NCBI GenBank assembly: GCA_003971905.1 | Contig: RSEE01000001.1 | Location: 558,001-622,000 of the forward strand | DNA from: Moniliella sp. 'wahieum' | Taxonomy: Eukaryota | Reading direction: 5' to 3' | Length of the DNA stretch: 64,000 nucleotides | Part shown: piece by piece, positions 1 to 64,000 of the stretch | How positions within the stretch are numbered: the stretch's first letter is position 1 | Layout: the number at the start of each line of letters is the position of its first letter | Notes under the pieces: model-generated | What the model was told of the DNA's origin: nothing | What the model saw: the letters and a program-made list of their open reading frames with translations, nothing else | The model's database searches: none | Made by a program: the position numbers and the translations under genes

Positions 1-907
1 CACGCCCCGCGCAGCGATCCATGTTGAGCCAGGTTTGTCTGCCTCTTCTCTGTGACTCGATTGAAGAGGATCTGACGCTGAAGGCGGTTTCGAATGGTCG
101 GTAGTACCGCTACGGAAGACAACTATGGCTACATTATTGTCGATGACCGCTCGGACGATGGCAAGCGGCGTGCCATCTTTGTGGACCCATTTGATTGCCT
201 TCAATGACAGCCAGGGCTCAGGCTCTGCAGGTCGACGAGGTGACGGGCTGCCTCACCACCCACCATCACCACGACCACTCGGGCGGGAATGAACGTACGC
301 TCATGCCTTTCCGCATACACCCATCTGGGGACCCTCAGAGCAGATTCCCTTCCGCACGGACTCCATCGAGGGCGGCGATAGTTTCTACCTCCCTGGCTCG
401 TCAATCAAAGCGACGGTATATGCGACGCCGTGTCACACCCGCGACTCGGTTTGCGTCCTGCTTGATGACGAAAGAGCCAGTGCCCAGGGTCCTGGAATCC
501 GCAGGGTGATTTTGAGGCGATACGCTTTTTGTCGCTGGCTGTGGTCGTTTCTTTGAGGGCGGGGCAGAAGATATGCTTTCAGCTCTGAACACGATCTGCA
601 CTTTGCCTTCAGACGCACTGATTTGCTGCGGACACGAGTACACGTCTTCCAATGCGAAGTTTGCCGCGAAGTATTGCCCAATAGGCAGGGGGTCCTTGCA
701 CTGCTTGAGGACTTACGCGGCCAACGAGGGCATGGGATCACCACTAACCTATACACCCTGGCCGATGAGAAGACGCATAACCCCTTCATCCTTGCCGCTC
801 ATGCGGACCCTGAAGTGTTAGCGGCAGTCAAGGCAAAGACACCTTTGGAGGCGATTCAGAAATTGCGCGAAGCCAAAAATGCCGGGGGACTGCACGCTGT
901 GTTGTAA
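1..907 (+). CDS. GLO2: Hydroxyacylglutathione hydrolase (glyoxalase II), 5' end outside window; introns and indels
   Basis: [20 protein letters not shown], metallo-beta-lactamase motif [52 protein letters not shown]; stop TAA at 905-907. Confidence 0.9.
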
Positions 908-1019
908 GCCTGGACCTGACTTGCAAATCTGCGAACAATTTATGCATTGTAGTTGTGCGTTGTTGGCGCTCAGACTGAGCGCCGAGAGCTCCAAGGAGAA
1001 AAAGCATAGACCTGATGCA

Positions 1020-2757
1020 TCACAGCAGATACGGACTGTCAATCACGCTGAACCCGACGGCGACGCCTCCTTCGTTGCTGTCCCGGCCTTTGGTCCGCAG
1101 CAAGTGGCCGCCACTGTTGTTGTCAACTACTTCCAGCGTCCCATCTGCCCGGCGACCAAAGAGCGCAGTGCCGTATATACCCAGCTCGGATACGACGTCA
1201 GGGGCGAGCGCTGCCTCCTCGAGCCACCACCCGCCTTGACCAGTAAGCTGCCCAAGCCCTTGGGGGGCTGGATGAGCGACATGAGAATGTATCCCTCCCG
1301 CTCCGAGGGGGCTTGAGAGCCAGCATTAGCCTTGTCCCGTTTCTCCATGGCTTGAAGTGCAGGTGGGATGTCGGTTTTGTAAATGTTGTTGCCCCCGCCC
1401 TCGCGTTGAGGTTTGAGCACAAACCGCTCTGGCTCGGTAAGGCAAGCTGATACGCCTTTTTGCCCTCCTCGGACGCAGGGTCAAGCGAGTAGAGCTCCGT
1501 CCAGGTTGACCGGACTTGAGCCAGAGTGGAGGCCTCCCAACGTTGGGTACCCTCTTCCTTGGCATCCAGGCCCGGCTGCAAGAAAGACTCATCACACCAG
1601 GTTGGGCCAGCACTTGCTGCACCTTCTTGGCGCCAGCTAACTGGAGAGCGACCGAGGGGCACTTGATCGCCCGGCTGCGCTCCAGCAACAAGCGCACATC
1701 CCAGCTTTTCTCGTTCCCAGCTCCTTCATAATCCGCAGGGGTGTACCCGGCACGGAAATATACCACAGACACTTCCGCCTGCTCCACCTCTTCTCCCGCC
1801 CCGACTTGGCCCAAGGAGGGGTGACCACAGCTCGTTGTTGGGAAGACGAAGTTTAGCTGCATCATCACTCGAAGGTGACGAGCCTGCCAGATCGGCGAGA
1901 GTGAGCCGAATGACTTCACGCCGTATCGCAAGGCCAGTGCATACTCGAGCGCACGCTGGTCAAACGCGTTGCGCTCGCCAGGCTGAACCACAAAGAGAAC
2001 AACAGGTCGCGCGGAATCTTTTGAATCCGAGGCACGATTTGGCGCAGGTAGGCGTCGTGGGCGCCGGCAATGCCAGCAGCCAGCGTGTCGGTCGCATCGT
2101 TAAGTGGGATCGACTCTCCCGCTCGGACCATGCGAGAGCGGCGGCACCAGAGTACCAAAATAGTTGCGGGTTAAGCCAGCCAGGTATCGATGCAGTTGGG
2201 AGACTTGGCTGCAAAGCGGGCCAAAGGACGAGGAGATGGTGTTGAATTCAACCTGTTTGATGCCGAGGGTCCGAGAGACTCGTGGGAAGAGCATCCGACT
2301 GCTCGTCCAGCAAATAGTCCGACCGGAACAGGCCGAGCTGGAGGTGCTGGCGAGACCCTCGGCGTGGACAGACTCGTAGACTTGCCAGAGGCGATGCTGG
2401 AACTGGTCAACGTCAATCACGTGCTGCTCAACAAAGATGGAGCGGAGAGAAGGCATGGTCCGCAGCGACGCGGGCGTAGAGCTCATTGAGCACCGGCTGC
2501 AGCTGCTGTGCCTGGGAAAACAGGGTGCGGGGGAAGGGCGATGGAAGGAGGGCAAAGGGGGCGTGGATGACAGCGGCCTTGTCGACTGCCTCGGGCGGCG
2601 CCCCGGCGGGAAGCGGCGGGCGGTAGACGAGGCCGTGGGCGAGCGCATAGTCGGTCGCCGTCGCCGTCAGATAGGCCACCTGCTCGGGCGTCAGCTTCGG
2701 CGGGGGCCACTGGGGCAGCTGCAGGTCAACATTGGTGGGTGGGCCTGAGGCTCAGAC
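1020..2757 (-). CDS. GSH2: Glutathione synthetase (eukaryotic type); start approximate, indels
   Basis: DYALAHGL, HAPFALLPSPFPR, KQVEFNTISSSFG, VQPGERNAFDQR, VVYFRAGYTP, LAGAKKVQQVL, VLKPQREGGGNN, SNEGGVAVGFSVIDSPYLL*. Confidence 0.95.
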
Positions 2758-3130
2758 TCGCGGGCGCCGCGACTGCTTTCTCCACACCGTCCGAGGGCTC
2801 AGAAGGTCCTCAGCCTGAGCTGCCCGCCCCAAGCTCGGCGATAAGCACGTGACGCCATTCACTAGTAACTTAAAGCTTAACTAGTAATCGTTGACGCCAT
2901 GGCAATCATGGTTAGTACTTAGTGACCTAGTGGCCTCGTGACAGCCACACGGGCAGCGCCTCCGAGCTGAGGTAATGTCCCGGTGCGAGGGCCGACCGTC
3001 TGTCTACCTGTAGAAATTAGATCTAGGAACGGGCATAAGCGCATAAGCGGGCATCCGAGGGCTTGTCAGGTGTGACGTTGACATGTAATGCCTGTGACGT
3101 ATGGCACTCGACATGTGACACAAGAAACGC

Positions 3131-3166
3131 TGCGGCAGATTTTAATAGGGTTGGAAACCAACCCTA
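3131..3166. promoter_or_regulatory. Candidate ribosomal-protein promoter module: TGCGGCAGAT + inverted TAGGGTTGG/CCAACCCTA
   Basis: The same motifs recur at the RPL21/RPS9 (11572-11739) and RPL36 (37205-37245) promoters. Confidence 0.55.
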
Positions 3167-3338
3167 GTGCTCATGCCGCCTCGCCCCCACTCGCAATAGC
3201 CACTGGTTGCTGGCCGCTTGCCTCTCAGCTACGGATACCACCGCCACACAGTAGGTGAGCACTCGCCCCTTCACGCATCGCCTCCATCCCTTCTCCCACA
3301 CCGTGCTGACCGTTGTTTTCGTACGCTTCCCAGTCGCC

Positions 3339-3617
3339 ATGCCCTCGCACAAGACCTTCCGGACAAAGGCCACTCTTGCCAAGGCTGGCAGGAAAAACCG
3401 GTACGTTTCCTCCTCCTGGATCAGGCTTGGGCACTGTTACCATCCGATCGCTGGTATCCGCTCAGTGTTCATGACTGGTCAAACTCTGGCCTCTATCCTC
3501 TGTGTGCTAACTCGCCTCCTTAGCCCCATCCCCCAATGGTTCCGCATGAAGACGGACAACAAGATCCAGTACAACAAGTTCCGTCGGAACTGGCGTCGCA
3601 CTAAGCTCAACATCTAA
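3339..3617 (+). CDS. RPL39: 60S ribosomal protein L39 (eL39); coding intron 3401-3523, 5'UTR intron ~3255-3333
   Basis: [57 protein letters not shown] donor, GCTAAC branch point, TAG acceptor. Confidence 0.97.
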
Positions 3618-4153
3618 GTGCGCTTGTGCTCATTTCACACAGACTGGGATGGCTCCCAATTGGAGTGAACACTTCACTCTCTCCCTCGTCTCTCTCTCTC
3701 CCTTTTGAGGAGGCGAGACTATGCATATTGTGCCTAGGCAGGAACACTTCGTTGAGGATCCCCCATGCATCACGGTGCGCCACGTGTCAGTGAGGTTACT
3801 GCTGCTGTCTGCTTCGACCGCTGTTGGCTTCTTTATCCTCCGGCGATTTGTTTCGACTGGGGCAACCCCCAAAATTATATGCTCTGCCTGCATCTTAATG
3901 GGTTCAACTCGTAGGGTGTCCGATGATGGAGACATGTTAATGGCCGATCAAATGATGGACGAGGCCTGAGGAAGGATTGATGATCCACACCAAGTATCAT
4001 GAATTGTAGGATGTGAGAGGCATGAGAGGAGGGAGAGGCCGGAGTATTTATCGGCAGGCGTCCTAGCCCACCAAGTGAGCAGGTTTTGCAATGGGAAGAA
4101 GGAAGTGGAACATCACCAACCGTCTAGCGTAGTGAGGATTAATGAGCACTCGA

Positions 4154-4905
4154 TCACCACTCAGCTCGGCGTTGGCCTTGGCAAACAGATAGTCTCGACC
4201 ATCGACTGATGCAATGCCATCTTTGAACTGGCACTTCCACTTGTTGCGCACGCGCGCAACCTACCCGGCGGTAAGGACAAGCGAGGGTCAGCACACGCAC
4301 CTCCGCAACCCAGGAAGGGATCAACATACTTTGTCGTAGAGACACAGGATCATGTCTTGGTCGCCGTCAGCACCGTCAGCACCGGGTCCATCCCCATCTT
4401 CGTCTTCATCTGAATCGTCGAGGTCCGAGCCGATTTCGTCGCTCTGGGGATCAGGAGCACGGGCTTTGCTACTGGGTGCGTTCGTTGGGCTGCTAGAACG
4501 CTTGCGCTTGCTACCGGTCGTGTCGTCGTCATTGAATGAGGAAGCCTCGGCTAGTTGCTTAGCCTGGCCTCGACCGCCTTGCGCTCCGCTCGACTCTGCC
4601 GCGGCGGAAGAGGGGGCGCACCTTCAAACTCAGCCACTTGAGAGGTGATAATCTTATGCTCCCACAAGCGCTGTAGCTCCTCAAGGTATTCCTTCTCGAT
4701 CCCCTGGTCCTCAAAATCGGGTTGGACACTCTTGATCATCGTCAATGATGGTGCGATAGACCGAAGACTGCGACGAGGACAGTGGAGCAAGGCAGTGCAA
4801 GGCAGAGCAAGGTAGAGCAAGCGCATGCGGGGTTAGTACGAGCACCGGTACAACGGCAGCACGGGATAACCGTCAGACCAAGACTCACACCACGCGGTTA
4901 CTCAT
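4154..4905 (-). CDS. TOA1: TFIIA large (alpha/beta) subunit, with introns
   Basis: N-terminus MSNRV..KSVQPDFEDQGIEKEYLEELQRLWEHKI; C-terminus IGSDLDDSD..MILCLYDKV|ARVRNKWKCQFKDGIASVDGRDYLFAKA. Confidence 0.92.
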
Positions 4906-5462
4906 CTTGGCAGATCCAGGTCAAAGTGTCAAGGCCTCACGGTGGCGTTCACGGACGAAAGAAGCAGAGCAGGACAAGGCGCAGCAAAAATGGCGCACAG
5001 CAGGCTATCGAGTATCGACGTCAGGCAGCGATAGAGCAGAAGCAAGGTGCGATGGCAACGCAGGCGAAGAGCCTAGGCGGCGGCCTGCTGGGGGGCGGGG
5101 GAGGGAGAGCAGATCAGCTTAAATACGCGGAAAGGCAGGGGAAAGGCAAGGAGGGGTGATTGATGAGGTAAGCAGTGTACGGAGGACTGCCCCTGTGCTG
5201 GAGGGCAGGGCATGGGCGGTCGCGGCGAGAAAGGGCGAGCAGCGCGCCAGTACCAATCAGGGCGCAGAGAGCATACGTTCAACATCATCGTTGCGCCCTC
5301 CCCACTCCCATCGCTGCTAGCACCCACTCCAAGCCCCACACCAGCCTCCGTGCGCATTCACCAACCCCGCCTTTCGCCTTGCCTGAGCTCTGGTCTGGCC
5401 TATCGCAAGCGCCATCATGCCTCATGGCCGTTCCACCAAGCCATCCACTCCCACCGTCTTGT

Positions 5463-6808
5463 ATGCAGTCCCCCTCCCCGCCTCGCGCGTCTCCACTTGG
5501 CAAAGCTAACACCCTCCACCGTGGAGTCACCGCGACGATCTGGTGCTGGCGCGCCTGACAGGGTATCCTGAATGGCCGGCCATGGTGCGTTGTTTTTCTT
5601 GCTTACTCCCGACGAGAGCTTACTAGCTGATGAGTGAACGACAGATTGTCGCGCGTGACCAAGTCCCTAAGGATGTGCACGACGCGTTCCTGAAGTCCGG
5701 CAAAAGTACATCGTGCGTTTTTATGCCCGATGCTGATTAGTATGTGAATTTTCTTTGACTGAATGCGATACTAACCTCCTTCCTGCCTCTCCCCCATGCC
5801 CATGCACCCTCTCCGCTCCCAGTTTTTCTACGACGCTCGCAACTTCGGACACTCAATGACGAGTTGATTGATGCCGTTCTGATAAACCCCAAGAAAAGTG
5901 TGCGCGCCAAACTCACCACCAGTTTACTCACTGCCTATCAAATCGCCCGAGATGACCGGTAGAATGGGCGCGCAAAACAAGACGCAATCGTGACCGCATC
6001 AGAAGCGGCCAGGCCGAATTGGCTGAGTTGGAGCAGCAGTCCGCCTCTGATAAATCCGAAGACGAAGAAGAGCCCATATGGGAAGCGACGAGATGCGTGG
6101 GAGCGATGATGACGTTCTCATCCCTCCGCCTCAGCCCGAAATCAAGAAGCGTCCAATCAAGTCCAGCCCTCCGCCTACGCCTCCTCCCCCGCCACGAACC
6201 CGCCTCCGCCACGGTCCTTGCCTCCGCCACAGTCGCCGCCTCCCCCTCCGAAGGTTGTTACTAAAAAGGAAGCTGCGTTGGAGACTGAAGAGCCACCCGC
6301 CAAGCGCCAACGCAAGGCGGTCGCAAAGGCCAAGCCTGTACCCCCTCAGCTCATGCCTCGGCTGCCGCCCCTGAGCAGCCCGATGTGTCTTTGACAGTTG
6401 CTACCCGATGCGTCTGTGACCGTTGCTGCTCATACGACTAGTGCGCCTGGGGATATGGACACCGCCGATCAGATTAGGGCTTGGAGATTCGAGCGCAGCG
6501 TATCTTCCTTGGCAAGGAAGGCATCGCGTTCGGCGTGTGTATTTTTCCTCTGTATCTGCGTGTGGCGGTTGGTGACTAACTTGCACCCTATCTCTGGAAC
6601 AGGCGCTGGAGCGTGCGGCTGAGGTGTTCGATTTGCTCGAGCGTCTGCGCCTGCGATCACAGTAGAGCACAATCCACTTTAGCAGGATCAATAGGTCATC
6701 AAACGAGTGGTGGCACTTAAGTCATTATTCCCAACGTCGAAGAAGTACAGGTTTGTGGCTCGGTCCCAGAAATTGCAGATGGACTGGTGGCTTCGCCTCG
6801 GTGTGTAA
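5463..6808 (+). CDS. PWWP-domain chromatin reader; boundaries approximate, several introns
   Basis: DLVLARLTGYPEWPAM|IVARDQVPKDV followed by YIVRF-like segment; Pro/Lys-rich linker; helical C-terminus ending DWWLRLGV*. Confidence 0.7.
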
Positions 6809-7324
6809 CCACGGGGGCTCATATTTGGCCGATGAGCTGTATCTCTTTCGATCGAGCGTATGAGTAGGCGTTATTGAATCCATGGTCCAGGTCCCAGATG
6901 TGCCATCCCTGCCTTAATAAACCACGTTCCCAGGTATCGATTACTTGCTGGAAGGTATCGCTCATGAAGCATGCGTGAGGGTGGAGCTCCACAGCTTGTA
7001 AAGCAAACGCTGGTGTTGATTGAGCGAAGCGGTATCCCTTGTTCAGGTGGTTTCGTTCACTTTCAACTCTCCCCCGGCCGAGATATGGATCCACAAGATG
7101 GTGATAGTGTGGGAGGATCCAAGGAGAACGGATGAGTATGGCAGAATCGCTAACATCGCAGAATCAGCGGCAGCCGGTCAGCGGAGTTTCAATTTGATGA
7201 GAAACGCGGGAATTGTTTCAATTTGTGATTCCCCGCATCCATCCCAAAGCACTGCGAAGAATTAGGATGAGGCGCACGCTGGTGGGCGACTCGCGCGGTG
7301 CCAGCAACGACCATCGGGGACACG

Positions 7325-7936
7325 ATGAAGTTCCTCACTGGCTTGTGCGAGCTGTGCGGCCAGTCGCACTGACCAGGGCGATGCCCAGGACGAGCTTTGC
7401 CTCGGGTCCCTTTGCAGCTGTGCCATCAGCGCGGGCCTTTTCTGTCTCCGCCCCCACTCACGGCACTGCCCTCCGCCTGGTCTACGAACGGCCGGTGGCC
7501 GCATCCCTGAGCCATCACGTATGTGGACCCCCCTTTCTCTGGCCTGGCCAGCGCTGACTGGCTCATTCCTTTAAGAGGGAATCTCTACACCGATTGAGTT
7601 TATCCAGGCCATCACCCGCCTACGCGCGCGAAATTTGGCTGGCGACTCGGGCTTCACCGAGGCACTACCCCAGGATTGGTCCGCTTTTTTCAACCTGTCC
7701 AGCAAGGAGTTGGAGGAGATGGGGCTGAGCACGCGGGATCGCAAATACGTGCTCTGGGCCATGGAGCGCTACCGCCAAGCTACAACATTCGCCGTATTGC
7801 CTACCAGGATAAGAGCAAGAAGGTCGTTCGCTACCATGGTGACCGTGTCCAGCACGGCTACCGTGTGCGCGGCGAGGTGCGTCCCGGCGAAAAGGTGCCT
7901 CCTCGCAACCGCCGCCAGATGAAGCGTCCGTATTGA
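7325..7936 (+). CDS. Mitochondrial small-subunit protein mS41 / IGR-motif (Fyv4-like)
   Basis: Arg-rich presequence-like N-terminus; ISTPIEFIQAITR..DWSAFFNLSSKELEEMGLSTRDRKYVLWAMERYRQ. Confidence 0.7.
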
Positions 7937-8282
7937 GCGTTGGGTTAGTGACGCTACATGCATCTTGTTATCTCTCTATGGCTCCGGCTCTTATGTACGC
8001 CAGTCTATCTTATAATTTGGGTGTTGACAGAAGCGCTCCGCAACAGAGGCATTGTAAAGGGACAGAAGGGTGGGGCGGTGGGGGGTAAAGATGCATGATG
8101 TGCAAGGACAAATTGGACGGCTGAAAGGGAAATGCAGATGTAAGTGAAGTTGACAGGAGGCCAACAGATGCAACAGGCTCGCTAGTATTCGACAGACACA
8201 CCGACAAATACGATGCAATGTAGGAAGGACTCATGAAGAAGCGTGACGCCCAAATAACACAAGACCAAGGCGCCCAGGCTAA

Positions 8283-9859
8283 TTAGATCTTGAGTTCACG
8301 AAAACCCTCAACGGCCAACGGGCCCGTGGGCAAAGGCTCCGGTGACACCACTCTGCCATTGGTACGGCGCGTTGCAGCAGCTTTCCTCTGTCAAGGCCTT
8401 CTCAACTGCCTTGACCTGTTTACGTTCCCGTGCGGTCGGTCGAGGAGGCCGGGTCACTGATTTAGACGAGAACGGCGACAGGGCTTGGGTTCGGGTGTGT
8501 CGGTGCGCCCGACAGATGAAGAGGTCGAAGAAGTGGCTCCTTCAGCGACAAAGGATGATAGTAAAGGGGGGGTCAAAGGGCTGTGCGATCGCCTCTTATT
8601 CCCCGGTCGTCAAGATCAGTGGTAGAGAGCCGCTTGTTCTTCTGTCCAGGATCTTCAAGTTCGTCGACCACCGTGGCGGGCGTTGATACGGACCCGGAGC
8701 GGGACGAGCTGTCGATCGGCTCGTCGGTCGCGAAATTGGCATCTTCTTCGGTCAACATCTCGACAACTGAGTTGAAGTCATGCTGCGCGAGTAAGGCGCG
8801 GATTTGTTCAACAGAACGAGGGCGGACTAGGCAGCGCAGCACACGCTTCTCGTCTTCAGTCGGATCCAGAGTTTTCTCTATGTCGGACGCTGGGGCAGCA
8901 AGCACAGATGCCTCATCCTCTGAAAGGGTGCGGGGCTCAGACGTGTGAATCCTGGGAAGGCCAGTGTGGGGACCGCCCAGGCTTCGAACCGAGCTGTAAT
9001 GTTCCCAATTGTGGTAGGCAATATAAAGTGGTCCAACACTCTCAAGTGGCACAGAAAGTACGCTGAGTGTGTCTTCCGGGGGCTGTCCCTCCTTTTGGGA
9101 CTGACGACGGAGTCGCCTCCGCTGCCGCTCGCCGGCAGCTAAGGAGATAGGCATGGTGTGGATCGATCCATCGAGCTCAGCCTGCGCTAGAGCACGAGAT
9201 CGTTCCTCCTCCCGCCGGGTACGAGCCTGTTCGGACGCTTCATCTTCTTCCCCCGTCACCACGAGGACAAGCTTGGGTTGAACGACCTTGATGCGCTTGA
9301 GGCTCAACTGCGCAAACGCAGACAGTTCCACATGGCCGCCGTATGTGCCATTCTCGCGCATGTTGGCCACATACGCATCAAAGCTGCCATCGACAAAACC
9401 AGCAAACTGCTCGGGTTCGCGGCAAGGTAGTCGCAGATTTGGGAGCGGAGGCGTGCATACCATCCAGGTGAGCCGTAAAGCTGATCAGACAGAGCACTAT
9501 CGAGCACACAGAAGGGTTAGTTGACTCCGCCAGTTGTCGAGAGGCCACAATTCCCTGGCGCAGAAGTCCGTGAGAACACATACCGAAAAAGGCAGTTGCC
9601 ATCGCCAAGTGTGTCGGCCGCATACAATCCCATCGCACGTAGTTGAGAGTTGAGCTGCAGCTCGACATCCTCAGGGTTGTCAACATGGGTCTTCTTGCTG
9701 CGTGTGACGCGTCCTAGAGGCAGGGGGCGAACCACGGGCGAGAGACGGTCAGTGAGTCGGGACAGGGGAACAAAAAGAGACACTGGTGAAGGTCGAGAAC
9801 ATACCAGACGATCCGCGTGGGGCACGGGAGGAGGGGGCGCGGCGAGTGGTACGAGCCAT
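8283..9859 (-). CDS. OTU-domain cysteine protease (deubiquitinase), with introns
   Basis: LGDGNCLFR|ALSDQLYG, MRENGTYGGHVELSAFAQL, YIAYHNWEHYSSVR; C-terminus RELKI*. Confidence 0.9.
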
Positions 9860-10871
9860 AGCGGGTTGGGGAGGACAGGGGGGAATCAACAGATAGGAGA
9901 GGGCAGCACAATATGTCGTGTCTGAGCGTGCTTAGGCCGGTGTCGGGGCAGCGCTCATCGCCGTCGCGTCGAAGCGCGCAGTGGTGACAGATGGGCAGGC
10001 GGAGGCGGTGGTGGGGACAGGACAAGGGGGATGGGAGGCGGGAGATGGCAATGACGTGGGGGTGCAAGCGCAGCTGCGGGTGCGGGTGCTGGTGCTGATG
10101 GGGGCGCGGCGGCTGCTCTGCTCTGCTCTGCTCTGCTCGATGCTCGCATCGAGGAGCGCCGGCCACTGGGTTAGCCACGCTGCACCGCAACCACAAGCCC
10201 TAGCCAAATCAGCTGGCCTCTGACACGTGACATGGGCCGCCCAGCACTGCCCCCCGCCCCGCCCTCAACCAGGCCCCCCAGCCGCTCGACACCCACACAC
10301 TGCAGGTGGTCGCGTGTGTAGCAGTGGTCGCCCACTGCGCGTGCGCGCACTCTGCCAGCCGGGCGTACACTCCTGCCGTGGCGCGTGGCGAACTAAACAC
10401 TGGATCTCAGCACACCGCCACTGTCCACACATAGTAGGCCTGCGCCATGGCACCTTCGCCCCCTCACGCACCCTCAGGCCTCGACAGCGCCTCGCCACCT
10501 TTCGCCACTGGAGACTGCCGAGCCTCGCCTGACGCATCCCGGCCTCGGATACAGGCAGCACTCAACCTTCCTTTTCACCGGTGTGGTGTGGCCAACGAAG
10601 ACTTGACTACATTACTACAGCCGCCCTCCCTTGCCCAATGCCGCCCTTTCACCAGCTGTGTCCGACTGCAACAGCGACATGACGCGTCCCATAGGAGGTG
10701 AGTGCACATATGTATATGGGTACAAGTGCATAGGCTGTCAGATGGGGCTGCCAAGCCCTTCGACAAGCATGCGTCCCAGCCCAAGGCCAAGACAACCACA
10801 CGCATGGTGTATTTTGGGTGACAGGCCCGGTACACATCCCAGGCCAGCAGAAAATCGCGACATGAACACCA

Positions 10872-11353
10872 TTAGATGTAAGTGTCGTACGCGATGGGGG
10901 CAAGAGTCTCGGGGAGGTTGTCCTCCGTCTTGATGACACGGGCGTCACGAGGAAGAGCAGGACGGCGCTTGAGGTCGAACGTCTCGCCAGCCTCCTTAGC
11001 GATGCGCTTCTTCTCTGCGTTGGACTTGACGCGGGCGAGGAAGTCGTCACGGCACTTGGAGTGCTTGACGTGCTCAACCCGCACATTCACGCGCTTCTCC
11101 ATGTAGCGACCACCGACAATCTTGTAAATGATCACACCCACAGCGCGGGGGGCCACGTTGTAGACCACACCGGTGCGGCCGTGGTAGTACTTATGGGGCA
11201 TACCCTTCTGAATGGCACCGTTCGCCTTGATGTCGACGATGTCACCAACGTGGTAGGGCCGCAGGTAGGTCGAGAGGGGGATCTGGCCGTGCTGGCGGAA
11301 ACCGCGCTTGAAGAGGTCGCGCGTGCGCGCCCGGTAACCGAAGAGTGAGGCAT
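10872..11353 (-). CDS. RPL21: 60S ribosomal protein L21 (eL21); 5'UTR intron 11362-11490
   Basis: GYRARTRDLFKRGFR, GDIVDIKANGAIQKGMPHKYYHGRTG, RVEHVKHSKCR, PIAYDTYI*. Confidence 0.97.
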
Positions 11354-11889
11354 GGCGGTTTCTAACGTCAACAGAACAGGTCAGTCCTCCCACTCGCCTC
11401 AAGTTCCTCTCAGGCGCGGTTGGCAAAGGGAGCATGGCGGGTCGCATGGTCCGAAGCCAACCGCTCGCTCAGGCGGGCGCTGATACGCACCTACAGTTGT
11501 TTGATGACCTCGTTGGTGAGAAGGCCAGCTAGGAGATGTAAGAGAGCACAAAACAATCCGAAATGGTGTTCTAGGGTTGGGGTGGGTGGTGCTGCGGGCA
11601 GCGATTAGTCGCACGATACCAGTGTGCGGCAAATATTGCGGTTACTGCAGATGCTTCTAGCACTGAGGCACTGTTTTAATTTTCGCGAGGCCACACTGCG
11701 GTCGTGGTCATCCGTAGTCAGGACGCACATGTAGGGTTGCTCTCAGCCGGCCTCCCCTTCGTCGGCACCTTCGTCGTGCTGCTCTTGTCGACATCGGTCC
11801 CCGCCGCCAAATTTAAGGTAAGCATCCCTTTAGCTCAACCTCGTCACGCTCGCGAGCGAGGTCTAACACACTTTACTCTTCGAAGTACT

Positions 11890-12466
11890 ATGCCTCTTGC
11901 TCCCAGGAAGCAGTCGAAGACGTACAAGGTGCCCCGTCGTCCCTTTGAGGCGTCCCGCCTTGACTCGGAGCTCAAGTTGGCTGGCGAGTACGGTCTCCGC
12001 AACAAGACTGAGATCTGGCGCATTCGCTTACCCTCTCCAAGATCCGCCGTGCGGCCCGTGAGCTGTTGAAGCTGGACGAGAAGGACCCCAAGCGTCTCTT
12101 CGAAGGCAACGCCATCATTCGCCGTCTTGTGCGCATTGGTGTGCTCGACGAAACCCGCATGCGTCTTGACTATGTGCTGTCCCTCACCGTTGAAGACTTC
12201 CTTGAGCGTCGTCTTCAAACTCAGGTTTTCAAGACTGGCCTCGCCAAGTCGATCCACCATGCCGTGTGCTCATCCGCCAGCGCCACATTCGCGTCGGCAA
12301 GCAGATCGTCAATGTGCCTTCGTTTGTCGTCCGTCTCGACAGCCAGAAGCACATCGACTTTGCTCTGAACTCGCCGTACGGAGGTGGCCGCGAGGGCCGC
12401 GTGAAGCGCAAGCGCGCTAAGGCTGCTGCCGAGGGTGGTGACGAGGAGGAGGAGGATGACGAGTAA
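11890..12466 (+). CDS. RPS9: 40S ribosomal protein S9 (uS4); 5'UTR intron 11818-11885; indels
   Basis: [83 protein letters not shown]. Confidence 0.97.
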
Positions 12467-12698
12467 ATCACGCCCGTCTCTCCCCTTGTTGGCGTTTGCA
12501 TGGTGCATTTTCCAGGCCTGCTGTAGGCGCCCTGTGGTATGTAGTGTTGCGCTCTGACGGACCCCGTCAGCGCGTTGGCGCTTTGCCTGCTGTCGCCGGT
12601 ACAGGCATGGCTACCCCTTGACTTCTTGTCGCCTAAAATCATACTACTATGCCAATCTTCATCATTGTCTTCTCCAGTTTAGATGTGCTAGGGTATTT

Positions 12699-13434
12699 CA
12701 AGCTAGGGCGATCCGCACCCGCTTTTCGCCAGCTTCAGGGTCATCGCTGGCACGCTTGGGCGGCTCGCCATTATCTGCGGAACGTCTGCTGCAGTGGTGT
12801 CCGTCCCCGGTTGGTACACTTTAAATGCACGAGCGGTCGAAGTCGACATGCGAAGGTCGATTGGAGGCTGGGCTGCGCGCGCGGCAGCCATGGATTGATA
12901 GATCGCATCGTAAGTCGCCGTCTGACAAGGGAAAAACCGTCAACGATGACCTTGTCGCAATTCTGATGCTACGAAGAAAAGCACGTACTAATCGATTGCC
13001 GAGAACGTTGAACAGGTCGGGCGATTGCATGATGGCGTCGTTCAAGACAAAGTAGGCCGCCTGGGTCTCGGTCTCATGAGGCGAGGTGCGCTGGCGGCGG
13101 TGAATGACAAAGAGACTGGGCGGGCAGCATGGGAAACGATATACTCGATGCCAACAAAGGAACGCAGCTTCTCGGCTTCCTCTGCGGACGTCCAGCGACC
13201 CACAGGGACTAGTTCCACAGCCTGCATCCGCAGCATCTGGTTGGTGCTCTGACGGTCAAAGAAGGGCGAGAGGGCAAAATAGTCCAGCACAGTGCGGTCG
13301 GTGAGAGCACCGAACGTTTGGATAAACTCTGGCGCCTTGAAAGCGGTGCTGAGTAGGTCGTATTGGCTCATGCCAACTGGCACCAAGCCCAGCGCCCCAA
13401 CCCCAGCCTCAGGCGCTCCACCGGCTTCGTCCAT
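12699..13434 (-). CDS. MED6: Mediator subunit 6
   Basis: VLDYFALSPFFDRQSTNQMLRMQ, LRSFVGIEYIV, AAYFVLNDAIMQSPDLFNVLGNRL followed by GTACGT donor. Confidence 0.9.
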
Positions 13435-14719
13435 CGTGTCGATGGTTTCTCGCAAGCAGCAGGTAAACCAAAGGCATGATGTCAACCCAATCGACTGCTC
13501 TTGATTACGTCAGCAGCCTGGCCGCCTTGGAGTCTTGCCGCTTCTTCAGCTTGGTTCTGTCGGTTTAAGCTGTGTCCTCTCGGCGAAGATTGCACCACCT
13601 TCTCCTCTACCTCCACCTCCACCTCCGCTGTATTCTCGAGTACTCACTAGTCTTATTGTGCCATCTGCTCACGGTCGCTTTGATGTGCCCCTGGTCTTCC
13701 AGCATCTCGTCCGTCACATCGTACGCACGCCGGGGTGGTAGAGCCGAGAAGGTTACGCTGGCATGCTTCCTTTCTTGTGGCGTAATACCCTCACTATCTC
13801 GGTTACTGCTGGCCTACTAGATGCTTGGATCTCATCTACCACTTTGCTTCAACCATTGTACCGGAAATTATTCTCTACGTTCAAGTGCATTTCTTCTCCG
13901 CGCCCACTGGCCTTTGCACACTTTTCTAACGGGATGCATTATAAGGCCCGCTGAATTTTCTGACTGATATGAGTGCAGAGGATAATGCTTGGCTCGACGT
14001 AAGGCTAAGGTTGGGATACCACTGTCCCTGTGGGATGCAGGCGAGTTCAGCGCGGGATGCGCTTGTTGCCGGAAGCGAGACTGAGGATATGGGTGGATAA
14101 CTCCCTTATGATGACAGGAAGCTCACCCGCCTTGGCGGCTCGTAGATAAGATGGCAGGAAGTTTCGATTATGCATCATGCCGTTGCACGCATCCTGAAGT
14201 ATTTGCCACCCTTGGCCTGGAAACCGGTCATGACTGCAGCAACCGAACGCTGAGAATCACCAAGTCTTGAGTGTATTTGACAACAAGGTAGATGCCATTC
14301 TCGCCGTAGTTCTGTGTCGGCCTATTTGCGCATCTTCAATGCATTGCACGTGCTCTGCAATGTATTTGCGGAGCACTTCCTGAATCTGCTGCTGCTGGAA
14401 GTACCCCTTGATAATCAGCCAGCCCCGCCCCATCATCCTCGTTGCCAATTGTTCCCAGATCAGCGAACCGGAAGGCCTGTACATGAAGCTCATGCTGGTC
14501 ACAGTGCATGCACAGGCAAACGTATAGGCATAATTAACAAACGTATCTTCTTAGTTCCCTGGCGCCCCACCATTGGCGGGCCATCTTCTAGTTCTCTATA
14601 TCCGCAAGCAAAGGTGGGTTGTGCTCGTGCAAGGCGTGACAAAGGCCCGGTTCAAGATCAGAGAGACAAGGGTATGTTATCACGTCACGCAGGCAAACCA
14701 AGGTACTGAGCGAACGACG

Positions 14720-14936
14720 TGTTGGGACCCGTGGTCCCGTACTTAGGCCAAGGCGCCTCATCACCCTTCACCCCTGATTTGTCCTCCGAAGCCTCCACGT
14801 GTATACTCAGGCTTGTCTGAACCCCTGTCTCTAGGTGTGGCACAAGGCTTAGACCTCAACCACCACCATCGCGATTGCATTGCTCTACATTTCCAGAGGT
14901 TCTTCACCCAATCCCTTGGGTTCCTCCGGTCTTACA
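14720..14936 (+). repeat. Copia 5' LTR (217 bp)
   Basis: TGTTGGGACC...GGTCTTACA; matches 20081-20295 apart from two single-base indels. Confidence 0.97.
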
Positions 14937-14950
14937 GAGTTACAATCCTC
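14937..14950 (+). other. Primer-binding site of the Copia element, non-canonical (GAGTTACAATCCTC)
   Basis: Directly abuts the 5' LTR; lacks the TGG expected for tRNA 3'-CCA priming; 10/11 identical to the PBS of the element at 60504-63059. Confidence 0.75.
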
Positions 14951-15042
14951 TTGACGCTCAGCCCTGAGCCTTCCACTCTTACACTCTTCGGTCCTCCGCT
15001 GCCGGCCCTATCCACAAGCGCTTGCTCGAACTGCGTAAGCTA

Positions 15043-16318
15043 ATGGCAAGCATCATGAGCTCTCAGACTCAGGAGTCTTGGTTCAACTCCTCAACCCCTA
15101 CTTCACCAACTGCCGCCGCAGAGAGAGCACCACTCCCGTCGGAGTTGACCACGCCTCCCCGCCGCTGACACCATCGCGTGAATCTACCCCTACACCTCAA
15201 CCCACCCCCGTGGGCCCCGACAACACCGCGAACGACGTCGCCACCCTCGCCGACCGCATTCGCAACATGTTCAAATTGTTTCCCGAACACATCACCCTCA
15301 AACAGCTACAGGACACTGGTATCAAGCTTGGGTACAGCGAAAAGACGACCACAGAAGCCATTGTCATGTTATCATGTGAGAATCCACCCAATGCTAGCAA
15401 GACGAAGGTGCCTTATCGTCAACTCCGGCCGTCGACGACAACCCGTGGGCTTTGACTCCCGACAAGCTCCTCCGTAGTGCCACTCGCACCAACGTGCCGT
15501 ACCACGAGCGTTTCCACAACAACAGCTCGTTTTGGTTATGGACCCGGATCTTCCTCCCTCGTATCCAGATTATCCCTGGAGCGCGTGAGCATCTGGAACA
15601 GGGCAAGGCCCTGGACGGGTATAACGCAGAACTGGACGCTCACTTGGCCAACATTCTACTCCCGTGGATAGACTCCGACGTCGTCCAGCAGATCACCGGC
15701 GATGGCACGCCGGCTCTAGGGTCTGCATACTATCATGCTCTGCGTGATTTGTACGGCACCGTTTCAGACACTGAGATCTGTGATATCCTCATAAAGGTTC
15801 TCACTCTCAAAATGGGCACCAAGTCGGGCCGCCAATACCTGAATGAGTTCACTGTGGCGGTAACCCAGTACGAGATGACGTCCAAGTCCAAGCTGGACGA
15901 GATTGGTCTAGCACAGATGCTACGGAAAGGCGTTACTGATCAGGGGTGGTTGCACCTCCATCGTAACAGCAGCTACGCCGAATTGCGCCGAGCAGTGAGC
16001 GAACTCAAAGGCTCCAACTACGGCAGTACCTCCAGTTCAAGCCCAGCTCCCTCCAGTACGGCCCCTTCGGAAGCCACGTCGCACAGCCAAACAAGCAGTA
16101 CGGTGACAGGCCGCGGACGAGGCCGAGGTGGCAGCGGGTACAGAGGAAGTCACCGTGGTGGCCAACGTGGCGGCCACTTTAGCCGGCCGGCTACGACAGC
16201 CCAGACCACCTCATCTGCCCATGCAGTAACCCCTATGGCAGCCACTACACCACCCGAGTCAGCCACATCGACTGAAACGGAGTCTGTCGTGTCCACAATC
16301 CCTCCTCACCCCTACTAG
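15043..16318 (+). CDS. gag: Copia Gag (start approximate, indels), ending in TAG
   Basis: First ORF after the PBS; GSAYYHALRDLYG, YLNEF; RGG-rich C-terminal tract. Confidence 0.8.
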
Positions 16319-19300
16319 GACAGCGCGGGAGGCCCTAAGCCAGCCAACCTCCCTGCGCAACACGATTCAGGTGCGAGACCATCCGTATTCAATGAACGAA
16401 GTGCGTTTATCAATCTTCGTCCACACCGCGAGCCCATAGCAGTGGCAAACGGACAGATCGCATACACTGAAGGCATTGGCACCATCTCTATGTACATTCA
16501 AACCCAGAACGGAGCCCCTATCCGCATCCACCTACCCGGCAGCTTGTACTGCCCCACCTTCCCGACCAACCTGCTCAGCGCTTACCATCTATCTGTCGCA
16601 GGCATTGGCAGCTGGATCCCTCAGGTGGCCATGGTCTCTATCTCGGACGACACGGCGAACCTTTTCGTCTCGCCGCCGACTCAAGCTATTCCCTTACTCT
16701 GGCGCCCAATACGACAGCCACAGCCAACAGCGCCACTTCGCTACTCAACCTTGATGCAACCCTGGTCAAGGTGAAAAACGCCCACATCCGATGGAATCAT
16801 GCACCTCTAGATCAACTTTCATCCCTCACGTCGGATGACCCAGCATTCGAACGGGTCAACAGTGGCGACATCGCTTTAGTCCGGTCCTCGTGGCACTGTG
16901 CACCATGCGCATTAAGCAGAGCCACTGCCCCACCCCACGCCACGACTGGACGCCCAATCCGAACCATTCGCCCTCTTCTCTCTCCTCCACCTCGACGTCC
17001 TTGACATATCCCGCCAAGGCGGCGGGGGTCATACTTACGCCCCTTATCATTGTCGACGACTTTACGCGGTATACCTGGACGCTACCCCTGGTGTCCAAGG
17101 GTGATGCCACAGCCGAACTTCAAGCCTTCATCCGGCGCGAGCATCGCCAACATCCCGACCGCCCCCTTCAGACGGTCCGCTCTGACAATGCGCCTGAACT
17201 CACCACCGCAATGGACGAGTTTTACTGCGAGCTGGGAGTAGTGAGCGAGCGCACCAATCCTGGCGAAAGTGCGTCCAATGGGGTCGCCGAACGCGCCATA
17301 AGATCGATTACGGATCGCGCTCGACTCATGGTAATCGCCAACAGATTGACTCCCGACGAGTGGTGGGAACACAGCTTGTTGGCGGCCACATATGCACACA
17401 ACCAGTCGCCGCCGAAAGCACTGGGTGGGGACAGCCGATTTGTCCGGTACCATGGCTTCAAACCCTCCCTTCGCATGCGCGTTTTGGCACTCTTGCCTAC
17501 CTGCACCTATTGCCCAACCAACGCGAGGGCGGCAAACTTGGTCCGCGGGCCGTCCCAGCAATGTTGGTGGGTTACGGGCACGGCCGCGGTTCGAAGGGTG
17601 GCTCTTTGCCATCCACCAGGACGACGGCCAAGTTGGATTCCGTTGGAAAAAGCCGTCCACCTGGACACATGTCCCGTACACCACCGAATATCCCACGCAC
17701 TTTCATCTGAACCCCCTTGTCCCTGCTGGTGGCGGAGAGGTGCGGGGGGGCGGAGAAATGGGTGCTGGTGGGAAGTCAGACAGCTCCCCACCCCGGCGTG
17801 TGCGTTTTGCGATAGATGAACTGACCCGCGATACTAATGAGGCACATCGCCCGGCTCAAGCCAACGAAAATGAGAATTCAGAGCCTGGCCCCACTCCCAC
17901 CAACTCCAACCCCCCACATGTATCCCCCCAACCTGTTGCATCTGACCCCGCAGGCATGGCACAACGCCAGGCAAAGCAAGCCGAAGAAAATGAAACTATC
18001 ACAGAAGATGCCGTTGACACTGGCCACCAAGTCCTGCTTTCCCCTCCCTCTTCCACTTCCCCTTCCTCTCCCGCCCTATCCCCCTCCCCTCTCCCCACCG
18101 ACACGCTCGCCCCCGTGACCGTGCCCCTGACCGATACAGCCGTCCCCCACTCGTGCGTCGCAATCCCGTTCGCCAAGCGCGTATCAACGCTCCACCCCTC
18201 GACCTGTCCATTCCAGCCAACGACAATTTGCGCGATGGCACCTTTTCCCTGCTCGTCAACAAGGCCCCTAGCATCTTGGCAACCCGGCCGCCCTCTCCGC
18301 CCTAGGAATGCAGGCTTTGGTGAGTATTTTCGGACCAGCGCCGGACACATCCATGCTACCTGCTTCGGAGCCAAGCTCGCCCCCCATCGCACTCGCAATC
18401 GAATCCGCGGCAAGTGACACCGAGGTCATACTGACCACCGATGGGTCCCGGTGGCCCCCAAGAACATCAAGAAGTTGGTGGGTCACCCTGCCTTTGATGG
18501 CGTACTCGAGGCAATGCGCCTCGAGCTTCGGCGTTTTGACGAGCGTGACGTGAAGGAAGTTGTACCCATCCCCCCAGGGATCAAACCCCTTCCCGGCATG
18601 TGGGTCATAGGTACTAAGACGGATGCGGATGCTAACTTCCTCAAGTACCGTGCCCGCTACGTTGTGGGAGGGCACCGGCAAGTTCCTGGCACATGGGCGA
18701 AATCTTTTGCTCCTGCCGTTCGTACTGCTGCCGTCAACACGCTAATTGCGTTGGCCGAAGCTGATGGCCTCCACTTATTTTCTGCCGATGTGGAAGCTGC
18801 CTACCTCTATGCCGATATCAACGAGCTCGTCTATGTTCGACCACCCCCCTTCTTCCCAGAAGCGCCCGGTCATTGCTGGAGACTCAAGAAAAGTCTCTAT
18901 GGCCTGCACCAGAGCGGGGCCAACTTTGGAGATTGGCTCCGCACTTTCCTTTGCGACCGACTCCACTTCACTAGCCTAAAATCAGAGCCTGCCTGTTCAT
19001 ACGTCGCACCGAACCTCTTGGCCTGATCCTAATCGCCGTCCACACTGACGACTTTTTGGTCGCGTGTCGGTCCCAAGAAGCGTATGATGAATTCTTAGTG
19101 GAATTAAGGCGCAGCATCCAAATTAAGTCCAACGGCCCCCTACGTTTCCATCTCGGCTGCCAATACGACCGTATCGATGGACGACTGTACATCAGCCAAC
19201 CCAAATTCATCGCTGAGACGCTTGCCGCGCATGACATATCACCTCACCGGCCCCGCTACCTTCCAATCGGCCACCAACTTCCGCCTCCCAAGCGACCCGA

Positions 19301-20015
19301 ACACGAAAAGCGTGCCACTCGAGACGAGCACCGTGCCTACCGTTCTATTGTCGGATCCAGCTTGTGGGCGGCTCGTATGTCCCGGCCTGATGCCCTCTTT
19401 GCGGCTACCTTTTTAGCGCGGTTTATGGACGACCCGTCCGCCGCCCACCGACGCGCAGCGGAGGACCTATTACGTTTCTTCGCCGGTACGTCTGACTACT
19501 CTTTGTGCCTCACACCCAACCGATCTCGCCCTCTACTCGAGCTGCACACCGATGCCTCCTTTGCATCAGACAAGAGCAACTCTCACTCCGTTTCGGGCCA
19601 TGTTGTTTTTGTTTTCGGTGTGCCTGTATCCTGGGGCTCCAAGTCCCAAAATCAAGGTGTGAGCAACACAGCAGCATCTGAATACCTAGCCATGGGAGAT
19701 GGCCTTCGAGATGCTCTATTCATTCGCAACATACTGTTTGAACTTGGTGTCTGCAAGGCTAATCACCCGATTGAGCTCTTTGTTGACAACACCGCTGCCA
19801 AAGCGTTGGCCGAAAAGCTCGGCAGCCTAGGCAAAATACGGGAGATTGACGTCTCGTACCACGAGGTGCGGGAACGCATCCACCGAGGCGAAATTAAAGT
19901 CCACTACACTCCAGGTGCACACCATCTCCCTGACTGGTTCACCAAACCTCTTTCTCTTCCCAAGATCATTTCTGCGCGTAACAATTTCGATTTGGCTTCT
20001 CTTTCTTCGCGCTGA
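16319..20015 (+). CDS. pol: Copia Pol: protease, integrase, reverse transcriptase, RNase H (frameshifts probably assembly errors)
   Basis: PR HDSGA..IAVANG; IN H..WNH/CAPC, IVDDFTRYTW, VRSDNAPE, SNGVAERAIR, GKLGPRA; RT YRARYVVGG, DVEAAYL, LKKSLYGLHQSG, VHTDDF; RH HTDASFA, SEYLA, VDNTAA, DWFTKPL. Confidence 0.95.
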
Positions 20016-20080
20016 TCCCCTTTCTACTTTTCTTTTGTTGATGGCCAACGGGCTTCTTTCGTTCCCTTGGCCCGGGGGGG

Positions 20081-20295
20081 TGTTGGGACCCGTGGTCCCG
20101 TACTTAGGCCAAGGCGCCTCATCACCCTTCACCCCTGATTTGTCCTCCGAAGCCTCCACGTGTATACTCAGGCTTGTCTGAACCCCTGTCTCTAGGTGTG
20201 GCACAAGGCTTAGACCTCAACCACCACCATCGCGATTGCATTGCTCTACATTTCCAGAGGTTCTTCACCCATCCCTTGGGTTCCTCGGTCTTACA
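20081..20295 (+). repeat. Copia 3' LTR (215 bp), preceded by PPT ...GTTCCCTTGGCCCGGGGGGG
   Basis: Direct repeat of 14720-14936 followed by TSD CGACG. Confidence 0.97.
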
Positions 20296-21336
20296 CGACG
20301 GACCCATATACACGTAAGGGTACATTCCAGCGCCCTTGAGAACCTCGACTCCTTCTGCACCAGGTCAATATATATCATATTTTGTTCAATCTATGTCAAC
20401 GTTTCCTTCTTTAGCTTTTCTTCTTTTTCTTCAGTAAGTCCCGAAACAGGTCATCGGGTCCGACGGAGGGGTCGGCGTTGGATACTTTTGCGGCTCGAGG
20501 GCTGTGACATACCCATTTTGTCTGAGAGAAGTGTCGTCACCAGCTCCCTTGGTGGAAGGCAAGTGGTCGATGAGAGATAGTAACAGTTTTTGCCGTCACC
20601 TTGCTCTTGCTATTGTTTTTTCGTACCGCCAAACATGGTACCGGCTCAACATCTTTCGTCTGGCCATCGGCATCAGGTTCAGCATGTTCTGTGGCACGCT
20701 CTGTGCTCTCATGCGCGGCTCTGTGGCGCGGCAGCCTAGTTTATACTGGTAGTGGCGCTTATTTTAGTGACTCGGGAACGCGAGATACATGGGACGTGTG
20801 ACGGCATCCAACGCTTGACACGTGGGTGCCATACACATCACACTCATCACCGTCACATGCGGGGTGGGCAAGGGTGGGAAAGGGTGGGAACCGATGTTGG
20901 GGCTATTCAACGTGACGTTCAACGTCCGTTCAACGTTCAGTGCCATTTGTATTCCGCTGCTTTGAAGGCACGCCCAAAATCGAACTTTAACGTGGGGCTA
21001 GTCGGGGTTAGTGCCACTTTGCTGTGCAGCCTATGATACTGGTCTGCCATCCTTGTATCCCCACTTCCCTCCCCTCCTTTGCCGCCTTCCACCTTCGCTT
21101 CTTCCCTTTCTCTCCTCCCCTCTCCCTCCACCTCCGCCTCCATCTCCCCTCCTCCATCTCCATCCCTCCCTCCCCGCCGTGCTAATTATTATTACCCTGC
21201 CCAGAGGCCTCCGCCACACCAGCTTCCCCGAAGGCAGTGTTCTACGCCCCCCGTTTACCCCTGTACCCCCCGGCTCACCACTGACCTCCGCCCTCCCAAA
21301 AGCAGCCTGTTCTGCACCCTATAATACTTCACCACG

Positions 21337-22980
21337 ATGGCCACATTTGACATTCGACACCCCGTCTCGCTTCCATCCCAGAGTGATCGTTCACCTTCGC
21401 CTGGCACGTGCTCGGCCGTGGCTGGGAAAGAATCCCCTCCTACTCCTGCGAAAGGCTTGAAGGGAGAGGATGACCGGGCCCCACGCCCCCGAACGCTTGG
21501 ATCTTGTACCGATCTGACAAGAGCCAGGAGCTCAAGCGACGCTCTCAAGTTGATGGAAACCCGGTTCTGAGCAGTCGACAACGCCAAGCTGAAATGTCGC
21601 GCGAGATCTCTGTGCTGTGGAAAAAGAGCCTCAGAGCGTCAAGGATGAGTACATTCGCAAGGCTGAGAAGGCGCGGACCCTCCATCGCCACCGCTTCCCA
21701 GTATGTCAATGTCTTTTTATAGTAATGTTTGACCAAAACACCAGTACTGACTCATTTGCTGGCTTATCAGAACTACAAGTACCGCCCAAAGCGCCGTACT
21801 GTGGAAAGTAGTCGCAGCACACACGTCTCGTCTTGTCATCGCTCATTAGGTCCGCTACAGATTGGGCCTGCCGGAATGGAAGGAAGCTCTAGGCATAAAC
21901 TTTGCGAAATAAGGGGGATTTCCTCGCCCAATACGCCGGATTCCTCCCCCGCTACCATGCTCCACTTTACAGCACGGCGGGACAGTGCACCCACAACCTC
22001 GGTACTAAGTGCTTTGACACCACCGTTTATTACGGATCCGTCCCAGTCAGGCCCAAGTCAAAACTCCATGTGCAGCATTCACGTGCGCCGCTCTACCTCA
22101 CTATCTTCATCTGTCACGTTTTCTACCAGGATCTTAGACTCTGATCGCCCTGCTTTTTCAGTCACACCTGATTCGGTCACCTCAACTGCCATGCTGGTAT
22201 CATCTCCAGCGCATCTTCATTCTCCACCGCACATCAACGATCATAGGACTTCGTCGGATCCCCTTCCCTCCGGGTTGGAATTTGAGTCGCCTTCTTCATC
22301 ATTCTCAACCTCTCTCAACTCCCTCTCCAGTCCGAGTTCATCATTCAGCTCAATGCCCCTTTTGGGGAAACAGTTTCATCAAGCCTGCACCCCTACTTGC
22401 AATACGCCGCTTGACGTGCCCATCGATTTCCAGTCCATGCCAATGCTGTTTACCGCTAAAGCGATTGAGGCCGGCAGCTGTTTTGATGATACGGGGGTGG
22501 ACGGATACAACATCTCACCAGCCATCAGTATGGGCCCACTCCCGTATGCCCCTTACCTTTCGCAACCCCCAACATATCCCTTTCTATGAGCGCTTCGGAG
22601 GCCAGCGACTCATTTCCCACTCACATTTCCGCTTCTTCCTGGACCTCACCGCCTGATCTAATTCTCCCATGGCACCTCATTCGATAGTTGGTTCAAGTTT
22701 ACCCCCGTCCAAGCCAGCTTTTCATTCTCCATTTCCGACCTCTATTCCGCACGAATCTTTCCCTTTGCTGGCATCGGACCGCCCTGATCACCATTCTCCC
22801 TTGGACGGTCTAAAAAATCTACCTACCCACCCTTCACTGCCCGCACCACTACCCGCTGATGGGCTCGTCGCGTTCTCCACGGATCCTTCCGTCGGTATGG
22901 ACGGGCCCTCATCTCGCGTTACCCCTGTCCCTCGCAGTACCAACTCCCATCAGTCTCCGTTTTCCAGCCTCTTCGTTTAA
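21337..22980 (+). CDS. MATA/Sox-type HMG-box transcription factor; intron 21701-21770; 3' end uncertain (22589 or 22980)
   Basis: RAPRP(P)NAWILYRSDK..QAEMSREISVLWKKEPQSVKDEYIRKAEKARTLHRHRFP|NYKYRPKRR, followed by a long Ser/Pro-rich tail. Confidence 0.88.
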
Positions 22981-23713
22981 TATTCTCTGTCGCTACCGGG
23001 CACCCTTCTCTGTCGGGCTTCTCGTTCACTTTTGTCGCCGCTCTGCTACCACAGTTCCTCAGCTATTGTCGTCCTTACAACTATACTGTCGTCCCTAAAA
23101 CCCAACATTCGCCTATTCGCACGCCTTTCCAACCTATGACAAGGTCCATGACATACACCACACATTGTTTCGATATTGAGGCCCTTTTTTCTCACAGACT
23201 CTTGTGTTCTTTGCTAATAGTAACGTCATTTCGGCATCTGTGCTCCTTATAACTAAAGCTTAACCATCCCTTTCTTAGATGGTGTTTAGGAGCATACGGG
23301 CTTTAAGGCTGAATTGAAACTTGTGAAAAACATTGTTCCCCTTGTGTAGGCGCGGGCCCTGGTGAGGTCACCTGCTCGGTCAGTTTCCTACTCCTTTTCC
23401 GAGTTGGGGCCATCTGGTATAGCGCACAGGCCATCCCGGGGATACGGGACTGTTTAAGGCCGATACGCCACCATGACATCAGCTGAGCAAGTGACGCAGA
23501 TGTTGCATCGTATGATGTGCTGTTAACGTTTAACGTTTAACGCCGGTGAGATTGTTACTAATGGCCATTGCATAAGCGGAAGGATAACGGTTGCTGCCAA
23601 GCGGCGTTGCCACAGGGGTTGCTATCCATCGCTCCGGAACTCTTAAATCCCTTAACCATCGTCCTCTCACGCGCGCCATTCATCCAGATCCATTCGAACC
23701 CTCAAAGCCCACA

Positions 23714-24840
23714 ATGCCCACCGCATTTTTCGTCGGTCTTGGATTTATCGGAGGCACTGTCTTCTCCCACCTTCGCGCTGCCCGGCCTCACCCAAGATCA
23801 AAGCCTTGGCGTCGTGAGGAGGCTGTTGCGAAATTACACGAGCTTGGGGTGGAGCCTGTGCGCGGGACATTGGACGATGTTGATGTGATCAAAGCTGTCG
23901 CTGCGGATCCGGGTGTGGATATTATCTTTCACATTGCAACGGCAGATCACGTTCCCTCAGCCCAGGCCATTGCCGAGGGTCTGCGCTCCCGTCCCAAGGG
24001 CTCTCCCAAGGCCGTCTACATCCACACGTCGGGTACCGGTGAGCTGGTGGATGGTAGTCATGGAGATTTTACTGCCAAAGAGGACTACACCTTTCACGAC
24101 GCGACGGCCGCCCCTAGACGACCGGTTGAGTCCAAGTGCACCTCACCGTGATGTGGATCTCAAGGTGCGGGAACTGATTGCTAATCCCTCGGCCGAGAAG
24201 GAGTTTAATGTGCGGGCGGCCATCATCCTTCCGCCCCTGATTTACGGGATTGGGTCCGGTCCGTTCCACCAGATTAGCATCCAGATCCCGTCTTACATCA
24301 CTGCTGCTTTGGATCTCGGTCATGCGGTCTACGTGGGAGGGGGCAACGGCGTTTGGAACGCAATTCATGTTCAGGTTCTTGCGACTGCGTATCTGACCGT
24401 TCTTGAACACCTCGAGGCTACCGAGCCTGGGGCCGAAGACAATCCGTACTTCATTGCCGAAACCCAAGGTGAGTGGTCTCTCCTTTGAGAAGGAGACCGA
24501 TATTCTTGCTGACGCCCATATTCTCTTCCAAATAGTGTTCAAGTGGCGTGACCTGGTTCAAGCCATTGCCACTGCGCTGCACTCGCAAGGTACTCTCCCT
24601 TCTGCGGAAATTGCTCAGATACAGAACGACGAGTGGTCTAAAATGCCTGTGCCCCATCCTGACCAGGCTTGGGGCTCGTTTGCAGACAACTCGCTGGGAA
24701 AAGTGAACACTTGGCTGCCATTGGGTGGGTGCCTCCTACGTCGTTCCCTTCGGTTCTGCAAAGCATCGAGGAAGTGGAGGTGGCCGACTTCCTCCCGGCA
24801 ACGCCAAGCACCAGTGAGATGTGCTTGCATCGCAGATGAC
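23714..24840 (+). CDS. NAD(P)-binding Rossmann protein (atypical SDR, epimerase/dehydratase-like)
   Basis: FFVGLGFIGGTV, VEPVRGTLDD, YIHTSGTG, PHRDVD, IILPPLIYGIGSG, WNAIHV; intron near 24469-24535. Confidence 0.85.
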
Positions 24841-26039
24841 TTGTTGAACCCACACCTTTATTCTATGTCCACCCGCACAGGCAAATGTCGATGTGGGCTC
24901 TTCCACGTTTTGTTGGTCTTATATATATAGCATAGCTAATCGAAAATGCCGGTAACAAGGTTCCGGATAGATATGTGAGGACTACGTACGAAATTCAAGG
25001 TGGGCAAGGCCCACAAGATTGTGCACCAGAAATTTCGATTAGCCATTAGTAGGTGACACAGTCAATCGTGCGATGGGGCTGATTCAAGCATAGCCCTTCT
25101 AGCTTATTGCCACTTACCCTACACCGCCACAGCTATTACGCGTTCTTGTTTCGGCCCCAGCATTTTATCCGCAACGCTCAACAGTCTCCGCTTCGCTTCC
25201 CTTTCCCTTGTATCATAGAGGCAGAGGCAGACCAAGATACGATTGAAGTAAGGTGTCACCACTGCAAATTGCCACGCACAATATATATGGCAGGGGCCAT
25301 CAACATCTATAAGTGACCCCACCGACGAATACAATCGTTCGGCCGTTTTCACTTCACTCCCGGCTTCATGCTTGGAAGAAACATATCTAACCCCATCTAC
25401 ATCTGATTCCGGTTCCCTCCCGACTCCGAGGGCTCTCGTCTCTATTCCTTTCCTCATCGCTTCGTTGCCCTCCCTCTCTGTGTTGCATATATAACTCTCT
25501 CATTCTTAATTCAACAACTCTCTCGCTTTTTCCTTTTGCCTCTCATTTCCATTGCGAGCCTCTCTTCGCTCTGTCGAACTTCTTTTGGGCTCACCTATCT
25601 GCTGAGTGATCCTTCCCCCTCCGAATCCATGTTGGCGTTTGCAGAACTTCAAACAAGGGGACAAAGGAACGCTGCGCCTATCAGGCTTAATTGCCTGTAA
25701 CGAAGTAGGCAAAACGTTGAATTGAACTAGCTTGAACGCTCAGGCTGAGCCTCATCGCTGAGCCAGCCATCATTAAATTGGTCCCGTGATGCATGGATGC
25801 ATGATGTATGCCCCCAGCAACGTGCGGGTGCGAAAAGCAGTGTTTCCGCTGGACGGCATCAGATCTTCAGCTGCTGGCTTGCACCACATATTGTTACCTA
25901 AGCACGCCGCCCTGGCTCCACGTTGCATTTCCCGTCGCCATCGCGCTCAAGGGGGTTCGGTTGAACGCCTGAGGCTGAGGCATACACCGAAGCAGCTTCC
26001 TGATTGCCCCACCACCCCCCATCCCCACACATCGCCGCC

Positions 26040-26999
26040 ATGGCTGAGACGGACCCCACTGCGGACTTCCTCGCGCGAGAGCGCGCTGCTCTCGGCGACC
26101 TGGCTGCCGATAGCGACCTTCTCGGTGTCGGCGCTCCGGCCCCGGCCCCTGCCCTGCCTGACGACACGACCTCTCGCTTCCCTGCTATTGGCGATGATGG
26201 CGAGCTGACTGCGGAGCCTGCCGCGCCCGAACCTCCGGTGCTAACTTCCAGCGGCTTTGGCTTTGATGATCCCGTCGTTCCTGCTCCAGCCGTGCCTCAG
26301 GCTGGAGCTGACATGGCTGCGTCCTTGTTTGCTGTGGATGATGATGCCGACACGACAGCCCGCAAGGCTGCGTTCGAAGACCAGTTCCCTGCGTTCAATG
26401 ACCCCGAGCTCGATCAGGCGATCGCTGATGCAGCTCCCGCTGCAGTTGCTCGTGAGGAACCAGAGGTGGCGAGCCACACGTTCCAGTTTAACTCGGGTCC
26501 TTCTATGGCTGTAACCCCTGCCAACCCGTATGATGATGAGGAGGAGGCGGGGGAGCCTGAGGCAGTGCGTGCCTGGCGCTCCCGACAAGCCGACGACATT
26601 GCGGCTCGCAATGCAACGGCTGAGAGGCTTAAGGGCGAGACAATCTCGCGTGCAGAGCGCGAGATCGATACATTCTACGAGGAATACAATACGAAGAAGG
26701 AAAAGACCATCGCGAAGAACAAGTACGTTTTATCATTTCGCTGCCGGAAAATACCAGGTGTGACTAACTCTTGTGGTTACAGGGAGAATGAGGCGGCGTT
26801 GCTGGCACAGCGGGATAAGGACTTGGTTGAGGGCACGACTTGGCAACGGGTCAACAAATATCTAGGACTCGAGTCGGATCAGAGCAAGACGATCGCCAAA
26901 CCTCCCCAGGGTGCCGCCGTGGACAACACTCGGATGCGTGACCTCTACCTGTCCCTGGCCAAGGAGGGCGAGGCTGCTCCTGGAGCGGCTGGGTATTAA
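26040..26999 (+). CDS. CLC1: Clathrin light chain; intron 26723-26782
   Basis: DPTADFLARERAALGD, FEDQFP, EPEAVRAWR, AEREIDTFYEEYN, GTTWQRV, APGAAGY*. Confidence 0.93.
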   Translation: MAETDPTADFLARERAALGDLAADSDLLGVGAPAPAPALPDDTTSRFPAIGDDGELTAEPAAPEPPVLTSSGFGFDDPVVPAPAVPQAGADMAASLFAVDDDADTTARKAAFEDQFPAFNDPELDQAIADAAPAAVAREEPEVASHTFQFNSGPSMAVTPANPYDDEEEAGEPEAVRAWRSRQADDIAARNATAERLKGETISRAEREIDTFYEEYNTKKEKTIAKNKYVLSFRCRKIPGVTNSCGYRENEAALLAQRDKDLVEGTTWQRVNKYLGLESDQSKTIAKPPQGAAVDNTRMRDLYLSLAKEGEAAPGAAGY

Positions 27000-27470
27000 G
27001 AACTTGGAGCACACTACCCCTAGTGGCTAATGGCTGCCGGGAGGGTGCTGCGCTTAATTCACTATCAATGACTATGACCCATTTGCTGGTCATGCTCTGC
27101 GCTCTGTTATTGGTGCAGCTAGCAGGCAAGATGAATCTACACATGGGCATATTGCCATGCCTCCTCATCCTCATCCGCGTTTATCGCTAGTCCGATGCTG
27201 GCGCAACACTCTAGCCACCAAAAGCCCCTAATAGATGACATTGACATCGTCCTCAGTACTTTAGAGCAAAACGTCTTTTGATGGTTACGAGAGATGATGA
27301 AACCTTACGTGCCTCGAGGGGGTTTGGCCTGGACAAGTATCGCTTCTGCCTCAGTCCTTGGGGACAAGGTCATCTCGGAGATGGCCTTGGTGGCTTTTGG
27401 ACTCATCTGGTAGTGAAATTTCATTGACAACGTGAAATGCAGCATTTCCCTAGCAGGATCGCAGAGGCTG

Positions 27471-28207
27471 ATGCGCCGATGCGGCCCAAGTCATTCTGGT
27501 GGGGCGTCCGAAGGGCGGGAGACAGCTATCTGGTCCCTCCCCCTCCACCATCGCATCCTGCCCCAACATCCTCCGAGCAATGTGCTTTCTCCTCCGCAAA
27601 AGCCCGTTCCACCCCGTTCTGAGCTGGCATGGCGCCTGGCGCTGGATGCTAATGATAAGCTCGGCTGCTACGATGTGCGTGTCGGTGTTTTCGAGCGCGA
27701 GCAGGGCTTTTCGCCCGAGGATGAGGTGGACAGTTGGGACGAGCCGGCGGCTCATTTCGCACTGTACACCACCAGTGATCCCAGCAAGGTCATTGGCACG
27801 ATGCGGTTCGTTACTCTCCCTACCCGGGTGAGAGTCGCCCGGTCCCGTTGCCCCTCCCTTCTGATCCCCTGGGTCCGGCTGAAACAGAGGAGGCGGTAGT
27901 TGCTCGCTTCCGCAAGGCTTTCGCCTCCGCTGGCAACACGGGTGTTGTCGGGGCTAAACTAGGCCGGCTCGCAGTGCAATTGCCTCATCGCAAGGGCGGT
28001 ACCGGTAAGTTCCTGGTTCAAGCGGCTGAGTGGTGGCTGTACACCGCCCTGGCCCCAGGAAATGAGGGCAAGGTATGCACGATCAAGCTGGGAGCCCAGA
28101 TACCAGTTCAAGGATTCTACGAGAAGTTGGGTTACGCCCCAGTAGGGGAGCCATTTGATGATGCGGGCCAGCCACATATCATGATGGTTCGCTCGTTTAC
28201 CCTCTAG
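27471..28207 (+). CDS. GNAT acetyltransferase (ElaA/YjcF-like); start approximate
   Basis: CYDVRVGVFEREQGFSPEDEVDSWD, VIGTMR, KLGRLAV..HRKGGTGKFLV, GAQIPVQGFYEKLGY..GEPFDDAGQPHIMM. Confidence 0.88.
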
Positions 28208-29284
28208 TAAGGATTGCCACTTCATGCCTTTACTGTAGTGCAGATACGAGACGTTGGTCTCGGCATGTGCTCGTGTAGGGTGCAGCTGATGAAGCGTTGG
28301 AGGCGGCATGGACCAATGGGTGAATCGAGCTCCCCATCGGGGTAATGACACAAAAGTTAGTAGAAAGGCTGGGTTTCGGTTAGCTCGAGATCTGATCCCC
28401 AAACGTCTGGATCTTCTGGACCACGGCCACAAGTCGCCAAGAAAACGCTCCACGTTCAAGTGGAAGGTTGGACCGCACAGACCTCACACGAGTTGAACGT
28501 GAGGTCCGCCACCATCTGCTCCTCCAAATGCTCTCCAGCTCCCATCACTCGCATTAGTCAGTATACGCATCGCCCCACACCCGTCCCTCCCCCTTCCTCC
28601 ACAGTCTGCTCGTTGTGGATGTGGGTATCGAAGATGGAGTGCAATAGCTCCGCCGGTGTTATGGACACGGTGGAACGGTGGAATGCAGCACCCAAGCTGG
28701 GCGGCAAGAGGACTCAGATCCCTCAGATGCTCAGAGTGTACCAACTGGACGCAGGGAATGGCATTATTAACACCACCATGGCCAACAGCGCCAAGGAAAA
28801 GAAGTATGGGTGTCACATGTCACGTGCCACATGCCACATGCCACATGTCACAAGTCACGCGTCACGCGCGATACGGGTCGCGTGATGGGGGCAGGAGACG
28901 GGGCATGTGCATGATGCATGGTCATCGATCAGATCAGCGCTGCGGCGCAGCAGCGACAGGCAGAACTCGGAACAGCGCGCAGCCTTGCGCAGCTCCTCAC
29001 TCGCTCGCTCAGCCAGCGCTCGCCGTCACGCGTCACACGCAGCTGGGGTCACCGGTCACCAGGGTCACCCGTTAGTTCCCATGGGCGCACACTGCCCGTT
29101 TGCCCCATTCCATCGCCGCCTTGCCCGCCGCATGCCACAGCAGCCACAGCAGCCACAGCAGTGCCACAGCCCGCCGTCGCTCCTTCCCCGCGTTGCGCCA
29201 GGTTGCGCGCCCAAGCTCCAAGCTTGAGGCCGAGGGAGGACGGATGTGCGATCGATGAGCCCAATGGTGAGTGTCCGCGGCAGA

Positions 29285-29371
29285 TGGATGAGTGGATGAG
29301 TGGATGAGTGGATGAGTGGATGAGTGGATGAGTGGATGAGTGGATGAGTGGATGAGTGGATGAGTGGATGA
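29285..29371. repeat. Perfect 8-bp tandem repeat (TGGATGAG), 10 full copies plus one partial
   Basis: Read directly from the sequence. Confidence 0.95.
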
Positions 29372-30289
29372 TCGATGATCGATGAGGCCGATGAGGCTGG
29401 CAACCGGTGAGGCGGTGAGGCTAACCCTGAGGCTCAGGCTTGAGGCTCAGCCGGAACTGCGCAGACATGGTGTCGGCTGGGTGCTGGGCTGGCGCGCTGC
29501 CGGCGCGAACGGGCGCAGGCTGCGCTGCCGCCCAACGCCACCCAGCGCCTCCGCGGCTGCGGCGTGGGACCTGTGCCAGACAGCGGTGCCTGGGTCTGAT
29601 GATCTGCGCGTGACATGCGGCGTGTGCGCGTGATGCGGATGTGTGACGGGGCGGAGATCTGCGCAGGAGCAGTGTGTGCACCACGCGCGCCGCTGCCATA
29701 GGGTTCGCTCGCTCCGTCACGCGTCAGGTCGCCCAGCGTGGCCCCAGACGGCGGCAGCCGCCAGGCGCAGGCACCAGGCCGCAGGCAGGCGGCCCTGCTT
29801 GCCCCTTGCTCCGCCCGCCGCCATTCGTTTTCGATTTCGGGCTCCGGGTCGTTTTCGCTCTCCCATCGCCACCCCGCCGCTTCCCTCCTGCCCTCCTGCC
29901 TTCCCTCCCCCTCCCCCTCCCCCTCCCCTCCCCCCCTCCCCCCCCTCCTCCCCGAGGCTGTGCCTGTGCCTCTGCAGACTCCCGAGCCTAGGTCTGGGCC
30001 TCAGCCGAGTGTGGTACGTCCATTGGCGCTCTCAGCGGCCCTGCTCTCACCTTCGTCCGCCTCGGCTCGCTAACCCACGCGCCCAGCTTCTGCCCTTCGG
30101 CTTACGCTCACCATCTTTCACGGAACCTTGCGTTCCAGGCGAGCGCCCCGTGTCCGCCTCCACCCACTCCCCGCCCCCCTTTTCATCGCCGCCACCCTCA
30201 TTTCGTCTCAGCCGCTCCGCCCTCCAATACACTTCCTCCATTGAGTCCGCCTTGCACCGCCAACACTTCTCTCAGGCGCCCCATTCAGC

Positions 30290-33016
30290 ATGGCCCGCGT
30301 GTCTTCCCTCCGCCACGGGCGGGGCCACTCCCGCACTGCGTCTTTGTCTGTCTCCTTACCGCCTCGACCGTTCACTGGGCATTCAAGCATTGATTCGGCT
30401 ACCGAACTCGCCCCCGGCCTCTTCACTCCTCAGCTTTCGCCATTTCCTTCCGACCTAGGCATGCCCCCCTTCCAGTTGCGGTGGAGGACACATTGTTCGA
30501 TCCCGCCCCTGCTGCCTCATCTTCCCCCTCCATGTGCCTTGCCCAGATCGTGCCCGAGCCCAGTGAAATTTCGCCGGTGGAGCCTATGTCTGCGCCGGTC
30601 ACTCCAAGGAACGTGGTCCCGCCTCTTCCGCCCCCGCCGGACTCCATTCCCTCACCTGCCTCTACTCCAACGCCAGCCACTGTACACACTCGCCGGCCTA
30701 GCAGACATATCCGTCAGCCAAGCATGTCCACTGGACGTCAGAGTATGGAGATCCTTGCTGGCCCAGCGGATGCTCGGCCTTCTTCAATTTGCAGTGCGAG
30801 CACTCAGCCTTCGGCAGCTTCGTTGATTTCACCAGAGTCCTCGATTCCAACTCTGATGAAGCCTCAGCTAGCTTGGCGGTGGCCTCAGCAGCGCAAGAAT
30901 ATTACCCGTTCCAACGACTTGTCTACGTCACCCTCCGGCAGTGACACTGAGGACGATGCATCTTCCCCAGATAGCCGTCTCAGCTCACTCTCAAAGCTGG
31001 AGGGTCGCACCTCTTCTCACCCTCGCCTCCCCTCTGCCAGCCGCCCCATCCTCAAGAACTCGATGCATAATGACCCTAGGGAACGCAGGATCCAGAGTGG
31101 ACCCCTCCTCCGCTTCAGCCTTCCTCCTCCCTCCCGCCCCACTTCGTTTTCCTCCTCATTGCATGGTGGCGAAAGACAGCTCCAGCTCCCTGATTTCGAC
31201 GAATTGCACGGTGCCGATGGGATCAACTCAGCCCGCACGTCTCGTATTTTGGAGGCGAATGAACACTTAACTGCGAATGCCGACCGCAGGGAACGAGATG
31301 GGCCACTTTTCGCTACGCGACCCCGTTCCAGGCCTGTTTCGTTCAGTCTTTCAGCAAGGACTGGAGAAACTGGGGAGGAAGGGCTGGCACCGCTGGTGGA
31401 AGAAGAAGGGGAAGAGGACGAAACTTCGGAGGGCACTCGGGCCGCCAACGCTGCTTTTCTTCGCCGCCAGCGCCCCGCCAGCCTGCTTCTCTCGGCTGGC
31501 TTTCGAGCTGGCTTGGCCTCGCATCCGTACGCCCTGTCGGGCTCTGGCTTGCGCACTGGCCACGCCCGGGCCCACACCGTTCATCCCACCCCTTCTACTC
31601 CTGCCATGAAGGAAGTGCCCTCGCCCGCTCCGGACATGCCGTTGCCGCCCTCATCCGAGCCTCAGTGCCCCACTACTTTCGATTCCCCCATTAGCTCTGA
31701 GCTTGAATCTGAGACGGACTCTATTTCCGAACCCGAGGCCGAGGTTCTTGATTCCCCTCGAGATGAGATGCCTCCTCGTCCGGTGAGTACGCCACTTCGC
31801 GCCTTGCGACTTGGCACGTCACCTGTACCATTAGCAGGAGAAACTATGGCTCCCATGCGGAGGATGGGCGGCGTGGGTTACACAAGGCCCGTGGCCGTGG
31901 AAAGGACCAAGTCCAACGCTTTCGTCTGTCTCACTTCCACTCTCGCGGCCTGGATCGCGCACTGCGCTTGCACACCCTTCGGAGGACCGTGGGAGAGAAC
32001 GTGAGCGGGAACGTGACACTGCTGCGCTCGAATCTGCCCGAAATCAATTGGCCATGGTTCAACAAGAGTTGCGCACCCAAACCATCCGTCATGCCGACCA
32101 GTTTGCCGCTCTTCAGCGTGCCAAGGCCGATGAGATGAGTGCGTTGCAGGCCCAGGTGGACGAACTTAAAGGTCGGCTGGCTACGGTCGAGACGCGCATG
32201 CAGGCCGCAGACCAGGAACTGGAGCGTTGGCCAGCTCTGCTGGCTCAGACTGAAGGCCGGGCTGCTGCGGCAGAACGTGCTGCGCTCGACGCCCAGCGTG
32301 CCGTGGAACAAATTCAAATGGCGTTTTGGGCACAGTATCAAGCCCGCGCTGAGGCGGAAGCTCAATTGGCGCTGTGGCGTGAAAGCACGCAACCCTTGTT
32401 TGCTCATGAGCCTCCCCTCTCCTGGCAAGCGACACAGGCTCCGCCTCTGTCTGTCCCTCTACCTTCTTGTCCCGATGTTCCTCTTCCTGCGAAGGAAATG
32501 GAAGATGTGGATGCATACGTGCAAAGCAGAATGAGCCCCACAACATCTGATCATGTTAATATTTTACCCTTCCAACAGGTTGGAGAGGGAACTTCCCCTG
32601 TGCCATGGCAGCAGGCCGTTGTCTCGAACGAAGCCGGGCCCAGCCTTGTTCATTCGCAGGATGGCCATGTACCGCCTGACCAACTACGCTCACGAGCCTC
32701 CTCTTCTGGTTCATCTTTACCCAGCTGGCGGCCCAGCGATGCCGATGGTCCTCCGACCCCATCGGAATCCAACGAAAGTCACGAAGTGCGCTCGCCAGCC
32801 GATGGCGAGACCCTGATGGGACTACCGCCTCTTGTCCGAGCGCTGAGTGCGGGCGACTTGATGCCCCTCTGGTCATTCGCCCAAGCTCAGCAAAGCCCGT
32901 CACGTACGTCAACCGGCTGTGCCCGCCCTGCCTCTACAACCTCTTCCACCCCCTTGCGAAGGGGGACTTTTTTACCCGGGCCCTCGTTCACTTCCTTCCC
33001 TATCCGACCCCGATGA
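30290..33016 (+). CDS. Hypothetical Ser/Pro-rich protein with a central coiled coil (frameshifted ORFs 30290/30481/32048)
   Basis: Long consecutive + strand ORFs; MARVSSLRHGRGHSRTASLSVS; heptad segment LQAQVDELKGRLATVETRMQAADQEL. Confidence 0.65.
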
Positions 33017-33923
33017 GCTGGACATGCCCGCGTTGCCGCTCTACCAGTCTGACTGGACACCTTGAGACGAGAGTTCTACCCCGTTTCGCCTTTCCTTTTA
33101 CGCTTCAACCTCACGCTCCCTCATCCGTCTTTTACTTTTTTTGTTCCGCGCCTTCGACCTTCACTCAGCTGGGCGCAAATGGACAACTCTCTTGCTTCTA
33201 GCAGGTACTTTCCTTGATGCGGCATCTGTGCATACCATCCACACAGCTCGCCCTGCAGATAGCTGATTCTCCTGTATTTCTATGCCATCCGCATTTGGCA
33301 CTTGGTGAATGGAACTGATCGGAAGAACTTTGGGCTGGAGACAGCGACGCTTGGTGCCGTGTCCTGCCTGTCACGTGTTGCGCGTCGTTTCACTCACCGG
33401 TCACTAGCTTGGCGCTCAATTATTCAATCGGGGTAACTCGCAAATAGACATCGGTAAGTCGATAAAGCGATAAGCGATCGTCGATGATCGATGATCATCG
33501 ATAGTAGGCCCGAAAGCATGATCGATGGTCGTTTTGACGTTGCGGCTCGTTTGCGGCAGAGGCAGTCTAGACATCGCCATCCGAGGGACGCCAACAGAGT
33601 GCGAGGCCAGCCCACTTCGTACGGTAACATGGAACACACGTTGGACGCTCACCGTATTCAGGCCTCTGTTCCAGGAATCGAGAGGACTCGGCGACTCCGG
33701 TTACTCTCCACCTCCCCGTTTATTCATAGCGCTCTACCCACACAGCTCAGCGCTCCGGCGCTCCGGACCAACCCATAATGTGAAGAGGCCAGCGGCCTTC
33801 GAACAAAATCCAAGGCGCCCATCCACTTCACCCGTTTTGGAAGTTCGCGCTCCCCCCCCCTCATCAAAGATGGGAGGGAGGAAGAGTGCTGTCCACAGTG
33901 AACAGCCTGGGCTTCGATGTGCA

Positions 33924-34240
33924 ATGGAAAACGAGGAGGGCGAGGTGATGGCCGAGCCGGAGATCGAAGATGATCTCGATGATCCCTCCATTCGTATGTA
34001 TACACCCCTTCCCCCCACACCGAGAGTTGGAGTTCTCAGCAAAACGCCAGTCTCGGTGCTGGACACAACCTGTCACCAATACGTAACGGGTATCCCGAGT
34101 CATATAGAGTGGGTTGTTGGTCTACTGACATACTGACAGGCAATTCAGCAGAAGGAGCGATACGAAGCAACATTCTGTCCACAGCTTCGATCGCTTCCAT
34201 TGCTAGAGAGAAGTATTAAACCACGTCCGAAGAGTTTTAC
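33924..34240 (+). other. Possible short or decayed intron-containing gene, weakly TAF11-like
   Basis: Acidic start MENEEGEVMAEPEIEDDLDDPSIR, GTATGT donor, CTGAC..CAG acceptor, QKERYEA segment; frames do not join cleanly. Confidence 0.25.
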
Positions 34241-34973
34241 ATAGTAGGACGACAGCGACAACGCGCCGAGAATAGATAGATTTGGGAGCTAGCCGGTCCT
34301 CTCCCGCAACTTCCCTGAGGTTGCCAAATATGTGCTTGGTATATCCCCCAACCCGCTCCATCAGCCCTCCTATATCGCATGAAAACGTGCACCACACCAT
34401 AGGACATTCAGCCGCGATGTATCTGCGTATCTGCCATTTTATGTGCCTTTCTGTTGAACACCCGCGTGTGTTATAAATAGATCGAGTCTCCATCGGCCTT
34501 CAAGCTTCAAGCTTCAAGCTTCATCTCACAGTCGCACGCGGGCGCAACACACTGCAGGCAGTTTTGGGCCATCCCGCCGCAGCCACATTCCTATCCGCGT
34601 CAACCTGAGCATCACTTTCGGGATCTGTGCTCCAGGCTGCTTATTGACACGATGGTGCTCAGAGCCATGATGCATCAACTCGTTCGTTGGTGATAGTATT
34701 ATTATTTGTTCCCTATAGTACTAGGAACTTCACCTTTACTCATTTTCGCCTTGTTGGCCCCAGGTTCCATGGGTCACTCTGGCCGTTCACTGCCACCACC
34801 ATCGCCCCAGCGTAACATCGTTGCCCTCCCCACGCGTGTCTGTTTCTGCAGCTGCGCCCGACCAGAATTCTCGTTTCATTGTTTCAGGTCTCCCCACTGC
34901 GGCGCAGTGCAGGTGATTTTACCTGATCGAACGCACCACCACCTGACCAACATCCCTTCCCAAGCCTACCGCT

Positions 34974-36319
34974 ATGGCCGACGAGACCGCGTTGGATGGC
35001 GGCCTCAGGCGGTATCCAGCGCCTAAGCAAACGTCTGTACGACGCCTTGGTTCGCGACATGGTATCACAGTCTGCTGTCAACTGGCGGTTGACTGCCAAG
35101 CGCCGCCGCGCCGAGACGATTGGGGACGTGTGTCATACGTGCGGCCAGCGGTGCGCTCTGTTCTCTCTGGGCATATGCTCCGTGGGAGCTGGTACCGAAG
35201 ATACCTCCAAAGCTGCTTCGTCGAGCTCCCAAGACGCGACGCTCAAAAGCGGACCTCCGCCTTCCTCGAGTGGATCAACTTCCCCCAACTCAGCTGCTGC
35301 GTCGGCCACCACGTCAGTTGTCACCCCCTCAGGCAGCCAAGCTGGCAAACCCGACATGTATGCCCAGAACCCCTCTTTGAATGCGTGGTATGCTCGCGCC
35401 AAGTGAGTAGCAATCGTTATGCGGTTCATCTTGCCAAGTGCCTTGGCATTGGTTCAAGCGGCAAGGCAGCCAGTGCTGCTCGCAAGCAGGCTCTCTCTGC
35501 CCGCAACTCACCCACCCCCAATGCTACTCCCGACACCTCAAGTCTCCTTTTATCCACCCCACGAGTTCAAGCTGCATTGGAAGCTCGCAAACGCATCCGC
35601 GCCCCGGACGGTCACTTACTCAAGCCGAACTCCAAACGGGGCGATGCTCGGGACGAGGAGGCCGGGGCCGCCAAAAAAGAGTAGGTCTCCCCTCCCCGCT
35701 TTCGTTTTAGCATACTAACCATCGTGCGTCCCATATTTAGCCGTGCACTCGATCACGTCTCGTGCAGGAAACAGTACCGTTTTTGCTGCCTCACCCTTGA
35801 ACCCTAATGTGGCCAGCGCGCGGGCGTCACCAGCTCCCAGCGGGACAGAGAGTGTCAAGAGCCAAGACCGAGCCAGACCCAAGCTCAAAACCTCTAGCTC
35901 CATCACTGCTGACACGATCGAAGTCGACAAGAAGGGCAGCCTGCCCCCTGGCCACACCCGGGCTAGCCCGCCTAATCTAAGCTCTCCGGCGTGGCACAAA
36001 CCAGGCTGGGCAGTCCAGATAGTGTATGGCCTTTGCTCCCATTCATTTTGCTCAACAGAGTGTGGTGACTGACTGCTTGTGCTTTTGGTAGCAGATGTCC
36101 TCTTCGGCCCTCTCGGGCCAGGATCAGAAAGCGAAGAGGATTCAGATCATGGTCTTTGGGAAAGTGGAAGCGAAGACGGTTCCAATCCGAACGCTTCACA
36201 ACCGTCTGCATATCCGACGGCGCGATCAGTGGCGGCGGCGACGACGACGAGGCGACGGCGCTGACAACCTGGACGATAACGAAAGTGACCTGAGCGACAA
36301 CAGTATACTCGACAACTAA
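34974..36319 (+). CDS. SGF11: SAGA DUB-module subunit Sgf11-like zinc-finger protein
   Basis: N-terminal helix LSKRLYDALVRDMV; CHTCGQRC; LFECVVCSRQVSSNRYAVHLAKCLGIG. Confidence 0.82.
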
Positions 36320-36653
36320 TCTTATCCATCAATATTGCGGCAAATCATGGAATTACCATCGCTTGCGTCAAATCATGGGATTGCCATCGCAACAACAGCA
36401 GAAGAAAGACAGCCTAGGTCCCCCAGCATCACACACTCAAGGTTATGTTTCTATCGGGGAAGAAGTGAGGGCAAGAGCCATGGTGGACACAGCCACACTC
36501 AGATCCGACAACGGGAACAGCTGACAAGAGGCGAGACGGACGAAGGCGTGGATGGAAGTGAAACGACGTAATGAGGGACAAGTAACATGAAAGGCGGGTA
36601 TGCAGAGCACTGAGTACTGAATTCATAGGGACAAGCAACCAGGGGTGAGCCAT

Positions 36654-37109
36654 TTAGTGACCAGCACGGCGCGTTCAGCAATCACGTTCTGCAGAGCCTC
36701 GACCTTTGCCTTAGCACGCTTGAGGGTGCCGAGGCGTTCTTCATGAAATTGCGAGCGCGCTTGTCCTACAAATGAGCCACAAGTCAGTACAAAAAGTATT
36801 ACCAGGACGCGATCAGCATTAGAGCATCCCCCCCCCCCGCAGCCAGGGTCGTATAGGATGCCCAGTCCAGAAGTATAACGCACCTTGGAGTTGCGGAGGA
36901 GTTCCATGGCGCGCCGTTCGTAAGGAGCAAAGCCAGCGACCTCACGGATGACCGACTTGACAATCAGGTTGCGCTGCGACGTGTGGCCCTTCATCGCGGA
37001 CGAGCGAGGAACCACGCGGCGCTCCGTCTTGTGGCCGCGGGAAATGCCCCAGGCGAGGCCGGAGCGCGAACAGTGGGCTTAGGATGGGGTTGGACGAGTT
37101 GCGGACCAT
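36654..37109 (-). CDS. RPL36: 60S ribosomal protein L36 (eL36), with intron(s)
   Basis: RGHKT, VKSVIREVAGFAPYERRAMELLRNSK|DKRAR, RLGTLKRAKAKVE, AGH*. Confidence 0.95.
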
Positions 37110-37549
37110 GGCGGCGAGTAGGTTGGCTGACGGCAATCTGCAGCTAGCTATCGTGCGCTCAAAGCATTAGCGGTTGAGCGCACCTAACCCGGACGGCAGG
37201 GCAGAACCCTATCACACCCACTGCGGCAGATATCCCGCTAGGGTTCCAGAGTCAGGCATGGCAACCAATACCGGTCACGTGACCTCCAGAACCTGTGTTC
37301 CGCGGCCGTCACGTGCTTGCTGTCCCAGATACTGAGGGCGTTGAAATTGAGGTTAGCAGCCCTGACATGCTGACGCATGAGCAAGCGAGGTGATGTCGAT
37401 TATTATGCCACAACGATAATTACGCCAAAAGTCTTGACGCGCACGTTGGGTGTGTTGGGGTGGAGCGGGCGGCTGAGCTCTCGATCCATTGCGCCAGGAG
37501 GGGATGAGCTCAAGCGGGTGGGCCCTCCCCCTGGTACCTTTCTCTCGTT

Positions 37550-37730
37550 CTCCCTCCTTTTCTCCTTTCTCCTTTTCTCCCTTTCTCCCTTTTCTCCCTT
37601 TTCTCCCTTTTCTCCCTTTTCTCCCTTTTCTCCTTTTCTCCTTTTCTCTCCCTTTTCTCCCTTTTCTCCCTTTCTCCCTTTTCTCTCTCCCTTTTCTCCT
37701 CTTTCTCCTCTTCCTCTTCTCTTCCCATTC
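37550..37730. repeat. Pyrimidine-only degenerate 9-bp repeat (TTCTCCCTT)n upstream of the SPX-EXS start
   Basis: About 180 bp of almost pure C/T. Confidence 0.9.
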
Positions 37731-37825
37731 TCACCTCCGTCGCGTCTCCCCCTGTCTGCCGCCATCTCTGTCATCCTGGGTGTTCGATCTGCGTTCCCCT
37801 TTGTCTTGTACGCAACTCAGCCACT

Positions 37826-40768
37826 ATGAAGTTTGGCCGCTACCTGGAGGACAACGCGCAGCCTGAGTGAGGCGTGCCTATCTCGACTACAAGGGGCTGA
37901 AGAAGCTCATCAAGCAGGTCCAAGGCCGCCGGGCTCAGCGTATTGTTGCGCAACGTAAGCTTGCTCTCGCGGCCTCCGCACCGGTCTCCCGCCGCTGGAG
38001 CACTTTCCGCCGCGCCAGCCTACTCTTTAGCGGCCTCGGGCCATCGAGTGAGCACCAACCCCCCTGCCCAGCACACCTGCCTCAGACGGTACCCAGAGCC
38101 CTGGCGCATCAGGTTACTTCTCCACCGTGGCTGCGCCCTCTCCTTTAATCTCTCCCACAATCAACGTCCCTGCCGATCTACCACCCATTGATTTGGCCAA
38201 AACACGCATGACGATTGACGAGACTATCTGCTCTGTCCCGCTCCACCCTCCTCTACCCATCCCACCACCTGACTCGGCCATGGTCTCCACTTGGCGCTCT
38301 GTCTTATCACACTCCTCCCATCACAGCAGCATGTTTCCTACTGCCAGTAGCATGCGGAGAGGCCCTCATCCACCCGCCATGCCTTCTGTGACCGAGATGG
38401 GCACATCGACCCCTATAGCCTCCGACGATGCCTCCTTTTCCTCGCCACCCTCGGAGATGGTCCCAATGGACCCAGCGCAAGAGGCAGCCAATCAAGCATA
38501 TCGCAATTTGGTCGAAGCGCACTTCGACTATCCAGAACGCATTTTCTTGGCCGGTCTCGACTCGGAACTAAACAAACATACCACACACCTTCTACCTCGA
38601 ACGCGAGGCGGAGTTTGAGGCACGTTTCGCCATGATTGCTCGTCAGCTGCGCGGCGAACTAGTCGATCACCGCCGTGCGTTCAAACGCCACGCTCCCAAT
38701 CACAATGCCATGACCCAGATGCGTCAGTTCGTTGAGGATCTCGTCACTGGATTACCTCGCAGCTCCGCCCAGGCATCCTCGGAAGCCAAACCTTTGGGTA
38801 AGCCCGGCCAAGACCCACCGGACGTAGCGCGGGCACACCCCGTAGACGCCCCAAAAGGGAAGAGACGGCGAAGAACGCTCCTCTTCGTCGAGTAACCACC
38901 ATCTACGATGAGGAGGAACAGCGGTGGGTAACAGCACTGGATAATGTGCCTGCTACGGTGGCGGAGCACATTATTGCTGAGGATGAGCGAACGCGGAGCG
39001 ACAATGTGGCTGCGGTTCAGAGCCGGGATCCGGAAGCATATGTGGCCGCGGCCAAGAAACTCAAAAATGCCATGGTTGAACTCTACCGCGGCTTCTGTAT
39101 CCTCAAAAATTACGCTATTCTCAACCGCACCGGCTTTGTCAAGATTCTCAAGAAGGCAAGCAAAGTGTTGGTATTCATGGCATATCAGACGCTTACCTTG
39201 CCGCTCAGGCTAAGCCTTCCCCGCTTTACACTTCGCACAAAGTCGACGATGATGATCTCGGCTGAGGAGCTGTTCACAGCTTACTTTGAACAGGGGGACC
39301 GCAAACGGGCATTGGCGCGCTTGCGAAGTGTGACTGGTGGCTTTGATTCGGCTGCCCGAACCCACTACGCCTCAGTGTTCCGTGCCGGAATGGCAACGGG
39401 ACTGGCAGCAACGATGACCGTGGATGCGGTGGAGAATGCACTGGAGATAGACCCCCTGGTCCGGGGACCTGAATGGGAGCTGCTCTGGCGCGTCTACACT
39501 GCCTTTTACCTGCCCACCGCCTTTGCTTTCCTTTTTGGCGTGTGCCGCCTAGCGTTCCAATACTATCGTATCAACGCGCCGTTTATTTTGAATGGGATCC
39601 ACGGTCCACGTTAGATCCTCACCAATCGTTTGAACTGCCGGCATGGTTCTGCTTTCACTTGCTCTGGCTGCGCGACTCTCGTTTTCTGATCCGATGAGCC
39701 TGGGCCACCGTCATCCATCCCCCCCCGGCTTGGCCTGCTCTCTGGTTGGCCTCTGCCCTTTTTGTCATCTTTGTCCCAGGACGCATATTGTGGTCCGATA
39801 CCCGTCGCTGGCTCCGCGAGGCTGTTCTCCGTGTTCTATCAGCCGGCTTGGTACCTACGTCCAAGTATGCGATCCAGTTTTCTGACTTCATGCTTGGTGA
39901 TGTTGGCACCAGCTTGACCTTTACATTGTCCACTCTATGGTTGATGCAATGCCAGTACCGTCAGGGTGGGTGGACTTGGAGCCATGCTGGGGATGGAATA
40001 TGCGATGCGAGCACGAGCCGTTGGACGGGGGCTTGGCGATGCTACCTCCCCTGATCCGGTTAACCCAGTGCTTACGCCGCTGGGTCGATTCGAGGCAAAC
40101 GGTTCATTTGGCCAATGGTGGCAAGTACACAGCCAGCATCCTCAATGCCTACACGTACGCTCACTGGCGCTGGATGGGATCAGGTCCAACCGGACTTGGC
40201 TTTTGGATCTGTGCCGCAGTACTCAATTCGACCTACTCGGGCCTTTGGGATGTATTGATGGATTGGTCTTTAGGCAAGACACGGCCCGGTCTGGGTCCTG
40301 ACGGTCAACTCTACCGGGTGGGCAAGCGATTCCATTTCTGCTCCGTGCAGAACTAATGTACTATGAACATTGGCCGGTGTACTACTGGGCCATGGCGAGC
40401 GACTTGATCCTCCGTCTCTCCTGGCTCCTTTACCTCATTCCTCTCCCTAGTTCATTGTCCAGTGGGCTGGCGAGAGCTTTGCTGGTGGCTTGGCTCGAGA
40501 TGCTGCGGCGGTGGCAGTGGATGTTTCTACGTGTGGAGAACGAGCATTTGGGCAATGCGGATCGTTATCGCGCCACGGCCGACATGCCTCTTCCTTACGA
40601 TATGTCCCCCGCCCAGGAAGACGACAAACACACTGCTTCGCTATGGCCCAGTCCCCCTCGGACGAATTTGGCTCCGAGACGGATGCGCATACCCTCAATT
40701 CGGATGAAGCTGATATGGGCAACAGCGATGTGGAATCCGGTCCAGCCCAGCGGCGGGACTCAGGGTGA
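37826..40768 (+). CDS. SYG1: SPX + EXS membrane protein (Syg1/XPR1 family)
   Basis: MKFGRYL..RRAYLDYKGLKKLIK, LKNYAILNRTGFVKILKK, FSDFMLGD, IRLTQCLRRW, HLANGGKY, WDVLMDWSL, EMLRRWQWMFLRVENEH. Confidence 0.93.
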
Positions 40769-42095
40769 CGCCTGCTCGCTCCCTTTTAGATTAGATTGAC
40801 GTGGAATTAAAACTTTGACGCACACTCTCGTTTCTTTCTGTTCTGTCGTTTGCTCAACCCTATCCTCCTTGTTCCAACGTCTCAATTTATGTGGTTTTGA
40901 TTTTCTGATTGTGGGCTCTGGGTGCCAACGTTAGGCATACCACGGTTGGCTGTGGGTGTTGTTGTATGGATACTAGCACACCAATCAATAACTCTTTCTA
41001 TACTAAGACTGAAGCAGCCCCAATAAAACGGTTTGAGCCGATTAATAATTCTGGATGTGCTTGCAGGCAGGAATCAGGGCCGATCAATGGGGACCACCTT
41101 CTACATGCACGTGCGGTTCTAACCTAAGGCACCCGCTTCTATATGAGCGTCTGGCAGTTCCCCATTACCTCCTTGGTTTTCTGCTTCCTACGTCCCCTCC
41201 ATATATAGTCACCCATGTGGATAAAATATCAGAGGAGGGCCATAGTAGTACTCACAGGAAAGTGTTATACAGTAGGTGTATAGGGGGCTCAAGGCCCTAC
41301 AATCATTACACGGCCTAATGTTTAACCACAAAAGACACAGGAGCACAGGTGTGGATTGATGATATCGATTAGCCTCGTGATGGCATGGAGCGAAGAGGAC
41401 CCAGCACTATACTGTTGCATTTATGTCATTATTCCGTACAGAGCTTACCGCTGTGGGACAAAGATGAGCTGCGCTGAACCGGTCTGCTCAGCAATCTCAT
41501 CCGGCGTGTGGTGCTTTGTTATAAACGCCAGTGGGCCCCGCACTCTTCCCACTTTCATCCGAATCTGGGGGACCACCACAAAAGGGGCTTACTCGCAAGG
41601 GAACTATACTGTATACTTCCATTTCCTATGAAACCCGAAAGGCCATCAAAAATCGACACACGTTCACAATGCATCGACAAAACAGTACTCAGTCCGGAGG
41701 GAAGAAGCACCCCAAGTGTATGCAAGACGAGAACGACAGAAAAACGCGAGAAGAGGGGCTGTACCAGAACGTTTTTGTGTATACTAATGGAAACTCAAGC
41801 GTGTGAAAATTGGAATTCAAAGAGCCAGTCAAAGGAGGGAATGAGAATAAATGGTGTCGTGGGCCCGGCCAGACGGACAATACGCAGGCGAGATCCCGTT
41901 TGTGAGAAAGAGGAGACAGGGGTTATAGGGCATTGGAAGGTGAGGTACCAGCAGTACCAATATGGCGGATCGGACGGGAAAAAATCAAGGAATTAACGGA
42001 AAGTCGGACTTGTATAGGACGGGGGTAAGGGGTTGAAGAGGGACCAGGAAACGTAGAATAAGGAAAAAAGAAAACGAAAGAGCCTATGCTTGTGC

Positions 42096-43474
42096 TCATG
42101 TTTTACATCGGTCCACGCATACGTGCTTGAACCGCTGGTTGGGAAGTGCCATGGGGGAAATAGCTTGACCAGGCAGTGTTGCTGGTCTCGTGGCCTGAGC
42201 AAGAAGTTGTTGGTGAGTACTGGTGCCTTGGGTATAGGTCAACCGTTTAACCGTGCGAGTGTGTTGGGCGGGTAAACAGGGTAATAGGTTGCCGCGGCTT
42301 GGCCAGTTCGGTCCAGCTGTTGGAAGAAGAGACCGTACTGGCAACGGAGGTGGTGGAAACAGAGTGCGCCAGCGCCGTAGGATTCGTTGCCCATCGACTG
42401 AGCGACGGGCTTGGGGACGAAGAGCGTGATGAGGAACGTCGAGGGGAGAATAGTGGAAGGTAGGGGAGGTTCCGGACGACGAGCTGTGGTCCTCCGTCAG
42501 TCCTGGGGAGGTAGGGCAGGAGGTAGCATATCGACCCGTAGGAGGATGGCGAGCCATGTACCCTCCTTCCTCACAGGAGGATGGCACTGCCCTCTGCATG
42601 GAGAAGGGGTGGAGGCAATGGGCAAATAATCCTCTCTTCAGAAGATGAGAGGTAAGATGTGCTCGATGCCGGTGAGGCGGGTGAGGTCGAGTCTTCGTTC
42701 CAAAAAGGCACTTCATCGGGCGGAAGCGATCGGAGGTGGACCCTCTTTGCCATGGCACGGGCGTAGCGCTCCACTTCTTGGCCTGCCTCTACACAGCGAA
42801 GGTATTGCCCCCTTCGTCCCATTTGGGCGGGAGTCTCAGTGAGCGCGAAAAAGGGAGAGAAGTGCTGATCCAGTTCGACCTCTTCAATGCGCAGATCGTA
42901 ATCCAAGAGGTACAGCAATTGCTTCTCCATCAAAGCCACCTCGGGTGGAGAGAAGAGTTGAGCATAGCGGCACCAGTGTTTGTTTTTTGGGGAAGAGTCG
43001 TTGAGGTACTTGGCCGCCACAATGAGCGCAGCCAGGAGAACGCGGTGCCGTGTGCAAGGCATGCCCCTTGTCACCCGTGGCAGGCGCGCCTTGAGCCGTG
43101 CAAGGTAAATGAGCGTACAGAGCAGGGTGGGTACCTGCACGTTTGACCGTTCCACTAGTGACGTCAGAAAGGACTCGAGACTGGGGAGCCCATCTACCGC
43201 TGTACGCCGGCAGGGTCTGCGTAGGCAGCGGCAAGGGCCACAGGGCCTGGGACGCCGCTAAGCGGGGTCGACGGGTGGAACACCAGATGCGCCAGGAGGG
43301 TTGGGAAGAAGGTGAGCCGCTTGGGTGCGATGTAGACGACCATGCTTTTGATACGGGGCACTTGACGAGGTCGAGCAAGGCGGGCGTGTGGACCATCTTG
43401 GGGAGCAGGCTGGCAGGGTGGCGCCGGAGCTGGGAGGAGGAAAATCCTAGGGCTTCCATGGTGGGGGCAGTCAT
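42096..43474 (-). CDS. Pho85-type cyclin (Pcl1/Pcl2 family); 3' end approximate
   Basis: [79 protein letters not shown]. Confidence 0.92.
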
Positions 43475-46400
43475 GGTGGTAAGGGGGGAGCGGATGGGAA
43501 AGATGGGCAAGAAGAGGGCGGATGCGGTCAAGGGACGAAGGGCACGGTGCGAGGATGGGTGTTCCGCTTTCCCGATGGGGAGGGTGCTGGGAGAGGAAGT
43601 GTGGCGGTGGAAGTGGGGGGTGGATGCGAGGGGCCTGGATGCGGCCGAGACGCCTGGTTTTATTCTTGTTGGGTCTCCCGGACGGTGGAGGTGCTTGTCT
43701 TGTCGGAAGTGTCGTGCCGGCGTAGGGCCGCGAGAGACGGGACGTGCTTATACCAAAGAGGCAGGCGCTGGCATGCATGGTACATCCCCACACTGTCCCT
43801 ATGCCTCCCCGCCCGCCCGCGCTCGGCAGTGTGCAGCGCGGCTGGCATTTCCTCATCAGTGCATCCCCCTTGGCCGCCGCCCGGCAGGCAGTACGCCAGT
43901 TTGGCCGCCGCTAATGCCGGGGTGGCCAACACTGCCCTGGCGCGGTCTCATGCCGGGTGATCGGCCCAGCAAATCAGGTGTGCCCCCGTGGGACTGGGCC
44001 GATCGATTGGGAAGCAACAGGCACGGGGCCTGCTTGTTCGCGGGTCCATCACCGATCATCGATGCCCTCAGTCCCCTCGGCCGACAGCACTCCGTCTGTG
44101 TTCGTACCGCCGTCACAGAGCCAGCACCGCCAGAAGGCATCCCCACACAATAGCCCGGGCCATGCCTGTCATTCCGACGTCTTGTCCTCGACTGCACGAA
44201 GCACCTGGCCCACAACCGCTGTGTCGCTTGCCCCTTCTTACCCCATTCCCTGATCTGCCAGCTGAGCCTCAGTGCACTGAGGCTCAGCTGAGCGTTGACG
44301 CTTTTTGTGGACAACCTCTCAACACATGCATGTCGGGCCAACAATGAGCTTGCCGTCTGAGATGAAGGGACTGCCTATTGCGGACATGGTCCCCAAGGCC
44401 CAACTCTCCCTCTTTCCACCCGTATTACAGGCGCTCGGAAGCAACAATTCGTCAGAGAGTAAGAGATTGAGCCACTGTGCGCTTCTGAGTTCTGTTGTTG
44501 GGGCAGCCGTCGTTCGCACGACTCGTATTAAGCTGTGGATATCCGCGTAGGTCTCAGATTTTTCAATAATGTTGTGGCAAAAAAACAAGGGATGTCCGTA
44601 AAATGTAGTAACTCTGATGCAGATGATGTCGACGATGTCGATGATGATCATCATGTAGAAAGGTGATACAAGTGAGATACATGCTCTTGTCTGGAGGCTG
44701 CAACGGAAGATGAGTGTGCTAATCGCCATCCCCGCTCCAGTTCTCTGTTGTTTCTGGTGATGATACAGTATCATCGCGTGTTGCTTTGGAGCCGTGCAAA
44801 TATGAATTGACTGATCTGCGCGGCCCCCGGCCATTATTATATGACCTACCTATCCAAGCACGGTAAACCATTATATCACTGTGTATAATAGTGGCTGTGA
44901 TCGCCACTGTTGCATTCAAAGGGACAAAGAAAAGCTGCCACGCTTAGACCGGTCTGCGCATCAGAGCTGAGCCGCTCATCCGGCGTATGTATGCCGCTGC
45001 TGATCAGTTTTGATCGTACTCAAAACGTTCGTTATACGTTCTTCACAGCCACACAGTGAGAACGTGGTGAGGACGAGGTGACGTGGCATGATACACATAA
45101 CGATGTGCCATGTGCGGTGCGTGGCATGGATGAGAGACCTGTGGCGTTGCCTTGGCCTTACAGAAAGCACCGCGGAGAGACAAAAAAGGGTGTATAGGGT
45201 CCGATGCCTCTATTATATGCTTCTTTCTTTTTGTCTTGCACAGGCCAAGTTGTGATTATTAGATCAGGTCCATTTTGGCGGGGTTATATGAAGACAATGG
45301 GATTACTCGATTACAGTCTCACAGAGCTAGCCAATTGGGCCTCTGGCAGGCGACAGATGTCACGCGTGCCATGCCATCATGCATCATGCGTCACGCGTCA
45401 TGGCGATCCGTCCCAAAAGGCTCACACATTGTTCACACGGCACAAAAGAGGGCCTAATACGCCGCCTGTATCATACGCGTAAAGGTCTTCGGCTGCGGAG
45501 TTCAAATGAGGATTGTACACCAAACCCACAGCTTTCCCCCCTATGGCCCTGAAGCCGGAGAGGGCCAGCACTGGGGGAGGATGATCGATGGCCTGAGGGC
45601 CTGAGGCCTGTGGCAGAATCGATGAGGAGGTCCCAGACTCCTAGGGATGAGAGGGATGATCGATGAGGCCTGAGGGATGATCGATGATGGATGAGCACTG
45701 CCGAGCTCAGCGGCTGAGCCTGCTGGTGAGCCTCATCAGTACTCAATACTCAGTAGTGAGATCTGAGAGCGTAGGTGACTACGTCCCGCAGCGAAAAAGT
45801 GCATCTCTCTCTTGCGGGCCCCAAACCCCAAATGCACCTCATCACAGCTTTTTCAATGGCCTCTGCCAGGCTTCTTTTCGACGATAGGAGAGTTCAATAT
45901 GCAGTGACGAATGACTTTATTAATGACTGAGCATTATGGACATCCTCAATGCTCTCCTCCATATCAGAAGCGAGAATATGCTTGATTCGTTTTCTCTTCT
46001 CGATGTTCCAGCGAGACATTATGAGAACTTTTGCCATCTGAATCTTATCACTCCCCCTCCTGATAATCCATCTGTGCAGGCGACGGCCACAAAGGGACAG
46101 AAGATATACTCGTTCCTCCTCCACACTCTTAGTGGACCTCTCCGACCATCATGGGCTATATTCACGTCACCGCGTCACCCGGGCCCGAATGCGACCTGGA
46201 CTATACATTGTGTCGCTTTACGGTATCGGCAAGGGTCCATACAAGAGATCAAGTCAAGTCGCGGCCAAAATGCCGACATAAGATGCCCATCGTGCATCAC
46301 GAGCCTCACATGTCCAAGGTTTCCTTCGATTCCTATTATAGCCCCTCGTTACTGAGCTCTTTCCCCTGTGTCTTTGTGGGCCCCGCTGCTCCGCGTAATG

Positions 46401-47072
46401 CGCAAAAAAGAAGACCAATGGTGCAAATTCGCTAAGGGCGCTGAGGCCTGAGGGCGCTGATGCATAATGCCACACATGCCAGGCAACGTGTCTTTTCATA
46501 CCAACATATACCGCAAACGAGTCCCAGAAGAAATCACAAATAGCCACAGTGGAACTTTAGCTCGGTAGTGTCAGAGAAAAGATACATGATGCCATGCATG
46601 TCATGGAGGACACGCATGGACAAAAGTCCCTGGTCGCCATGTGAGCTATAAGTACAAACTAAGTCAAGAATGCACCTGCGTCCGTCACGCGTCAATCAAT
46701 ATTCAATCCCATAAAAACGTGCAAACAGACCCCAATCTCCTCAAAAGCCAGAAGGAAGTGAGGCCTGAAGCAAAAGGGCAGGGAGTCGTTACGCCCGTAA
46801 AAGCAAAAAAAACAGGTCGTCGTCGACTGTCATCATTCAAAAGGCGTTACTACGCGTTATGCATGTACACGTACGTTAAAGTGGCGCATGCACAGCAAAA
46901 AAGAAAAGGTCATCGATCTCATCAGTAAAGAAAAGTCAATCATTGGGTGCCTAGCAGACTCAAGCCAGCGACGGTCCGACGGTCCCGTACTGACTTGTTG
47001 TGGGCTCATGATCGTTAATGTTGTCGTTCAATGTTGGATGGTCATGAAGAGTTGTCGTTTACGCGGTGCAAG

Positions 47073-49155
47073 TTAGTGGGCCTCCTTCCCCCTTGCCGTC
47101 ACAGCCATCAGGACCTTTGGAGCACGTATTGTCCTTCTCCTTTCTGTTCCGCCAGACTTTCGCACACACTTGGTCCAGAATCTGGTGCAACCGTACTCGA
47201 TTGGCATATGCCCTTGTAAGCCTCGTGCGCACTTTTGATCCAGCCCACTATGCCCAGTGATCAGGATCTGCATCATGAAGGCTTCGATCGTCATGGGTGG
47301 AATGTTGCACAGCAGCTGATGACCCGTCATGTTCCAGCGCATCCCCGAAGCACCACAGATCAACCCAAGGATCAATACAGGTCCAAAATGACGGCCCACT
47401 CATGCGCGAAAAGAAAGAGCATCGTGTCCGATACCGTGCGGGTCCATCGCCAGAGCCGCGAAGAGGAGAGTTTTTCTTTCGTGTGTGAGGACGCGGAGAT
47501 GGAAAAAGTGGAGGTTAGAGGGCTGAGTTCGGGAAGTACGATCCCGTTCGTTGAGAGAGAGGTTGCAATATCTTCCTCCTTCAGTTCCTTGTTATTCGGG
47601 ACAGTGCCTTTCCCATCGTTCTCCTGCTTTTCCAGGTCCTGTTGGGATTTTGACACCGTTGCCCCCTCCTCCTTCATGTTCGTATATAGGCGCAAGCCCC
47701 GCCTCCCGCACAGCATCCATCATCACGTCATCCTGCCGGGCCAAATCTTCGAACCACGGATCCTCCCACTCATCCAACCACATTTGCATGTTCCGTAGCA
47801 CGAAACCGTCGTGTAACCCGACCAAGCCGCGTAGGTACCGATAATCAACCACCAGTCGTCGAGAAGTTCATGGGGGCACCAATGGCAAGCCAGACGATGA
47901 GTACCACGATGAGGAACGATGCGAGTAGCGTGCCTACTACTGAGGCGTACACTTGAATGCACTTCTGGACTAGGTTCGCACGCGGAAGAGAGGTACAAAT
48001 CGGCATGTTGCTCGCTCCAACCGAAGAGAGGCATTGCGGCGAGCTATCCTCAGGCGAAAGGACCTTCTTGGTAAGTTGCTTGCCTGTGAGGGGGGTTACT
48101 ACCCTCGGCAGCGGGAATAGCGGGGGATTCTGCGTGAGCACCCTCAGCCGGCCAACCGTCGGTCGAGGCGCGAAGTTGCCTCTGTACACACGCCAGCGTA
48201 CCGACCATTTTCTTCGCGCGCAATGGCCAAGAATGAAACGTAAAGATCATCCATGCAGACAAGGCCGTGTTCCAGTCTAGCTGCCGCAGGTTGCCCACTG
48301 CATCGACGGACCGAACCCGATCCAGATGAGAAGGGGACCCAGAACAAAAGACGGAGAATATGGCCGATGAGGAAGGCAAAGTAGGTGAGCATTTTTCCTA
48401 TACGGGATTCCTTGGGGAGCGGGGGTCAAGGGAGTCAGGTTGGATGCGGGTGGTGTGTGGTGTGGACGTGGTGCTGGGGTTGGTGGTGATGGTGGTGCTG
48501 GGTGGGGCCAGGTGCGGGTGAAGAGGTGTGGGATAGTAGGGCAGCAAGGGCACTCAGATTGGACCGGTTGGATGCCGTATTCATCCCCACCCGGATTCGG
48601 AGAGGCAAGAGGTGCTTACGAACACGGTGGTGGTACAAACACTCACGGAGCATGGTGAGGTTGTTCGCGGCCCTAGATCGAAGTAACGAAGTCGACCTCC
48701 GCGTTTTCCCGAAGATCATAAGCTGATGGCGCATAAGTAACGGTCCCACACGTATGAGAAGATTGCTTGTCCGTTGCCCATCATCACGATCTGCCACGTT
48801 TGGGTGTGGTAGGGGATCCCAACAAAGACCTAGCACAATAGGATGGCTTGAATCAAGACGAAGACCAGGAGCGAGCCCGATTGATGCACGAGCCAGTTGA
48901 GCACGCGGTCGATGCATGAGAGAGGCTCTTCCTCGTCATTTTCGTCCGTGTCATAGGCCTTCAGTAGAGGATGTGGGGGAGAAGGTGGTAGGGTGGACGG
49001 TAGGTGCGGTGATGGTGAGATCGCGCTGGAAGCGCAGCTGGCGCACCATACGCTGCAGCGGTTGCGGTAGGGGCATCTTGGGTCGATGGTGATGATGCAG
49101 ACGACGGATGGTGTTGGAGACAAACAAATCTATTATATTGTCGATGATGGGCCAT
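47073..49155 (-). CDS. FET4: Low-affinity Fe(II) permease (Fet4 family); indels and intron
   Basis: IDRVLNWLVHQSGS, LMRHQL, WLAIGAPMNF, WWLIIGTY..GLHDGFVLRN, MRWNMTGHQLLCNIPPMTIEAFMMQILITGH. Confidence 0.88.
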
Positions 49156-51852
49156 AGTAGTAGATCTATAGACCGTCGCTAAGTTTGTGGTAAGCGGAGT
49201 GGTGGTGTTGTTATCTGATCTGATAAATGATGGCAGATGACAGAGTGTCGGGAAGGTGAGGAGGGGAAGGAAAAACCTCGAGCTAGTAAAAGGGCAATAG
49301 ATCATCGCGAGGAAAAATAACCTCAGAAAAAGCTCATCCTGTTGGATATGCAAAACCACAAAATGGCCCGACGGCTATAAGCGTTGTATGCATATCTGGC
49401 AAGTATGGTATTGAGATAAATTGAGGGATGTTTGCATGTTCAACATGATGCATGATGCATGTTGATGGACAATGTGTGCCATGGGAAGACGAGAGTCAAA
49501 CAAAATGTGCCAAGCTTCGTCCGTGCCCAAACGGATACCTGTGCCATCCAACTTTGACGCCAGTCTCGTTTCACCCTGAGTTACCCTGTCTAGTGTATAG
49601 TACTCGCCCCATATACATGCAAGTGTCTTGTTTAATATTGTTGCGAATGGGTGACCGACTGCCCCCCTGCTGCCCTCTCGCTGTATGGCATGACATCGCC
49701 CGACTCCGGTTGTGGCAGCACTGTCGGGCAGTATAGTCCTGCGGGGTTGGCCAGCCCATTCGCTGCAGCGGGAGCCTGTATACAGTAGTGTTTTTTTATG
49801 GACTAAATGTTAGAGTTCACCGGCTTTCTCCCTGCTCCCTTCTTCTCAGATCTCAACGTTGAGGCGGAGGTGAGCACTGAGGCCCTGAGGCCTGAGGGCC
49901 CTCAACCTTCCGTCTCGCACCTCCTGCTACGCTGCCACAATATTTCTCTGGGAAAGGCCCCCAGCAACAATCGATATCACTCGGTATTTGGCATTCCTCT
50001 AGTTGTCATATCGCATTTCGTTTGACATACCAATATTCAGATGCAGAGAAGGCTTGGGGGGATATCATCATTATCAATGCATCACCGTTCAACGTGTTCA
50101 ACACGTTCAACCCGTTTCCGTGGTGGTGGCGACCCCCCTATCCTCTGGGTCCGTTTCTTCATCCGTCGCACCACAAAAAGGTTCACACCTCATGTACCGG
50201 CACTGACACGGTATGTGTGCGTTTGCAAACCTTATTGGAAACTGTTGCGCCAATACCACAACCAGTGACTCCAATCAGATGGCCGCAACTGAGTATACTG
50301 ACGGAAAAAGCAACTGGGCTGAGAGTTGTTCACAACGTTCATCACATGTCACGAGCGCTGCGGAGAACGAGGTATATCGAGTCAAGCGGTAGATGCCGTC
50401 CGTGGAGAGAAGACACGGCGGGGCTCAGCGCTCATCGAGATCAAGGGGGGGCGAACACTCAGTTACTCATAGGAGCACAAAGCAAGACGCATGTGCGTTG
50501 ACAGGGCAGGGGCTTGTTATAGTGCCAGCATCGCAGAGGGTCTCTCTATTAATGGAAAGCTATCATCTCCATGTTAAACCTGGTACATGTGCGGCTATAT
50601 TACAACACTCTGGCATGGGACGCCAATGTCCACAACGCTCGTTAGCTTTTCTCGAGAACGATGACAGGGAAAGCAGAGGGAAGGAAATCATATGGAGGAA
50701 GAAAGAAAGGTGGGCCCATGCGCAGCCGTCAGCAGGCACATCATCAGTGAAGTTAAGATATAAATATCTCATTGTTTTGGGATCATATAGCTTTGTGCTT
50801 ATTTCTATCGTACACTCACTGATCTAAACCCCTATATACTCCTCCAAGGCGTGGACCAACTTGGGGCTTGTGCCTTTTCGTGACCAACAGTTCCATGCAT
50901 CTACACTTGATGTAACACTCTTTGCCTGTTCGCCCACTATAGCCCACAATTTGGCATATCTCTCTTTCCCCTATACACTTGCCTTCCTCCTCTCATTTCC
51001 TATTCCTCACAACAGATGGGCCACAGGGCCATTTTTGGCGTATGCACGAACCTCTCTCTTTTTTTCAAAGGGGGGGCTAGCCACTTCGCGCCTCGAGATG
51101 CACACGCGCAAGATGACCTCTCAATTGTGTCTGTTCCCCATTTGGCCTCTCACATGCTTTTGTCTGAGTCTCCTTCGGTTTCATGGTCCACTAGGGAGAA
51201 ACATGCTGACGGCGCTGACGAAGAACTATGTCTTTTTTGAGCTTTTGAGATCTGGACAAAAGAGGGGTCGTCCCACAGTTTTGATATTCTCACCCCTCTC
51301 ACCGGCTTTTTCAGATTCTCACCACTATACTAGCTGTATGCTATTGTTGGGATCGTACCTCGACTACGAATGGGGCACGCCCCTTCCCTCTTCCGACCAA
51401 GTGCCAAACGGAGAAGGGTGAGATAAATACATGCACTCACATCCGTCGTCGCCCCAGACGGCTGACAACCAGAGGAGTCTTTTCTGCATGGTTACGGTAA
51501 CCAGGTGGGACCCAAAAATAGACCCAGACAAAAAAAAAACAGGGCGCAGCGCTCAAAGCCCCCATAATAGGCCGGCTGCTGGGTAAGAAAGGGTAGACGA
51601 AAAGTCCAATGTGCATAATAGTGTCGTCAAGGGTCAAGTTCAAGACGTCAAGCAAGCCTTGTTAGCCTTGAGGTGGGCCATCAAGCTTCAAGGTGGGGGT
51701 CGCGAGGCAGTCAACAGGGTTCGAGCGACAGCGGGGAAAGCCCCGCGCGTACATAAGGAAACGGCAGATCAAGGTTCCCCCCCTGCACCAATAAAAGGGT
51801 AGGGACCAGGGAGCAGAAAGAACGTGTTTCACAGAAAAAAAGACCCAAAGCT

Positions 51853-54800
51853 TTACTCGATCTCGTCAAACAGTTCTGGGTGGGTGATGCAGTATTCGAC
51901 GACCCGCGCCTTAGGCCCCATCTCGGTCAGTTCCTTCGAGGCGTCGGGGTCTGGAGAGCGCATCAGCGTCGGTCCGAATACCATTCCTAGGTTGCGCGCT
52001 GTCATGCGGTTCTGATCCGCTCGCGCTTGGACATGGAACAGGTGAAAGACGAGATAACGAAGGGTGGTGAAGTGGGCCAAAGGGAGCCGACGCAGCAACG
52101 AACGGAACCCTTCTGCCCTCTGCTCCTCTGCCCCTCCGCCCTCCGATCCCAGTCCCAACTCGGTGCCTTCCTCCGCCTCTCCTCGAGGCCCAGATCCAGG
52201 TGCCGAGCCGAACAGGCCGAGCCAGTTGTCGTGCAGGGCGTAGGTCATCAATGGCGTAGGAAGGCTGCGGAAGTAGTTCTTCAGCACGCTCGTCACTGCC
52301 CCAATGTCGTTAAAGCGTTCCGAATCGTCAAGATCAAACGGTTCTCCACGTTCAAAGAGCGTGGTGATCTCCTTTGCCGAGCTCGTTCCGCCGGATTTGC
52401 GGTAAATGCCCTCAAAGTCCATGCCTGCACAAAGCGAGTCAGTCAGCAGGCACATCGATTGAAGAGGAAAGCGACCCACCGTTCATCTCCACCGCTTCAA
52501 TGCACTTCTCCACCACCAATGGCACTTGCCGCATCTCCAGTGCACATTGCTCGACTAATTCTGAACCGAACATCGATCCACCCAACGGTTCCTTGCGCAG
52601 CTTGCGGGGTTCACGCTCGCAGGAATACGGCGGCAGCATTTCCTTACACCGCAGGTGTACCACCCCTCCACACCCCGTGCACCGCGCCTCGCTCGCACCC
52701 CACATGTTCTTCCCACATCCCATGCACCGCGTCGGACGCAACACATTGAATGGGACCAGGGTATGCTCCTGTCCAGATCCGCGACTGGAAAACGTGGTCG
52801 ATTCCGATAAGCCGAGCGACGGCACACCTGATTTAATCGACGGCGCACCCGACTGGACTGACGGGGTATGGGCATGGTGCACCGACGACAAAGTCGAGGC
52901 AGAAGGGCGCCTGGAAAACCCTACTCCGGTCCCTCCGTTCGAAGCAAGTGGGGCAGAGATCAGCGAGGTTCCTGTTGGCGCTGCCGAGGCGCGGGACTGC
53001 TTGGGCCACCAAAATTTCTTCCCAGGCCCAGGTGGGGGGTTGGCATTGCTGAGGGAAGGTGGGGGAGGTGCGAGACCTTCCAGGCCCGGTAAGCCGGTGG
53101 TAGGGTAGGAAGGAGATGGCACGCGGTCCCCTCCATCGGGAAGCAGGACGGCGGGGTGTTGCGGGGTGGGAGAACGACCAAATCCAAAGGCCGAAGGTAA
53201 GCTACCTGACGAAGTAGAATGTGCCAAGGCCGAACCATTGAGGCGTTGCAACAGGCCGGATCGGGAAGGGTGGATGCGCGTTGCGCCTGAGGAGGGTGTA
53301 GCAGGTTGGAGCTGGAAGTGAGTGAGACCCTGTGCGGGGCAGGAGGAGGCAGATAAACAGATGATTGGGTATGGTGGATCTGGGCCTCGTACTGGTCCAA
53401 AATACGCGAGTAGTCCTCGATCAGCCGTGCCTGTTGGGCCACTGCGTCCGAAAGCTCTTCATTCTTTTGTGTCAAGGACAAGGCCTCATTTTGCAGACTG
53501 TCCTTTAACGTGACTAATTGCTCCACATCCTGAGAAAGGAGGGCAGCTTGGTTTCGTAGCGACGAGACACTCTGCTCCAGCGCGACACGCTCGGCCACCA
53601 AGCCATCCACTGCGTCTCGATGGGAGGCTTTCACCTCGTCCAGCCGGGCCGCAAGACGAGCCATCAAGAGGGCACTGTGGTCTTCGCTCCCGTCCTCCCA
53701 CGCATTGGCCGCTGTGTCGACTTTAGCCTCTGGAGAAAGTCCCGACCGTTCCTCCCCGTCCTGCGGGCCCAAGGAGGGATCCCCCCTGTTTGGTTCCGGT
53801 GAAACGGGTAACGACCGGGCAGCGTCAAATCGTTCACCCCGTCATACTTGGCTTCGTCAATCACAGGCTCGGTAGAGCTACTGGTCGGTTGGACCAACGC
53901 CATGCCGATTGCTCCCACACCCGTGAGGGGAGGCTCGCTTCCCCCCCTCAACGGCACCGTGACTGCCACCGAGGTATCAACTGTCAAAGCAGGCACATTG
54001 TATGCAGAGGGCGCCACACCCCTTGTTCGCTTGCGTCGCGGTGGGGGGTGCATCTTTTTGGGCTCGACCGAAACTGGATCTTCCTGCTGGGACAACTGTT
54101 GGGGCCGGGTGCGGGAGTTCAGAGTCACGCTGGTCCGTAACGCAGCCTTGTTTGCCTTGACGAGCTCGGCAAGCTCGGTTTGTTCCAGTTCGCGCTGTGC
54201 TGTTAACCGCGCCAGGTCGGCCTCGATCACTCGCAACGACTGACGAGCTAGGTCATCCGAATCGTCGATGGGGGACGGGACGGAACTGTGGATCGAACCG
54301 CGGAGCGCAGCGAGACGCCCTTCCGCCAAGTGGCGTGCATTGACCTCGGCGGCAAACTCAGTACGGGCGAGGGAGAAGCCCTGCGCGGCCACACGGGAGG
54401 TGCGACGCATTTTACTATACTTGGATTGCAACTTGGTATGTTCCACGTGCTGCGACTTGCTCCGCTCCAGGTGAGCAACCACCTCAGCAGCCACCTGGGT
54501 CGGCAGGACGACCCCCTGGTCGGTAGCATCAGACGCGCCTTGCATCTCTGCCTGGATCACTAGCTGGCGGACTTGCTCTGCTAACAGGTCCAACGCAGAG
54601 GGCGAGGCGGGATTGGACGAAGGATGCGAGACGGGACGGGAGCTGGTCACAGAAGCAGAGACATCGCCCAGGGCTATGTTGGCCGCTATCTTGCTGCCAT
54701 GCGATCGTGCCTCAGGAGCAGGCTCCTGCAATCCGACCTCATCCGCCGGCCCGCCAATGCGTTTCATGAGCGTGACAAACGTCTTGTCATGGAACGAAGA

Positions 54801-56374
54801 ACCGTCCTTGTCGGGGGCATGGCATTCAGGCTCTCTGTTGCTCCCACGGAGGGACTGACGTTGAGCTGGGTAAAGTAGGACACATCCCTTGCTGATTCCT
54901 CAGACCAGCGGGACTTGTCATTGTCACTCATTGGCGTGCCTGGTTGTCCGGAGGCGCCCTTCAGCTTAGGAAGGGTGCGTTTAGCAAAGCGACGGATGGC
55001 TCCGATACCACAGGAAGGGATGTGCTCTCTTCTGCTGGAGGAGCTGAGGAGGCGGAGCGTATCTCATCAGCTGAATGAAGCTCTTTCGGTAGGATTTGTC
55101 TTGAAGAGTTACGGCGGGGTCGTTCCGGTGGCAGGCTCGCTGGTGCCGAAATGGGCGAGATGTGAGTTGATGTAGGTAGTTGTGCTGGTGTGGGGACGGA
55201 CACGTTGCAGGCTCGAGAGAAGAGAGGGGGGTGTCGCTTTTGGTATTGGGATCCGCCATTTGTCCCGATGACATGAATGGAGGTTGCATGCTTTTTTGTT
55301 CCTTCACCCCCACCGGGGAAGAGGCAAGGTCAGTTTGTCGTTCCTCTTTGGAAGGCTTCATCACATCGAGGAGGGGGCTAGCAGTCATCATTCTTGGTGA
55401 ATGAAATGGAACGGAGATTGGGGAGGTGGGTCGCCGAGAACGCAAAGTGGATTGGGCCATTGTGTTCATCAGCGCCATTGGTTCGGTTGAGGGCGGGGAA
55501 AAACTGGCCCGACCCAGGGGTGAGGAGCGCGCTGGAGAAGTAGCGGATGTGTCGGGCATCCCACCGGGTATGGGAGACAAGCGCGCCCTTTCTTCCTCGG
55601 CCACTGTCAGCGTTTCAGTCATTCCCGTCACTGGGGGGGGTTGGCTGATGGCACTGGGGAAAGAGAGCGTGTTGGGGTAACAGGGGCGGCGGACGTGATG
55701 GAAGAGGATATGGAGGGAGCGGGCACGATGGTTGGAGCAGGAGATGAATCGGGAGCAAGCAGCTCTGACGATCCATGGGAGACGGCAGCGGGGGGCAAGG
55801 TGGGCGTCGTTGCAGATGTGGATGTGGATGTGGATGCTGATGCGGATGCAGGCGCACTGGCCGAGGCAGAGGCCGAGGAGGATGAGGCGGCCGCTTTGCG
55901 TTGGCGGCGACGATGGCTGCGTTGGCGACGGGAGGTGTGGCAGGGCATGCAATAGATGCCCTGGGACGTCGAGACAAACACTAGGTCGGCAATCTGTTTG
56001 TGGCAGGCGCGGCAGGAAAAGCAGGTGGCGTGGTAGGCATCCTCACCGGCCACGACGGCCTCCTCGAGAATGGGCAGCCGGCAGCGGGTGCAGGTGTAGG
56101 TGCAGCCGGTGCAGAGCGGTCGACCGTCGGAGGAGCGGAGCTCGAGGGCGGCGTCGGTCTCGGCGTTGGTTTCGATGACAGTGCCGCAGCGGCCGCAGAC
56201 AAAGCACGAGCGATGCCAGTAGGCGCCGCTAAAGTGGATGAAGCCGTCGTCCGCAACATGGGGCTCGATGGGCTGGTGGCAGCCGCCGCAGATGAGGGGC
56301 TCGTCGGAGTCGGCCAGCGCCATGCCGTCTGCGAGGGCGGGGGTGGCGGGGATGGGCATGGCGGCAGCAGCCAT
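51853..56374 (-). CDS. Rho GTPase-activating protein with N-terminal LIM domains, coiled coil, C1 and RhoGAP domains (Rga1/Rga2-like)
   Basis: LIM CGGCHQPI..WHRSCFVCGRC, CTRCRLPI..YHATCFSCRAC..CMPCH; C1 HTL..CMGCGKNMW..CTGCGGVVHLRC; GAP GMDFEGIYRKSGG, SVLKNYFRSLP, NRMTARNLGMVFGPTL. Confidence 0.93.
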
Positions 56375-56825
56375 GGGCAGGGCGGACGGGATGGGCTGGA
56401 TGAGCTGGATGCGCTGGACGGAAGGCGAGGGCCAGCGCCGCATAGCGCATAGGACGCGTCACACGTGACCGTCATCCGTCCAGCACCTCATCGATCGTGG
56501 GTCGTCTAGTCATGCAAATGGGTGATATCACGCCTCCCGCCCGCACGCGCACGGGTGAGGTCACCGACCACTCCTCAGTACCTCAGTAACTCAGTACTCA
56601 GTCCCTCTGTCGATCCAGCGCCGACACGACCAGTGGCACCGTGCCTGACAGGTGCGAGATTGGGCATGGTGCATGATGCATAGCGCGTGACATGGACATG
56701 TGACATGAATGCGTCATCGCGCCATCACCACATCACACTAGCTTGAAGCTTGATTAAATTAATGATTGGTGAAATTTCCCGCGGCGCCGCGCCAGGGCCC
56801 ACGGCACGGCACGACCCCTCAAGCT

Positions 56826-59560
56826 CTCTTGGGGAAATTCGCTCACCGCATGATGGGTGACGCAAATAAGCTTTGTGATGTGATCGGGACCAGGGTCCAA
56901 GATGTTAATGACTCACCCATGCGTCATCAATCACCGGTCACCGCATCATCGATCATCGATCACTTCATCACCGATGGTTGGATCATCGACCAGTGGATCA
57001 CCGATTGCTAGCATCACTATCAAATCACAGCTAAATCACAGGATCCAAAAAAGATTAGGGGTTCAATTAATGCATTTCTGAATCGAGCAGGCGCGCGCGT
57101 TTGCGCCAGAACACCGCGGGGTAAATCCAGCGCAACTTGACGCGCTCGACGACGACGGGAAGGGCGAGGGGCAAGGAGCGCCGCAAGAGTTAGTGGTTGC
57201 CCCCAGTCAAACGAAAAACGAGTGAGCGAAACTTGGGCACGCCATGAGGTGGAAACGTCGAAAGACTTCTGGGGAACAATCGATGAAAGAGAGTTAGTAC
57301 ACGATGGACAACAGCAACAGGATGCCAAGAACGTACCAGTGTGCATGGCCTTTGGAGCTGCAAGTGCACAGAGAGGGAAGACAAGTTAGCTGAAGAACAG
57401 GGGTGCGTGGAATGGGGATGGTACCGGCCATAATGTTAAGGATGGTCGCCAAGATGTTGGCCATGCTGTTGAAGACGTTGGATGCGTCGGCGATGCTTGT
57501 GGGAGGTTGTTGGTAACACGCGTGGCTCAGGTGAGGACGTGGTAGAAGCTCTTGATTCCAAGTTGGAGTGTCAATTTGGATCCGAGACGACGCTGGCGAT
57601 GGGCTTGGAGAGGCTCGCGGCGACATTGAGGATGATCTTGACTTGCGACGGTCTCCCAACCTGGCAAAGGGCAGGTAGACAGGGTGAGGGTGTTAGTACT
57701 CAGTCCTGGGCTCGAGGGGATGTGCGAGACCACAGGTGGGGGATAGGGGAGGGCACGTATCCAGAGGAAGGTTGGTTGCTTGCTGGGAAGGATGGTGGTG
57801 GGAGGGGGAAGGAAGCGAACCTGGGGGGGCGGGCTTTTTATACCCACGTTTCCCAGGCGCATTCAGGCATATATATATTCAGGCTGCCGATCCCTGCGGC
57901 GGAACGCTAGCTAAGGCCAGCAGCACGACACTGTCACATTCCTCTGGCACTGAGGCAGTGTTACTTTCCGCCATGCTCGAGCGGAGTGCCCAGGGCAGTG
58001 CCCTCTCGCGTCGCGTTCTGAAAAGCTACAGAGTGCTCTCGATGGTATCCGCACTCGCTGCTCCAAAGACGAAGTGGCATACCTTTGAAGCGGCAACGCC
58101 TCCTTTGGCCCCAGTCTGGGGGCCTCATACTCTTCACAACTGATCAGCAACCACCCACAGCTTATGAAAAGAAGATGATATCAGACCCATAGCAACTCCG
58201 GTATAGAAGTACTGCTCTTTGCAGCAGCGTGTATGTTGCGCATTCCACTTGTTGGCACTAGATTACAGGAAGAGCTATCGGCTATAGTTTTGCGCGGAAT
58301 CAGTAACGTCGATGGTATTGAACAGGGAGCCTGCTAGGGTGGTGTTGCATAGCCTCGATGAGCCAGAGAATTGGTTTGATGGAGCCGAACATCATAAGTC
58401 TTGCCCGTATGAACATAGTTGCTGTTGAAAGGAAACACCATAGTGAAAGATAATATGGGATGGTTGGTATATATTTACAAGGGATACCGTAGTATTACTA
58501 AGACTCTTCCTCCCTTTTCTGCTCTTCACTAAGAGCCATTATGGTGTGAAGGCCTCGTATTCTTCCCATAATTAATGGAAAGTATGAATCAAACCTCATA
58601 TGGGGCAAGCGCCTGCTTCCCAAGATAACATTGACGCCCATGTCGACCAATGCCCCTCCGCAATATATATGTGGTTGTGTGGAAAGCCTGAGCCCGCCAC
58701 CCCCTGCACAACAGTCTGTTTGTGCAGTGTATGAAAGCTATCCATATGTTGCGAAGCACTGTGTGCATGTACATGTTCCCAAACATGATCCACTGAGTCT
58801 CGAAAAATGCAGAAGATGCAAGCTATTCAGACTTCTTCTATTGGCCGTCTGCTTCCAACTGAACCCAAAAGACCGAATGTTGATTGTCTCGTTCCCCGTA
58901 GTGATGATGAGCCTCGGGCACCTGGTTTAAAGATGCATCTGCCGTTGGCAACACTCGCTATAGCTACTCACTCTGCACTTGCAATGACATGCATGACACG
59001 CCAGTCTCTGTACAACGTCTGTATATCATACACAGTTAAGTCCCACTCGGCGTAGGCACGCTGTCTGCATCCAGGGCCATCGACTTTGGTGTAGCACATG
59101 CCGGTATCGACTTGGGTGTATCTGCTCCACTTGTGCATATCTGCATGGGCACATCGCATGGACCTTGGCGCATTGCACGACTTGTGTTTTTTGTGCGTAC
59201 TGCATAGGCTTGCGCATATTGCACGGCCTTGTGCATATCGCATCGACTTAGCGTACAGAGCCGCGCCCACGATGCGCAGCAGCAGCACCGGGCGCATCAC
59301 CCAAATGCTCACCGCATTCGCCAGGCCGCAGTTGCGCATCACCCAATGCTCACCGCATGCAGCTGCCCATCGTGTGTCTCAGATGCCCACGCGCGTACAT
59401 ATTCGCAACGCCCTGCCCAGCTTGAACACCCCCTCCCAGTGGGCCACTGTCCAGCCCTATCCCATTCAATTTGGCCGGCGTGGTTGGTGGACCCTGGATT
59501 TGTGACACTGTCCCCGTGCCTACGCGTCACCCGTCAAGCGTGAGCGAATTTCCCCAAGAG
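56826..59560. mobile_element. Putative decayed or non-autonomous TIR DNA transposon (~2.7 kb)
   Basis: Inverted repeats 56826-56863 and 59524-59560 (21-bp perfect outer core CTCTTGGGGAAATTCGCTCAC); CCTCAAG on both flanks; no intact ORF inside. Confidence 0.6.
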
Positions 59561-60503
59561 CCTCAAGGGCCTCAAGCTTCAAGTTGAAGCTTCAAGCTTT
59601 AAGCTCCTCAAGCTCTCATCGATCTCAGATCTCTCCGAGAAGAGAGGCTGGAGCTGTAAGCGCTAAGCCTTAGCGCTAAGCCTTCTAAGCTAAGCTAAGG
59701 CTTAGCACTAACCTTCCCCCCTGCGCCGCACCCAGGGGGCAGTTCGCCCCTTGCTGCTCCACATTGTGCATTGCATAGTGCAGCTCAGTGCCTCAGTGCC
59801 TCAGCCAGCAGCTGTCCAGGCACACCGCAATTCTCACCCGATCACATGCAACACAGCTCACTCGCTCACTGCCATGCCCAGCATGCATGATAGCTGGGCC
59901 TGAGGCTCTCAAGCTCTTGAACTTCCAGTTGAAGTTGAACGTTGAATCTTTACTTCAAGCTTCAAGCCCTCCGAGGCTGACTTGAGGCACGCATGACACG
60001 CAGCATCACGTGCCCATGTCACTGTGTCACCATGCCACCCCTTCCATCGACCATCCTTCCAGCTTCACGCGCTTCACATGTCACATTGGTCCATTCTTTT
60101 CTTTCTGGGAACAGGAAATTAATTAAGGCAGTGCCCTTTTTTACCCCTTGGGTTTGACGACGCGAGGATACTATGCCACCAAGACAGCGGGCAAGATGCT
60201 TGGGAACTGGAAGGAATTGACTTCCGTCCAATGGAAATGGTTCAGTACGTTCAACGTTCACCCACCGGTCACCGCTCGGAAGTCTACTACGTTCATCTGT
60301 GTCCACACGCGCTTCTTCGCGTATGGGAACGGATGGCGGGCACCAGAGGGTCCTGATCTCCTGGCGATTCCCCTGGTTCCTTAAGCGGGATTGGGGCTAT
60401 CAAGCAGTACACGCAGGACGAACGGATCGGTTTAGGGCGCAGCGTTTCTTTGTTCCAGCCTTAAGTTCTGTCCATGATATGGCTACAGTATATTACGATG
60501 ACC

Positions 60504-63059
60504 TGTTGGCCTAGGGAGCCGGACGGGCAGAAGGATGAGGAGAAGGTGATGGATTGGAGCCAGAGTTGGGTCTGGGTACAGAGGGCATCTATATAGGAGG
60601 CTGGACTAGGCACAGGGACAGTGAGTCACACAGAGAGAGTGCAGGGCACAGGGACAGTGACACGCAGGGACGTCAGCGTGGAAGCCGATGGAACCGAGGC
60701 GAACCTGGTCTACCGACTGGGAGCCAGAGGATCACAGTCAACACCCCCGCTGGCCAGGGAACCCGGAGACATCGGTTGTGGGATGAGCTCCTGCCAGTGG
60801 ATGTAGAGAGGGGAGGACTTGAGTGGCAACCGGGACGAATGGCCTGGAGTTGTGCATGGCCACACGACTGGCCTACACCCCCGCTGTCCAGGATGACACC
60901 TGAACGAGCCGAGCGCTTGTGGTTGGTGTATTGTGCGACCGCCAGATGCTTGTAGAAGTCTTAGAAGTAAAAGTAGTAGGGGTTGCGCCCCGAAGCGATT
61001 TGGTGGGCAAAAGTAAAAAGCACCAGTTATAGGTGTAGTGAAAAAAATTGGAAACTTGGAGTAAATGCGGTCCAAGGTCGTTTGGCATCAAAATTGGATG
61101 CGTTTGGTAGTTGTTTGGTTCCGCATGCCTGGTGCCAGTGGGGTCCATTGGGCATGGGAAATGAACGGGCGCTATGCGTCAACCGTCTTGATCTGTTTGG
61201 GTTCTCTTTGTTGTTGAAAAAGAGGAGTGGAAGAAGTTGGGTGACCACCCCCCCCATCCTTTCCCCAGGTGCCCCGGATGAATTGGCAATCCGGGCGTGT
61301 AGCCGTGGGTGGGGCACTTGATGAGCAGCCACCCCCGCTTTCTGCGATTCGCCTGCGCCGTTTTGTCGTTGGAGGAATTTCGTCTCGTTGACGATACCCG
61401 ACACGTTTTGTTCCGTCGTGTGTTGTCCCTAAAAATCATTGCCCCATCTGTGGGGGACGAGTGTGCCGATTGTGGCGGTAGTATGCCGATTGTGGCGGTA
61501 GTATGCCGATTGTGGCGGTAAGGTGCCGATTGTGGCGGTGGTGTTGTTGGGCGGGAGGACGGGTGTGTCTTGTGGGCTTGGCGGCTTAGCTTGGGCTTGT
61601 AGGCTTGGGGGTGGGCTTGCTTGAAGAGCGCTCCCCTTCCGGGGGGATCAGATTGTAGCTCTGTTGGCCTAGGGAGCCGGACGGGCAGAAGGATGAGGAG
61701 AAGGTGATGGATTGGAGCCAGAGTTGGGTCTGGGTACAGAGGCATCTATATAGGAGGCTGGACTAGGCACAGGGACAGTGAGTCACACAGGAGAGAGTGC
61801 AGGGCACAGGGACAGTGACACGCAGGGACGTCAGCGTGGAAGCCGATGGAACCGAGGCGAACCTGGTCTACCGACTGGGAGCCAGAGGATCACAGTCAAC
61901 ACCCCCGCTGGCCAGGGAACCCGGAGACATCGGTTGTGGGATGAGCTCCTGCCAGTGGATGTAGAGAGGGGAGGACTTGAGTGGCAACCGGGACGAATGG
62001 CCTGGAGTTGTGCATGGCCACACGACTGGCCTACACCCCCGCTGTCCAGGATGACACCTGAACGAGCCGAGCGCTTGTGGTTGGTGTATTGTGCGACCGC
62101 CAGATGCTTGTAGAAGTCTTAGAAGTAAAAGTAGTAGGGGTTGCGCCCCGAAGCGATTTGGTGGGCAAAAGTAAAAAGCACCAGTTATAGGTGTAGTGAA
62201 AGAAAATTGGAAACTTGGAGTAAATGCGGTCCAAGGTCGTTTGGCATCAAAATTGGATGCGTTTGGTAGTTGTTTGGTTCCGCATGCCTGGTGCCAGTGG
62301 GGTCCATTGGGCATGGGAAATGAACGGGCGCTATGCGTCAACCGTCTTGATCTGTTTGGGTTCTCTTTGTTGTTGAAAAAGAGGAGTGGAAGAAGTTGGG
62401 TGACCACCCCCCCCCATCCTTTCCCCAGGTGCCCCGGATGAATTGGCAATCCGGGGCGTGTAGCCGTGGGTGGGGCACTTGATGAGCAGCCACCCCCGCT
62501 TTCTGCGATTCGCCTGCGCCGTTTTGTCGTTGGAGGAATTTCGTCTCGTTGACGATACCCGACACGTTTTGTTCCGTCGTGTGTTGTCCCTAAAAATCAT
62601 TGCCCATCTGTGGGGGACGAGTGTGCCGATTGTGGCGGTAGTATGCCGATTGTGGCGGTAGTATGCCGATTGTGGCGGTAAGGTGCCGATTGTGGCGGTG
62701 GTGTTGTTGGGCGGGGGACGGGTGTGTCTTGTGGGCTTGGCGGCTTAGCTTGGGCTTGTAGGCTTGGGGGTGGGCTTGCTTGAAGAGCGCTCCCCTTCCG
62801 GGGGGATCAGATTGTAGCTCTGTTGGCCTAGGGAGCCGGACGGGCAGAAGGATGAGGAGAAGGTGATGGATTGGAGCCAGAGTTGGGTCTGGGTACAAGG
62901 CATCTATATAGGAGGCTGGACTAGGCACAGGGACAGTGAGTCACACAGGAGAGAGTGCAGGGCACAGGGACAGTGACACGCAGGGACGTCAGCGTGGAAG
63001 CCGATGGAACCGAGGCGAACCTGGTCTACCGACTGGGAGCCAGAGGATCACAGTCAACA
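60504..63059 (-). mobile_element. Non-autonomous LTR element (TRIM-like) in tandem LTR-int-LTR-int-LTR form, TSD TGACC (60499-60503, 63060-63064)
   Basis: Three ~240-bp repeats (60504-60743, 61662-61901, 62821-63059) with TGTTG..CAACA ends; two ~918-bp internal units; PBS and PPT on the minus strand; no recognisable gag or pol. Confidence 0.9.
61461..61540. repeat. Four 20-bp repeats (GTATGCCGATTGTGGCGGTA) in TRIM internal unit 1; also at 62621-62700
   Basis: Read directly from the sequence. Confidence 0.92.
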
Positions 63060-64000
63060 TGACCCGCTGGCAAAATAACGCCTCTTTGGCTCAATGGTAA
63101 GGCGTCGCACTCGTAATGCGAAGATTAGTCGTTCGATTCGGCTAGGAGGCATTTTTTTGTGCTGTTGGCCATTGCTACCGTGGAACGGAGCACTCTTCGA
63201 CGTGCGAGAGAGCAGTGGCCGGTGACAGTTGCTTTGGCCGCGAGCGGGCAAGACCTAACGTACAGGTAGAGCGAATGGGGGAGCGGGGGTAGGAAGACAG
63301 GATGCGCAAGAGAAACAGCGTGTACAGCGTTGACTGTTTGCGTACACAGGCCTTCCGCTTCTGGGCTGCGGCAGCAGCCTACAGGCAAAAACTATCTGTC
63401 CCACCTTGTGCGTCCCCCGAAAGCTGGCCTAGACAAGCTATAATATAGCGAGGACGATAAACGATGCAGGACTTCTGGTACTGAGTCTCAGTATCCTCAG
63501 GCCTGAGGAGGTATCACACGATATATCACGAGGCCGAGGGCAGGTGATGAGGCGGTGAGGCCACGCTCGGCAGGCGGAGGAAGATGCTCAGCGGCTCAGC
63601 TGCCAGCACCTCTGTTTCAAGCATGGGACCCTGCCAGGCACCAGCCCTGCGGCCAAATGGATCGGCATGTGCCGGCACAGGGCAGTGCTCCTGCGCCAGG
63701 CCAGTACTGATGCATGATGCATGATGAGGCTCCTAGCAAGCTAGCAGGGGGCCGGTGTACGTCACTTGTGGCGTGGACCCCCGTGCGTCGCTGCGCACAC
63801 TGCTCCTGTGCTACCACAGCCCTTGGTGCGACCCGCTGCCTTCGCATTCGCACACCCTGGCTCAGCGCTCGCTCAGCCGGAGCGTACAACTCAACCGACC
63901 ACCTGAAATCGCAGCCCGTCCGCAGTCGCCACTGCCATCACCACCACTACATACACACCATCACCATCCTCTCAATTCCCCCCGAACAACTACCACCTCC

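Follow-up and report, generated by a model that had tools for sequence, protein, structure and literature searches.

The window analysed here, 64,000 nt of the forward strand of Moniliella sp. 'wahieum' (assembly GCA_003971905.1, contig RSEE01000001.1, positions 558,001–622,000), holds two LTR elements, a 5576-nt Ty1/copia element (14720–20295) and a minus-strand array of a small element (60504–63059). In both, the LTR is followed at once by a putative primer binding site that is complementary to the anticodon arm of real tRNA-Tyr(GUA) genes and lacks self-complementarity within the element. Judging from the sequences, it is moderately probable that both elements are primed by an internal piece of cytosolic tRNA-Tyr(GUA), as opposed to a 3′ CCA end, with the small element acting as a partner of the Copia lineage. 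The more specific form of this reading, in which a Ustilaginomycotina Copia lineage and its non-autonomous partner would be primed by the first 40 nt of a spliced tRNA-Tyr(GUA) whose loop in the host carries U32 and C38, has in our judgement an even chance of being correct. We infer the arm type of the host tRNA-Tyr, the cut at position 40 and the priming role itself.

The window comes from the nuclear genome of a basidiomycete near Ustilaginomycotina. Its housekeeping genes include those for glutathione synthase, RPL21e, clathrin light chain, Sgf11, SPX, a cyclin and a LIM-RhoGAP protein, and the best named relatives of the clathrin light chain, from Tilletiaria anomala (46%), Meira, Ceraceosorus, Moesziomyces, Acaromyces and Malassezia, bear out the basidiomycete host that an earlier note on this DNA had inferred. 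A single tRNA gene, for tRNA-Thr(CGU), is present in the window. Two sequencing runs match the window, both weak and both metagenomic (shares 0.17 and 0.13), and the sequencing-run search listed no RNA run.

Two LTR elements and a common motif at their LTR ends

The Copia element lies on the plus strand between two copies of the target-site duplication CGACG (14715–14719 and 20296–20300), which bound the LTRs on both sides and thereby fix the LTR end. Comparison of the 5′ LTR (217 nt, TGTTGG..CTTACA, 14720–14936) with the 3′ LTR (215 nt, 20081–20295) shows two 1-nt gaps as the sole differences, an identity of about 99%. Starting from the 5′ LTR, the putative primer binding site GAGTTACAATCCTC (14937–14950), complementary to positions 27–40 of a tRNA-Tyr(GUA) of the U32/C38 type, is followed by a coding region in several broken frames (15398–20012) and by a polypurine-like tract, GGCCCGGGGGGG (20069–20080), that adjoins the 3′ LTR. 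The coding region comprises a gag-like ORF with no match in a Pfam search, an integrase (rve, 16839–17816; 23 bits, a weak Pfam match below the cut-off) and a reverse transcriptase (RVT_2, 18418–19023 with 97 bits and 18975–20012). The TG..CA LTR ends and 5-bp target duplication required of Ty1/copia (Pseudoviridae) elements are both present, as is the required gene order with the integrase upstream of RVT_2, and the Ty1/copia assignment of the earlier note holds. The copy in the window is defective, its reading frames being broken, but the near-identity of its LTRs and the intact duplications indicate a recent transposition with the primer site in place.

The Copia lineage is rare, with 8 protein matches of which only 2 are close, both from run assemblies. 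One of these (P0001) is an intact 1210-aa relative, 97% identical, that carries PF00665 and PF07727, and a P0002-like family is 46% identical; a search of viral contigs for relatives of the reverse transcriptase found none. A 5549-nt contig from one metagenome run (X2) belongs to the same Copia family and spans most of the element; the contig on which P0001, the sole close intact relative, is recorded is also 5549 nt long. Relative to the window, the X2 contig has 102 nt of leader just after 14968 replaced by 330 other letters, and several 1-nt indels where the frames of the window copy break. The aligned piece that includes the primer site is 14829–14968; the site sits within 31 nt of its end, a zone for which differences are unlisted.

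The small element has the form LTR–internal–LTR–internal–LTR, with three LTRs of 239–240 nt (TGTTGAC..GGCCAACA). In element orientation, the 5′ LTR (239 nt, 62821–63059) leads into internal region 1 (61902–62820), which begins with the first copy of the putative primer binding site GAGCTACAATCTGA (62807–62820) and ends with the polypurine tract AGCGGGGG (61902–61909). The middle LTR (240 nt, 61662–61901) is followed by internal region 2 (60744–61661), laid out in the same way, with the second copy of the putative site at 61648–61661 and the polypurine tract at 60744–60751, and then by the 3′-most LTR (60504–60743). Both internal regions are about 918 nt long, and a Pfam search of their ORFs returned no match. 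Four tandem 20-nt units lie in each (61460–61539 and 62620–62699); read in element orientation the units contain CCACAATCGG, which resembles the primer-site core CTACAATCTG, a likeness that may be due to chance. The whole array of three LTRs and two internal regions shares one target duplication, TGACC (60499–60503 and 63060–63064). There was therefore a single insertion, and the tandem form, perhaps a product of unequal recombination, dates from that event or later.

By convention, a TRIM has a total size under about 1 kb. The small element has TRIM features, namely LTRs of 239–240 nt, a primer site and a polypurine tract, and no coding capacity, but one LTR–internal–LTR unit measures 1398 nt and exceeds that convention, so that it is more safely called 'TRIM-like' or a 'small LARD'.

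The two sites stand where the earlier note had placed them: GAGTTACAATCCTC directly 3′ of the Copia 5′ LTR with zero spacer, and GAGCTACAATCTGA directly after two of the three LTRs of the small element. As that note also reported, their first 11 nt agree at 10/11 positions and neither element has a TGG after its LTR. The pattern GAGYTACAATC has three exact matches on the two strands of the window, all of them at these LTR ends, against a mean of 0.02 in 100 dinucleotide-preserving shuffles, none of which reaches three. No site of this type occurs in 54 metagenome loci (432,616 nt), and the exact strings of LTR end plus site have 0 and 0 matches in prokaryote genome contigs. One such string does match a viral contig; the contig is without LTRs and the match was put down to chance. 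Literature searches with the motif strings gave no retroelement match, and the supplements of PMC5445492 are likewise without the motif.

The recurrence of the motif counts as one observation from one lineage. The two TRIM-like copies sit in a single tandem structure and are not independent of each other. The earlier note had called the LTRs of the two elements unrelated, which overstates their difference: LTR ends, the junction between polypurine tract and LTR, and a weak similarity of the LTRs themselves are common to both. Both elements have LTRs of the form TGTTG..ACA and 5-bp target duplications, and across the 25 nt that span polypurine tract and LTR start their identity is 88% (E 0.023, for a comparison of small size). 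Global alignment of a Copia LTR with a small-element LTR scores 134.5, against 104.5 ± 7.8 for 200 shuffles with a maximum of 125.5 (z about 3.8). Ends of the form TGTTG..ACA are described as general among Ty1-like elements (PMC4139406). There is no coding similarity between the small element and the Copia, whose comparison gave only weak low-complexity matches. Taken together, the shared sequence features make the small element a probable non-autonomous partner of the Copia lineage. Such a partner would borrow the enzymes of that lineage and would therefore retain the primer site, the polypurine tract and the LTR ends that those enzymes use; a common site is then expected and is not independent evidence.

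Proposed pairing with tRNA-Tyr(GUA)

The reverse complement of either site can be written as an anticodon arm, with pairing between positions 30–31 and 39–40, U at 33 and a purine at 37. Within the core the two sites differ just once, T in one and C in the other, and this difference falls opposite position 37. In tRNA-Tyr the purine at 37 is modified (m1G or i6A), which relaxes pairing, and 37 is the one position of the loop that can be either A or G. That the sole core difference lies at 37, with an arm-form complement in both elements, places this parse first among the possible readings, as does its register, which is that of known half-tRNA-primed Copia elements, give or take 1 nt.

Two scans looked for genes that could supply such an arm. 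The first covered viral contigs with a pattern made of the shared site core, an intron gap, CTC and a suitably spaced T-loop motif, and gave at least 120 stretches. Among the 120 viral-contig matches listed, ARAGORN calls an intron-bearing tRNA-Tyr(GUA) at the match in 71, makes no call in 37 and gives other names to 12, which proved to be shifted introns; one gene on a viral contig (L005), for example, reads ..GCGGAGGATTGTAG-intron-CTCCTC... The second scan, of metagenome contigs, was stricter and required the whole arm; it gave 54 stretches, 49 of them called tRNA-Tyr(GUA), with exons ..GCGGAGGATTGTAG / CTCCTC... Both patterns were built from the site, which forces 11/14 matching positions in general and all 14 of the 5′-side arm positions in the metagenome scan, and what the scans really show is only that intron-bearing tRNA-Tyr genes with U32, G37 and C38 exist.

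The mature arm of the matching tRNA-Tyr(GUA) is GAGGA-UUGUAGC-UCCUC, encoded on viral and metagenome contigs. The Copia 14-mer pairs with positions 27–40 of this arm through 13 Watson–Crick pairs and one G–U at position 37, and the 11-mer of the small element pairs at 11/11 with positions 30–40. The small-element site can also pair over its full 14 nt, with one G–U, when set against a second arm type seen on viral contigs, UCGGA-UUGUAGC-UCCG.. Among 382 tRNAs called by ARAGORN in the fetched loci and the window, tRNA-Tyr(GUA) alone pairs with at least 13 of the 14 positions. Two apparent competitors were discarded: an Asn(gtt) with 13 paired positions is the same Tyr gene with a shifted ARAGORN intron call, and a perfect 14/14 match, 'GAGGATTGTAACTC', is again a shifted intron call on a Tyr gene. 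Such shifts are frequent in these Tyr genes, which ARAGORN then misnames Asn, Ile, Thr, Phe or Pyl.

Pfam searches with 26 of the longest ORFs on 8 of ten longer screened matching contigs found giant-virus genes on 5/8, encoding major capsid protein, VLTF3, poly(A) polymerase or Rpb1; a fungal origin is shown for none of the eight. Genes for tRNA-Tyr(GUA) with a U32/C38 loop and introns occur on many giant-virus contigs (L001–L120 viral, L121–L174 metagenomic), often in Gln–Tyr–Asn arrays. The likeness to tRNA-Tyr(GUA) of giant viruses (NCLDV) is close, the arm being the exact complement of the sites save for the one G–U in Copia, but the genes come from lake and marine metagenomes and a link to the fungal host is not implied. 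Their presence on giant-virus contigs establishes that the arm exists in nature, not that the fungus has it. The anticodon-arm parse of the earlier note is thus matched by real intron-bearing tRNA-Tyr(GUA) genes, but by genes of giant-virus contigs and not of fungi.

Cytosolic tRNA-Tyr of yeast, animals and plants has C32 and A38, which would make two mismatches with the sites, one of them 3 nt from the 3′ end of the primer. Priming by tRNA-Tyr as proposed here therefore makes a sharp prediction, that the loop of the host tRNA-Tyr is UUGUAGC; if it holds, the host carries an unusual U32/C38 loop that was otherwise seen here only on viral and metagenome contigs. A literature search for basidiomycete nuclear tRNA-Tyr sequences returned only papers on mitochondrial genomes.

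The sequence of events that would follow can be laid out step by step. Spliced tRNA-Tyr, with the loop U32-U33-G34-U35-A36-G37-C38, would be cleaved at the 40/41 bond, on the 3′ side of the anticodon stem, leaving its first 40 nt as the primer. This 5′ fragment would anneal through positions 27–40 to the Copia site and through positions 30–40 to the small-element site, so that its 3′ end (..CUC) abuts the first base after the LTR. Reverse transcriptase would extend the primer into U5–R, the G-rich tract would prime the plus strand, and the rest would proceed as in other LTR elements. The small element would be copied in trans by reverse transcriptase and integrase of the Copia lineage. Since the pairing crosses the intron position of tRNA-Tyr (37/38), a primer of this kind must derive from the spliced tRNA.

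Other explanations for the site

The sites could instead pair with another host RNA, either a 5′ tRNA fragment that ends in the D stem (..GAUUG-UA-GCUC) or an unrelated small RNA, which we consider unlikely. For the small element there are matches of this kind: the 5′ end of a bacterial tRNA-His holds GAUUGUAGCUC, an 11/11 match to the TRIM-like site, in the probe table of PMC12907706, and in the set of 382 tRNAs the 5′ segments of Gly(UCC), Val and Ile reach 9–10/11. The Copia site fits this explanation poorly. It would put an A in place of the nearly invariant G10 of tRNAs, and the top 8 matches of the Copia 11-mer in the same set include no 5′-end match. We know of no precedent for a 13-nt primer, and Copia elements are known to use the register of the anticodon arm, as opposed to that of the D stem. 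If the small element is taken by itself, the GAUUGUAGCUC of tRNA-His leaves a D-stem origin some probability.

A second explanation stays with tRNA-Tyr and changes the form of the primer, which would be the 5′ exon that the splicing endonuclease frees from pre-tRNA-Tyr, with G37 as its last base. The site proper would then be YTACAATC.., preceded by a 3-nt spacer, GAG, that is trimmed off after copying. All tRNA-Tyr genes found have the intron directly after G37, making a 37-nt 5′ half a natural intermediate, and the 8 nt after GAG do pair with positions 30–37. Against this, in both elements the GAG that would be a mere spacer is complementary to C38-U39-C40 of the spliced arm, and the LTR ends in CA at the target duplication, which fits a primer that abuts the LTR. 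A 3-nt trim of a spacer would be unusual, and the end of a tRNA 5′ exon carries a cyclic or 2′ phosphate. We rate this variant as quite unlikely; were it true, it would link tRNA splicing to retrotransposition.

Just as unlikely, in our estimate, is a third explanation that needs no host RNA, in which the site serves self-priming or forms a hairpin (of the Tf1 or fungal GalEa type) or is a relic of common descent in two inactive elements. The two elements are indeed related and the Copia copy in the window is defective. Fungal Copia lineages without a tRNA site exist (PMC5445492), and self-priming or novel priming has been proposed for the Tcn elements of Cryptococcus (PMC7175516). The earlier note had named self-priming as a finding that would count against a tRNA primer; within the LTRs it is unsupported, since neither site has a complement in its own LTR better than 8/11 with G–U pairs counted, a level that 436/500 and 367/500 shuffles reach. 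The Tf1-type feature, about 11 nt in the LTR complementary to the site, was found in neither element. An inverted copy of the site is absent anywhere in the window, and local folds are ordinary (z −1.1 and −0.65). The 'conserved hairpin site' of GalEa consists of a palindromic 9-mer that takes in the final base of the LTR, together with a second, complementary sequence 12–41 bp downstream; the sites here are non-palindromic and show no such arrangement. As for a relic, near-identical LTRs and intact duplications point to recent transposition with the site.

Relation to known priming systems

Half-tRNA-primed Ty1/copia elements include Drosophila copia, yeast Ty5 and Volvox Osser. In copia and Ty5, the primer site is complementary to the anticodon arm of the tRNA, and the primer has its 3′ end within the 3′ strand of that arm's stem. 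Plant Copia elements are described as primed by half molecules of tRNA-Met (Bryco, Gymco-II) and of tRNA-Ile (Bianca) (PMC6317226). Among fungi, the FunCo1 Copia elements have the site ATTAAGAGTCT, assigned to an internal part of tRNA-Lys, and the study that describes them did not find FunCo1 in Basidiomycota (PMC5445492). Candida Copia elements are listed with internal tRNA-Arg(UCU) and tRNA-iMet, the Candida albicans Tca2/gamma-type being the one with tRNA-Arg(UCU) (PMC4139406).

Similar to the half-tRNA-primed Copia elements (Hemivirus in the ICTV sense), the elements in the window have a putative site that adjoins the LTR, lacks TGG and complements an anticodon arm, here that of tRNA-Tyr(GUA) genes from viral and metagenome contigs, and the primer would likewise end in the 3′ strand of the stem. 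Unlike them, the putative tRNA is Tyr(GUA), the primer is predicted to end at position 40 instead of 39, the proposed pairing spans the splice junction of an intron-bearing tRNA and the host is a Ustilaginomycotina-like basidiomycete. With FunCo1 and the Tca2/gamma-type the window Copia shares membership of a fungal Copia lineage and a site that matches an internal region of a tRNA other than iMet; it differs in the tRNA species, which is Lys in FunCo1 and Arg(UCU) in the Tca2/gamma-type, and in having few relatives. Half-tRNA priming is thus known with Met, Ile, Lys and Arg, and what would be new is the use of tRNA-Tyr for the same mechanism, a modest variant. A literature search covering main texts found no mention of tRNA-Tyr priming of retroelements, and these elements, if the proposal is right, would be the first primed by a tyrosine tRNA.

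The priming tRNA and the mode of priming are lineage markers of an LTR element and set which tRNA fragments can silence it. The tyrosine case would add a tRNA whose gene always has an intron at the place that the site spans, tying the primer to the spliced tRNA. For annotation, tools that seek only CCA-end sites would label these elements "without PBS".

The small element resembles TRIM and LARD elements in its short LTRs, its lack of coding capacity and the tandem LTR–I–LTR–I–LTR form, and in having its site, polypurine tract and LTR ends in common with an autonomous element. It differs from classic TRIMs in being larger, with a unit of about 1.4 kb and an internal region of 918 nt, and its link to a Copia partner is read from sequence features alone. 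Its surroundings recall another known system. No tRNA gene lies near the Copia copy at 14720, and the array, a single case, lies close to the tRNA-Thr(CGU) gene (63080–63151, plus strand), which is outside the small element and starts 15 nt past the TGACC duplication. From the array end (63059) to the gene is 20 nt, with the target duplication 16–20 nt upstream of the first base of the tRNA, a spacing reminiscent of Pol III-targeted elements such as Ty3.
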